Of a stretch of DNA of 37,199 nucleotides, positions 1-37,199 are shown one piece after another. The notes under the pieces were generated by a model. The model had not been told where the DNA came from, searched no databases, and saw only the letters and a program-made list of their open reading frames with translations. The stretch comes from a virus (Duplodnaviria > Caudoviricetes), in the IMG/VR virus record IMGVR_UViG_3300030372_005973, positions 1 to 37,199 of that record; one strand, 5' to 3'. Numbering within the stretch: the first letter of the stretch is position 1; each line of letters starts with the position of its first letter. The translations under genes and the position numbers were made by a program.

Positions 1-819
1 TTAAAATAGTTTTAAATCATCTCTTGGGTTGCTCAGATCATAATTTGCTGTCAACACTTCAATTTTCTTCTTTCCTGGTCTGCCTGTGCCATTTGCTACA
101 CTTACACTTTGTTCCAACTGCATTGTATGCCACCTGTTGGCATCGCTGTATTGCTTCAATATATCACTGGGATAGCTACTCATCAAAAACTTACCCTGAA
201 TGCCTTGGAGCGTCTTTAATAGGTTTTCAAAGTCATCTTGGCTATATCCATCATAGTGGCCACAATCGCTATTGAAGTATGGCGGATCGCAATAATGAAA
301 CGCATCTTTGTGGTCCCGACTATTGATAACCCGCAGCGCATCGGTACATTCCACTTGCACATTCTGCATCCTGATGGCCAAATCAATTGTGAAATCCTCA
401 CGTTTATTGGTTATCTTCTTACTGGTAGTGCCTTTCATCCTGTCGTACCCAAAAGAACCATCCAGCATACTGCTGAAGCTTTGAGCAGCCAGAACCCAAA
501 CAGCCCACGCTCTTTTTAATCTATCAAACATGTGAGGATTATTATAAATGACCGTCGCATCATTATGCAGGGATCGGCTGTGGAGACTTATACGAACTAA
601 TTTCTCCAGTTCTACAAATTCATTCTGTACGCACTCATAGAAGTTGATCAGCTCTCGATTGTAATCATTGATGATTTCCGTTTCACTCTTTGGTTTTGCC
701 CAGAAGATGGCACCGCCACCAACAAAAGGTTCCACGTATGTTGAATGATCCGGAATCAATGGCAAAATGGTGCTCACTAAATTCTGTTTACCTCCGTAAT
801 AACTTGTTGGTGTCTTCAT
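1..819 (-). CDS. Dam-family (D12 class) N6-adenine DNA methyltransferase
   Basis: YYGGK N-terminus, EPFVGGGA SAM-binding motif, IINDYN, catalytic DPPY, FLMSSY. Confidence 0.9.
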   Translation of the reverse strand: MKTPTSYYGGKQNLVSTILPLIPDHSTYVEPFVGGGAIFWAKPKSETEIINDYNRELINFYECVQNEFVELEKLVRISLHSRSLHNDATVIYNNPHMFDRLKRAWAVWVLAAQSFSSMLDGSFGYDRMKGTTSKKITNKREDFTIDLAIRMQNVQVECTDALRVINSRDHKDAFHYCDPPYFNSDCGHYDGYSQDDFENLLKTLQGIQGKFLMSSYPSDILKQYSDANRWHTMQLEQSVSVANGTGRPGKKKIEVLTANYDLSNPRDDLKLF

Positions 820-1475
820 ACGTTCAATGTGAATTTTGTTGAGCCACCAGCAAGCAGTTCCTTTGTGCCTTCAATATTATTTTGATAGATATGGACATTG
901 CCCAGGAATAAAGTAATTGATTTCAGCTGTACATCAATCTGCTTACTTATCAGATATAAGTGGTAGATATCGGCAGGCAATCCCAAACTGGCATCGCTCG
1001 AGCGCTGATACGCCGATACAATCAATTTCCCTTTTTCAATCTGAAACTGTATCAAGCTCAGGCACGGTTGCTGATTACTTTCAGCATTTGTCTGGCCAAG
1101 AAAAAGCACGTAATTTTTGCTATTTCTTTTCTCCCGGTTAATCTTTTCAATTAGCCTGGGCAATTGCTCAAAATAGGTAGGGTAGCTGTTTACCAGTATT
1201 GGTCCGCAATAGTCCCACCAAGTTACTCCAGCTTCACGGTAAGCTTCCGTAGAGCGCTCACCGGCCATAAACAGGTTGAGCTCATCCTTTAATTTCTTTC
1301 TGGCCATTCCGTGGCCCTCAAAGATTTCCAAGAGGTCTATTGGTTTGAGAACCAATGTTTCATTAAGCAGATACTGTATATCTCCCTTTTTGTTCTTTTG
1401 AATTTTACCTTTTTCAAGGATTTTTACAAGCATTCTATGATACTTGTTCTGTCTTGTTTTTGTTATATTTGTCAT
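816..1475 (-). CDS. Thymidylate synthase-fold protein, probable dCMP methyl/hydroxymethyltransferase
   Basis: QPCLSLIQFQ (catalytic Cys), YQRSSDASLGLPADI, GNVHIY; ATG at 1475 preferred over TTG at 1484; overlaps the MTase start by 4 nt. Confidence 0.85.
   Translation of the reverse strand: MTNITKTRQNKYHRMLVKILEKGKIQKNKKGDIQYLLNETLVLKPIDLLEIFEGHGMARKKLKDELNLFMAGERSTEAYREAGVTWWDYCGPILVNSYPTYFEQLPRLIEKINREKRNSKNYVLFLGQTNAESNQQPCLSLIQFQIEKGKLIVSAYQRSSDASLGLPADIYHLYLISKQIDVQLKSITLFLGNVHIYQNNIEGTKELLAGGSTKFTLNV
1464..1471 (+). promoter_or_regulatory. Bacteroidota -7 promoter box TATATTTG, divergent from and overlapping the TS-fold gene
   Basis: Exact TAnnTTTG match with TTG 17 nt upstream (1444-1446); points directly into a long hairpin. 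Confidence 0.6.
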
Positions 1476-1584
1476 CTCACTCAATTAAAAAATCCATTCC
1501 TAAGTTCAAGGCTTTGCCCTCGGTTCCAGGAATGGATTTTAATATTTAATTGAGTGAGATCGTTAAGTATGCCGGGGGTTTTTT
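1474..1584 (+). ncRNA. Candidate structured ncRNA: long hairpin plus loop-tail pseudoknot
   Basis: Arms 1474-1501 and 1528-1560 are complementary apart from one bulge; loop GCCCTCGGT (1516-1524) can pair with GCCGGGGGT (1571-1579); T-run follows. Confidence 0.6.
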
Positions 1585-1786
1585 ATACCCGCAGTTGTTC
1601 GGGGTTACTTTTCCCTTTTTGATAGGCCTGAATGCCTTTATCGGCTACCCGGACACCAAATAACAATCCTTCAAAAGTTAATACCAGGCCACAATGTTCG
1701 TGGCCGTTCAATAACAGCGCTGTAGCTGTTAGTACTATCGATGCAATTACTGCAGTCCAAAAATTGCTCACTATTTTAGTTTCCAT
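1583..1786 (-). CDS. Small two-TM membrane protein, holin-like
   Basis: ATG at 1786 (METKIV...), two hydrophobic segments, basic C-terminus. Confidence 0.5.
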   Translation of the reverse strand: METKIVSNFWTAVIASIVLTATALLLNGHEHCGLVLTFEGLLFGVRVADKGIQAYQKGKSNPEQLRV

Positions 1787-2201
1787 CGCTTGGTGTTTTA
1801 AGTATTTGCTCGTCTTTTGCCTTGTATAGGTCAAATTCCAATTTTAAAGCATTGTATTTTTCCCTCCAATTGCCTATCTCTTCACGCAGTGCTTTGTTTT
1901 CCTTATGCAGTAATCTCAGGTCTTTGCGTTGTTCAATATTTTCCTTTTTTACCGCATTCAACTCCTGCCGAATTATTACAATTTGCTGCTTCAGCTCTTC
2001 ATATTGGCGTTTATAGTCACCCACAAAATCTCCATATAGTTCACGCATAGACTTAACCGCTTCAGTATCTTTTTGCTCAGCGGTGGCGGTGGCTTCTTTT
2101 ACTTCAATACGTTTCAACTTCCATCCTAAAAAACCACCACCGAAAAGAAATGTAAGCATTGCACTTATCTGTATCCAATTCTCTACTAAAAATCTTATCA
2201 T
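1776..2201 (-). CDS. N-terminal TM plus coiled-coil protein (holin/lysis accessory-like)
   Basis: Single TM (WIQISAMLTFLFGGGFLGW) followed by heptad-rich region; coupled to neighbouring genes. Confidence 0.55.
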   Translation of the reverse strand: MIRFLVENWIQISAMLTFLFGGGFLGWKLKRIEVKEATATAEQKDTEAVKSMRELYGDFVGDYKRQYEELKQQIVIIRQELNAVKKENIEQRKDLRLLHKENKALREEIGNWREKYNALKLEFDLYKAKDEQILKTPSDGN

Positions 2202-2710
2202 ACAGCTATCTCAGAGTCGTTTGTTGCAAATAGGGCCGCGTAATATGCCGCTTTAAAACCTGCAAGATTAGTAGAAGTCAAATTGTAACTTCCTGTAGTT
2301 GAAATAAGCATTCTCGATGCGGGTGCCAATTCAATAACAGCCATATATACCGAGCGAGCTGCAGGGGTCAATGGAAATTCGTGGCTGTCAAAAGAAAAAA
2401 CCTCCTCATCCAGCTTACTGTTTACGGTTTGGGTTTTTTGTACGTTTGTAGCTTTGTTTAAGGCTGCCTGTTGCGTTGTAATATCGCCCGACGGTCTATC
2501 TTCCAAATCGCCATTAAAAATGCGTTTGTGGCAAATGCCGTACTCATAACTTATGTAACCAGGATCCGATGGATTAACCAATTGATCCTCGGTCACCACC
2601 AAAGGATCTTCATCCATTCCTAAGGCTTCAAGTTCTTCCAGACTATCTGCAACCAAATTGAACAAAACAAACGGCCTGTTGTTGGTTTCGTATGCTTTAA
2701 AATATCTCAT
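2198..2710 (-). CDS. Hypothetical tail-associated protein (fibre assembly position)
   Basis: 170-aa ORF directly after the tail-fibre-like gene in the late operon. Confidence 0.55.
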   Translation of the reverse strand: MRYFKAYETNNRPFVLFNLVADSLEELEALGMDEDPLVVTEDQLVNPSDPGYISYEYGICHKRIFNGDLEDRPSGDITTQQAALNKATNVQKTQTVNSKLDEEVFSFDSHEFPLTPAARSVYMAVIELAPASRMLISTTGSYNLTSTNLAGFKAAYYAALFATNDSEIAV

Positions 2711-2721
2711 TTCTTTAAGTT

Positions 2722-3441
2722 TTATCCTTCATCAAAAGTTAATGAACGGTTTATAGGTATTACGGTATAATCAAAAATTAAGGGAATACTATTAGCGGTG
2801 GCCTTATCAATGTAGATGTCAAAACCATTTTTAGTGCGGTTATTTACATCCCAAATAAAGGCGCGCGAAAAACTAAGCTCAGGATTGGCAGCCCTAAAAT
2901 TCCCTAATACCTGGTAATCCTGAGTTCCAATATCTGCCCCAAAGTCTACATGATATACAGCCGTCTGCACATCCATAACAATAACCCCCACAAAGATACT
3001 TCCAGCACGTAACCACTCCAGTAATTTACGGCCACGTATAAATGTGGAGCGTGGTACACTGCCTACATTTCCCGGCAAGTTTTCGCCCACTTGCGCATAC
3101 CTTCTTATTTTACCTGGACGCTCTTCGTACACTGGGTTTGCTTGTGTGCCTACGTTGAAGGTTAAATTTTCGGTTTCTTCAAAAAATGAAATGAAATATC
3201 CATCAGCGGTCAGGCCGTCAAAAGCCTCTATGGTCCACATCTTGTTGTTCCATATAAGTCTTCCCTCTGTTGAAGTCATACCGCCACCGCCATTGGTAGT
3301 TACCACAAAACCACTCACTATTCTGTTACCTGGCAAAATGCTCAGCAGTTCCTGAATAGGAAGTTTAAAACTGTCTTGGAACTCTTTTAACGTTGGCCTA
3401 TCTTTAGGAAAGCCAGTTTCTTCAATAATTAACTCAACCAT
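2722..3441 (-). CDS. Tail fibre/baseplate-distal protein
   Basis: Follows gp48-like gene; C-terminal beta-rich segment (VDFGADIGTQDYQVLG...NRTKNGFDIYI) resembling fibre domains. Confidence 0.55.
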   Translation of the reverse strand: MVELIIEETGFPKDRPTLKEFQDSFKLPIQELLSILPGNRIVSGFVVTTNGGGGMTSTEGRLIWNNKMWTIEAFDGLTADGYFISFFEETENLTFNVGTQANPVYEERPGKIRRYAQVGENLPGNVGSVPRSTFIRGRKLLEWLRAGSIFVGVIVMDVQTAVYHVDFGADIGTQDYQVLGNFRAANPELSFSRAFIWDVNNRTKNGFDIYIDKATANSIPLIFDYTVIPINRSLTFDEG

Positions 3442-3947
3442 ACTATTGTATATTTTGGTCCATAAATTTTGTAGTAATCTATCAGTGCACGCACGCGTGT
3501 CAATAGGCGCTCTTCGGCATCTTCGTCATCAGGGCGCAATGCCATTGGTATAAAAACAGTAAAATCACTTTCGTACACATTAAACACTATGGGGTCAAAA
3601 AACCATTGCGGATCACCTTCGCCTTCATCATAAAAATAGAGTGGATCTCCAGCCCCTTCATCATAGTAATGCTGTGTATCATTAAGTGCAGCGTTATTAA
3701 TGAATATACGGCGTTCCACATCGTCAAAAGCATCATTAAGTGCCTTTTCCAACAGTCCTACAGATCCGTAATGCTGCGCCCTATAAATACTATCTTCCTT
3801 AAATCCAAAAAAATATTCATACAAAGCTTTAAATGGTATAATAAGTGCCTGAAGCAATGCCAGCCATTTTGGTTTGCGCAGAATGATAGGAAGCAGCTGC
3901 TCCTTAAAGCCCTCATAATCCAGTATGTATATTTTTTTGTTTATCAC
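3429..3947 (-). CDS. Baseplate wedge protein (Mu gp48/P2 I-like)
   Basis: LLPIILRKP, LEKALNDAFD, RALIDYYK motifs; position after baseplate J-like gene. Confidence 0.65.
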   Translation of the reverse strand: MINKKIYILDYEGFKEQLLPIILRKPKWLALLQALIIPFKALYEYFFGFKEDSIYRAQHYGSVGLLEKALNDAFDDVERRIFINNAALNDTQHYYDEGAGDPLYFYDEGEGDPQWFFDPIVFNVYESDFTVFIPMALRPDDEDAEERLLTRVRALIDYYKIYGPKYTIVWLS

Positions 3948-4867
3948 GCCCTTGGTAAATATGTAAATACACTGTTTAGTTCATCCAGTTTAAAATAACC
4001 GCTTTGCGGTAACCTATATTCTGTAAATGGCCCCACATTCCCTTGTGGATTGGTTTGGTCATAATCATAGGTTCCATAGTAGCTTGCCGCACTTTGAAAA
4101 AATACGCCGTTGGGAACAATTCCAGGAACCGCTTGAATGATATCCGTTAATTCGGTAATGGATAGCTTTCCGTTAAAATCTATTAGGTTTTTATCCTTTA
4201 AATATGTTTTAATGGCATTGATAACCGGAGTTTCATCGGTACCATCCAAACGCTGGCCCAAGTTGTTCAATACAGATGGATTGAAGTAAAGCTTATAGTT
4301 TACGCGCAATCGGTCTGCATCTTCACTGCTGGCATCAATTGTTATTCCGGAAGCTCCTTTTTGCTTCATATAAGCTTTAAACCCTGCCAATTCACCAGCT
4401 GTAAGCTTTGCTAGATCACCACCCACATTCTTTGCAGTTTTTAAACGCAAAATGCCGTGGCCATTGCGTGATGCTTCTTCCACACTGCATTTTGCCACGA
4501 TCTTTTTTGCTGCTACTTCTGCTATGGTTAAACCGGTATTGTCATATTCGTTCCATTCGGTAAGTGCCTGCCCGTGTTGGTAATTAAGCGCATAGGCTAT
4601 AATCTGCAATTGCTGAAAAGGCATTGCACGCGCAATGCGGTCATCCACATCCTGTTTATGGATAGAAAACATTTTATAAATACTCCAAGCTACGGTGGCC
4701 ACCACAAATACAATCAACCGCCAAACGCTTACTTTACTTGTGCTGGTTAGATTGGCAAGGGTAGATTGCTCATTTTCTGTCAATACCGCAGTTGCCGGCA
4801 GATCATCTGCACCGGCAGCTGTGTTTAGTATTTGGGTCTGTATGTCGTTTATTGTTGGTACTGCCAT
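3944..4867 (-). CDS. Baseplate J-like protein (Mu gp47-like)
   Basis: STSKVSVWRL N-terminal motif, C-terminal FNGKLSITELTDIIQAVPG; synteny. Confidence 0.7.
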   Translation of the reverse strand: MAVPTINDIQTQILNTAAGADDLPATAVLTENEQSTLANLTSTSKVSVWRLIVFVVATVAWSIYKMFSIHKQDVDDRIARAMPFQQLQIIAYALNYQHGQALTEWNEYDNTGLTIAEVAAKKIVAKCSVEEASRNGHGILRLKTAKNVGGDLAKLTAGELAGFKAYMKQKGASGITIDASSEDADRLRVNYKLYFNPSVLNNLGQRLDGTDETPVINAIKTYLKDKNLIDFNGKLSITELTDIIQAVPGIVPNGVFFQSAASYYGTYDYDQTNPQGNVGPFTEYRLPQSGYFKLDELNSVFTYLPRA

Positions 4868-7302
4868 TATAATTTATTTGCTATATAATTTGATAAAACA
4901 TTTGCGTATTGTTTTGCGCCAACCACTCCTGGATGAACTGAATCAGAAGCAGTTCCTTTTCTTGAATTATTATCTGCAGAAAGCACTTCTGAAGTGTCAA
5001 ATTCATAGCACAGATACCTATCCACATGTTGCCATACCGGAATAATATCAGCGCCCAATTCATTGGCCTTTTTTATAGCCATTTCTATTAGATTGGCATA
5101 AGCTGGCCAATTGTTATTCTCGTTCACGGCAATAATTGGAGCAAAACCTACTACCGCATCAGCATCAAATTGAATAATCCTGTTGTAAAATATTTCCATC
5201 CCCAAAAGCACATCATTTTTTGATTGCTCGCTTTCTCCGTTATGGTTTAGGTCATTAAATCCTAGCGCACAGGTAACTATAAGTTTTTTACCCGAGTCAA
5301 TTCCACCGATATTTGTGTTTACATATCGTTCAAAATCAAACGTATAATAATCTCCAGCATAAGTTCCAATTGCTTGGCTTTCTGTATAGTTTAATTCCCG
5401 AGCCACTCCTGCAGTTCCTCCGTTTGTTGAAGGAGTGTTTTCAAAACACCATTCTGGATTAGTTGAGATTTGTAAAGGCGTAGCCACTTTTAAAAATGGA
5501 TTTTTACTCAATGAAGAGTCTGAATTTTCTGAAGTAACATAAACAGTCCCAGAATATTCAGTGCGCAATCCTATTAAAATGGCAAACTCCCAACTAGATC
5601 TACCTTCGTTAGCATAAATATCTGAGCGTAGCCCTCTGAAAGTTGGAGCAGCTCCCCAATTATTAACTAAAGACTCCCTTACATAAGGCGTTACGGCTTG
5701 CGGTGCACTTACTCCATCGGTGATGCTGTCCCCGAAAATAAACAGCTCAGCGGTTTTACCACTAACCGATGCACGGGTCACCTTTTGGATGCTTGTATTC
5801 TTAAAATATAGATTGCTGTTATTTTTAAGCTTGTTGAATATTTTCAATGTTCCAGCATTTGTCAATTCAGAAGCTCGTAATCTTATAGAAAAATCAAAAT
5901 AATCTGAAAATTGGGATTGAATTCCCAATGAACCTGAATATCCTTCAGAGGTCAATATTGAGTGCTTAAATAGTTGCAAATTGTCTTCATCAACCAAATA
6001 GAGTTTATCACCTACAATAATTCTATCTTCACTTTCAGAAAATCCATCGGATGTGTTATGAACTATGCTTGAAAGTTGTGTTTGGGCAATTGTATATGCA
6101 ACTGGTACGGTATAAACACCGGTAATTTTATTCCAATCAATCCAAACCTTTCCGGTTATTCCACTATTGTCACTTTCCGCTAGGTTTACAATATTTACTC
6201 CAGATGGATTTTCAACCAATGCGGTATTATAAAATGCAACACCAGTAATGTGATCGTGCCCTTCTTCTTCAATGATTATATAATAAAATCCATTTGATGT
6301 CCTGTTTTTCGCAAATGTTTTTAAATAGTATTTTTTAGAAGGATCGCCTCCGTAAAGTTCAACACGTTCAATAGCTTTAAAAATATCCGGCTTATCTTTA
6401 TAAATTGTTGTATTTACTTCAAAGATTCCTTGAGTTATTGGATAAGGAGCTACCAATTTATCTTTTAAATTCTTCCTATAAATTATAGATTTAACAAACT
6501 TACCCTGTGCCAAAGTAACAGCTGATCGTCCACCAGCTGGATAAAATACTTGATCCCAATTAATCACTGCTCTGCCAACAATTGCACCTGTTGAACCAAA
6601 TAATTCTACCACCTCTATTCCAGTGGAAGGAGCAACAACCGTCCAAAAGCCATCAAAAATTTTACCCCCAGCAACTTTTGCTCCATTACTGGATTGACTA
6701 ATTTGTAAATAATTTCTTCGTATGCCTCCAGCAGAATAATAATTACCAATATATGATAAGTAGTAACGCTCCGATGAATCGTCAAAGTAAAGTTCAATAT
6801 CCAGTACCGCGGCTTTTACGTAATTTAAATTTTTACCAGTAATGGTATCATCAAAAGGAAAAAAACTATTTACACCCTGCTGTGTAAATGGCGCATCCTT
6901 TACAAAAGATGATCCATTATAAGAATAATACCCATTATTACTTTCTGTAGAGTCTTGAGTTACCGCATAGCGAGTTGTGGTAGATGGGCTCGGGTCAGCA
7001 TTTAGGTTTGTTAGGGTATTGTATCGCACAATTCCATCCATTTGATTTGCTTGAATTGCATCAATATCATCTGAATTTTCTTCTATTAAATTATATAACT
7101 CTTCACCTGTACCATCATAATCTCCAGCTGGCAATTTTGCAGCAGATTCATACATTTCCTTAACTTTTGGACCCAATATTCCAATAGAATTATAAGCTGG
7201 ATCAGAATGTTTGGTTCTTGCGTCAAGCTCCTTAATAATGGCGGCACCTTCTTCTTTAGAATAGCGCTGTCCGTTGTAATCTCTAATAGGTTGTTGTTCC
7301 AT
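4867..7302 (-). CDS. Tail spike/receptor-binding protein with C-terminal SGNH/GDSL hydrolase
   Basis: IFGDSIT (block I), EGRSSW (II), LGFND (III), DSVHP (V); located in the baseplate operon. Confidence 0.75.
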   Translation of the reverse strand: MEQQPIRDYNGQRYSKEEGAAIIKELDARTKHSDPAYNSIGILGPKVKEMYESAAKLPAGDYDGTGEELYNLIEENSDDIDAIQANQMDGIVRYNTLTNLNADPSPSTTTRYAVTQDSTESNNGYYSYNGSSFVKDAPFTQQGVNSFFPFDDTITGKNLNYVKAAVLDIELYFDDSSERYYLSYIGNYYSAGGIRRNYLQISQSSNGAKVAGGKIFDGFWTVVAPSTGIEVVELFGSTGAIVGRAVINWDQVFYPAGGRSAVTLAQGKFVKSIIYRKNLKDKLVAPYPITQGIFEVNTTIYKDKPDIFKAIERVELYGGDPSKKYYLKTFAKNRTSNGFYYIIIEEEGHDHITGVAFYNTALVENPSGVNIVNLAESDNSGITGKVWIDWNKITGVYTVPVAYTIAQTQLSSIVHNTSDGFSESEDRIIVGDKLYLVDEDNLQLFKHSILTSEGYSGSLGIQSQFSDYFDFSIRLRASELTNAGTLKIFNKLKNNSNLYFKNTSIQKVTRASVSGKTAELFIFGDSITDGVSAPQAVTPYVRESLVNNWGAAPTFRGLRSDIYANEGRSSWEFAILIGLRTEYSGTVYVTSENSDSSLSKNPFLKVATPLQISTNPEWCFENTPSTNGGTAGVARELNYTESQAIGTYAGDYYTFDFERYVNTNIGGIDSGKKLIVTCALGFNDLNHNGESEQSKNDVLLGMEIFYNRIIQFDADAVVGFAPIIAVNENNNWPAYANLIEMAIKKANELGADIIPVWQHVDRYLCYEFDTSEVLSADNNSRKGTASDSVHPGVVGAKQYANVLSNYIANKL

Positions 7303-7304
7303 AA

Positions 7305-7592
7305 TTATTCAAATAATCCGGGTTGAAATAATCCATCTTCAAATAGTTGTTGCCGGGCATAAGTTGCGTCAATGTTATTAGTGGCCGGAATTACATTTTT
7401 TATTTTATAAAAGGATAGAATATCTATATTCTCTCCTCCAATTGGATTGATAATTCTTAAACCGGGATTCAAACTGTCTGTAATTGAAAGCTTATTTTCC
7501 AAAGCCACTTCAAAAATTTGTTCAAACTCACCCTTTACTTGGAGGGTAATGTCTGCCAGATTTTGTTTATTAATAGTTTTAACGTCGTTCAT
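7305..7592 (-). CDS. LysM-like baseplate protein (P2 gpX-like)
   Basis: QNLADITLQ...IFEVALENKLSITDSLNPG pattern; synteny. Confidence 0.7.
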   Translation of the reverse strand: MNDVKTINKQNLADITLQVKGEFEQIFEVALENKLSITDSLNPGLRIINPIGGENIDILSFYKIKNVIPATNNIDATYARQQLFEDGLFQPGLFE

Positions 7593-7890
7593 TTTGCTTG
7601 TAAATTGCCGTGAGATCCAGATTAAAATCAGAATCTATATTCAATTTTCTGACTGTCATCCCATCCATCTCCATTTGTTCTTGGATCTCTTTTCTTAAAT
7701 CATCCACATCACCATCACCAAGAATAAAATCGATAATACCCACACCAACTTTTGGGTTTTCTTTCCATTCGCCTTTATTGGTCAATAGAATTAGCTTTTG
7801 ATTTTGCTCAGTGGCATCATCGGTTGTTATCAATTCTCCATTGGCGTCAAACTGAATATCTCCATCTTCGTCTAAAAGAAAATCCTTCAT
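7579..7890 (-). CDS. Baseplate wedge subunit (gp25/Mu gp46-like)
   Basis: MKDFLLD, KGEWKENPKVGVGI, QMEMDG motifs. Confidence 0.7.
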   Translation of the reverse strand: MKDFLLDEDGDIQFDANGELITTDDATEQNQKLILLTNKGEWKENPKVGVGIIDFILGDGDVDDLRKEIQEQMEMDGMTVRKLNIDSDFNLDLTAIYKQNERR

Positions 7891-8105
7891 TATTCCTGAA
7901 TTATTCCGGTTGCAGTGAAGGTTGCTCCATCACTTGTAACCCCATTTACCAATACTTCCCTGCCTATCATTGAATCAAATACAGCATTTCCAATTGCGGT
8001 GGCCAAAGCTTCCCTGGCTTCTGCAGGAACGGTTGCAGGATTATCACTTTGATTATCCATTTCCTGTTTAATTACTGCTATGGTATTTGCTCTGTTAATT
8101 GGCAT
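7890..8105 (-). CDS. Small baseplate-region protein
   Basis: 71-aa ORF between spike and gp25-like genes, translationally coupled. Confidence 0.55.
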   Translation of the reverse strand: MPINRANTIAVIKQEMDNQSDNPATVPAEAREALATAIGNAVFDSMIGREVLVNGVTSDGATFTATGIIQE

Positions 8106-8108
8106 TTA

Positions 8109-8612
8109 TTATTCCTTTAAAGGCTGTTTAAATCGTTCTTTTATAACTTCCATTGCTGCAACATTTATAGTTGTGCCCTGGACCACTATAATTTTGTTCA
8201 GTTCATCTATCATATCCGAAAGGATATTCATAACACTTTCATTACCCTTCTTTATCCGGACGCCATCTTTATCAGCGCTGAATTCTACATCCCCAATCTT
8301 ATATACAAACTCATCAATCTCACTATACTGTGCCACATAGCAATAATTCTCATCATTAGCCACGATAGAAACCGTTACAAAACTTCCAACTTTTGGAATG
8401 ATCCACACGCCCTGGTCACTATCATCAATTGTACTCTGAAGGCGAACATCTGTATATGGAGCTCCACCATCTGCAGGTTCCACATCGCAGGTCAATTTTG
8501 CACGATCAACCTCAAAAACTTTTGCGATAATTGTTTGCTTTGGCAATAGTCTGGAAAACTTTTTCCGCAGCGCCATATCCACTTCCTCATGTACTCCGTT
8601 ACCCAATCCCAT
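8109..8612 (-). CDS. Baseplate spike (gpV/Mu gp45-like)
   Basis: OB-fold-like TCDVEP...DVRL...PKVGSFVTV; follows hub gene. Confidence 0.7.
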   Translation of the reverse strand: MGLGNGVHEEVDMALRKKFSRLLPKQTIIAKVFEVDRAKLTCDVEPADGGAPYTDVRLQSTIDDSDQGVWIIPKVGSFVTVSIVANDENYCYVAQYSEIDEFVYKIGDVEFSADKDGVRIKKGNESVMNILSDMIDELNKIIVVQGTTINVAAMEVIKERFKQPLKE

Positions 8613-9541
8613 TAGCTTGCTTTTTTACCAAGTTCAATCTCCCGATTTATTCCATTTTCATCATACGTTGTAGTTACTTCATCCACAAAATAGTTGCCGG
8701 CACGATTGGTATAAAAATCATCCTGCAGTTCCACAATCCAACTATGATCTATAAATGGCAATCCCTTTGCCCGGAATTTCCCAACATAGCCATCATGCTT
8801 CATCTGCTTAATTTTTTCAGCTGCTAAAACTTTAATTTCAGCTTCATTTTTATTATAAAAATGAAGTGTCCTGGTATCGCCTTCCTTATCGCCCAAATCA
8901 ACCTCTATCCTTTTATTATTGGGAAGGATGGAAATAGCTTTTACCTGCAGTTTTATATCCTCTTCTTTTTTATACTCCAGCTGGTCCATCCAGGCATTTT
9001 TTTGAAAATGATATTTCACGTGTGGTGTTACCCTTTCGTTATAGGCGAAACCTACATACCACTTTCCGGAGCGATAGAAAACATCAATCCCGAACGCATC
9101 TTTTATTTTGGCCAGCGCTTCAGCTTTACTAACCCGATCCAATCGGAAGGGAGCCATAACAATTGGCTGTGTTTCAATTTCAGAACCCGGAAGAAGAAAA
9201 TTCAGTACTTGTTTAAGATCGGTTGACTTCCAACTTTGGGTTACCGTTTCCTGGCGTAATTTCCACAGTTCATCTTCACACGAAATTTCAAGTGGAGATT
9301 TTGGTTTTATCCCGGTTACATATCCAGCGAATTCTTCTTTCAAATCGCCATCATAACCAAACTTGATCAAAACAGGATCTCCTACTTTAATAAGCCCGTC
9401 CAGTTTCTTCTGAAAATTAGGAACGCGAATGGTAGCCGTATTGCCAATTGTTTTACGGCTTCGCTTTATGGATATGGCATTTACCTTCCCTGTGCGGAAA
9501 ATATAATTACCTATCTCTATGTAGCTATCCATTTTTCTCAT
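8612..9541 (-). CDS. Baseplate hub (Mu gp44/P2 gpD-like)
   Basis: GDPVLIKFGYDG...EFAGYV...ISCEDE; C-terminal GNYFVDEVTT. Confidence 0.75.
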   Translation of the reverse strand: MRKMDSYIEIGNYIFRTGKVNAISIKRSRKTIGNTATIRVPNFQKKLDGLIKVGDPVLIKFGYDGDLKEEFAGYVTGIKPKSPLEISCEDELWKLRQETVTQSWKSTDLKQVLNFLLPGSEIETQPIVMAPFRLDRVSKAEALAKIKDAFGIDVFYRSGKWYVGFAYNERVTPHVKYHFQKNAWMDQLEYKKEEDIKLQVKAISILPNNKRIEVDLGDKEGDTRTLHFYNKNEAEIKVLAAEKIKQMKHDGYVGKFRAKGLPFIDHSWIVELQDDFYTNRAGNYFVDEVTTTYDENGINREIELGKKAS

Positions 9542-10101
9542 TGCTTCAACTCCAGTTCATAGGGTTCATCACTCCAGCATTTAATTTCAAATGGTTGCCA
9601 GATCACTCCTTCCAATGGAATGAAATCATGCTTTTCAAATGCCAGGCGTTTAATATTGAAAAAACTTAAAAGTTTGCAGGTTACTTCAGCGGAACCGGCC
9701 TCGCATATCTCCCGGATTTTTCTAACAATAGTTTCCGGATACATATCCTCATTTTGTTCATTAATGGCCACACCACGAATTACCACTTCATAATCATCCA
9801 CGGAAAAGAATTCCTTAAAAGTTCCATTCTTTCCATCGAGCGGTGTACGAACAATTCTATTCTGGCCAGTAACCCGGATCAAGGGTTCATTTGGCAATTC
9901 GTAGCCATCCAACTTGCAGGGAAAGTGCATCGGGGTACCCAACAAACTTTTACGATCTGTTACAATAGTGGGAGTTTCCTTTGTGCCATTTAGCATATCG
10001 GAAATCAAACCTGAAGGCGGTACGAACGGAACTGTACTAATCCGATCGTACGCCCCTCCAAAGGCTTGCTGATACGCGTCAAGTAAATTTATGGTTGGCA
10101 T
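9538..10101 (-). CDS. Tail tube initiator-like protein (DUF6046-like)
   Basis: NRIVRTPLDGKNGTFKEF, DYEVVIRG, IKCWSD; directly after tape measure. Confidence 0.65.
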   Translation of the reverse strand: MPTINLLDAYQQAFGGAYDRISTVPFVPPSGLISDMLNGTKETPTIVTDRKSLLGTPMHFPCKLDGYELPNEPLIRVTGQNRIVRTPLDGKNGTFKEFFSVDDYEVVIRGVAINEQNEDMYPETIVRKIREICEAGSAEVTCKLLSFFNIKRLAFEKHDFIPLEGVIWQPFEIKCWSDEPYELELKQ

Positions 10102-10102
10102 A

Positions 10103-12211
10103 CTATCCTGCTGCTATTTCATAGCCCTGTAGGGCCTTAATTAATTCTTCCTGTACAATTTCTCTCATTTCTCCAGCGCCTTCTTTAACATTTGCTGAAT
10201 GGATATTTAAACTTTCGATTATCTTGCCTATGGTGACCGTAACATTTCGTGTGGTTTTTCCGCCTCCGGATATGGAATCAATACCATCTTTTATTTTGTC
10301 ATTATTCGTAGTAGATGTTGTATCAAGATTTGGTTTTGTGCCAAGTCCTGCCACACTCTCCAAATATTTTTGCATTGCCGTTACATCGGTCTCCCCTGTA
10401 TATTCGGATTTATTTTGAGGACCTTCCACTCCCGCAAGACCCAAAACAGACCCTAAAAGTCTTACTTGGTCCTTTTTAATATTTTCCATTCCTGCAGCAA
10501 TAGTACCGGTGTTCTCGATAATACCTTGACCTGTTTGGAACCGTCGTTTATTTTGCTCTTGGCGTAATCTTTCAATTTCTGCTCCAGCTTCAGTATTTAT
10601 TTCAGCTGTCAAGGCATCTATTGCAGCACCGAATTTCATCTGCCTTAAAAGTTCAAAAGCATTCATGATATTTGTAATCACTCCTGAAACAGTCTGACCT
10701 AACTTCACAAATTCCAAATTCCAAATCTCAAGCTTTGTAGAAATTTCAGTTGTCATTAATGCGATAATCAATAGAATTTGATTGGAAACGCCCGTAAATA
10801 TTTGCCCTAATCCTATCCAAGTATTAGCAAAACCATTTGTTATAGAAGAAGCGTAAACCATCCATCCAATTACAGCTGCTATTGCTACAATCAATACTCC
10901 AATAGGATTAGCCGTAAGCGCAATATTGAGTGCCCATTGTGCTGCCGTATATCCAATCACAACTCCTGTAGCGCCTTTTATTATTGCAGAAACTTGATCC
11001 CAATTATCATAGGCCCATTCCAATAATTTATTGGCTTTTTCAAGTGCTTTAGCAAATAATGGAAGGGTTTTCTCACCCAACTTACTCATCACGGTTTGAT
11101 AGCGGTTCTTTACAATCTCAGTCAAAATAGTAACATCGCCCTGGGCATTCTTCAAAGCATCCTCCAAATTGAATTTCGAGGAATCAAATCCTTCAAAAGT
11201 TTTGATTAAATCATCGGCTCCAGTTTGGACTTTTCCAAGTAAAACCTTTAGACCTTCCGGCCCTCCAATTTGGGTAACGATCTTACTGATTTGTTCATCG
11301 TTCAAGGTTTTGAATTTTCGGGAGATATCTATAAGAATATCATCTGCAGCTCGCATCTTTCCATTGTCGAAAATATCAACTCCAGCATATTTCTTGATGT
11401 TCGCAGCCTGCTCTTTTAGACCATCAAAGAAGGTTTTGGTCATATTTGCGCCCACATCGCTATTTTTTGAAATAGATGTAAAAGCAGCAAATATCTTATT
11501 GGCAGTATCTACTTTTTGACCAGCTGCAGATGCAGCACCGGCATACTCGGTTTGTACCTTAGCCAGTTCATCAAAGGTTGTAATACCCATTTGAACGGTC
11601 TTGGCGTTACTTTCAAGCAGCTGATCAATTTGGTTTATTTCCAAACCAAAAGCCCGCACGGCTTTCACCGTGGAATTCATGGCATCATTCACATTTGCGC
11701 CGGTAGCAATTGAATAGCGGCCAACTTTTTTAAAAACTTCAACGGCTTGATCACCATAGATTGAAGTTCCGGATTGTAGATCATAAAATGCCTTGGTACT
11801 ATCCATTAAGTTGGTACCAAGTTCAAATGAGGCATCCCTGATTTGCTCCTTATACGATGCCATTTGCTCAACATTCTTATCAAGATTGAGCTGTTTAATC
11901 TGTAAAAATTCGTGATTGAAATCCCTGGCTACGATCGTAGCATTTCCCATTAAGGTGATCGCGCCCGCAATTGCCGCGGCCCCCAATATTATAGGATTGG
12001 TCATTAATTCAAAAGCGCGCCCTAAGTATGGGATCTCGTTGGCGGCTTCTTTGACACTTTTTTTAATGCGGTCTGCAAATCCGGAGATTCGCTTTTGTAC
12101 ATTGGAGAAGCGTTCAGCCGTTTTGTCCGCCATTCCAGAAATCTTGGCGAGTTTTTCCTCGACACCAGCGGCTTTCATCGCAAGGCTCCATATTGATTTC
12201 TTTTCGGCCAT
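10103..12211 (-). CDS. Tape measure protein
   Basis: 702 aa, Ala-rich helical TP901-type core, LTANPIGVLIVAIAA repeat motif. Confidence 0.88.
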   Translation of the reverse strand: MAEKKSIWSLAMKAAGVEEKLAKISGMADKTAERFSNVQKRISGFADRIKKSVKEAANEIPYLGRAFELMTNPIILGAAAIAGAITLMGNATIVARDFNHEFLQIKQLNLDKNVEQMASYKEQIRDASFELGTNLMDSTKAFYDLQSGTSIYGDQAVEVFKKVGRYSIATGANVNDAMNSTVKAVRAFGLEINQIDQLLESNAKTVQMGITTFDELAKVQTEYAGAASAAGQKVDTANKIFAAFTSISKNSDVGANMTKTFFDGLKEQAANIKKYAGVDIFDNGKMRAADDILIDISRKFKTLNDEQISKIVTQIGGPEGLKVLLGKVQTGADDLIKTFEGFDSSKFNLEDALKNAQGDVTILTEIVKNRYQTVMSKLGEKTLPLFAKALEKANKLLEWAYDNWDQVSAIIKGATGVVIGYTAAQWALNIALTANPIGVLIVAIAAVIGWMVYASSITNGFANTWIGLGQIFTGVSNQILLIIALMTTEISTKLEIWNLEFVKLGQTVSGVITNIMNAFELLRQMKFGAAIDALTAEINTEAGAEIERLRQEQNKRRFQTGQGIIENTGTIAAGMENIKKDQVRLLGSVLGLAGVEGPQNKSEYTGETDVTAMQKYLESVAGLGTKPNLDTTSTTNNDKIKDGIDSISGGGKTTRNVTVTIGKIIESLNIHSANVKEGAGEMREIVQEELIKALQGYEIAAG

Positions 12212-12213
12212 TA

Positions 12214-12408
12214 TTATTTTTTAAACGGATCATTCTTTTGTTCTTCCCTTCTAATCCAAAGGAGATTATGGTACATCTCCATAATCTCCTGGTTAGAAAG
12301 CGCCCTTATTTCGGTTAATGTTTTTTTATAGTAGTAGGAGAGTTGAGCGATGACGATACGCCAGCGGGACGTGGCCAGCGTAATCTCCCAACTCTCTAAA
12401 GCTTTTCC
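12214..12408 (-). CDS. -1 frameshift extension of tail assembly chaperone (gpGT-like C-terminus)
   Basis: Open -1 frame from GGAAAAG: ALESWEITLATSRWRIVIAQLSYYYKK...HNLLWIRREEQKNDPFKK*, ending 2 nt before the tape measure ATG. Confidence 0.8.
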   Translation of the reverse strand, partial: GKALESWEITLATSRWRIVIAQLSYYYKKTLTEIRALSNQEIMEMYHNLLWIRREEQKNDPFKK

Positions 12409-12710
12409 ACACTTGCTTCTACCTCAGGAAGCAATTCGTCAAGCTGGCCGTAAACTGCCAAGATTTTGGCATCGGTATCCATTGCCCCTGTATCTTCATA
12501 CAAACGGCAGTTCTCGATGATAGAACGGTTAAAATTGAATTTCTTTTTTCCTTTAGGATCCGCACTCATTGCACGTTCCAAATCCTTTACTCCAGGCTCA
12601 CGCAAAATGATGATTTTACCATCTACTGTGATTTTATGAAGGTTGCCGTGTTTCTTTTTCCATTCGGCAATTTGGGCTTTGTCTGGTCTCTTATTGGTTT
12701 CTTCAGCCAT
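12396..12710 (-). CDS. Tail assembly chaperone (gpG-like, short form)
   Basis: QIAEWKKKHG motif; lies between tube and tape measure; ends at VEKL on a slippery site. Confidence 0.8.
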   Translation of the reverse strand: MAEETNKRPDKAQIAEWKKKHGNLHKITVDGKIIILREPGVKDLERAMSADPKGKKKFNFNRSIIENCRLYEDTGAMDTDAKILAVYGQLDELLPEVEASVEKL

Positions 12711-12720
12711 TGTTGTTTTA

Positions 12721-13143
12721 TTAAACGTTATACTTAATTTTTCCGATGATCAACTTACAGTCGATCGTTTGATTGCCGTCTCCGGTCTTCATTCCCTTTT
12801 TGAAGGATTGTACTCTAACAAATGTTAGCTGATCAGTTGAGGAAGCTCCACCTTCAGGAGCATAGGATGCTGTAATTCCAAATCCTGTTAAATCAGTAAC
12901 ATCCTTTCCTGAGCCCAAAGAATTGTTCCAGCGTTCAAATTCGCTCTGTAGCAATACTAGGTTTCCGTTGTAATCGTTTTTTCCACGACCTGTTGCTACG
13001 GGATCAGCCCCACGGCCCCAAATGTTGGTATGGTCCTTACTTTTTTCGTAGTTTAATTCTACAACGCCTTCCAATGGTTTTGTTTCACCCTCCAAGGTGA
13101 TTTCCATATCTTCCCAGGCGTATTCGGTTCCGTTGATTGGCAT
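12721..13143 (-). CDS. Tail tube protein
   Basis: INGTEYAW...GRGADP...GRG...LLQSE; follows sheath. Confidence 0.8.
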   Translation of the reverse strand: MPINGTEYAWEDMEITLEGETKPLEGVVELNYEKSKDHTNIWGRGADPVATGRGKNDYNGNLVLLQSEFERWNNSLGSGKDVTDLTGFGITASYAPEGGASSTDQLTFVRVQSFKKGMKTGDGNQTIDCKLIIGKIKYNV

Positions 13144-13146
13144 AGC

Positions 13147-14388
13147 TTAGTTGTTAAATGGGTTTACAAAGGATTGTGTAACCTTTATGATTCGTGCTGT
13201 ACCAACAGGTGTAATGTTGGTTTCGGCTTCAATTTTATCTGTGGCCAATACATTCTGTAATGGGTTCACATAAACGGTAATCGCTGAAGCTTCTTTGGGC
13301 TTCTTGTTTACCATTTGAATATTCAATACTTTTTCAAGTCTTTCCTGGAAAGCTTTGGCCACCGAAACTGGAAGACCTCCAGTAGCTGGATTGATCTCAA
13401 CTTCATCCAATAGCTCTTCCACATAAACTTGGCGTGTAATTCGACTAACCTTATCAGCAACACGGCCATTTGTGCTATAAGCGTAATCTGAGGTGATTTC
13501 AGTACAAACGTGATCATCGTTTATATACCAACCGCCTTTTCCTTCAATATCCCAGGCAAATACATAACCAAGGTTATGGAGCGCCGTCAATTGGGAATCA
13601 TTGAAAGTTTCCATTTTTGCTCCATTGCTCATTCCGGCATTTACAAGAAGTAAAGCGCCATTTCGAACACGTCCGGCATTTCGCTGAACGGGAAGTCCGG
13701 CTTTTATCCCGGCATAGAACCCTGCGAAGGCATAATTCAAGTATGGAGTGGCAGCTTCCACCTCACGAGTGGAAACATCATTGTCCGCTCCCGCAACAAT
13801 TGTTACACGATCGCTATTGAGTGAACGAATGTCAGTACTCAAGGCAGGGTTACCTTGCCAGTTTCTACCTTCCAAGTAAACGTGCATATAGCGGTGATTT
13901 GGAGCAGAACGCTCAAAAGCCACCAATGCTTTTGCTTTTGTTACTGCCAAAAGAATGTCCTCTTCCACTTGGCCGTCATAAACAGGCTCGTAAGCGGCGT
14001 CGGGAATACGAGTAGCTACACCTGCCTTTACATCTTTTTTGGTGCTACAGATCTTGGCAAGATATGGTTGGTCCTTATCCACCATTTCTGAAAGCAGAAC
14101 CGTATCAGCCACAACCATCACATAAAGTTTGGTTCCATTGCCGGCACCCTCAAAGAATGCGCGAATATGCTCATACGCCAAGGCGCTGTTAGTTTCATCA
14201 TAGGCAGCATCAATACCTACGTTGCGTGCGTCTTCCACTGAAAAGAAAGGGCCCAGGATATCGCCAAGTGCAAATTGATCAGCAACCGCAACTCCGGTAA
14301 CAACCATTGCGGTTGTTCCATCCTCAGTATTGGCCACTCTTCCTAAGTTGCCGTTGGTTTGTTCTATTAATACGTCTGGTCTGGCCAT
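13147..14388 (-). CDS. Tail sheath protein (DUF2586-like)
   Basis: NGNLGR N-terminus, SDYAY...RVADKVSR, QNVLAT, PVGTAR..F.NP C-terminus. Confidence 0.8.
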   Translation of the reverse strand: MARPDVLIEQTNGNLGRVANTEDGTTAMVVTGVAVADQFALGDILGPFFSVEDARNVGIDAAYDETNSALAYEHIRAFFEGAGNGTKLYVMVVADTVLLSEMVDKDQPYLAKICSTKKDVKAGVATRIPDAAYEPVYDGQVEEDILLAVTKAKALVAFERSAPNHRYMHVYLEGRNWQGNPALSTDIRSLNSDRVTIVAGADNDVSTREVEAATPYLNYAFAGFYAGIKAGLPVQRNAGRVRNGALLLVNAGMSNGAKMETFNDSQLTALHNLGYVFAWDIEGKGGWYINDDHVCTEITSDYAYSTNGRVADKVSRITRQVYVEELLDEVEINPATGGLPVSVAKAFQERLEKVLNIQMVNKKPKEASAITVYVNPLQNVLATDKIEAETNITPVGTARIIKVTQSFVNPFNN

Positions 14389-14391
14389 CGG

Positions 14392-14862
14392 TTATATTGG
14401 TTTTAAAAATTTGAATCCAAATAATATTGCTAAAAAAAGGAGGCTAACGCCACCGATCCACATCAGTGTTTTCTGCCACCAAGTGGTATAATTCACGGGA
14501 ACTTCAGTAACCTCCTTTTCAATGATTGTTTTCGTATTGTTTTCTTTAATATACTTATCAATCAAATCAAGTCGGTGCTCTAATTCGTCCGTAATACATT
14601 GTACGTCCAAGTCGTTTCCTACACGCCTTACAATGGCGGTCGTGTTTCCTTTTTTTTTGGAAATTGGAGTTTCGGTAATTTTATTAAAAGGCACTTTAAA
14701 TTGAACCGTGTCTCCAGGAATGAAAATGGCAGTATCCCTTTTGTGAAATGTAACCTCAGTATAGGTACTGTCTTTTTCAATTTTTGTTATTTGCCTGGAA
14801 GGAGTAAAAGATTTACACCCAACCAGGCAGCCAACAATCGCTATGTAAAAGAGACTCCTCAT
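14392..14862 (-). CDS. Probable unimolecular spanin (lipoprotein with C-terminal TM)
   Basis: ATG at 14862 gives MRSLFYIAIVGCLVG-C lipobox; C-terminal TM WIGGVSLLFLAILFGF; overlaps endolysin stop. Confidence 0.65.
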   Translation of the reverse strand: MRSLFYIAIVGCLVGCKSFTPSRQITKIEKDSTYTEVTFHKRDTAIFIPGDTVQFKVPFNKITETPISKKKGNTTAIVRRVGNDLDVQCITDELEHRLDLIDKYIKENNTKTIIEKEVTEVPVNYTTWWQKTLMWIGGVSLLFLAILFGFKFLKPI

Positions 14863-15290
14863 ATTTTTTTTAACTGAAAGTGCATCCCATCTTTTCTGGT
14901 CCAATTACCCCCCCACTCAAAACCTGCATCGGTAAAGCATTGAACTAATTCTGCGCTCATTTCAGGCTCTTTTCCCAAACGATTCCTAGCGGCGTTGATA
15001 TCAACTGCAATTCCCCAGCTATGTAGGCTCCAACTGTTTAACCTTCGTTTTTTACGAATGTTAAAACATCCATCCCAAGCCTCAACTTCTTCAGTGAGAT
15101 TCCTGGATATAATATTGTTAAAGGCTCTTTCAAGCGGTGCAACCATAACTTTGTTGCAGTACAATCTATTAGGCAATTCTGGAATAGCACTATTAATGTT
15201 GTTAGGTATGTCCCATAAAGTCATGAACTTCCCTTCGTTAAAGTTGGAAGGACTTCCCCATTTTGCTATACAGTCTTTACTTTGTACCAT
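14859..15290 (-). CDS. Endolysin, M15 family zinc peptidase
   Basis: SLHSWGIAVD (SxHxxGxAxD), FEWGGNW, DGMHFQ. Confidence 0.88.
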   Translation of the reverse strand: MVQSKDCIAKWGSPSNFNEGKFMTLWDIPNNINSAIPELPNRLYCNKVMVAPLERAFNNIISRNLTEEVEAWDGCFNIRKKRRLNSWSLHSWGIAVDINAARNRLGKEPEMSAELVQCFTDAGFEWGGNWTRKDGMHFQLKKI

Positions 15291-15315
15291 TTCTTTATTA
15301 AAACCCCGTAGGGTT

Positions 15316-15343
15316 GCTGTCCCATTGCAGTAATGGGGACAGC
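15316..15343. terminator. Intergenic hairpin between head and lysis genes (terminator/attenuator-like)
   Basis: GCTGTCCC...GGGACAGC stem right after the stop at 15347; U-tract on the coding strand is not adjacent. Confidence 0.35.
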
Positions 15344-15346
15344 CTT

Positions 15347-15898
15347 TTATGTTTTTTGATCAAGCCTGTTTTTACCATCTGAAGCTTTAGCAAGATCTGC
15401 CTCTGCCTTGGCTTTTGCCTTTTCTGCAGCTTCAGCTTTTTTATCCGCTTTTTTCGTGGCATCGTTTGCCTCCTGGAGCTCTTTGGCCAAACTTTCATTT
15501 TTGATTTTCAAAGCTTCCAACTCTTCAGTATTACCTGCAGTTTTGGTTTGATCGTCAGAAACGCCAAGCTCTTTCAGTTTTATTTTGGCCTGTGCCAAAA
15601 CAAAAGGGCGAATTTCCTTTACAAGAAGAGCTTTCACTTCCTCTACAGAAGTTGCTGCCTTGATTGCTGCCAAAGCATCAATCACACGGTTAAGGTCACG
15701 CTTGGATCGTTTCACTTTCAACTCCTCCCGGGTGAAAGTGTCATACTTCTTATCTTCCGGCTTTTTGAATTTAGAAACATAGTTCTGAACGTCGCTGATC
15801 ACAGCAAAAGGCTGTCCATCTTTAGAAACGTAAACCGTCTCCAACGCATCGTTGTGTTCAAAAGCTTCCTTGGCAATTTGTTTATTGTCTTTTCCCAT
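15347..15898 (-). CDS. Hypothetical head-associated protein with Ala/Lys coiled-coil
   Basis: Directly after capsid gene; YVSKDGQPF motif; AEKAKAKAEA low-complexity tail. Confidence 0.6.
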   Translation of the reverse strand: MGKDNKQIAKEAFEHNDALETVYVSKDGQPFAVISDVQNYVSKFKKPEDKKYDTFTREELKVKRSKRDLNRVIDALAAIKAATSVEEVKALLVKEIRPFVLAQAKIKLKELGVSDDQTKTAGNTEELEALKIKNESLAKELQEANDATKKADKKAEAAEKAKAKAEADLAKASDGKNRLDQKT

Positions 15899-15904
15899 TT
15901 TTGG

Positions 15905-16978
15905 TTACGATTTAGGAATTAATAGTGCTGCAAGCGTTTTTTGCTCCATTGGTAGGATCAAACCTCTTTTTCTGAAGTTTACCAAGTCTCCTTGATAAGC
16001 CACCGATTTCTCATCGTACATGGTTACAGTACCATCAGCGTACACAAAAGAGTGTTTTGCGATGTAAGCTACTGCAGCATGAAGATCATTTGCAGTTTCA
16101 ACCTTTCCGTATGCCTGCTTTTCGTAGGTACCGGCATTGTCCATATAAAGAACACTGGTTTTACGGGTTTTGATTGTGAAACCGTGAACTTTTCCGATGA
16201 TGCCGTCAATGGTTCCAACGGCATTCTTATAACCCATTTGGGCTTTAAGAATAGCTGAGTTGCGGCTCAGTTTTTCAACCTCATGCGCTTCCAAAACAAC
16301 CATACGTCCTTCGTCTGGATAGTCAAGGTCATTCCAGATCCCTCTAAGTCTTGAGAAATCATCATCAATCAAACATGCTTCGCCGGTAAGGATATCATCA
16401 CCGGTACCTTCAAGAATAACCGTGTGTGTAGTTTCGGTTTCCGGAGCAATGTTATATATCCCAGATTCCGCGTAAGATTTTCTAATGGAATTTCTATGCT
16501 TAGTAAGTACAGTTTCCATTTTGTCGTATGCCAATTCCACTTTTTCCGCATCATGAACAACAGTGGTATTTGAACTGTACTCTTCAAGTTCAACCTCCAA
16601 CGGGTTGTCATCTAAATATTCAACTGGAATTGGATATTGTGCACGGGTCCTATTCTTAACAACAGTAGGATCACCTCCGGCCGCGGCAAAGTTGATTTTA
16701 TCATTTTCCACGTATTGCGTCCAATCGATTCCATCCATTATAAAATCATTTTTTGGATAGAAATTTTGACGGAATTGATCAATCCAAATCTCCTTTTGGA
16801 GTCCAGCCATCAATGAATATTTGGCAATACTTCCTTTAGGAATACAACCCAATGTAAATACGGTACCACCGACAATGGCAGCGGGTTCCAAAGACACCAG
16901 AGGTATCAATGCCAAAAACAGGATAAAGGCCAACAAAAGGTTGGTAAATAATGCCTTGGTGCTAAGTTTAAGTTTCAT
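15905..16978 (-). CDS. Major capsid protein with hydrophobic N-terminal leader
   Basis: Follows protease; AGLQKEIW, YVENDKIN, ELAYDK, PDEGRMVVL, GKVHGF, NFRKR. Confidence 0.75.
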   Translation of the reverse strand: MKLKLSTKALFTNLLLAFILFLALIPLVSLEPAAIVGGTVFTLGCIPKGSIAKYSLMAGLQKEIWIDQFRQNFYPKNDFIMDGIDWTQYVENDKINFAAAGGDPTVVKNRTRAQYPIPVEYLDDNPLEVELEEYSSNTTVVHDAEKVELAYDKMETVLTKHRNSIRKSYAESGIYNIAPETETTHTVILEGTGDDILTGEACLIDDDFSRLRGIWNDLDYPDEGRMVVLEAHEVEKLSRNSAILKAQMGYKNAVGTIDGIIGKVHGFTIKTRKTSVLYMDNAGTYEKQAYGKVETANDLHAAVAYIAKHSFVYADGTVTMYDEKSVAYQGDLVNFRKRGLILPMEQKTLAALLIPKS

Positions 16979-17007
16979 AGGTGTGCGTGTTTCGTTATTT
17001 AATTGGG

Positions 17008-18189
17008 TTATTTGCTTTTCTCCAAGTGAGCCTGCAAAAGCGCCTGGTACTCATCCGGTTGTTTTGTTTTCATTTCCATCAACCCTTTGGAGTCGTTTTT
17101 ACGGTACCAATTGAAGTCTTTTTCTTCGCCTCCATTGTTTTCAGCTCCGGCGTTTTGGCCATTGTTTAATTGGGTAGTAAGTGGTTTGTGAACCGTTTGG
17201 TTCTTTACAAACTCCTGGGCATCCTCAAGGGAGTTTTCTGCCATTTTCTTTAGACTGGCTTCCTGGCTTTTTTGGATTTTGCCATCCTTCAGCGCCGTGG
17301 CCACTAAATTTGCTACAGCCAAATCCTTCTGTGCGGTCAATTGGTTTTCCGCAGTTTCCAATTTCCCTTTTAGGTCCTTGTTATCTGCAGTAACCTTTTT
17401 TACTTGTGCAAGGATTGTTTCCTCACTGGCATTTTCGGCATTCATTTCAATACCTGCCAATGCAAAGGCAGCAATAAATTGAGCTATAAGTTTCATATCC
17501 TCGTTTTGGTTTTGAATAAATTCAGAGTCTGTTTCGATTGCATTTACAATCTGTTGTTGGTAGAAGTTGAATACTTCCTCCGGAGTAGCGGAATTCTTTG
17601 GAGCCTTTTTAATGGCCTTGCTTTTTGTAGTGTGACCAACAAGTTTTAAAGTCAAAGCTTCCTCAGCTTTAATATAGTGGTCACGGCCATCCATCCATTT
17701 AGCACGAACATCTTTAGTTGATAATCCGGTTCTTTCAGCAAGAATGTCCACAAGATCATCTTCATAACTTCTAATGGTACTGGCTTGATGTTCTACATCA
17801 TCTGCGGTTCCATAAGCGCCACCTTTTGCGCGATGGTTCATAATGCGGGCCATATTGCCCATTTCAAGGTTTTCCACAGGAATGGCCATTGCAATAATGC
17901 TTCCCATGGAAGCGGCAAGCCCATCAATTTTCCCTGTAATTTTAACCTTGCCTTCCTCAGCGGTCTCCTTTAGATGGTTATACACCGGAATTCCTTCAGT
18001 GATAGAACCGCCATAGAGGTTTACAATATCTATGTGGATTTCATTGTGCGTCTCTTTTAGTTTGTTAAAGTCGTTGATGAACTTCGATGCAGAAAAGGAT
18101 TGTTCGCCATTATAAAATGACACCATTCCGGTAAGCATCATTACTGCCTTGCCGTTGGTTCCTTTATTTACTACCGTGAAGTTTTTCAT
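17008..18189 (-). CDS. ClpP-like head maturation protease fused to scaffold domain
   Basis: GGSITEG, IDGLAASMGS (catalytic Ser), MNH (His), AEEALTLKLV; C-terminal ALKDGKI scaffold-like region. Confidence 0.88.
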   Translation of the reverse strand: MKNFTVVNKGTNGKAVMMLTGMVSFYNGEQSFSASKFINDFNKLKETHNEIHIDIVNLYGGSITEGIPVYNHLKETAEEGKVKITGKIDGLAASMGSIIAMAIPVENLEMGNMARIMNHRAKGGAYGTADDVEHQASTIRSYEDDLVDILAERTGLSTKDVRAKWMDGRDHYIKAEEALTLKLVGHTTKSKAIKKAPKNSATPEEVFNFYQQQIVNAIETDSEFIQNQNEDMKLIAQFIAAFALAGIEMNAENASEETILAQVKKVTADNKDLKGKLETAENQLTAQKDLAVANLVATALKDGKIQKSQEASLKKMAENSLEDAQEFVKNQTVHKPLTTQLNNGQNAGAENNGGEEKDFNWYRKNDSKGLMEMKTKQPDEYQALLQAHLEKSK

Positions 18190-18348
18190 CTATTTGCTTC
18201 GATTTAAAGGACAAAAGTGTGGCAGTTTCAGCGTGAAAAAAAACTAATAATAAAATTTTATTATAGTTACTTATGTTTTTTATAACAAAAAACTATAAAT
18301 TTTCATGAAGGTTTTTTCAAGTGGCTTTTATAGGTGCAAATTTGTGCT
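18190..18348. promoter_or_regulatory. Divergent late control region
   Basis: AT-rich gap between divergent late operons; CAnnTTTG variant boxes on both strands; palindrome ATAATAAAATTTTATTAT at 18247-18264. Confidence 0.55.
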
Positions 18349-18807
18349 ATGGCAAGACGTACAAAGAAAGAACTGGAAGATCTTAAAAGCTGGGCAAAGA
18401 GCGAGTTTTTAAATAATGGCATCGATGTGAAGGCCATTTCCAAAAAAATTGGGGTAACCGAAAAAACCATTGGAAAATGGCGCTCAGAGGAAAAATGGGA
18501 TAAGCTGAGAGCAGCTACCGTTATTTCCAAACCTGAGCAACTCGCAATGATCTATGATCAGATAAATGAACTCAATACCCACATCCGCAAAAAGCCTGAA
18601 GGAAGCCGGTACGCTAATTCCAAAGAAGCCGATGCGCTTAAAAAATTAACGGCGGCCGCAAAGGATCTGGAGGGTGAACTTGGCCTATCGGAAATTATCA
18701 ATGTTTCCATTCCCATTCTTCGATTTATCAAAAAAATCAACTACGAACATTCCCAAATAATGCAAGGGTATTTTGATGCCTTTATTAGAGATAAAATGAA
18801 TGGTTAG
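18349..18807 (+). CDS. Terminase small subunit-like HTH protein
   Basis: ISKKIGVTEKTIGKWR HTH, SKEADALKKL; immediately upstream of terL; ATG at 18349. Confidence 0.7.
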   Translation: MARRTKKELEDLKSWAKSEFLNNGIDVKAISKKIGVTEKTIGKWRSEEKWDKLRAATVISKPEQLAMIYDQINELNTHIRKKPEGSRYANSKEADALKKLTAAAKDLEGELGLSEIINVSIPILRFIKKINYEHSQIMQGYFDAFIRDKMNG

Positions 18808-20344
18808 GATCCGCAAACTTAATGACCGGGACGCTCTCAAAAAATGGGAGCAATTTACCAAGGGATTTGCAACGCCCATTGATGAGATACTGGTTGAAAC
18901 TCCTAAAGAAAAACTGGAGCGTACTGCCAAACTACTCCAAAACTTCGAGCAGTTCTGTTATTACTATTTTCCGAAAATCACCAAGGCCAAGTTTGCTAAG
19001 TGGCATAAGAAATTTACGAAACATCTCATTGAGGCAAAAGGAAATATCAATATTGCCGTGGCAAAATGCTGTCGGGATATGGCCAAGAGCTCCGTTACCG
19101 TGATGCTCGTGATTTTTATGTACTATAATGGGCGTTTCCGGTCATTTGGAATGTTTTCTGATAATTATGATAAAGCCGAAACCCTTTTAAAGCCAATAAA
19201 AACTGCACTTGAAAGAAACGAATTGCTTTTGCGTGATTTTGGTCCACGCCAAAGTTTGGGTAACTGGAATGCCGGAAGCTTTACCACAAGCGACAATGTA
19301 AGTTTTAAAGCTTTTGGAGCTGGTCAAACACCAAGGGGTGATAAAAATGATGATTCCGATCGTTTGGATTTTTTAGTTTTTGATGACTTTGACCATCCAG
19401 AGGTTTGCTTGAATCCAGAAAGAATGGACAAGCGATGGAAGTATGTTGAAGGGGATTGCTTCGGGGCACTTCACGTTTCAGGGAAAAAATGGATTATTGG
19501 TCTAAATAACAAGATTGCGGAAGACTGTTTTATTCAACGATTATGGGATAAATGTCTTCGGGAATTTCCTAATGCCTTGTTGATTACAGTAAATCTTACC
19601 GATGGCGAAGGGCGTTCCACTTGGAAAGAAGCTTATACTGATGAGGAGTGCAGGGAAATGATCGCTCTCGTTGGTGATGAATCAGATACGGAATACTTCA
19701 ATAATCCATCTGAGAAGGGGAAAGAGTTCCTAAAGGAATGGTTCCAGTATAAAAAACTGCCACCCCTTAGCAAATACAAAAACTTGATTGCCTACCTCGA
19801 TGGCGGTTTTAAAAAAACCAAAACAAGTGATACCAAAGCGTTAGTGTTGGTTGGAATGATGGATGGCGAATACCACATCCGGAAGTGTTATGTGGAAAAT
19901 GTGACCATTGGCCAAATGATAGCCTGGCACTATGATCTACACGATTGGTTAAGAAATAAGAATGGAACCGCAGTTTGGTGGATGGAAGAAGTTTTCCTTC
20001 TCGGATTGCTCCACGATCATTTTGATGATGCCGTGGAACAATACAAGTTTCGCATTCCGATGAAAGGAGACAAACGTTCAAAGCCTGATAAGGATTTACG
20101 GATTTCAAATACCGCCGGATACTTTGAGCGCGGCAAAGTTTGGTTTGATGAAGATTTAAAAAATGACCGTTATGCCAACCGTTTGATACAGCAATATCTG
20201 AAGTTCAAAAGCGGTGTCCGTAATAATGAAAAGGATGGACCCGATGCCGTGGAAGGAGCTATCTATTTATTGAATGAGGCGGCACGCGACTTCATAGGAG
20301 GCGTAGCTGTAGGAGAATCACGAAAAAACAAATTCAAAATATGA
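18800..20344 (+). CDS. Terminase large subunit
   Basis: RDMAKS Walker A variant, GQTPRG, FLVFDD Walker B, AYLD and EKDGPDAVEGA nuclease motifs. Confidence 0.88.
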   Translation: MVRIRKLNDRDALKKWEQFTKGFATPIDEILVETPKEKLERTAKLLQNFEQFCYYYFPKITKAKFAKWHKKFTKHLIEAKGNINIAVAKCCRDMAKSSVTVMLVIFMYYNGRFRSFGMFSDNYDKAETLLKPIKTALERNELLLRDFGPRQSLGNWNAGSFTTSDNVSFKAFGAGQTPRGDKNDDSDRLDFLVFDDFDHPEVCLNPERMDKRWKYVEGDCFGALHVSGKKWIIGLNNKIAEDCFIQRLWDKCLREFPNALLITVNLTDGEGRSTWKEAYTDEECREMIALVGDESDTEYFNNPSEKGKEFLKEWFQYKKLPPLSKYKNLIAYLDGGFKKTKTSDTKALVLVGMMDGEYHIRKCYVENVTIGQMIAWHYDLHDWLRNKNGTAVWWMEEVFLLGLLHDHFDDAVEQYKFRIPMKGDKRSKPDKDLRISNTAGYFERGKVWFDEDLKNDRYANRLIQQYLKFKSGVRNNEKDGPDAVEGAIYLLNEAARDFIGGVAVGESRKNKFKI

Positions 20345-20772
20345 GCACTTTCATTACAAAGCCGGACTATGCCGGGCATATTAGAGATAATCGTTTGGAT
20401 GGTATAATCGACTTTGAAGATTCGCTCCTGGACAAAGCAGAGCTTCGGGCTATCAAGGTTATGAAAAGCCACTTGAACGCGCGATACAATGTGGCCGATA
20501 TATTCAATAAAGTGGATGCCGAACGTGATGAGGCCATTCTTGGATATTGCTTGGATATCACTTTGTATTATCTCTATCTAATGGCCAATCCACGTAAGGT
20601 TCCAAACTACCGGAAAGAAGCCTATATGGATGCCATGAATTGGTTAGACGGCGTAAAGGATGGCGAAATAGTTCCTGAAGGATTACCCAAAGCGCTCGAT
20701 GATGAGGGCAATAATATTAAAGCTGAGTTTCGGTATGGAAGCTTACCAAAAAGAACAAATCATATTAGCTAA
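20341..20772 (+). CDS. Head-tail adaptor (Mu gp36/DUF1320-like)
   Basis: SHLNARYNV, DITLYYL, RKEAYMDAMNWLDGV. Confidence 0.8.
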   Translation: MSTFITKPDYAGHIRDNRLDGIIDFEDSLLDKAELRAIKVMKSHLNARYNVADIFNKVDAERDEAILGYCLDITLYYLYLMANPRKVPNYRKEAYMDAMNWLDGVKDGEIVPEGLPKALDDEGNNIKAEFRYGSLPKRTNHIS

Positions 20773-20774
20773 TT

Positions 20775-23282
20775 ATGGCAAAACAAAGCAGCACACACAG
20801 TAAGATTGGTAAATCTTATGTAGCCTATACCGGCAAAATAAAAACTGGAGGTTTACGAATGACTTCCCAGGACATCAGTAATTGGGTTCGGGCCATTAAC
20901 GCGGCAAAAAGCAAAAATCCAAAACGGAAAATGCTTTATGAGCTGTATGAAAATATTATCATCGATGGCCACCTTGAGAGCGTGATGGAAAAAAGGACCG
21001 TTTCAGTGATCAACAAAAAATTGATTTTTACCGAAAAGAATAAAAGCGGTGCTGAGAATGAATTTATGCAGGAATTTGTACTTGAAACTCCTTGGATGCG
21101 CGAGCTCTTGAAAAAATCTATGGAAGCCATTTATTACGGCCATTCACTTATTGAACTTATTCCAAAGGAAGGAATGATTGATAAAGTTGTATTGGTACCA
21201 CGGCAAAATGTAATTCCGGAGACTGGCTTTGTAATGGAAGATACGGGAACCCCGGACAAAGGAGCATTTTATCGCGAGGAAGGTTTCCAATATTACAATT
21301 ACCTTATTGAAGTTGGTGGCCCTAAGGATTTGGGTAAACTAATGACAACCGCACAATACATCATTTACAAGCGTGGGGGCTTTGGTGATTGGGCACAGTT
21401 TGCCGAAATATTCGGATCACCTTTCCGTGTGGGTAAATACAATAAATATGATGATGACGTTCGCCATAATTTGGAGAAATCATTAAACGAAATGGGATCT
21501 GCTCCCTATGCTGTAATCCCGGAAGGGGCATCTATTGAATTTGTTGATAACAACCAAACTGGAAAGAGTGAGGTTTTCAGTAAGCTTATTGAATTCTGTA
21601 ATTCTGAAATTTCTAAACAGTATGTGGGTCAAACTATGACAACGGAAGATGGTTCCAGTAGAAGCCAATCTGAGGTGCATAAGGAAGTTGAGGAAGAACT
21701 CAATCTATCCGATATGATTGAAATGGAATTTATGCTCAACTGGCAATTTGTACCGAAGCTTCGGAATATCGGATATAATATACCTGAAGGAAAAATCCAT
21801 TTTGATCAAACAAAAGCCCTGCCAATTGAAAAGCGTATCGAAATCGATATGAAGGTTTCAGAAAAAGTACCGTATCCAGACGAGTACTGGTACTCTACAT
21901 ACGGAATTGATAAACCTACAGCTGAAGAAATTGCCAGAAAGCAAAAGGAAAAAGAGGAGGCTAATAAAAATAATCCGCCTCCAGCTGATCCGCCACCGGC
22001 TAATCCAAAAAAAGAAGATCCTTCAAAAAAAAAAGTAGATCCTAAAGCGGAAAAAATTCCAGATCCTGTAGAATTTGTAAACGCCTATGAGCCAACGGAT
22101 GAAGATGAGCAATACATAAAGGATTTCTTTGATAAGGCGCGCACGTATTCTCCGGAGAAATTCCAAAAGGAACTGAAAAAACTTACTTCCGGGATACGCA
22201 AACAATTTCCTACTTCCATAGGCTATATGGAACCGGACTACATTGCCGGAACCATGCTGGAGCTCAACCTTAACCGTTTCGGTTACAGCAAAACAATTGC
22301 CCAGGTATTTGAACTTAATAAAGCTTTGGATATCCAAGGGGGTTATGGAGCCTTTAGAAAGAAAGCGGTGGCCATAATGGGAAATTTTGATAATTACCTG
22401 CAGACGGAATATAACGATGCCATAGCTACCGCCCAAAATGCCGCCAATTACATACGTCAAATGAAGGATATAAAGCTTTTCCCGTATTGGCGTTATGAAA
22501 CCGTTGGTGATGACAAAGTTCGTGCATCACACGCAGCGCTCGATGGAAAAGTGTTTGCGCTGAAGGACGTAAAATCACGCCAATTCATTCCGCCAAATGA
22601 GCATAACTGCAGATGTTTTACAACCGCGTTGAGAGCAGCTGAAGTAAAAGAGGCAGATGTAATCGATTTTGAAAAAGGCAAGAAAGCCCTGGGCAAAGAT
22701 TTTGATAAAATGAAGGATAATGGTTTCTTGGCCAACCGGGGCGAAACGCTCGAGGTTTTTGATTTGGCCAAAGCCTATATCGACAAATTAAAAACGATTC
22801 CGGAAACTGAAGCTGCAGATTATTCTCTTTGGGGACTTCAGAAAATTGAAGAAATTAGAAAGACCAGGAAACTGAAAAAATTGAATTTCAATAAAACGGA
22901 TACTCCAGCTAAATTGATTAAGGATTTTGATAAAAACAAAGTTACGATTACAAACCGGGAAGTAAATATTCTAACAGATTATTCCGGACGTGAAATTGCT
23001 ATCTCTGAAACATCATTTAAAAAGCATTTAAAGGGTAATTATATAACCAAAGAAAGCCGGGACCAAATCTGGAACAATGTAAAAAACATACTTTCGGATC
23101 CTGACGAAGTTTGGTTGAATGTTTTCTCCGGAGAAAGTCAGTACGAATATTTGAAATTCTTTGATGATGAAATTATGGTTGTGGCCGTTCAAATTACAAA
23201 GGCCCGGGGAATGGAAATTAAAACCTGGTACATCAGCAGAAAAGCGGAAAACAAATTACGACGGGGAATTTTAATAAAATAG
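20775..23282 (+). CDS. Portal (DUF935/gp29) - MuF - PBECR-like nuclease fusion
   Basis: Portal motifs (WAQFAEIFGSPFR, GQTMTT, SRSQSEVH); Pro/Lys linker; MuF (LQTEY, YETVGDDKVRASH, PPNEHNCRC); C-terminal LSDPDEVW...YLKFF...KTWY...RRGILI. Confidence 0.82.
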   Translation: MAKQSSTHSKIGKSYVAYTGKIKTGGLRMTSQDISNWVRAINAAKSKNPKRKMLYELYENIIIDGHLESVMEKRTVSVINKKLIFTEKNKSGAENEFMQEFVLETPWMRELLKKSMEAIYYGHSLIELIPKEGMIDKVVLVPRQNVIPETGFVMEDTGTPDKGAFYREEGFQYYNYLIEVGGPKDLGKLMTTAQYIIYKRGGFGDWAQFAEIFGSPFRVGKYNKYDDDVRHNLEKSLNEMGSAPYAVIPEGASIEFVDNNQTGKSEVFSKLIEFCNSEISKQYVGQTMTTEDGSSRSQSEVHKEVEEELNLSDMIEMEFMLNWQFVPKLRNIGYNIPEGKIHFDQTKALPIEKRIEIDMKVSEKVPYPDEYWYSTYGIDKPTAEEIARKQKEKEEANKNNPPPADPPPANPKKEDPSKKKVDPKAEKIPDPVEFVNAYEPTDEDEQYIKDFFDKARTYSPEKFQKELKKLTSGIRKQFPTSIGYMEPDYIAGTMLELNLNRFGYSKTIAQVFELNKALDIQGGYGAFRKKAVAIMGNFDNYLQTEYNDAIATAQNAANYIRQMKDIKLFPYWRYETVGDDKVRASHAALDGKVFALKDVKSRQFIPPNEHNCRCFTTALRAAEVKEADVIDFEKGKKALGKDFDKMKDNGFLANRGETLEVFDLAKAYIDKLKTIPETEAADYSLWGLQKIEEIRKTRKLKKLNFNKTDTPAKLIKDFDKNKVTITNREVNILTDYSGREIAISETSFKKHLKGNYITKESRDQIWNNVKNILSDPDEVWLNVFSGESQYEYLKFFDDEIMVVAVQITKARGMEIKTWYISRKAENKLRRGILIK

Positions 23283-23285
23283 GAA

Positions 23286-23378
23286 AGACCTTTAAGCAAA
23301 CTCCCGTTAGGATATTTCGATGTACCGTTTCCGTGGCTTCGGTAATGTCATCTTAGTTACACGCCTGCTTAAAGGTCT
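23286..23378 (-). ncRNA. Candidate structured ncRNA convergent with the nuclease gene 3' end
   Basis: 16-bp closing stem AGACCUUUAAGCAGGC/GUUUGCUUAAAGGUCU with 2 G-U pairs only on the - strand; internal hairpins; TATATTTG promoter 4 nt upstream. Confidence 0.6.
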
Positions 23379-23382
23379 AATG

Positions 23383-23390
23383 CAAATATA
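23383..23390 (-). promoter_or_regulatory. -7 promoter box TATATTTG antisense to the late operon
   Basis: Exact TAnnTTTG followed by CA; no clear -33 element seen. Confidence 0.55.
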
Positions 23391-23396
23391 CAAACA

Positions 23397-23945
23397 ATGA
23401 GCCAAGATTATCCACATCCCTTTGGAAAATTTGCCAGTCGCTTTCGGAAGTTCCGGGGTGAACTGCCAAAGGTAGTTAGCAATATGGCCAGGAATGAGTT
23501 TGTAAGGAATTTTAAAAAGCAAGGGCACGAAGGAGAAAAGGGCGGTTTCAACAAATGGAAGCCTACCGCCAAAAAGAAAAAAGGAATTTTGATAGTTACC
23601 GGTAGACTGATGCGCAGCATGCGACCAGAGCCAAGATTAAACGAGGCACGTGTTGTTTCAAACCTTCCGTATGCCAAACCCCACAATGAGGGTTTTGAGG
23701 GCACTGTGCGCGTGCGTTCGCACAAACGCAATCGCTATGGAAAGAAAGAAGAAAAATATACTACCCGCAGCGGCAACAGTAGAACCAAAGTGGTAAACGT
23801 AAAAAAGGGAAGTGGAAAAGTAAAAGCCCATTCCCGAAAAATGAATATAGAAGCACGGCCATTTATGACAACAAGTAAAACCCTGCTTGATGACATTGAA
23901 AAACACGCCTTTGACGAAATAGAAAAAATCTGGAATAACTTATGA
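23397..23945 (+). CDS. Virion morphogenesis/neck protein (Mu gpG/tail S-like)
   Basis: NFKKQG...W, ILIVTGRLMRS, PYAKPHNEG, IEARPFM. Confidence 0.8.
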   Translation: MSQDYPHPFGKFASRFRKFRGELPKVVSNMARNEFVRNFKKQGHEGEKGGFNKWKPTAKKKKGILIVTGRLMRSMRPEPRLNEARVVSNLPYAKPHNEGFEGTVRVRSHKRNRYGKKEEKYTTRSGNSRTKVVNVKKGSGKVKAHSRKMNIEARPFMTTSKTLLDDIEKHAFDEIEKIWNNL

Positions 23946-24484
23946 TACTCAGCCAATTTTATACAGCAATACTGGAGCGATTAACAGCCAAAGAGGTACC
24001 GATGGAATACTTTGACCTTTGGTTTGATCAGATAAGCAGAAACGCTGATGATGAGGATACGCTCTTCTTTAATTATCCTGCCATTTTTATTGAAATGCAA
24101 CCCATACAATGGGAAAGTCTGGGTAGAAAAAAGAAGCACGGAGAGCTTCAGTTTAATTTAATTGTGGCCAGTGAGGTTCCACACGAAACTGCAAATATTG
24201 AAAGTGTTGAGGAACGTTCTTTGGGACTGAACCATTTAGCTTTATTGGACAATGTATTTGCAGCTTTGGAAGGTTTTAATAAAAGCTTTCCTGAAGGGAG
24301 CGGTATAGGAACCATCAGTAAGACCGGAAATAGTTTTGATCATAATAGCGGCGGCGGTTTGGTTTTGTCCCACGGCATTCCCTTTAAATGTATGCTTACC
24401 GATGTGGCCGCTACGGTACCCTATATAAAAAGAAATCCGGCGTTTTGTAATACGCCGGAAATCAATACTGGGGAGAATATATAA
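23942..24484 (+). CDS. Tail terminator-like protein (Mu gp37-like)
   Basis: YFDLWFDQ, YPAIFIE, LLDNVFAALEG; follows neck gene. Confidence 0.65.
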   Translation: MILSQFYTAILERLTAKEVPMEYFDLWFDQISRNADDEDTLFFNYPAIFIEMQPIQWESLGRKKKHGELQFNLIVASEVPHETANIESVEERSLGLNHLALLDNVFAALEGFNKSFPEGSGIGTISKTGNSFDHNSGGGLVLSHGIPFKCMLTDVAATVPYIKRNPAFCNTPEINTGENI

Positions 24485-24485
24485 T

Positions 24486-24881
24486 TTAAGCTTCGTTCCA
24501 CTCCTTTTCAGTAACGGAATTTAAAAAGTCGATCGCATTTATATAATCTTCTTTATCAAAGTGCTCAAAATGCATAATGTTATAAATATTGTAGTGGTCC
24601 TCTCCAAAAAAAACCTGATATCCTGAATCTTTAAAATCTCTTAAAGCTTCAAGCCTACTACTCTTATTTTTTGGAATTCCATCATTCAAAATAGAGACTT
24701 GAAAATTATGTAGTGTAGTTTGCCTTTCTGAATCATTGTAATCATTCCCGAATGGATAAATGGCCGCTACCTTATTAATTACCTTGTATAAACTTGGATG
24801 TGATTTTTTAAATTCCTCAAGGTTCCAGTTAACCATCTCTTTAGTGGCAACTTGATTTAGTATATCATCAAAATTTGTCAT
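24486..24881 (-). CDS. Hypothetical protein, last gene of the early/middle operon
   Basis: ATG at 24881 lies 1 nt after the stop of the upstream small ORF, so the track's longer start is unlikely. Confidence 0.55.
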   Translation of the reverse strand: MTNFDDILNQVATKEMVNWNLEEFKKSHPSLYKVINKVAAIYPFGNDYNDSERQTTLHNFQVSILNDGIPKNKSSRLEALRDFKDSGYQVFFGEDHYNIYNIMHFEHFDKEDYINAIDFLNSVTEKEWNEA

Positions 24882-24882
24882 A

Positions 24883-25062
24883 TTACAATCTATGAAACAC
24901 GATCTGCTCGATAGTGTTGGGTTTTTTAAAGTATTTTTTTGCAAGCTTGGCAAACATCCATTTATGGGTATATTTCTGGACGCCAAGCTCAGTCACATTC
25001 AGTTTTTCAAACTCTTGGCGAATTAGGTCATATTGTAGTTGGGTGCTTTCTTTTACGGGCAT
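24883..25062 (-). CDS. 59-aa Mor/C-like HTH transcription regulator (not in ORF track)
   Basis: MPVKESTQLQYDLIRQEFEKLNVTELGVQKYTHKWMFAKLAKKYFKKPNTIEQIVFHRL; C-terminal LAKKY...TIEQIV HTH pattern. Confidence 0.65.
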   Translation of the reverse strand: MPVKESTQLQYDLIRQEFEKLNVTELGVQKYTHKWMFAKLAKKYFKKPNTIEQIVFHRL

Positions 25063-25071
25063 TTCATTAAT

Positions 25072-25782
25072 TTATTGTTCAACATATTTCTTAATGGCAT
25101 TTTTCCACAATAAGTAACCAGAGCCATTTATATGGACTCCATCATAAGTTAAATTAGCATTTAAACTATTTGATTCATCAACAAACAATGGAAATAAATT
25201 GATATAGGTATAACCAAATTTATCTGCCAATCTTACTAAATTAGTATTTATTGCAATAATATCATCATTTTTCCTATTTAACCCGTTATCAGTAGGCAGA
25301 ATACTTTGAATAAATAATTCCGAATCTGGTGATTCCTTTTTTAAAATAGTCAGCAATCTTTCATAATCAGTCAATATTTGTTCAACACTTCTTTTTTTCC
25401 GCAAATCATTAATTCCAATCATCAGAAAAATCTTCTTAGGTTTATTGAGAATAATTCCATCGATTCTGTCAATTAGGCCGTTTATAACATCACCAGAAAT
25501 ACCTCTATTGCTTATTTTATCATTCTCAAACAATTCATTCCATTGGCAATTTTCCGTAATGCTATTCCCAACAAAAAATATACCTTCCTTATTCAATGGC
25601 AAAACTTCTAAAATGCTTCTTTTAGTATTGTAATTAAACCCATAGCCATCATTTCCTTCTGAAGTTTTTTCATTAAACTTTAATTTCACGTAATCGATGC
25701 CTCCAAAAGCAAAAAAAATGAGAATTCCAATAACCAAAAAAATAATATTAAACGCAATGGAAATTTTAAGGGCTCTTTTCAT
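25072..25782 (-). CDS. Membrane-anchored GDSL/SGNH esterase (accessory gene)
   Basis: N-terminal TM; FVGNSIT, NRGISGD, MIGIND, YDGVH motifs. Confidence 0.85.
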   Translation of the reverse strand: MKRALKISIAFNIIFLVIGILIFFAFGGIDYVKLKFNEKTSEGNDGYGFNYNTKRSILEVLPLNKEGIFFVGNSITENCQWNELFENDKISNRGISGDVINGLIDRIDGIILNKPKKIFLMIGINDLRKKRSVEQILTDYERLLTILKKESPDSELFIQSILPTDNGLNRKNDDIIAINTNLVRLADKFGYTYINLFPLFVDESNSLNANLTYDGVHINGSGYLLWKNAIKKYVEQ

Positions 25783-25784
25783 AT

Positions 25785-25973
25785 TTAATTATCTGATGCG
25801 TGTTGTTTCTCAGGTGAGGTTAATGGAACGAAGGTACTGGTAAGCCCCTGTGCAGTAGAAAATATATATATCCATCCCGCTGGAACTCTAATGATTTTTA
25901 TTTGTGATGATATATTGCCACTATGTATATTTAGAACTTCATGCAGCTCCATATCGTAAATACTACTTGCCAT
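25785..25973 (-). CDS. Hypothetical protein
   Basis: 62-aa ORF with RVPAGWIY and FVP motifs, in the early operon. Confidence 0.6.
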   Translation of the reverse strand: MASSIYDMELHEVLNIHSGNISSQIKIIRVPAGWIYIFSTAQGLTSTFVPLTSPEKQHASDN

Positions 25974-26005
25974 AATATTGAAATTTAAGTTACTCTATAA
26001 AGGTA

Positions 26006-26764
26006 TTAAATTTCCTGAAAAGCCATAAACTTTTTAAATTCTTGCTGAAATACATCTGCTCCCATCTCTCCCATGGCATCAGCGGCATTTTCATATCCTT
26101 TGCTTTTGGCAAACAGCTGTCTGTTTTCATACATATCATCAGTAAGAACTAATTTTTTTGGTTCTTCTGCTTGAGATTCCATTTGCTTTACCGCCCAAGT
26201 TATTGGCCTTGTGGTTGCATTTTTCAAAACCAGTTCCATTTTACACAATCGTTTCAAGCCATTTTCAACTATCTGCTGTAAAATAGGAAGTTCGCTTTTT
26301 TTCATCAATTCATTTTTTACCGTACCTGAATTTGCTTCAGTATTTAAAGATTTCAAGGCTTCCAAAATCATCTGATCTGAAGGAATGAAGTTTTTACCAT
26401 TCTTTGAAACGGCTGATTCTGTAAATACATCTCGACCGGTTGGAAAAAATTGTTTTGTAGCAGCTTTAGCTTTTTCCAATGTTGGTTTTTTGGCAACATG
26501 CTTTTTTGCGGCCACAACAAGTTCCTGAATTGGAGCTTCGCTGACTTCTTTTTTCGACAGAGCTTCAGCAAAGGATTTTAAAGGAACATCCACTCTTTCA
26601 ACATTTACGGAAAAAACTTCTTTATACTTTGGAGGTGGAAGTGGATCAGGATCGGGCGCTGCACCATTCAATTTTTTTAAATCGTTTACAATTTCCTCCA
26701 GTTTATCAGCTTTAAAGCGATAGTCTGTGATGGTTTCTTCTATAATTGCGATTGCTTCTTTCAT
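26006..26764 (-). CDS. Hypothetical protein with winged-helix-like segment
   Basis: 252 aa; ILEALKSL...GLKRLCKMELV...RPITW. Confidence 0.6.
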   Translation of the reverse strand: MKEAIAIIEETITDYRFKADKLEEIVNDLKKLNGAAPDPDPLPPPKYKEVFSVNVERVDVPLKSFAEALSKKEVSEAPIQELVVAAKKHVAKKPTLEKAKAATKQFFPTGRDVFTESAVSKNGKNFIPSDQMILEALKSLNTEANSGTVKNELMKKSELPILQQIVENGLKRLCKMELVLKNATTRPITWAVKQMESQAEEPKKLVLTDDMYENRQLFAKSKGYENAADAMGEMGADVFQQEFKKFMAFQEI

Positions 26765-26782
26765 TGTTTGGATTTTTAAAGG

Positions 26783-27166
26783 TTATAATTGAAACATTTC
26801 AAGTTGTACGCCGGATTCTTGTGGAGTGAATTTTAAATGTTCCTCTGTAATCACATATTTGGTACCGATAAATTTGGCGATCTGTCCTGGATAACCGCGC
26901 TCCCTTTTCCCCTCCAGTACTAATTGGGCGTGTTGCCATGGTTCTTTTGGTACCAAGGGGCCTTCATAAAATTCTAATGGTTCCACTCCATAGGCATCTA
27001 CCCAGTGAATTCCTTTTTCGCCACTGGAGCAGAACCCAAGGATAACATACGGGCGGTTTTTATAGAATACGATGTCCTTAATCTCTGCGGTTTCTGAAAG
27101 ACTGGAGACACTGCTCTTTTTAACCATATTTTCTATTAGGGGGCGATCGATAGGTGTGGTCTTCAT
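26783..27166 (-). CDS. Hypothetical protein
   Basis: 127-aa ORF, ATGA-coupled; ends QLEMF (beta-clamp-motif-like). Confidence 0.6.
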   Translation of the reverse strand: MKTTPIDRPLIENMVKKSSVSSLSETAEIKDIVFYKNRPYVILGFCSSGEKGIHWVDAYGVEPLEFYEGPLVPKEPWQHAQLVLEGKRERGYPGQIAKFIGTKYVITEEHLKFTPQESGVQLEMFQL

Positions 27167-27423
27167 TTGAATACAGTTTTAAGATTCAATTGCTCTTTCC
27201 AAAATTGCTCACATTGCGTGATCATATCTTGCATAGTTAATATAGCCTTATCTTCATCTTCCATTGCACCAAGGTCATCCCGTAAAAGAACCAGCATTTG
27301 TCCACAAGCACCAATAAAAGCACGTTTTGTTTCAATTTTTTGAATGGGATGCATTGACTCTTCTTTAAGTCCTGAACGTTCTAAATACAGTTTATACTGA
27401 TGGTCTAGTTCAAATTTTTCCAT
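27163..27423 (-). CDS. Hypothetical phage protein
   Basis: 86 aa, QKIETKRAFIGACG; preceded by the repeated leader motif. Confidence 0.65.
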   Translation of the reverse strand: MEKFELDHQYKLYLERSGLKEESMHPIQKIETKRAFIGACGQMLVLLRDDLGAMEDEDKAILTMQDMITQCEQFWKEQLNLKTVFK

Positions 27424-27442
27424 TTTGCGATTGTTTAAAGTT

Positions 27443-27649
27443 TTACTTTTTCTTGTTTGTAGGGGCTTTTTTAAATCCTTTGGATGGTTGATATTTTTTT
27501 CCGATTCGGGCGGTTCTGGTTTTAATATTCTTTTTGGTACCAGGAAACACTTCTACATGATCAACATTGCGCTCCTTAAATTTCATTGTTAAAGCTTCTG
27601 GAGAAAATTCTTCAATTTCGGCGAAGTTGCCATTCCTAACTGTTTGCAT
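27443..27649 (-). CDS. Hypothetical basic protein
   Basis: 68-aa ORF tightly packed in the operon. Confidence 0.55.
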   Translation of the reverse strand: MQTVRNGNFAEIEEFSPEALTMKFKERNVDHVEVFPGTKKNIKTRTARIGKKYQPSKGFKKAPTNKKK

Positions 27650-27650
27650 T

Positions 27651-27860
27651 TTATTCTGTTTTTTGGGTTAATGATTCAATGTATTCTTGGTATTTTTCTG
27701 GATAATATTTCTTTTGGTAGGAAGTACCTTTATAATCCTCCTGTATCTCGAGAAATCCTTTTATGAAATTTTCAGGGGAACCATTATAAACAGCCTTTGA
27801 AACTGAGTCGTAATGGGTGTCCCTTCTTTGGTGCATCAATGTTTCCTCTTCCTCGGTCAT
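27651..27860 (-). CDS. Hypothetical protein
   Basis: ATG at 27860 (MTEEEE...), just after the stop of a small upstream ORF. Confidence 0.55.
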   Translation of the reverse strand: MTEEEETLMHQRRDTHYDSVSKAVYNGSPENFIKGFLEIQEDYKGTSYQKKYYPEKYQEYIESLTQKTE

Positions 27861-27862
27861 AT

Positions 27863-28000
27863 TTATAGTAATAAAAGATATATTAGAATATTCGCTCCTA
27901 TCACTACGGTAGCAATAGCAGCGCCTGTATAAAAGCCTTCCCAATAGTGGCCATTTGCCAATTCCCTTACAATCGGGTCTTCAATTTTGTTTTTGCTCAT
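27863..28000 (-). CDS. 45-aa membrane peptide (not in ORF track)
   Basis: MSKNKIEDPIVRELANGHYWEGFYTGAAIATVVIGANILIYLLLL; fills the gap with 2-3 nt spacing to neighbours. Confidence 0.55.
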   Translation of the reverse strand: MSKNKIEDPIVRELANGHYWEGFYTGAAIATVVIGANILIYLLLL

Positions 28001-28003
28001 AAT

Positions 28004-28453
28004 TCAATGTATTGATGCGTGGTTGTCTTCCCAATAGCGTTGGTTCAAGTAGGTGGCGGGATGTGCCTTTGCAATTCCCTTTCTGGATAGGTAGCCGTCA
28101 TAGGGTTTTATTCCCTTAATTGCTTCCATCCTATCTTTCTGGCTGAGGCGTGCCCAGGCTTTTTCTGAAACAACTTTTTTCACTTTTTGGTTATAGGCAT
28201 TCCAGAATGTTTCAAAGGTTAGATTTGGAGTTCCTACCTCTACATTCAAATTTTTGATTGCCGTCCAGCCCTTGATCGTTTTCTCCAAATAGGGAAACCG
28301 ATCCTTGTGGAACAACCACTGGATTTGCTTTTCGTCCAAGGTTCCTTCCTCCAGTCTAAACTCTCTTAAAAGACCATTTAAATCGTATTTAAAAAACCAA
28401 ACAACTTTGCTGTTTTGCCCTGTAACTGTATATGTGGTAAAAGCATCCATCAC
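28004..28453 (-). CDS. Phage protein with replication-protein-like C-terminal domain
   Basis: FETFWNAY...AWARLS...AHPATYLNQRYWED motif. Confidence 0.65.
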   Translation of the reverse strand: MMDAFTTYTVTGQNSKVVWFFKYDLNGLLREFRLEEGTLDEKQIQWLFHKDRFPYLEKTIKGWTAIKNLNVEVGTPNLTFETFWNAYNQKVKKVVSEKAWARLSQKDRMEAIKGIKPYDGYLSRKGIAKAHPATYLNQRYWEDNHASIH

Positions 28454-28827
28454 GATAGCAATTGATTGATTTCTCCGGCACGTTTTAACGCTACTGTGCG
28501 CTCATATCCATAAGGAAGGTGTGAAGCAATGCCGCGAATGTAAACCTCAAGGAAAAAGGCTTCAAACGGTTCCAACTTGATTGGGAAATCTTCCTTTTTG
28601 TGTATGCCTATTTGCCGTGTGAGCTGCTTTTTGGAAAGTTTTTTTGCTACCTGAAGTAATACGGAAGGCATTGCCTTTTCTGCATCACCAATATGTATTT
28701 CTGGATAGTACAATTCACGATAGTTCCAAATGGTGTTCAAGGCTTTTAGGCTTTGAAGCGTAAAATCCAAGGAGATGGGTGTGAGTAAGTTTTGAAACTG
28801 TGGCGATTGTTGCTGTTGGGTATTCAT
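28450..28827 (-). CDS. Hypothetical protein
   Basis: 125-aa ORF coupled to the downstream gene. Confidence 0.6.
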   Translation of the reverse strand: MNTQQQQSPQFQNLLTPISLDFTLQSLKALNTIWNYRELYYPEIHIGDAEKAMPSVLLQVAKKLSKKQLTRQIGIHKKEDFPIKLEPFEAFFLEVYIRGIASHLPYGYERTVALKRAGEINQLLS

Positions 28828-29047
28828 TTTTTAAAATTTGCGGTTCTACGATGGCATCAATTCTTATATTTTTGTTTTCTTCCCGGAGACGGGCAATTTC
28901 TTCTATCAATTTGTTTTCTGCAGCTCGGGTTATTGGTTTGCAAAGCCGGGCATTTTGCTTATAGTTTTTGTAACTATGTTTCAACAGAAAATCTGTGTAA
29001 CCTTTTATAAGGTTTTCATTCTGTTGGTATTTCTCACGGAGTGTCAT
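28715..29047 (-). CDS. Hypothetical protein
   Basis: 110-aa ORF; last 113 nt overlap the next gene. Confidence 0.5.
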   Translation of the reverse strand: MTLREKYQQNENLIKGYTDFLLKHSYKNYKQNARLCKPITRAAENKLIEEIARLREENKNIRIDAIVEPQILKNEYPTATIATVSKLTHTHLLGFYASKPKSLEHHLELS

Positions 29048-29049
29048 TG

Positions 29050-29232
29050 CTAATCTTTATATCCAATTGCGGTAAGATTTGAAGGAGAACACAAAAGGTT
29101 TTCACCTGTTTCTTTAAATTTCTCATCGATGATTTTAACTTGCAGCTTTTCAGCTTTCAAATCATTATTGTCTTGATAATAGACATATCCCTTTTTACCG
29201 GATTTTGTTTTAACTATTATTGCTTTTTTCAT
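29050..29232 (-). CDS. Hypothetical protein
   Basis: 60 aa, KTKSGKKG and C-terminal IGYKD. Confidence 0.6.
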   Translation of the reverse strand: MKKAIIVKTKSGKKGYVYYQDNNDLKAEKLQVKIIDEKFKETGENLLCSPSNLTAIGYKD

Positions 29233-29495
29233 CTACAATCAGTTTCAGGTTCGGTTAAATGCTTTCCGCATAGCGCACAGGCCGTTACGGTTGTTTCACA
29301 GTTTACAATTTCCTGCAGTATTTTTGTGTAATGCGCCATTTCGGGGTGCTTGCAGTATCCTGTGGTTCTGGGCGCTGCATAGTTGTCGTTCCAATCCAAG
29401 TCTGGATCCTTATCATCAAAACATTTATTTGCCAAAAACATAAATATGACAATGATCAAAATGATAAGTATTACTATGTACCAATACCAACTCAT
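29229..29495 (-). CDS. Membrane protein with Cys/His-rich C-terminus
   Basis: N-terminal TM; CKH...C...CALC possible zinc ribbon. Confidence 0.55.
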   Translation of the reverse strand: MSWYWYIVILIILIIVIFMFLANKCFDDKDPDLDWNDNYAAPRTTGYCKHPEMAHYTKILQEIVNCETTVTACALCGKHLTEPETDCR

Positions 29496-29899
29496 TTGTA
29501 TCTGCTTTTTACGATTCCCTCCAGGGCAATTATGGTTTTGTTCACTTCACTACCGGCCATTTCTAAAAGAGGTTTTTTAACCGGAGCGCGAACACTCTTC
29601 AAAAAATTAGAAAACCAATCAATATCGGCCACATCCTTATCGTGCTTTGGTGAAAACTTGGTGTGGCCAGCTTGCTGAATAAGTGATAGGATTTTGCGGT
29701 GATCCTTTCGGGAAAAATCAAATTTTCCCCAATGGGTTGTTAGCTTATTGATGAGTTGCTGCGCCTGGCTTACCGTTAAATCGGTAGTGCTTACCCTTTT
29801 TTTGTCCTGGGTGATTTGAAAAACGAGGTCTGCCTTTAGTTCGGCATTGTATCCTGTAAGTTTTGCGAGTTGTATTCGTTGTTGCGATGTTGATTTCAT
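29492..29899 (-). CDS. GemA-like protein (Mu gp16-like)
   Basis: STTDLTVSQAQQLI, RKILSL, FSNFLKS...KKPL...KTIIALE; early operon position. Confidence 0.55.
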   Translation of the reverse strand: MKSTSQQRIQLAKLTGYNAELKADLVFQITQDKKRVSTTDLTVSQAQQLINKLTTHWGKFDFSRKDHRKILSLIQQAGHTKFSPKHDKDVADIDWFSNFLKSVRAPVKKPLLEMAGSEVNKTIIALEGIVKSRYK

Positions 29900-29944
29900 T
29901 TATTAGCTTTTAAGTTGATAAATGGTATTTATTAGCTTTTTTTT

Positions 29945-29969
29945 AAAAACCGGGGATATCGCTCCCCGG
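29945..29969 (-). terminator. Rho-independent terminator
   Basis: CCGGGGA-gcgata-TCCCCGG followed by TTTTT on the - strand. Confidence 0.65.
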
Positions 29970-30157
29970 CACGCGGGCGGTTTTCTATGGCTCTCTATAA
30001 CTTTAAAGCTTTTAAGCATCGCACTTTGTAGCCGCAAACAAATTCGATTGCCATTTCAAATTTGAGTTTGTTCCGGGCAGAGGTACGCAACCCGGAACGG
30101 CATCCCTAACCGCTTATAACTTTATCAGCATTTCATTGAGCACTCTTCACTGGGATG

Positions 30158-30233
30158 TGACCGGTACAGGAATCGAACCTGCATTGAATCCATCTTTAAA
30201 AAAATTCCCCAATTAATTTAAATATCTCCGGTC
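30158..30233 (-). ncRNA. tRNA-like element (acceptor stem and T-arm only)
   Basis: GACCGG/CCGGTC acceptor stem, GCAGG-TTCGATT-CCTGT T-arm, 76 nt; D and anticodon arms not recognisable. Confidence 0.55.
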
Positions 30234-30388
30234 GGGTTGAACTGTATCGTAGTTCGTACGGTCGTTATCTACCTTAGGGCTAGTCGTCTTACGGAACGCG
30301 GACCCATTTAACAGCCTACCACCATTGAAAAAAATATCCATTTACACGGACCGGGCACCACGGTGGAGAGCCACAGGCAAATCATTCA

Positions 30389-30580
30389 TCAAGAGTCCGG
30401 ACAAGGTTCTTTAAATTCCCGCGTACGCCCGCCATTTTGCTGTATATGCCTTCGGAATTCACGGCTTTCGCTTACCGTGAGCTCTTCGCTTGCTATCCAT
30501 TTATTATTTGCATCCCGGTAAACCAATTTTCCATTTACCAGACATTGGTCTTCTTGTGGTTGTGTTATTGTTACTTTCAT
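30389..30580 (-). CDS. Hypothetical protein
   Basis: 63 aa, VNGKLVYRDANNKW...ELTVSE. Confidence 0.6.
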   Translation of the reverse strand: MKVTITQPQEDQCLVNGKLVYRDANNKWIASEELTVSESREFRRHIQQNGGRTREFKEPCPDS

Positions 30581-30624
30581 TATTGGCTTTTTTTAAGGTG
30601 TGGAATGAAATGTTTGCGTTGGCA

Positions 30625-30912
30625 TCATCCAGCATCTGCTGTAGTTTTTTTTCGTTTGTCATGGATTTCGATTTGGGTTATTGGGTATTTCCATTGGCGC
30701 TCTTCGCCTTGTTGATTTTTGAAGATGAGTAGGTCATCGGGTTTCAGTTCGGGAATCAAAGCAGGATCAACTGTTGATCCCGCCCAGATTCGCGTCTGTA
30801 GGTTTGCTGAAATTACTTTTCCGGATGCGTCCAGGTTCCAATGAAGGCAGTCCTGCATCATATCCTTAAAGTGGATTGTGAACTTAATTTTAGGGGATTG
30901 TTGTTTTGACAT
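30625..30912 (-). CDS. Hypothetical protein
   Basis: 95 aa, preceded by the repeated leader motif. Confidence 0.6.
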   Translation of the reverse strand: MSKQQSPKIKFTIHFKDMMQDCLHWNLDASGKVISANLQTRIWAGSTVDPALIPELKPDDLLIFKNQQGEERQWKYPITQIEIHDKRKKTTADAG

Positions 30913-30934
30913 TTTGCGATTGTTTAAACGTTAT

Positions 30935-31600
30935 TTAAAGGCTTGAAAATTGAAGGGAGACATCTCTCCAGCGCTTCTTTTCATCGCGCACGTACAGGCG
31001 ACAATACAGCGATGTACCAACAACTCTTTGGCAGTTTTCCAATTTGTCAAACTCTTCAATGAGATTGTCATCGCCAAGTTCGCGCACTTGCTTTCGGGCC
31101 TTTGCCAAAAGCTTTGGATCATACTCTCCTTTGGTTCCCTTGATCAAGAGACCGTCCAGAAGGTTGTACATACCTTTATGGCGTGCCTCAAATTTTTCAC
31201 GGAAAATATCCTTGATGGCATTGATGTGCACGGTTGCCTCTTCGGTAAACTCGAAGCGCTCTTGACGGTCCACGGTTACCTTTACAGTATCTTCCTCATT
31301 TTTTAGGCTGAAGGATTTGGTTTCCTTTGGTTCCTTGCCTTCGATGGTGTACATTCGATCGTAGAGTTTATTGGCTTCACGAATGGTGTACTCCTTAAGT
31401 TCCAGCATTTCTTTTTGAATCTGCTTGAATTTGGATGCTGCGTGTAGTGTAAAACTATCCTTATCGGCTCGGAACTGCTTTTTACCTTTTTCGTAGTTGT
31501 CAGCTTCAGCCTGTTTGCGACGTGCGAGTTCTGCCTGAAGTTCATCTGCAGTAAGGGCACTCAAATCAATTTGCGGGGGGGTTAATGTTTCTGTGTTCAT
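30935..31600 (-). CDS. DUF3164-family Mu-like phage early protein
   Basis: KSFSL, C-terminal Y.R.Y.RDEKKRWRDVSLQFSSL; position after ATPases. Confidence 0.7.
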   Translation of the reverse strand: MNTETLTPPQIDLSALTADELQAELARRKQAEADNYEKGKKQFRADKDSFTLHAASKFKQIQKEMLELKEYTIREANKLYDRMYTIEGKEPKETKSFSLKNEEDTVKVTVDRQERFEFTEEATVHINAIKDIFREKFEARHKGMYNLLDGLLIKGTKGEYDPKLLAKARKQVRELGDDNLIEEFDKLENCQRVVGTSLYCRLYVRDEKKRWRDVSLQFSSL

Positions 31601-31602
31601 AA

Positions 31603-31962
31603 TTAATTTTGTTTTTTATAGAATTCTTTGATTGTGGAAGGTGCATCATTGGCACATTTAACTACATCTTTAAGAAGCTGCAGAAATTCTGGATTTTGAA
31701 AACTGGCTCTTACTAAAAGGAAGATTAAATTCGAATACTCACCTTCCATCATAATATCTGTGGTGTTCTTATCTAAATTAATTTTCATATAAAACCCGGA
31801 CAATTCGTGCCTACTTTTCAATTCTGCTTTTAAATCTTCCTCTGTAAAGTCAGTTAGTTCTGGAATAACAGATTTTTCATCTGTGGATCTTGCTTGGAGT
31901 TCAACTTTTAATTTAAAGCTTGATACTTCCTTAATGTCGATTTTTTGTGTTGTCTCACTCAT
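31603..31962 (-). CDS. Hypothetical protein
   Basis: 119 aa, preceded by the repeated leader motif. Confidence 0.6.
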   Translation of the reverse strand: MSETTQKIDIKEVSSFKLKVELQARSTDEKSVIPELTDFTEEDLKAELKSRHELSGFYMKINLDKNTTDIMMEGEYSNLIFLLVRASFQNPEFLQLLKDVVKCANDAPSTIKEFYKKQN

Positions 31963-31974
31963 TTTGCGATTGTT

Positions 31975-32244
31975 TTAGTTATTAAATGGTTTTAAAATTT
32001 GCCAACCATTGTTATAGATCAGCAGGTTTCTTTCACTATCATACTGGAGGCTTGGCCGTGACCAGTGATGATCTTCTATTTCATCCATCACTTTGTTTAT
32101 TTTCTCCCAAAGCCTCTCAGAAAGCTTTAAGCGGCCATTGATGTACTGATGGATCAGGATACATTCTTCCGTTGTTAGATTTCCGGAGAAATGGCGGCTG
32201 TAGCAAATGGCATCCAATAAAGAGTGATGTGTGTATTTTTTCAT
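31975..32244 (-). CDS. Hypothetical protein
   Basis: 89-aa ORF tightly packed in the operon. Confidence 0.55.
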   Translation of the reverse strand: MKKYTHHSLLDAICYSRHFSGNLTTEECILIHQYINGRLKLSERLWEKINKVMDEIEDHHWSRPSLQYDSERNLLIYNNGWQILKPFNN

Positions 32245-32245
32245 A

Positions 32246-32581
32246 TTAATTGAGTTGGGGGATAATATTCAGTTTGCGTGCCTGGTCCATCAGCGGTGGA
32301 CAGCTGAGCATAAAAATGTTGAGCGTTTTTTCGTTATAAAGTGCCATTGATGTAGTTGGATCCAACACGGATTCATATTCTCCTATTTCGCTCCACCATT
32401 CGTCCTCCAGTCGGGAAATCTCGAAAAGAAACCATTTGTTCAATGCGGTGTTTGCTAAAAGCTTTTGTAAATCCTTTGGATTGTGCGCCTTGTTACAGCA
32501 GTATTTTAACCATAGCTGAAAAAGTTTGTCTTCATATTCAGCTTGAGATAATGTCAACAGTTTTGCGATTGTGTTTTCCAT
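32246..32581 (-). CDS. Hypothetical phage protein
   Basis: ATG at 32581 (MENTIAK...); LQKLLAN...NKWF motif. Confidence 0.6.
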   Translation of the reverse strand: MENTIAKLLTLSQAEYEDKLFQLWLKYCCNKAHNPKDLQKLLANTALNKWFLFEISRLEDEWWSEIGEYESVLDPTTSMALYNEKTLNIFMLSCPPLMDQARKLNIIPQLN

Positions 32582-32592
32582 TGTTATTTTTA

Positions 32593-33219
32593 TTAAAGTG
32601 ATCCTTCCAATTCTTTTACGCCTTCTTCCCAAATGATGTAAGGTTTACCGCCACCATAGCGACTTACGGCGCTTGCTATATAGCTATCAATATGTATCTT
32701 AACATCGGCATCGTACCGAACAAATTTTGCGGGACGGCCTTCTGGATGTTTCCCTTCAGCATGGGAAAGAAAAATGAACAGCACGTCCGGAAATTCTTCT
32801 TTCAATTCTTTATACTGGGCCTTTGTTAATCCGCTGTACTGAAAGCTGTCAATAATTGCGATTTTTGGCGCTTTAGGCCTCCGTAGCCTATTTTTCATTT
32901 CTTCAATGGGTTCACGGTTCAAAACAATTATTTTGCGACTGTAGCCCTTTAAATAGCTTTGCTTCACCGCACGTTGGAATGATTTTCTAGCGCCTTCTTC
33001 CAAAGTATTGTACAGCACCTTTCCTGTTTTGGTCAACTCCTTGGCAAGCTTGAGGGCGAAACGGGTTTTTCCGTTTCCGGAATGTCCCCAAATCATCCAC
33101 ACACCGCTGCACTCTGGTATTCCAAAGAGCGCTTCCCAATCTTCGCTAACTTCAAGGTCCGTGAACTTCATTTTATATATATCGTTTATCGACAATGCCC
33201 TTTTAACTTGCTTTGCCAT
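32593..33219 (-). CDS. RecA/KaiC-fold ATPase
   Basis: GHSGNGKT Walker A, LYNTLEEG, IIDSFQ Walker B, YDADVKI. Confidence 0.85.
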   Translation of the reverse strand: MAKQVKRALSINDIYKMKFTDLEVSEDWEALFGIPECSGVWMIWGHSGNGKTRFALKLAKELTKTGKVLYNTLEEGARKSFQRAVKQSYLKGYSRKIIVLNREPIEEMKNRLRRPKAPKIAIIDSFQYSGLTKAQYKELKEEFPDVLFIFLSHAEGKHPEGRPAKFVRYDADVKIHIDSYIASAVSRYGGGKPYIIWEEGVKELEGSL

Positions 33220-34084
33220 GAATACGTTTCTCTTTTTGGATTTCTATGTACACGCGCGTGAGCGATCCGTTTGTTTTTGCCCACAAATCTTTCATGCTCA
33301 TTTGGCAATTGTTAGCCGCGGCTACTTGGGCCATTTGTCTCTTTAGGAATTCGCGTACTGCCAATTCCCCTTCAGGAGTAACACGTTGGTACCGGCTGCC
33401 GAATCTTCTGAATACTTCAGCAAATCCCACTTTTTTAAGGTTACGTGATCGGTTTAGTTTTTCCTTTAGTCCATCTGCACCCATCATATACCACGCGCAT
33501 GAAAATTCGGTAGCATTCCACAATGCCTTTAGTTCTAAAAAGGCGGGGTATTCCAAATCTCCAGCTTCATCAAGAATTACCAATGGCGTTGTCATAGACC
33601 GTATGTAATGGGTTAAATCCTCGTAAATGGTGGAGTATCTTCCTTCGTGATCAATCCCGAATTCCTTGGCAATTTGCTTAATGAGCTTTTGACGGCTTTT
33701 TACTTGAGAGCAATCGATATAGACAGCATTTCGATGTTCCTTGCAGTACTGTTTTGCAGTGTGGCTTTTACCCAAATCGGCATTATCACAGAAAATACTG
33801 GAGATGGAATTCTCCTGGCATGCTTCCAGTTGAGCATATAGAAATTCGAAGGCTTCCGTTTTAGCCGTGTTCCAAGCATTGAATGGATTCTCAGGAACAT
33901 TTAGTTTTCTTGCCAACTGTCGCAGTTTGCTATCACTTACTACACGGTCCATCTCTCCGTGAAGCAATCTGCTGAGCTGTGATGGATTAATATCAAAGGT
34001 TACCGCCATTTTATTGTTGGAGGTATAGTTTGATGATTGATCCTTCAGGGTTTTTACTATTCTATCTTTAAATTCTTGTCTCAT
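33203..34084 (-). CDS. MuB-like AAA+ transposition ATPase with N-terminal HTH
   Basis: INPSQLSRL HTH, ADLGKS Walker A variant, ILDEAG Walker B; directly after transposase. Confidence 0.85.
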   Translation of the reverse strand: MRQEFKDRIVKTLKDQSSNYTSNNKMAVTFDINPSQLSRLLHGEMDRVVSDSKLRQLARKLNVPENPFNAWNTAKTEAFEFLYAQLEACQENSISSIFCDNADLGKSHTAKQYCKEHRNAVYIDCSQVKSRQKLIKQIAKEFGIDHEGRYSTIYEDLTHYIRSMTTPLVILDEAGDLEYPAFLELKALWNATEFSCAWYMMGADGLKEKLNRSRNLKKVGFAEVFRRFGSRYQRVTPEGELAVREFLKRQMAQVAAANNCQMSMKDLWAKTNGSLTRVYIEIQKEKRIHGKAS

Positions 34085-34094
34085 AATTGCGATT

Positions 34095-36107
34095 TTAGAG
34101 GCTATTGAATGCGTTTTCTTTTATTGAATTTTGTGAATCCACTTCGCTATAATCAAAGTCATCATCATCTACTGGTACCGTTTTCACTATTTCTACATTT
34201 TCCGGTAAATCAAGTGCTGCAGTATTTTCAATTATTGCAGGTTTGCCAATGTAGTTTCGACCTGCCTTTATTGTTTTATCGAATTCCGATACATATTTGG
34301 CTTGGTTTAAGTAGGCGATTTCGTCTTTTTCGGTTTGTTCGGCTTTGGCTGTTTGGTAGTTTTCCAATCCCTTACACGAGCAGATAAATACATCATCTTG
34401 ATATAAATGGATAGTTTCAATTCCGGATGATGCAGGAATGTAATATGCCATCACATTCAGGTTGTTGGTTTTTAACCTTTCCAGAATTTTTACTGAAGGG
34501 AGTGTGTATTTGTGATTGTTTGCAAATAGATATTGCGATCTTCTGATACTGGTTTCAATACCTACACCGATATATTTTGCAAGTAATGATTCGTCATATT
34601 TTGCGAGTTTTGGGTTTAAGTGAAACATCAGAACTTCCATTCTGGACATTCCTTTGTACTTCTTTTGGTTTGGATGTTTGGCGTTATTAAACTGTTGGAT
34701 AACCGCTAAATCATCCGCAACAAGTTCTTTGTATTCGTAGTATTTCTCCTTGAAATTATCGTTTTCGGCATCAAAGATTTTTTCCTGTTTAACTCGGTTG
34801 GCTTCCAGTTTTGAATAGAAACGGCCAATTCCATCTTGATACTTTTTCTCGTAACCGTATTTTTTAACACGGTGCATGCTTTCCGCATACTTTTCCTGAG
34901 CATTCCCCGGATTCGCCCATCTAACAAAAGGGAAAACATTTCCGGCTTGCATAAGGGTATGTTCAAAATGCTTAACCAAGTGGTTTTCCACTTCCATTTC
35001 CATAGGAATACCGATATCATTTCGGTGTAGGAAGCGAAACATATCTCGCATACAGTCCAGGAATAGATCAGTATCTTTTTTCTTGCTGTAGGAAGCTCCA
35101 ATACAGGCACCGGAAGCTACGTCATAAGCGTAGTATGCTTTTACACGTTTGCCATTGATCATTTTGCGAGGTAGATCCCTATCATCCATCGAGATTTTTG
35201 AAAGGCTGTAATTGGGCTGATCGCGGTGATGGTGTGGGCGATGTGTTGAATTGAATTCGAGCGCTCCTGAACGGTAGCTGTCTACAAGCACTCTATTTTT
35301 AGGATCGTTTATATAATTCCACACAGTGGCCTCACTAATTGTTACCGGCATTCCATCTACCATAAAATCTTCCCTATCAAATAATTCTCCTGTTTTGGTA
35401 TCGACCACCTCAATGGCACCTCCAAGAAATTGCATATATAGATCGTGCACGGAGTTGCTGTATGGTTTGTTTGGAAGGGTGTAAAGACTGAGGATGAGTT
35501 TTTCAATCTGGACGGTAACCTTTCGGCTGTTATCGTTGCACCATTTTTTGGAGATCAGTGCTATGTGGCCATCCTTTTTATATTCGTTGTATTTGTTCTG
35601 GATCCTGCGGGGGTTTGTTGGCAGGGTATGGTCCATTTTATTTTTATCGATGGAATTCACGGCATCGGCCACTTTATCCCAAAGCTTGGTGGCTTTACTT
35701 CCCAATGCTTTTTTACGTCCGGATCTATTTTTGATAATAGTGTCGATGGTATTGAGAATGTGGGCATCGTTGCAATATTGAAGCTGCGTGTCCGGGGGAA
35801 GATTTCTACCATCGGGCAGTTTGTACTTACTGAAAAAAGACGGGGCCATGTGATCGAGCTCGATACGATCCTGGAATTTGGATTCCTTTACTTTGAGATA
35901 AGGATCTCCAACTTTTTCGATGATCGCTTCTTTAAATCGATCGGGGATACTGTCGAATGCAACTAACGCTTTTGTGCCTTTGCACCCACGGCGAACTGTT
36001 TCTATCTGGCCCCGCGATTTCAATTGTTTATAATTGGCAGTGGATAATATTTTTTGCTTGGTTAACCAGGCTACTTCAAAACATAATATGTTATTGTAGT
36101 ACATCAT
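34095..36107 (-). CDS. MuA-like DDE transposase
   Basis: 670 aa; N-terminal DNA-binding region, ISMDD, AYDVASG, QEKYAE, FNNAKHP; between Ner-like and MuB-like genes. Confidence 0.85.
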   Translation of the reverse strand: MMYYNNILCFEVAWLTKQKILSTANYKQLKSRGQIETVRRGCKGTKALVAFDSIPDRFKEAIIEKVGDPYLKVKESKFQDRIELDHMAPSFFSKYKLPDGRNLPPDTQLQYCNDAHILNTIDTIIKNRSGRKKALGSKATKLWDKVADAVNSIDKNKMDHTLPTNPRRIQNKYNEYKKDGHIALISKKWCNDNSRKVTVQIEKLILSLYTLPNKPYSNSVHDLYMQFLGGAIEVVDTKTGELFDREDFMVDGMPVTISEATVWNYINDPKNRVLVDSYRSGALEFNSTHRPHHHRDQPNYSLSKISMDDRDLPRKMINGKRVKAYYAYDVASGACIGASYSKKKDTDLFLDCMRDMFRFLHRNDIGIPMEMEVENHLVKHFEHTLMQAGNVFPFVRWANPGNAQEKYAESMHRVKKYGYEKKYQDGIGRFYSKLEANRVKQEKIFDAENDNFKEKYYEYKELVADDLAVIQQFNNAKHPNQKKYKGMSRMEVLMFHLNPKLAKYDESLLAKYIGVGIETSIRRSQYLFANNHKYTLPSVKILERLKTNNLNVMAYYIPASSGIETIHLYQDDVFICSCKGLENYQTAKAEQTEKDEIAYLNQAKYVSEFDKTIKAGRNYIGKPAIIENTAALDLPENVEIVKTVPVDDDDFDYSEVDSQNSIKENAFNSL

Positions 36108-36325
36108 ACTGCCTGATTGATTTTTTCCTGAATTTTCTTTTCTCTCTTTTCAATAATACCATTGACTGCAGCATCAATACTTTCAATGTCATTTTCACCA
36201 TTGAACCATCGCTGAACTGTGTTTCTGTGATACTCAGTTATTTCGCAAATTGTTTCAATATCTCCCCACTTCAATTTTTTTCGGAGGTCAGTACGTTGCT
36301 GTTTTTTACTTGGTTTATTTTGCAT
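36104..36325 (-). CDS. Ner/Cro-like HTH regulator
   Basis: 73 aa, ICEITEYHRNTVQRWF HTH; divergent from repressor. Confidence 0.75.
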   Translation of the reverse strand: MQNKPSKKQQRTDLRKKLKWGDIETICEITEYHRNTVQRWFNGENDIESIDAAVNGIIEKREKKIQEKINQAV

Positions 36326-36366
36326 AACTTTGGTTTGTTATGGCAAATATAGCGACATAATTCGCT
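36325..36366. promoter_or_regulatory. Lysis/lysogeny switch: face-to-face promoters and operator
   Basis: TAACTTTG (+, 36325-36332), TATATTTG (-, 36344-36351), palindrome AGCGA-N6-TCGCT (36351-36366). Confidence 0.7.
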
Positions 36367-36380
36367 TTTAAAAAATAAAA

Positions 36381-37199
36381 ATGCAAGAAATTTCGCTTTT
36401 TAAGAAAAATATCCTTGAATTCATTGAATTTAAAGGGATTCGCAAAAGCGAGTTTTATCGAATGACAGGTATAACTCGTAGTGTTTTGGACAAAAATTCA
36501 GGTCTTACAGAGGATAATGTGGCGAAATTTATCGCAACCTTTCCAGAGGTAAATTTGGAATGGTTTGTTACTGGAAAGGGTAAAATGTTGAAGGAAAATT
36601 CCGAAGAAAATGTTAAACAGGAAAAATACTTAGGCGTACAGGAAAAACCCTTTTTTTATGAAAAACAAAAAGGAAATTTGCCTTCTGTAATAACTGTAGA
36701 TTCTCAAGGCGAAGAAAATATTTTAATGGTACCGGTGGCGGCCAGAGCCGGATATTTATCTGGTTATGGTGATGCTGATTATCTGGCGACCCTTCCAACT
36801 TACAGAATGCCAAAATTACAAAATGGAACATTTCGAATGTTTGAAGTTGCAGGTCATAGTATGTACCCAACTATTCACCAAGGTTCAATTGCAATTGGTG
36901 AGTGGGTAGAAAACTGGAAAGACATCAAGGACAATCAAATTTATATTGTCGTTACTGCTGAAGATGGTATTGTTATTAAAAGAGTAATGAACCGGATCGA
37001 AAAATATAATAACCTATATCTTAAAAGCGACAATAGAAAGGAATATCCTAGCTACACAATTGACCCAAATTCTATTTTGGAGGTATGGCACCTCAAAACT
37101 GCATTAATTTTTGAATTTCAGGATCCAGCTGATCTATATGATCGGGTTAATGATCTTGAGGTGGAATTTCACATGCTTCAAGGACTTTTAAAGCGGTAA
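36381..37199 (+). CDS. CI-like repressor with S24 peptidase domain
   Basis: N-terminal HTH (VNLEWFVTGKG), ARAG cleavage-like site, GHSMYP (Ser), VIKR (Lys). Confidence 0.9.
   Translation: MQEISLFKKNILEFIEFKGIRKSEFYRMTGITRSVLDKNSGLTEDNVAKFIATFPEVNLEWFVTGKGKMLKENSEENVKQEKYLGVQEKPFFYEKQKGNLPSVITVDSQGEENILMVPVAARAGYLSGYGDADYLATLPTYRMPKLQNGTFRMFEVAGHSMYPTIHQGSIAIGEWVENWKDIKDNQIYIVVTAEDGIVIKRVMNRIEKYNNLYLKSDNRKEYPSYTIDPNSILEVWHLKTALIFEFQDPADLYDRVNDLEVEFHMLQGLLKR

What the first reader, a model, noticed from the sequence alone, without database searches (positions are those of the whole stretch)
816..1475. TS-fold enzyme carries Asp at the Asn177 position, predicting cytosine (dCMP) modification
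Seen: QRSSDASLGLPADI aligns without gaps to E. coli ThyA QRSCDVFLGLPFNI, placing Asp at Asn177; the catalytic PC is kept, PCH becomes PCL, and the protein is short (219 aa). Established: Asn here selects dUMP, while Asp selects dCMP (T4 dCMP hydroxymethylase Asp179; the L. casei TS N229D mutant methylates dCMP). Inference: the enzyme makes 5-methyl- or 5-hydroxymethyl-dCMP and is not a ThyA. That is unusual for a transposable phage with no polymerase, dNMP kinase or dCTPase in the window. It could give partial genome modification, poison nucleotide pools, or act on another cytosine substrate.
Basis: partly seen in the sequence, partly recalled or inferred. Interest (0 to 1): 0.85.

Follow-up and report, generated by a model that had tools for sequence, protein, structure and literature searches.

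The report
Prophage cytosine-modifying enzyme behind RNA gate
A Mu-like prophage of a marine Flavobacterium relative carries a shortened thymidylate-synthase look-alike with the active-site residue of cytosine-acting enzymes, placed behind a conserved folded RNA leader that sister phages put in front of DNA methylases and Mom, so it likely makes a modified cytosine building block that would shield phage DNA from host restriction enzymes.

Summary
Observation confirmed. Window 816-1475 (-) encodes a 219-aa thymidylate-synthase (TS)-fold protein; Asp169 sits at ThyA Asn177 and is present in 244 of 244 close relatives, including hankyphage 'ThyA' (72%). It fails ThyA's tests (Asn177, His147, three of four phosphate arginines, NCBIfam cut-offs), and the host has its own ThyA. 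It lacks the hydroxymethylase acid at 143 (Gln) and the 5-hydroxylase D169N, so methylation is slightly favoured but open. Context is the new evidence: the gene lies in the Mu mom position behind a covarying RNA leader (79 of 82 loci; no Rfam match). In 114 leader loci picked without regard to TS, 112 lead into DNA-modification genes (adenine and C5 methylases, Mom, a GNAT/formyltransferase cassette, or this TS). Best reading (0.55): a dCMP C5-methyl/hydroxymethyl transferase that partly modifies phage DNA through host kinases, as anti-restriction. No activity has been measured, and no kinase or dCTPase was found. This scan noted the enzyme family five times and the leader once on other genomes. 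New variant of a known kind; easy to test.

The parts
816..1475 (-). Short TS-fold protein (219 aa), predicted dCMP C5-modifying enzyme
969..971 (-). Asp169 codon, at ThyA Asn177 / T4 gp42 Asp179
1062..1064 (-). Catalytic Cys138 codon (ThyA Cys146), in QQPCL; Gln135 = Leu143, Leu139 = His147
1..819 (-). D12-class (Dam-like, DPPY) adenine DNA methyltransferase, overlapping the TS stop by 4 nt; last gene of the phage's modification end
   Evidence: Pfam PF02086 E 2e-27, phrog_56
1463..1602 (-). Conserved structured RNA leader (model R1 hit)
1474..1560 (.). Long hairpin of the leader; the first two bases of the TS start codon pair at its foot
   Evidence: z -9.6, 0 of 200 shuffles; inverted repeats
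1571..1578 (-). 5' leader segment complementary to the loop segment at 1517-1523 (alternative pairing)
1464..1471 (+). TAnnTTTG motif (Bacteroidota -7 promoter element, recalled) pointing antisense into the hairpin
   Evidence: the matching CAAAnnTA columns are the only invariant ones in alignment A2 (rows were chosen by this motif)
1583..1786 (-). Small membrane protein just upstream (holin-like by position; no family hit); also present in the TS-less sister phage L180
33203..36107 (-). MuB-like ATPase and MuA-like transposase, marking the element as a transposable phage with TS at the far end
   Evidence: phrog_296, phrog_310
36381..37199 (+). CI-like repressor at the opposite end
   Evidence: phrog_4

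Best explanation
The protein is likely a folate-dependent enzyme that adds one carbon to C5 of dCMP (more likely methyl than hydroxymethyl), and the product would be phosphorylated by host kinases and built into part of the phage DNA to blunt host restriction. Shown: TS fold, Cys138, Asp169 and the deoxyribose-type residues; mom-slot position; a conserved leader shared with methylases and Mom; induction of the hankyphage homologue when the repressor is silenced. Inferred: Cys138 attacks C6, Asp169 selects cytosine, methylene-THF gives the carbon; late transcription reads through the leader, which would keep the gene quiet in the lysogen (probably through an antisense RNA and alternative pairing); without a phage kinase or dCTPase only a fraction of C would be replaced, adding to the m6A of the coupled methylase. 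Within this reading: methyl about 0.35, hydroxymethyl about 0.2.
For: Residues: Asp169, Cys138, Glu65, Trp87, Tyr98, Arg158, Asp161, His195, Tyr197 in 243-244 of 244 relatives. Asp at 177 marks dCMP enzymes (PMC8670742 section 11; PMC13326640 section 24); 5 of 7 tested Asp177 TS homologues and the Xp12 enzyme made 5mdC in E. coli with T4 gp1 (bioRxiv 10.1101/2024.12.05.627091). Methyl side: no Asp/Glu at 143 (Xp12 has Asn, T4 gp42 Asp), TS-like C-terminus FxLNV (Asn218 244 of 244), closer to ThyA than to gp42. Ser159 fits deoxyribose (PMC5175136). Selection: dN/dS 0.015 and 0.019 in the 2 of 126 unsaturated pairs; median pS 0.93 against pN 0.19. Context: adjacent DNA methylase in 116 of 162 loci, of three types; leader in 79 of 82 loci, 37 of 40 outside its training set; 112 of 114 leader loci lead into modification genes; sister phage L180 has leader then Dam with no TS. 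Mu-like phages swap mom for broad methylases (PMC3299994). Hankyphage 'ThyA' log2FC 1.5-2.0 at 1-6 h and 4.4 at 22 h after repressor silencing (PMC12135933 file 9). TS homologues expressed without a phage kinase gave trace 5hodC in plasmid DNA. Host ThyA is intact.
Against: No activity or modified base has been measured for this family in anything I found. No phage kinase, dCTPase, polymerase or DHFR; the only kinase-free precedent seen gave trace levels, perhaps too little to protect. The host encodes a probable dCMP deaminase that could turn 5mdCMP into dTMP. Three of four phosphate arginines are changed (Lys29, Lys120, Asn121), the Lys48 loop and Phe176 are lost, and Gln135 matches neither known rule. 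34 of 162 loci carry TS with no methylase, so the pair is not obligate. The tree puts the family on a long branch with no tested enzyme as sister. The hankyphage induction is weaker than that of structural genes at 6 h and is confounded by copy number. In this window the antisense hairpin is not directly followed by a U-run.
Confidence: 0.55

Rival explanations
1. Polymer- or ribo-level substrate: the enzyme modifies cytosine already in DNA (or CMP/RNA), which would explain why it needs no kinase or dCTPase.
For: All other occupants of the slot are known or predicted to act on DNA after replication. Three of four phosphate arginines are changed. The family is basic: median pI 9.0, 207 of 244 above 8, 18 conserved Lys/Arg positions, against pI 5.6-6.4 for ThyA, gp42 and Xp12. 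Lys120 matches MilA Lys133, an auxiliary ribose determinant.
Against: His195 and Tyr197, which bind a free 3'-OH, are invariant, and Ser159 disfavours ribose. Some full-length relatives are basic too. No TS-fold DNA enzyme is known to me (recalled).
Confidence: 0.13
2. Thymidylate supply by a detour: dCMP to 5mdCMP, then host deaminase to dTMP, boosting dTTP during transposition-driven replication.
For: Xp12-type phages make dTTP from 5mdCTP. The host has a probable dCMP deaminase. No kinase is needed.
Against: The host already has ThyA and the deaminase. The gene is the last late gene, not early, and swaps with methylases and Mom. No deaminase was among the 45 commonest neighbour clusters.
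Confidence: 0.12
3. Pool poison: a modified dCMP that is toxic to the host or to superinfecting phages, with the leader acting like a type I antitoxin.
For: Tight-looking RNA control with an antisense promoter motif; no downstream processing genes.
Against: The same leader precedes ordinary methylases and Mom, so it does not single out a toxin. Expression rises in lytic growth.
Confidence: 0.1
4. A divergent but ordinary dUMP methylase (ThyA), as the databases annotate it.
For: Best sequence and structure matches are ThyA proteins; the C-terminus is TS-like.
Against: Asp177 and loss of His147 are the two top markers of cytosine-modified genomes; 50 bits against a 108-bit TIGR03284 cut-off; separate from the Asn177 clade in the tree.
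Confidence: 0.05

Closest known systems
Xanthomonas phage Xp12 dCMP methyltransferase (TS homologue QNN97214.1) and MetaGPA 5mdCMP synthases
   Same: Asp177, Asp169 kept, GLPxD motif, amide rather than acid at 143
   Different: 24% identity; Xp12 is 289 aa, keeps the arginines, sits with DHFR and a deaminase and replaces all C; this one is 219 aa, temperate, with no partners
T4 gp42 dCMP hydroxymethylase
   Same: Asp at 177, Lys at 21, no His147, short chain
   Different: 20% identity over 90 aa, E 0.002; gp42 has Asp at 143 and works with a glucosyltransferase next to it, a kinase and a dCTPase (recalled)
Thymidylate synthase ThyA
   Same: Fold, Cys146, Glu58, Trp80, Tyr94, Arg166, Asp169, His207, Tyr209, C-terminal tail
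   Different: Asn177, His147, Leu143, Arg21/126/127, Lys48, Phe176 changed; residues 101-111 and 224-256 missing
Hankyphage (Bacteroides phage p00) 'thymidylate synthase' DAC76694.1
   Same: 72% identical, same residues, same end position, same leader
   Different: Hankyphage adds an 80-aa ORF and a different D12 methylase; the enzyme is uncharacterised there too
Mu mom and the Hia5/Hin1523 methylases of Mu-like prophages
   Same: Terminal slot, interchangeable modification genes (PMC3299994, PMC7761591); a leader that hides the start codon resembles mom control (recalled)
   Different: Those act on adenine in DNA; this would act on a cytosine precursor; no Com-like gene found here
MilA CMP hydroxymethylase; RB69/DLP3 5hodCMP synthases
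   Same: Asp177; Lys at Arg126 as in MilA
   Different: Ser not Ala at 167; no acid at 143; no D169N

Membership tests
ThyA (dUMP methylase) | TS fold and catalytic Cys | tested here: met
ThyA (dUMP methylase) | Asn177 and His147 | tested here: not met
   Asp169 and Leu139 in 244 of 244
ThyA (dUMP methylase) | Four phosphate arginines (21, 126, 127, 166) | tested here: not met
   Lys29, Lys120, Asn121, Arg158
ThyA (dUMP methylase) | NCBIfam equivalog cut-off | tested here: not met
   below all 8 models, e.g. 50.3 vs 108.35 bits
ThyA (dUMP methylase) | dUMP to dTMP activity | not testable with these tools
   needs assay
Xp12-type dCMP methyltransferase | Asp177 with Asp169 and no acid at 143 | tested here: met
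   Asp169, Asp161, Gln135
Xp12-type dCMP methyltransferase | Partner genes (deaminase, DHFR, polymerase, NTP pyrophosphatase) | tested here: not met
   none in 55 window ORFs or the 45 coding features of hankyphage jmh43 by annotation
Xp12-type dCMP methyltransferase | Shared clade with the tested enzyme | tested here: inconclusive
   long branches, open backbone
Xp12-type dCMP methyltransferase | 5mdCMP formation; 5mC in virion DNA | not testable with these tools
   needs LC-MS
T4-type dCMP hydroxymethylase | Asp177 | tested here: met
T4-type dCMP hydroxymethylase | Asp/Glu at ThyA 143 | tested here: not met
   Gln in 244 of 244; rule from PMC13326640
5hodCMP synthase (RB69 gp48 type) | D169N | tested here: not met
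   Asp161 in 244 of 244
MilA-type CMP hydroxymethylase | Ala at Ser167 | tested here: not met
   Ser159 in 243 of 244
MilA-type CMP hydroxymethylase | Lys at Arg126 | tested here: met
   Lys120 in 243 of 244
Mom-slot DNA-modification genes of Mu-like phages | Terminal position and exchange with methylases/Mom | tested here: met
Mom-slot DNA-modification genes of Mu-like phages | Modified virion DNA resistant to restriction | not testable with these tools
   needs experiment
Catalogued Rfam RNA | Leader reaches a family's gathering score | tested here: not met

The most novel reading that the evidence does not exclude
Temperate Bacteroidota phages, including the ubiquitous gut hankyphage, modify cytosine with one stand-alone folate enzyme and no kinase, dCTPase or polymerase of their own: either by doping the shared nucleotide pool, which would also mark host DNA in induced cells, or, at the boldest, by acting directly on DNA as the first TS-fold DNA cytosine modifier; an uncatalogued antisense RNA switch gates the whole interchangeable set of modification genes.
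Probability: 0.4. Interest if true: 0.82.

Novelty: new variant of a known kind. Interest (0 to 1): 0.65.

Why it matters
Known precursor-level cytosine modification comes from lytic phages with a full kit that replaces all C. A one-gene version in temperate phages that use the host replisome would be a new anti-restriction design, and it would sit in one of the commonest human-gut prophages, where the gene is annotated as ThyA and so may be counted as a metabolic gene. It would put sequence-independent 5mC/5hmC into Bacteroidota methylomes. The leader gives a handle for finding further modification genes in the same slot. Existing hankyphage strains with an inducible repressor knock-down make the test immediate.

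Tried and rejected
Obligate TS-methylase complex: rejected; 34 of 162 loci with full flanks have TS alone, three methylase types occur, in either order; no complex prediction was run. Leader specific to TS: rejected; in 120 family genomes 5 had it and only 1 of these had TS. Idea that Bacteroidota lack a thymidylate kinase and so have a permissive one: not general; 47 of 61 genomes have Tmk over the cut-off, though this host and the B. thetaiotaomicron control do not; two paper searches gave nothing relevant. Rfam: only weak hairpin hits far below gathering scores. RNAalifold on the MAFFT alignment recovered only the 8 outer pairs because inner stems vary in length; single-sequence folds carry that part. 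Expression: no RNA holder listed; the laid runs were contigs and showed only presence of relatives. Prophage ends: four TG/CA candidates with 5-bp duplications, none singled out. ESM Atlas returned only TS-named clusters. The sigma-70 promoter/terminator scan was at chance level. dN/dS was saturated in 124 of 126 pairs. Six loci were dropped from the residue count because my crude cut held a stop or frame break (L007, L033, L041, L045, L103, L106); only L033 was seen to be split into two ORFs. Iyer et al. 2013 (NAR) is not held, so whether it mentions this family is unchecked; bioRxiv supplements and 15 of 27 hankyphage supplements were not seen.

Full report
Observation. The ORF at 816-1475 on the minus strand encodes 219 aa with a Pfam thymidylate synthase match (E 4e-20). 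Aligned with E. coli ThyA taken from the K-12 record, QRSSDASLGLPADI pairs without gaps with QRSCDVFLGLPFNI, so Asp169 is at Asn177; PCL replaces PCH. An AlphaFold model from a 74-row alignment is confident (pLDDT 94.3) and matches TS structures.

Family. In 50,697 phage records, 79 matched at 1e-8, and 21 of them, hankyphage p00 and kin, at 72%. I fetched 80 of 127 genome loci and 80 of 554 confirmed viral loci, plus two annotated phage regions: 162 loci. Among 244 distinct close sequences (window protein, 156 of the 162 loci, 118 database proteins; all chosen by likeness to the query) Asp169, Cys138, Gln135, Leu139, Arg158, Asp161, His195, Tyr197 and Asn218 are in 244, Ser159 and Lys120 in 243. 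Synonymous sites are saturated while the protein is kept (median pS 0.93, pN 0.19; dN/dS 0.015 and 0.019 in the 2 of 126 usable pairs). A 39-row tree makes the 21 short proteins one side of a branch (95/83), apart from 7 Asn177 enzymes (98/90); the backbone is open and the tested enzymes sit on long branches.

Chemistry. From papers: Asp at 177 and change of His147 are the top markers of cytosine-modified contigs (PMC8670742, passages and section 11). An acid at 143 goes with hydroxymethylation and D169N with flavin hydroxylation; those enzymes gave trace product in plasmid DNA without a phage kinase (PMC13326640, passages and sections 24, 28). Five of seven Asp177 homologues and Xp12's made 5mdC with T4 gp1 (bioRxiv 10.1101/2024.12.05.627091, passages). 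Ala176 and Lys133 give MilA its ribose preference (PMC5175136, passages). This family has Asp177, Gln143, Asp169, Ser167 and Lys126: cytosine and deoxyribose are predicted, hydroxylation is unlikely, and methyl is favoured only mildly, by the missing acid (Xp12 has Asn) and a conserved TS-like C-terminus. Against a textbook enzyme, three of four phosphate arginines, the Lys48 loop and Phe176 are changed, residues 101-111 and 224-256 are missing, and the family is basic (median pI 9.0). It scores below all eight NCBIfam TS cut-offs. The host has a normal ThyA, Cmk and a probable dCMP deaminase (named from its motif, my recall), and no Tmk over the cut-off.

Context. The window is a Mu-like prophage with repressor and transposase at one end and TS plus a D12 adenine methylase, overlapping by 4 nt, at the other, the slot where Mu has mom and relatives have broad methylases (PMC3299994, abstract and discussion part 1; PMC7761591, passages). 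None of 55 ORFs matched a kinase, dCTPase, polymerase or glycosyltransferase. Of 162 loci, 107 have the hankyphage-type methylase next to TS, 6 the window's Dam type, 3 a ParB-fused methylase, 34 none with full flanks, and 12 are too short to tell.

Leader. A hairpin at 1474-1560 (z -9.6) pairs with part of the start codon. Upstream regions of relatives share its anatomy: a 5' segment, a long stem, a loop segment complementary to the 5' segment, then a motif that reads as the Bacteroidota -7 promoter on the other strand (consensus recalled). All 56 aligned copies fold at z below -3; 17 of 18 counted pairs change on both sides, 0 of 500 shuffles reach this (relatedness inflates the control). 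The model finds one sense copy in 79 of 82 loci, 37 of 40 outside its training set, at the head of the TS operon whichever gene comes first, hankyphage included, once in the host genome and in none of 9 regions from other phages. Rfam has no match. A pattern scan blind to the downstream gene gave 120 loci, 114 distinct; by my tally the first gene is the hankyphage-type methylase in 37, TS in 27, a small ORF plus ABC-ATPase/GNAT cassette (formyltransferase behind it where the flank reached) in 20, Dam in 9, ParB-methylase in 9, Mom in 7, C5 methylase in 3, nothing in 2; labels were checked by Pfam/PHROG on representatives, 40 loci had only 300-nt flanks, and the pattern came from TS leaders, so TS is likely over-counted. 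The cassette's role in DNA modification is my inference. In random samples, 5 of 120 family genomes and 2 of 150 phylum genomes had the leader: one TS+Dam, four methylases alone, one Mom, one no clear ORF. L180 is a sister phage with the same upstream genes, the leader and an 84% identical Dam but no TS. The gene is thus a swappable member of a regulated DNA-modification slot.

Mechanism. Likely: late transcription passes the leader, the enzyme converts part of the dCMP pool to 5-methyl- (or hydroxymethyl-) dCMP, host kinases and polymerase would place it in phage DNA, and many restriction sites would be blocked. Hankyphage data fit the timing loosely: 'ThyA' rises log2 1.5-2.0 at 1-6 h and 4.4 at 22 h after repressor silencing, less than structural genes at 6 h (PMC12135933 supplement 9); its main text does not mention the gene. 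The weak link is phosphorylation, and the host deaminase could drain the product to dTMP. Rivals are action on DNA or CMP, a dTMP detour, pool poisoning and plain ThyA.

Novelty. Asp177 TS homologues are known. Ten searches (listings only, apart from the papers named) found no paper on this family's substrate or on the leader; the hankyphage discovery paper has no 'thymidylate' (PMC6199706) and a 2026 preprint only notes three conserved nucleotide metabolism/modification genes (10.64898/2026.05.11.724261, passage; supplements closed). The library lacks most subscription papers. This scan reached the same enzyme reading five times and the leader once on other genomes; those notes are not independent evidence. 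Verdict: new variant of a known kind, untested, interest 0.65.

Noticed in passing
window 1463-1602 (-); L016 4023-4172; L081 5501-5662: Uncatalogued RNA leader with an antisense promoter motif and covarying alternative pairing, in front of many kinds of DNA-modification genes in Bacteroidota prophages.
   Followed up: yes
L206 4-1131 (-), L200 201-2125 (-), L244 2716-4500 (+): Behind the same leader: a 42-45 aa ORF, an ABC-ATPase/GNAT gene (one ORF in L206, two ORFs in most others, which might be a programmed frameshift) and a formyltransferase; a candidate DNA-modification cassette, first in 20 of 114 loci.
   Followed up: partly
L081 5677-6000 and other gut Bacteroidales loci: An 80-aa ORF (phrog_17790; annotated Mor-like in BX-TP2) ends in a conserved palindrome followed by a sense TAnnTTTG motif just before TS; possible activator and operator, like Mu C at the mom promoter.
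   Followed up: no
G000 C11:150069-150605 (-): Host has no canonical thymidylate kinase over the cut-off; its best hit is a FolK fused to a deoxynucleoside-kinase-like domain. Most sampled genomes of the same class also lacked it, while most others in the phylum had it.
   Followed up: partly
window 20775-23282 (+): Portal protein fused to a Mu F domain and a C-terminal PBECR2 nuclease-like domain.
   Followed up: no
window 4867-7302 (-) and 25072-25782 (-): Two GDSL/SGNH hydrolase genes: one as the C-terminal domain of a probable tail fibre, one a small membrane-anchored protein.
   Followed up: no
L087 3492-4289 (Edwardsiella phage KF-1), L093 2980-3822, hits H66-H73: A clade of lytic podophages annotated 'thymidylate synthase' has Asp177 with Leu143 and His147, next to a polymerase and an NTP pyrophosphohydrolase; likely unrecognised 5mC phages.
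   Followed up: partly
L033 5914-6651; L215; L182; L193: Decayed slots: TS split into two ORFs (L033), truncated (L215), or no clear gene behind the leader (L182, L193).
   Followed up: no
P0129, P0133, P0140, P0143, P0160, P0162, P0165, P0204, P0231, P0264: Distant short Asp177 relatives (30-51% identity) with Gln at 143 in 9 of 10; their genomic context is unknown.
   Followed up: partly

Follow-up and report, generated by a model that had tools for sequence, protein, structure and literature searches.

The control of Mom, of broad methylases and of dCMP-type enzymes in Mu-like phages of Bacteroidota that carry no Com is a question to which the literature searched gave no answer. Mom harms the host and is tightly controlled, as described in PMC3299994. 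The window, i.e., the whole stretch of 37,199 nt analysed here, is an entire Mu-like prophage encoding an S24 repressor-like peptidase, a transposase (phrog_310), AAA ATPases, a Mu portal-MuF protein, Gp36, a protease and tail genes. In agreement with the first-pass annotation, no Com-like gene was evident, since no CxxC..CxxC peptide is encoded in the window and the sole pattern match crosses a stop codon. One 835-aa ORF at 20775-23282 fuses portal, MuF and a PBECR nuclease domain. The element described here lies near the window end distal to the transposase, between the last late gene and a TS-fold/D12 methylase cassette. By sequence comparison, it represents a conserved and portable cassette, predicted to encode an RNA, that heads the last late operon in many temperate, Mu-like phages of Bacteroidota.

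The first gene of the window cassette (816..1475, - strand; PF00303) encodes a thymidylate-synthase-fold (TS-fold) protein with at least 8000 relatives. Alignment to solved thymidylate synthases showed that the catalytic Cys is kept and that Asp stands where the solved enzymes have Asn, which we take to be the dCMP-type signature; the enzyme is thus predicted to be of the dCMP type. The final phage gene (1..819, - strand; PF02086, TIGR00571) encodes a D12-class DNA adenine methyltransferase that is 84% identical to the methylase of Winogradskyella phage Peternella_1, and close relatives bear Flavobacterium and Formosa names. On the other side of the element, the last late gene (1583..1786, - strand) encodes a membrane-like protein of 67 aa that gave no match in Pfam and PHROG searches. 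A similar 66-aa ORF occupies the same slot in a related locus (L551).

The first-pass annotation had described a promoter motif, a hairpin, a loop-tail pairing with G-U pairs and a T-run at this site, and every one of these sequence statements held. On the + strand, a TTG (1444..1446) that may be the -33 motif of a primary-sigma promoter of the Bacteroidota type is followed after 17 nt by TATATTTG (1464..1471), the window's version of the -7 box TAnnTTTG of the putative antisense promoter. Both motifs lie within codons 2-11 of the TS-like ORF, which starts on the - strand with the ATG at 1475-1473. The predicted antisense small RNA (1476..1584, + strand; ~109 nt; model R1, 64 bits) has its 5' end placed from the -7 box. 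The stem consists of two perfect helices separated by a 5-nt bulge, namely the 15-bp helix A (1474-1488 with 1546-1560), which is used on both strands and shows double changes at 8 of 9 pairs, and the 13-bp helix B (1489-1501 with 1528-1540), which by its own score passes, in 95 of 99 elements, the 95th percentile of shuffles. The loop box c' (1516-1524, + strand) pairs with the tail box b' (1571-1579, + strand) at nine of nine positions, three of them G-U, to form the long-range helix C, next to which stands the U-run (1579-1584, + strand), the predicted termination point; across the family, 5-8 T occur within the 8 nt after the tail in 97/99 elements.

Three further pairings, which the first-pass annotation did not include, were recognised. 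Box E (1542..1549, + strand), made up of the bulge and the top of the 3' arm of helix A, pairs with box E' in the linker (1563..1570, + strand) and likely excludes helix A. On the - strand, the mRNA leader has a tip hairpin D (1508..1520; 1520-1516 with 1512-1508, one G-U) that is mismatched on the antisense strand. Box a (1587..1595) pairs with box b across the A-run, and the stop codon of the last late gene falls within the a:b loop; box a was assigned to the - strand, an assignment that wobble counts do not settle (35/17 by strand in one count, 25/35 in another). The region 1470-1590 gave folding z-scores of -5.8 on the + strand and -8.7 on the - strand, and 0 of 200 shuffles were as stable. 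A sigma-70 promoter and terminator scan of the window did not pick up the element.

To define the distribution of the element, loci were fetched by protein without the use of the RNA (80 TS, 73 Mom and 80 ABC-GNAT loci, many of the last near-identical). With a structural detector, the element was recognised in 71/80 TS, 60/73 Mom and 73/80 ABC-GNAT loci, each time on the opposite strand and no more than 1.3 kb upstream. Its background was 22 matches in a 3.2-Mb host genome, in which a second copy of the element was looked for and not found. A covariance model recovered 5/8, 5/13 and 5/7 of the respective detector misses (15 of the 28 submitted, which did not include L022; L434, at an E value of 0.03 only, is left out of the 15), so that the element is present in 219/233 loci. 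With 22 candidates scored per genome, model matches also occurred in at least 2/150 genomes of the phylum and at least 6/150 of the family. Among cultured phages, hankyphage jmh43, Porphyromonas phage007a, fF4 and Peternella_1 carry the element; BF1-TP2, the com-bearing SuMu, Mcat3 and a Helicobacter prophage do not. Seven pattern matches outside Bacteroidota, among the 80 genome-collection matches listed, failed the model and were treated as chance, as were the pattern matches at L471 and L518, which gave no match to it.

Anatomy was counted on 99 non-redundant elements (85% cut-off), with wobble pairs tallied by strand. In two pattern scans that did not require the box, TAnnTTTG was found on the opposite strand within 95 nt upstream in 221 of 226 matches, compared with a chance level of ~0.06. 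It was also invariant in 40/40 aligned elements, in rows chosen by the detector that required the box. TAnnTTTG is the consensus of the Bacteroidota primary-sigma -7 element according to PMC7366714. The -33 TTG, at a spacer of 16-21, was present in 38/99 elements vs 13-24/99 in control windows. The promoter-driven, structured RNA of ~110 nt proposed in the first-pass annotation thus finds support: the -7 box and the fold are conserved, and the TTG is kept only loosely. The RNA appears to be non-coding: an ATG ORF of at least 15 codons occurs in only 27/100, and the arms vary by indels.

In Rfam 15, no match at gathering score was obtained for the element in the window, 20 phage loci, 8 genome loci and the hankyphage copy, and weak miRNA matches were hairpin noise. 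The element is therefore an RNA family absent from Rfam. No description of its promoter, structure or function was found in the literature searched, which did not cover subscription papers. RT-3 RNA (RF03068) was observed ~2 kb upstream of the element in five loci (L053, L065, L070, L072, and L078).

Cargo was counted for the 94 elements with at least 1.5 kb downstream among 159 distinct pattern-found elements. The first gene behind the element encodes an 81-aa Mor-like HTH protein in 42, a D12 methylase in 20, a TS in 10, ABC-GNAT in 7, a ParB-methylase in 6, a 40-60 aa peptide in 2, lysis proteins in 2, a C5 methylase in 1, Mom in 1 and others in 3. A modification gene follows in 91/94 and a holin-endolysin lysis cassette in 3/94, and true Mom genes (PF25680) are also preceded by the element. 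The cargo is thus swappable, comprising TS-like, Dam, Mom, C5 and N6 methylase and GNAT genes and three lysis operons. The first-pass annotation had offered the RNA as a partner of the TS-fold enzyme, i.e., an antitoxin, inhibitor or guide. The element does adjoin the TS gene in the window, and TS is among the first ORFs in 55/94. However, TS is missing from the other 39, and the element, a single copy on the opposite strand, also stands ahead of Dam, Mom, ParB-methylase, C5 methylase, ABC-GNAT and lysis genes. With its swappable cargo the element is not a TS partner, and a dedicated partnership is hardly credible. As the element marks the 5' edge of the cassette, unknown cargo could be found from the RNA alone.

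Several cargo observations deserve mention in their own right. The 81-aa Mor-like HTH protein (L225:2152-2394), the commonest first gene in Bacteroidales (hankyphage hp44), is a candidate regulator of the cassette and is noted as a lead only. In some Bacteroides phages, a holin-amidase lysis cassette takes the place of the modification genes at L201, L222, L230, L611, and L635. The 40-60 aa peptide lies between the element and an ABC-GNAT-formyltransferase cassette (L543:1768-1896, L136:2102-2284); it bears the annotation 'acr candidate' in Porphyromonas phage007a and is more likely a member of the modification operon. In other Bacteroidales phages, the element stands ahead of unannotated genes, after lysis or tail genes (L724, L757, and L695), and a HicAB-like pair, recognised by eye, lies behind a methylase at L462:3067-3713.

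A second proposal of the first-pass annotation was a translational lock analogous to the hairpin of Mu mom, in which the start codon would be concealed in the rod until a factor frees it. In the window, the A and U of the AUG are indeed paired in the mRNA-strand fold, as had been noted, and the rod pairs these first two bases in four relatives as well; the genome slot is the same as that of mom. In the family, however, an in-frame ATG lies inside the stem in at most 9/99 elements, five of them at the window's position, and the AUG is at least 10 nt from the rod in 89/99 (median gap 28 nt). Since the start codon is reached in so few relatives, there is no general AUG lock. The overlap is mostly confined to the window's lineage, in which the start codon appears to have moved up to the stem. 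The lock would also require an opening factor, and no Com is encoded in the window; it further leaves the opposite-strand promoter, helix C and the U-run unaccounted for. The analogy with mom thus stands for the genomic slot and for the Mom genes that the family precedes, and the lock itself is very unlikely as an explanation of the element.

The conservation of the fold was then evaluated by covariation, which the first-pass annotation had named as a check next to homologues. The joint covariation score of helices A, C and E was reached by 0 of 500 shuffles. A tree inferred from the very same elements placed at least 63 exchanges of one Watson-Crick pair type for another in helix C. Helix E had at least 6 Watson-Crick pairs in 65/99 elements compared with 17% in cross-element and 8% in shuffled controls (anchored test), and box a paired with box b over at least 5 bp in 65/99 elements vs 25/495 control windows, with the pairing type tracking the tail type. 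Cruder tests of helices E and a:b had shown no excess over shuffles (5 and 9 of 99 elements), which the anchored tests did. RNAalifold, run on a MAFFT alignment, recovered no more than 6 pairs, the stems being of variable length. In all, six pairings covary or are enriched across the family.

The distribution of wobble pairs showed which strand each fold suits. The rod contained 121 antisense and 114 mRNA G-U wobbles in the 99 elements. Helix C contained 88 vs 14, an antisense count that is inflated because detection demanded 7 bp of C compatible with G-U pairing; one inner position showed 23 U-G vs 0 C-A and the edge position 37 vs 1. Helix E likewise leaned to the antisense strand (49 vs 18), and hairpin D to the mRNA strand (129 vs 9). 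The loop box was more open on the antisense strand, where hairpin D is mismatched, in 93/100. Wobble on both strands indicates that selection acts on the folds of both, a sign that the first-pass annotation had not recorded. Judged from these patterns, the loop-tail helix and the U-run fit the antisense RNA and the tip hairpin the mRNA; the long stem fits either strand.

Some of these features could be explained by control within the mRNA leader, through processing or attenuation at the rod, combined with interference from the opposing promoter; helix C would then only be a terminator protecting the late genes, and the RNA a by-product. Of 99 phage copies, 63 have the more stable rod on the mRNA strand and 36 on the antisense strand, and hairpin D is specific to the mRNA. 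The leader passes through a b:c fold in 78/100 partial folds and in none of the full folds, and the stop codon of the upstream gene is mostly 14-35 nt from the A-run. In addition, the rod starts 0-4 nt after the -7 box in 95/99, so the outermost rod pairs may exist in the mRNA only. Against this explanation, E and C covary on the antisense strand beyond the need of a plain terminator, and chromosomal copies described below keep the antisense fold without a downstream gene. We consider leader control quite improbable as the main function.

The antisense RNA itself is not easily folded into one state. Mean energies were -50 kcal/mol for the nested rod, -33 kcal/mol for the nested fold with C forced and -19 kcal/mol for the C duplex alone. 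In a pseudoknot, helices A and E are mutually exclusive and a 10-nt linker is short for a 30-bp rod. Given this exclusion, the short linker and the energies, the antisense RNA would be a two-state molecule, a bent pseudoknot or, alternatively, a dimer.

On balance, we favour the reading that a cis-antisense small RNA performs the gating job of Com from a host-type promoter and restrains the cassette until late transcription. The primary-sigma promoter, taken to be constitutive, would fire in the lysogen against the late read-through transcript, and the antisense RNA would fold into a rod of ~30 bp whose loop box is left open by the mismatches of the tip hairpin on this strand. Its 3' tail would pair back to the loop, extended by E:E', beside the U-run and thereby end the transcript as a long-range terminator. 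The mRNA leader, the exact complement, would hide the same boxes (c:d, probably a:b) and fold straight into a rod. Pairing of the RNA with the leader, probably aided by head-on transcription, would destroy or stop leaky transcripts (RNase III or Rho), and the host-harming modification or lysis cargo would stay low until late transcription outruns the antisense RNA. The burial of the AUG would be an extra in the window's lineage.

Gating by antisense RNA is supported by the upstream, opposite-strand position of the element in the three sets of protein-fetched loci, by the opposite-strand box in 221/226 matches and by the modification cargo in 91/94. The four phages without the element, com-bearing SuMu, Mcat3, BF1-TP2 and the Helicobacter prophage, point the same way, as do the antisense wobble of C, the mRNA wobble of D and the rod wobble of the chromosomal copies (23 vs 3, see below). 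By position, the predicted RNA is fully complementary to the 5' leader of the cassette. On the other side, the nested rod outcompetes the C-forced fold, and helix C, conserved and G+C, is long-range. The elaborate fold exceeds the need of simple antisense pairing, and the chromosomal copies have no cis target; both count against gating.

Expression data were available for hankyphage as bulk RNA-seq (supplement files 9 and 13 of PMC12135933) of a lysogen that induces spontaneously. The Avd-hp44 gap that holds the element is at about 40551-40693 of PV107405.1, minus strand. At 0 h, the hp44 signal behind the element was 4.0-7.7 fold below that of Avd ahead of it in 6/6 samples, compared with an RT/Avd ratio of ~1, and upon repressor silencing the cassette rose by 0.7-4.4 log2 (1-22 h). 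Both observations in these files are consistent with gating. However, the fall persisted upon induction, at 2.7-6.1 fold in the samples of 6 h, and almost vanished in the uninduced control of that time point (1.1-1.4 fold), and a larger fall of 6-16 fold occurred between ThyA and the methylase, where the element is absent (PMC12135933); these files thus also hold evidence against gating. Two sequencing runs labelled miRNA-Seq gave long contigs, are probably DNA and speak neither for nor against expression. The element offers one testable object for all such phages, including the very common gut hankyphage, for which a lysogen with CRISPRi and stranded RNA-seq exists (B. thetaiotaomicron jmh43).

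A catalogued RNA may belong to the same family. HMP2_1881, a candidate RNA with a 108-nt model and instances of 108-126 nt in Bacteroides and Parabacteroides, was expressed in 13/13 instances at RPKM 304-28,854 (Fremin and Bhatt 2021, PMC8040213). Its neighbours include Phage_Mu_F, NAT_SF, ABC, MethyltransfD12 and thyA, the commonest being a radical SAM gene, and the accessible part of PMC8040213 gives no function, promoter or strand logic. Compared by length, taxon and neighbours only, HMP2_1881 may be the same family as the element: length, taxon and the ABC, NAT, D12 and thyA neighbours agree, and the radical SAM neighbour of HMP2_1881 was seen next to none of the elements. In a family search over 401 genomes, the element was present in 0 of the 30 radical SAM loci fetched, and no radical SAM cargo was seen in 4 phage-collection records or behind the 74 and 75 distinct elements of two pattern scans. 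If the identity, made by description only, is correct, the element would provide a possible function for an abundant orphan catalogue RNA. Among the candidates of Fremin 2023 (PMC10690425) adjacent to D12 or TS genes, five measure 49-98 nt and are listed under Firmicutes, Proteobacteria or no host, and a sixth, DNAVirus_549, did not occur in the file searched. By description only, DNAVirus_452 (a marine candidate of 98 nt next to TS; PMC10690425) may be a relative.

The cis-antisense RNAs of plasmids and phages, such as the ColIb-P9 Inc RNA with its repZ pseudoknot, R1 CopA, the pT181 RNAI attenuator, lambda PaQ/OOP and P22 sar, have their own promoter facing the leader, a length of ~100 nt, full complementarity and an open loop, and their target leaders adopt alternative folds coupled to an upstream ORF. 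The element resembles them in its opposite promoter (a sequence motif only), its predicted length of ~110 nt, its full complementarity, its open loop and a leader with alternative predicted folds linked to an upstream ORF. In contrast, it has a single long rod, the place of a local terminator hairpin is taken by a loop-tail helix of long range at the U-run, its pseudoknot-like pairing lies in the antisense RNA rather than in the mRNA, its cargo is swappable and it has no Rfam match. Type III toxin-antitoxin RNAs (ToxI, CptI, TenpI) and the AbiF RNA lie on the same strand as one fixed protein partner, with tandem repeats in the ToxI type. The element shares with these a pseudoknot-like small RNA beside a potentially toxic gene, but it is on the opposite strand, in single copy and without a fixed partner.

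We know of no structure common to the element and the DonS-type cis-antisense RNAs of Bacteroides. The latter are 78-128 nt long, lower the expression of the facing gene and face susC genes of host operons (PMC7366714). With Mu com-mom, as described in PMC3299994, the element has in common the right-end, late, host-harming modification slot of a transposable phage and a structured leader, and it precedes Mom and D12 methylase genes; it differs in that Com is missing, the AUG is usually outside the stem, and an opposite-strand promoter with a predicted RNA is added. The element accordingly falls outside Mu com-mom, type III toxin-antitoxin and all Rfam families. It may work like known cis-antisense systems, and HMP2_1881 may be an earlier catalogue entry for it, with no function assigned. 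As an RNA family it would be an addition, notable for an unusual long-range terminator or switch. In Haemophilus phage SuMu, a stretch upstream of com (L828:875-1024) folds into several hairpins on its antisense strand (z -4.4; sense -0.5); the element model gave no match there, and the structure is different.

Copies free of phage genes, absent from the first-pass annotation, were also found. In Paenimyroides, Myroides and Flavobacterium, nine matches from the genome collection have neither a phage gene nor a modification gene in their vicinity. The orphan loci (L460:1946-2074, L461, L463, L466, L467, L477, L488, L499, L523, L834, and L835) lie next to DUF421-, SDR-, Dps- and CinA-like host genes, labelled from ORF reading, and genome G667 carries two copies; none of the claims made here depends on the unpublished genome G460. 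The orphans favour the antisense fold: their rods contain 23 antisense vs 3 mRNA wobbles, and the antisense strand folds better in 9/10, counted on close kin that are not independent. The tip hairpin D is degraded in several of them, not all.

A free-standing RNA gene with a trans function, as a protein decoy, two-state switch or self-pairing multimer, with the cassette placement secondary, would account for these copies. In this Flavobacterium/Paenimyroides clade they keep the promoter, helices and U-run, and their 3' half is nearly invariant as the flanks diverge. The window transposase gave no match in 5/5 orphan genomes vs matches in 4/4 genomes with phage-type copies. A companion box whose sequence complements the A'/E region of the orphan RNA, together with a terminator-like hairpin, is conserved 150-280 nt upstream (L832:1547-1600, with counterparts in L833-L838 and L463) and stands inverted 660 nt away in one genome, so that it accompanies the orphans in either orientation. 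It gave no Rfam match at gathering score, and it is possibly a sponge or target. Rod and helix C, strained in one molecule, would moreover form easily head-to-tail in a dimer, and HMP2_1881, if of the same family, is very abundant (PMC8040213). Against a trans function as the primary one, 91/94 phage copies stand directly ahead of modification genes, the mRNA strand has its own selected hairpin D, the orphans occur in only 6/201 genus genomes searched and are close kin, and the pairing with the companion box (-21 to -25 kcal/mol) surpasses controls (-16 to -24 kcal/mol) by a modest margin only. We therefore regard a trans function as primary role as unlikely.

Gating by a cis-antisense RNA and the orphan copies can be brought together in a wider proposal, which we put forward tentatively as a possibility. 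A protein-free, two-faced RNA switch may have replaced Com across Bacteroidota transposable phages, as a 130-bp cassette of which both strands fold and whose antisense RNA would terminate itself by a loop-tail helix toggling against its own rod. Some Flavobacterium hosts might then have kept the RNA, together with the complementary companion RNA, as a trans regulator of phage leaders or host transcripts.

Follow-up and report, generated by a model that had tools for sequence, protein, structure and literature searches.

The 114-nt gap behind a portal-MuF-PBECR2 gene in a Mu-like prophage probably encodes an RNA antitoxin: judged from sequence comparison, we put at about 60% the reading that a stand-alone RNA, expressed in the lysogen, mimics the substrate of the PBECR2 RNase and blocks the enzyme directly. 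The fold of the gap, a promoter motif in reverse orientation, co-occurrence with an intact predicted active site and an RNA shape specific to the toxin class argue for this reading, as do small open reading frames (ORFs) behind other toxin tails, covariation within one clade and extra PBECR2 ends that carry elements of their own. As proposed, the small RNA would have a host-type promoter to itself, pointing against the late operon, and would be transcribed in the lysogen while the late genes are silent. The MuF fusion protein would be packed into heads and injected, its PBECR2 domain probably cutting tRNA as the structural neighbours colicin D and CdiA do, and the RNA would protect the lysogen or the virion-producing cell by occupying the PBECR2 active site.

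The gap behind the MuF fusion gene and its minus-strand element

The window, by which we mean the whole stretch of 37,199 nucleotides that was analysed, is a Mu-like prophage inside contig C12 of genome G000, and almost all of its relatives with named records belong to Bacteroidota. The left end of the prophage holds a Dam-type methylase and a thymidylate synthase, and two GDSL-like hydrolase domains lie at 25072-25782 and 4867-7302. In the fusion protein, Pfam places Portal_Mu at residues 55-378, Phage_Mu_F at 530-615 and PBECR2 at 717-834, the last with an E value of 2.7e-17 and 63.5 bits against a cut-off of 27.1; a Pfam search for ToxN gave no match in the fusion at E 0.01. The gene thus combines a MuF domain with a variable C-terminal tail in the head module of a temperate phage, as in MuF polymorphic toxins, and the tails on related MuF genes are PBECR2, LPD3, CdiA_C, ART, peptidase-like or papain-fold. 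A His together with a Thr or Ser forms the predicted PBECR active site (PMC5512222, in the part of the text available), and the window copy keeps this pair as well as a near-invariant Arg (Table 1). An AlphaFold (AF2) model of the domain reached a pLDDT of 89.7, and structural ranking put BECR RNases on top, with CdiA-CT NC101 at Z 6.6 (a modest match, rmsd 3.2 over 80 aligned residues), BrnT at 6.2 and colicin D at 6.0; since all these neighbours fall below Z 8, the likeness to BECR enzymes is supportive only. For a model of the LPD3 tail, BECR RNases also ranked first, at Z 5.7 or less. Neither model had a Foldseek match with an E value of 0.001 or less, the best for PBECR2 being E 0.06.

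No small ORF for an immunity protein lies directly behind the window fusion, where the next gene is a conserved morphogenesis gene. Genes alike in their N-termini stand behind tail-less and His-less MuF genes as well, and because the morphogenesis gene is kept behind MuF with or without a toxin tail, it is not the immunity gene. Between the stop of the fusion and the ATG of the morphogenesis gene lies the gap, at 23283-23396. Its minus strand folds at -33.0 kcal/mol (z -3.73), which none of 200 shuffles equalled, and its plus strand at -28.7 kcal/mol (z -2.65), equalled by one of 200, so the multi-stem structure that an earlier note had described here from the sequence alone is real. The 16-bp closing stem and the UCCU/GGGA hairpin (pair probabilities 0.70-0.87) proposed in that note were likewise recovered on the minus strand, and of its two inner stems GAUG/CAUC held up (probability 0.91) but UACCG/CGGUA is uncertain, at about 0.44 against about 0.5 for an alternative register. 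The note had also held that the G-U pairs are compatible with the minus strand alone; this stands for the last hairpin and for the closing stem, in which two G-U pairs leave 13 bp on the plus strand, but the plus strand as a whole also folds beyond chance.

Table 1. Features of the gap and its flanking genes in the window
Feature	Position	Strand	Basis
Predicted small RNA with a three-way junction; folded part about 93 nt, then a U-rich tail	23271..23378	-	folding
Closing stem P1, 5' arm	23363..23378	-	pair probabilities 0.85-1.0
Closing stem P1, 3' arm	23286..23301	-	pair probabilities; comparison with L028
Arm P2: GAUG/CAUC base, inner part with two competing folds	23319..23352	-	pair probabilities
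Hairpin P3 (UCCU/GGGA), abuts P1 directly	23302..23312	-	pair probabilities
U-rich run past the closing stem, overlaps stop codon; possible terminator tail	23271..23285	-	sequence
Bacteroidota -7 box TATATTTG; predicted start 23378-23377	23383..23390	-	motif
Portal-MuF-PBECR2 fusion gene, 835 aa	20775..23282	+	Pfam
PBECR2 predicted RNase domain, His751, Arg762 and Thr817/Trp818 intact	22923..23276	+	residues, Pfam
Next virion morphogenesis gene	23397..23945	+	weak Phage_tail_S match, E 2e-4

The element is a single, unrepeated unit, self-BLAST returning only its inverted stem. Rfam 15, ribozymes included, gave no match in the window at the gathering score; around the gap its best local match had E 6.7, and the gaps of 14 related loci yielded none. 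Neither ARAGORN nor Rfam called a tRNA at the window locus or at 11 related loci, among them L114, and comparison with the 36 host tRNA genes gave no informative match to the window RNA. Scans for close homologues of the RNA with DNA patterns returned only the window copy, the contig of its relative L028 and chance matches in coding DNA, which made up 4 of 5 matches in one scan and 13 of 15 in another, seven of the latter inspected. U runs follow 38 of 41 PBECR2 elements and also 35 of 56 controls, so the U tail is weak evidence; a U-tract count was accordingly dropped as a discriminator, and so was a count of long stems, for which 29 of 56 controls were positive.

The consensus box TATATTTG stands four nucleotides before the first paired base, as the earlier note had reported, and in the available part of a study of Bacteroidota promoters a spacing of 4-5 nt is typical of real promoters (PMC6847099). 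Two copies of TANNTTTGCA were seen in the window against 3.5 expected; a single box is therefore not rare, and its weight comes from its positional conservation across relatives. The window copy has no canonical -33 TTG at a spacing of 18-21 nt. Across loci (n=120), TTG is most frequent at 18-21 nt ahead of the box, with 19-23 counts per position, against at most 14 at the other spacings from 1 to 37, a peak that fits a -33 element and to which the start codons of the next gene contribute. The orientation of the promoter motif is that of the minus strand.

The layout had been likened to an element at 1474-1584. A box leading into a strong hairpin is indeed common to the two, but the latter is a single long hairpin that lies over a gene start, with no three-way junction behind a stop codon. 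There, a plus-strand TATATTTG box at 1464-1471 leads into the hairpin, which ends in a U run, and the element at 1464-1584 (z -5.2 on the plus and -8.3 on the minus strand) extends over the 5' end of thymidylate synthase, a minus-strand gene, which makes it a candidate cis-antisense or leader regulator.

Co-occurrence with the predicted active site

Since alignments of the domain by itself were too diverged for locus scans, loci were gathered through portal and MuF motifs and genome searches, not by tail or RNA, and the sample is thus independent of the tail; a single-protein search for relatives of the domain in 60 related genomes found none. Each of four motif scans gave 79 or 80 loci, the best of 97-579 confirmed. 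The table of 354 loci was reduced to 205 ORFs by collapsing identical ends over the last 60 residues and by leaving out 25 frames with less than 260 nt of downstream DNA as well as L002-L026, which are window copies, chance matches and distant loci handled separately. Tail classes were assigned by Pfam, where many CdiA_C and some LPD3 matches fell below the curated cut-off, and were extended with profiles built from those matches.

In the 57 MuF-PBECR2 rows, presence or absence of the element was labelled by eye from gap length and box, and then checked. All 11 'absent' rows have a long ORF running from the stop and no box. Among the 46 'present' rows the reverse TAnnTTTG is strict in 44 and has one mismatch in the other two, L205 and L207; in one 'present' row, L086, a long ORF also runs across the element. 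As this box count for the 'active' PBECR2 rows is built on the presence label it is circular, and we relied on the His-based counts instead.

The gap with its element was found in 46 of the 48 rows whose domain has the pre-helix His and in none of the nine without it. The tie to the nuclease domain that had been postulated thus survived its test, and as phages that lose the predicted active-site His lack the element, the latter likely encodes an RNA antidote. Both exceptions, L177 and L276, keep the His but lack the conserved Arg. If the Arg is added to the definition (the His was taken from the literature, and the Arg after these exceptions had been seen), the element is present in 44/44 and absent in 11 of the 13 other rows, two divergent rows, L173 and L245, keeping it without the conserved Arg. 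With the same His-plus-Arg definition, independent pairs on supported branches gave seven concordant cases, none discordant and one tie (p 0.016), and on the tree the element label changes eight times, with at least seven changes forced by supported branches. Close to the window, L028 has kept both His and gap, and L027, the sister to these two, has lost both. L379, which came in later, combines His and gap with a reverse box, and L380 repeats L198.

Among further phages, the His goes together with a gap of 128-254 nt in Flavobacterium phage fF4 and in four Porphyromonas phages, and Ochrobactrum phage POA1180 combines His and Ser with the same predicted three-way junction. In phages Mu and PM105 the genes overlap and no His was seen by eye in the tail; the gp30 of Mu is an inactive PBECR copy according to the available text of PMC5512222. 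Ralstonia phage YO088_1 carries a related MuF tail with His and no gap, and because it has no terminal Thr or Ser it is ambiguous as a counter-example. A scan of 12 distant loci for sigma-70-type sites was mixed, with clear minus-strand sites in three (L005, L009 and L010, scoring 11, 10 and 9 of 12) and higher plus-strand scores in six; on these sequences, a change of promoter type with the direction kept is a candidate feature of distant hosts.

RNA shapes and the proposed immunity slot across tail classes

To count boxes independently of the presence label, groups were set by the protein alone and TAnnTTTG was counted in both directions 40-200 nt after the stop. Reverse boxes outnumbered forward ones behind CdiA_C tails (33 vs 0 of 34) and LPD3 tails (41 vs 6 of 43); the counts were 6 vs 2 of 22 for other tails and 2 vs 1 of 45 for tail-less MuF genes, which, in line with the earlier expectation, lack the element. 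The supposed restriction to the PBECR2 domain was not borne out, for LPD3 and CdiA_C tails have versions of their own. After removal of near-duplicates, the median minus-strand z was -2.8 for PBECR2 elements (n=41), -3.9 for LPD3 (n=33) and -4.8 for CdiA_C (n=30), against -0.4 for controls (n=56). Directly behind 11 of the 22 'other' tails, which are peptidase-like, ART or unassigned, stands an ORF of 59-67 aa, a layout that the available part of PMC5576092 describes as protein immunity behind MuF toxins; these small ORFs behind non-nuclease tails strengthen the idea that the gap is an immunity slot.

The predicted topology differs with the tail: a multiloop in 26 of 41 PBECR2 elements, a single hairpin in 29 of 33 LPD3 elements and two separate hairpins in 28 of 30 CdiA_C elements. 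A motif similar to AUA-YCC...GGG at the position of P3 recurs in six of the 41 PBECR2 elements. In one six-member PBECR2 clade, both partners are changed in 11 of 23 pairs, a count that none of 500 shuffles matched and below which the slid controls stayed by a wide margin, although the structure was derived from the same six sequences, a bias in favour of covariation; the covariance model of this clade found three further elements, all in the gap on the minus strand. Between the window and L028, stem P1 shows two compensatory and two wobble-preserving changes. A six-member PBECR2 set had almost no consensus structure, alignments of 13 and 15 PBECR2 elements had none, which counts against a substrate mimic, and a model seeded with the window found one further element, weakly (E 0.07); neither covariance model reached beyond its own clade. 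The single covariance model envisaged for the regions behind PBECR2 therefore fails, and the elements form clade-specific families.

As to likeness to tRNA, LPD3 RNAs carry an anticodon-loop-like YUGYA in the hairpin loop in 14 of 33 cases (60 shuffles: mean 2.2, maximum 6), a motif that was chosen after inspection of the data and that resembles the loops of host tRNA-Tyr and tRNA-Cys. Single-hairpin examples with such tips are L111, L184, L228, L233, L242 and L264; LPD3 itself was not detected in G000, which is uninformative. Among PBECR2 elements no tRNA motif was recognisable, and YUGYA at the loop (3/41) stayed at shuffle level, which also counts against the mimic. For CdiA_C RNAs, a likeness to the CCA tail in 15 of 29 (shuffle mean 0.28, maximum 0.54) is weak; this reading was rejected as not significant, a plain CCA test showing no enrichment. 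At CdiA_C loci such as L054, L112, L199, L267 and L335, a short G-rich hairpin is followed by a linker that is rich in C and often CCA-like, and then by a second, separate hairpin of terminator-like form. The minus strand of L114:6200-6300, where the MuF tail is Mu gp30-like, is predicted to fold into a complete cloverleaf that has a T-loop and in which the anticodon loop is shortened.

A wider proposal, which we regard as tentative and somewhat less probable than not, is that temperate phages have a general RNA immunity to virion-delivered tRNases. Every nuclease tail swapped onto MuF, be it PBECR2, LPD3 or CdiA_C, would then move as a cassette together with a small RNA that copies the attacked piece of tRNA, whether anticodon arm, acceptor end or the whole elbow. 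If so, each RNA would point to the substrate of the toxin that it neutralises.

Competing readings and known systems

The main rival to a directly acting antitoxin is cis-antisense silencing of a type I-like kind, by which the RNA would pair with the late mRNA behind the MuF stop and, through cleavage or decay, make the toxin less leaky in the lysogen. The opposite orientation with its own promoter motif, the poor sequence conservation between clades and the similar promoter-into-hairpin layout over the start of the thymidylate synthase gene all agree with it, and it predicts an element only with a predicted active toxin equally well, which weakens the case for the mimic, as do the modest structural matches to tRNases (best Z 6.6). 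It nevertheless leaves the toxin-class RNA shapes and the anticodon-loop-like tips unexplained. The window RNA is complementary to the late mRNA in the gap by construction and to only about 12 nt of the coding end, it is locked in a 16-bp stem, and it occupies a dedicated inserted gap that is lost with the active site instead of overlapping the coding region; silencing would, moreover, presumably give no protection from a protein delivered by the virion. We consider it unlikely. Convergent type I antitoxins such as RatA/TxpA offer a precedent for such an arrangement, with a small RNA at the 3' end of the toxin gene that pairs with the mRNA of a small membrane toxin; unlike RatA, the window RNA barely reaches into the coding sequence, and the RNA shape follows the class of nuclease.

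The RNA might instead serve the nuclease as a cofactor or guide, in a ribonucleoprotein that targets host RNA and is possibly packed in the head. Tight co-occurrence with an intact predicted active site and inner arms that vary within a kept scaffold would suit this, and arm P2 has a 17-nt exact antisense match to a long host ORF (G000 C11:105447-105463), which we rejected as chance, 17 nt being reached by 7 of 200 shuffles and by 2 of 40 unrelated elements. Three tail families with differently shaped RNAs, in a slot that otherwise holds protein immunity genes, make this role improbable. We give marginally less credence to a plus-strand mRNA element, such as a terminator, a processing site or a nuclease target, that would tune MuF and the late genes, with the box incidental. 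Both strands of the elements do fold (median z -2.8 minus, -2.1 plus; window plus strand z -2.65), which is another point against the mimic, and lowering the toxin mRNA would likewise track activity. Reverse boxes, however, far exceed forward ones behind CdiA_C and LPD3 tails, TTG stands at promoter spacing, the G-U pairs and the covariance-model matches favour the minus strand, and a simple terminator scan called none in the window, on the plus strand or otherwise. Ribozymes are often found near such phage genes, and the three-way junction has a GAAA beside one arm, but neither the window nor the gap matched an Rfam ribozyme family, and a resemblance to the hammerhead was rejected as the CUGANGA core is absent. 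As for a small peptide gene, ORFs of 41-52 aa are annotated in the gap of the Porphyromonas phages, but their lengths differ between near-identical phages and no start-to-stop ORF fits inside the window gap; ribozyme and peptide gene together are the least probable of these readings. The RNA antitoxin remains our preferred reading.

Among known systems, the closest relatives are the MuF polymorphic toxins (PMC5576092), with a MuF head protein, a variable C-terminal toxin and a downstream immunity slot; in the available part of that report a small protein ORF follows 89.4% of 191 MuF toxin genes and Bacteroidetes go unmentioned, whereas behind the nuclease-type tails of the present sample stands a structured element in antisense orientation that has a promoter motif to itself. 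The fusion also resembles the PBECR polyvalent proteins (PMC5512222) in its Portal-MuF-PBECR order and its His plus Thr layout; the part of that text available suggests mRNA or crRNA as PBECR targets and proposes no antitoxin or RNA partner. In the type III toxin-antitoxin systems ToxIN, CptIN and TenpIN an endoribonuclease is neutralised by a structured RNA (PMC12283969), which is the mode proposed here. As the available portion of that source describes it, the type III antitoxin lies upstream, is co-transcribed, consists of tandem repeats, is pseudoknotted and has a terminator before the toxin; the window element is single, downstream, antisense and unrepeated, and its toxin is a predicted BECR-fold virion protein, so that in layout, repeats and toxin family the window system falls outside type III. 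With the AbiF-like toxin of a prophage, which the non-coding RNA RCd22 binds directly and neutralises in trans (10.1101/2025.04.15.648962, as far as its available text goes), it has only the proposed mode in common. A literature search that took in few subscription papers and no supplements found no RNA immunity for MuF, PBECR, LPD3 or CdiA_C tails, and a 2026 survey of BECR proteins has, in its accessible part, protein immunity only (10.64898/2026.08.28.747851).

If an RNA fills the immunity slot behind virion-borne nucleases in three or more domain families, this would account for MuF toxins with no apparent immunity gene. It would also offer testable substrates for the uncharacterised LPD3 and PBECR2 domains, likely the anticodon loops of tRNA-Tyr and tRNA-Cys in the case of LPD3, and many natural protein-RNA pairs would become available. 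Polymorphic toxin systems have been described with protein immunity, and RNA antitoxins belong to a few families of cytoplasmic defence; such an RNA would widen both pictures. RNA motif collections such as the RAGATH set may already include some of these elements, though under no such reading.

Several loci carry more than one unit. Extra, truncated copies of the PBECR2 C-terminus, every one followed by an element of its own, were seen at L029:2051-2310 (G619), at L032:2221-2600 (G426) and at L038, and in G426 the first PBECR2 ORF stands alone with 161 aa. The orphan toxin-immunity cassettes of CDI/Rhs systems resemble these extra ends with their elements, and orphan cassettes would, if the wider proposal is true, be a store of spare toxin-RNA pairs. 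Double-length gaps that apparently hold two tandem elements occur at L084, L090, L091, L371-L374, L149, L159 and L225, and tandem elements are possibly retained immunity to a second toxin variant. The PBECR2 gap elements of L003, L004 and L010 have a GC-rich motif in common, from which a pseudoknot might form; Rfam gave no match. Finally, at L018:21-1443 a truncated PBECR2 fragment, its downstream element still in place, is immediately preceded by a CRISPR array.
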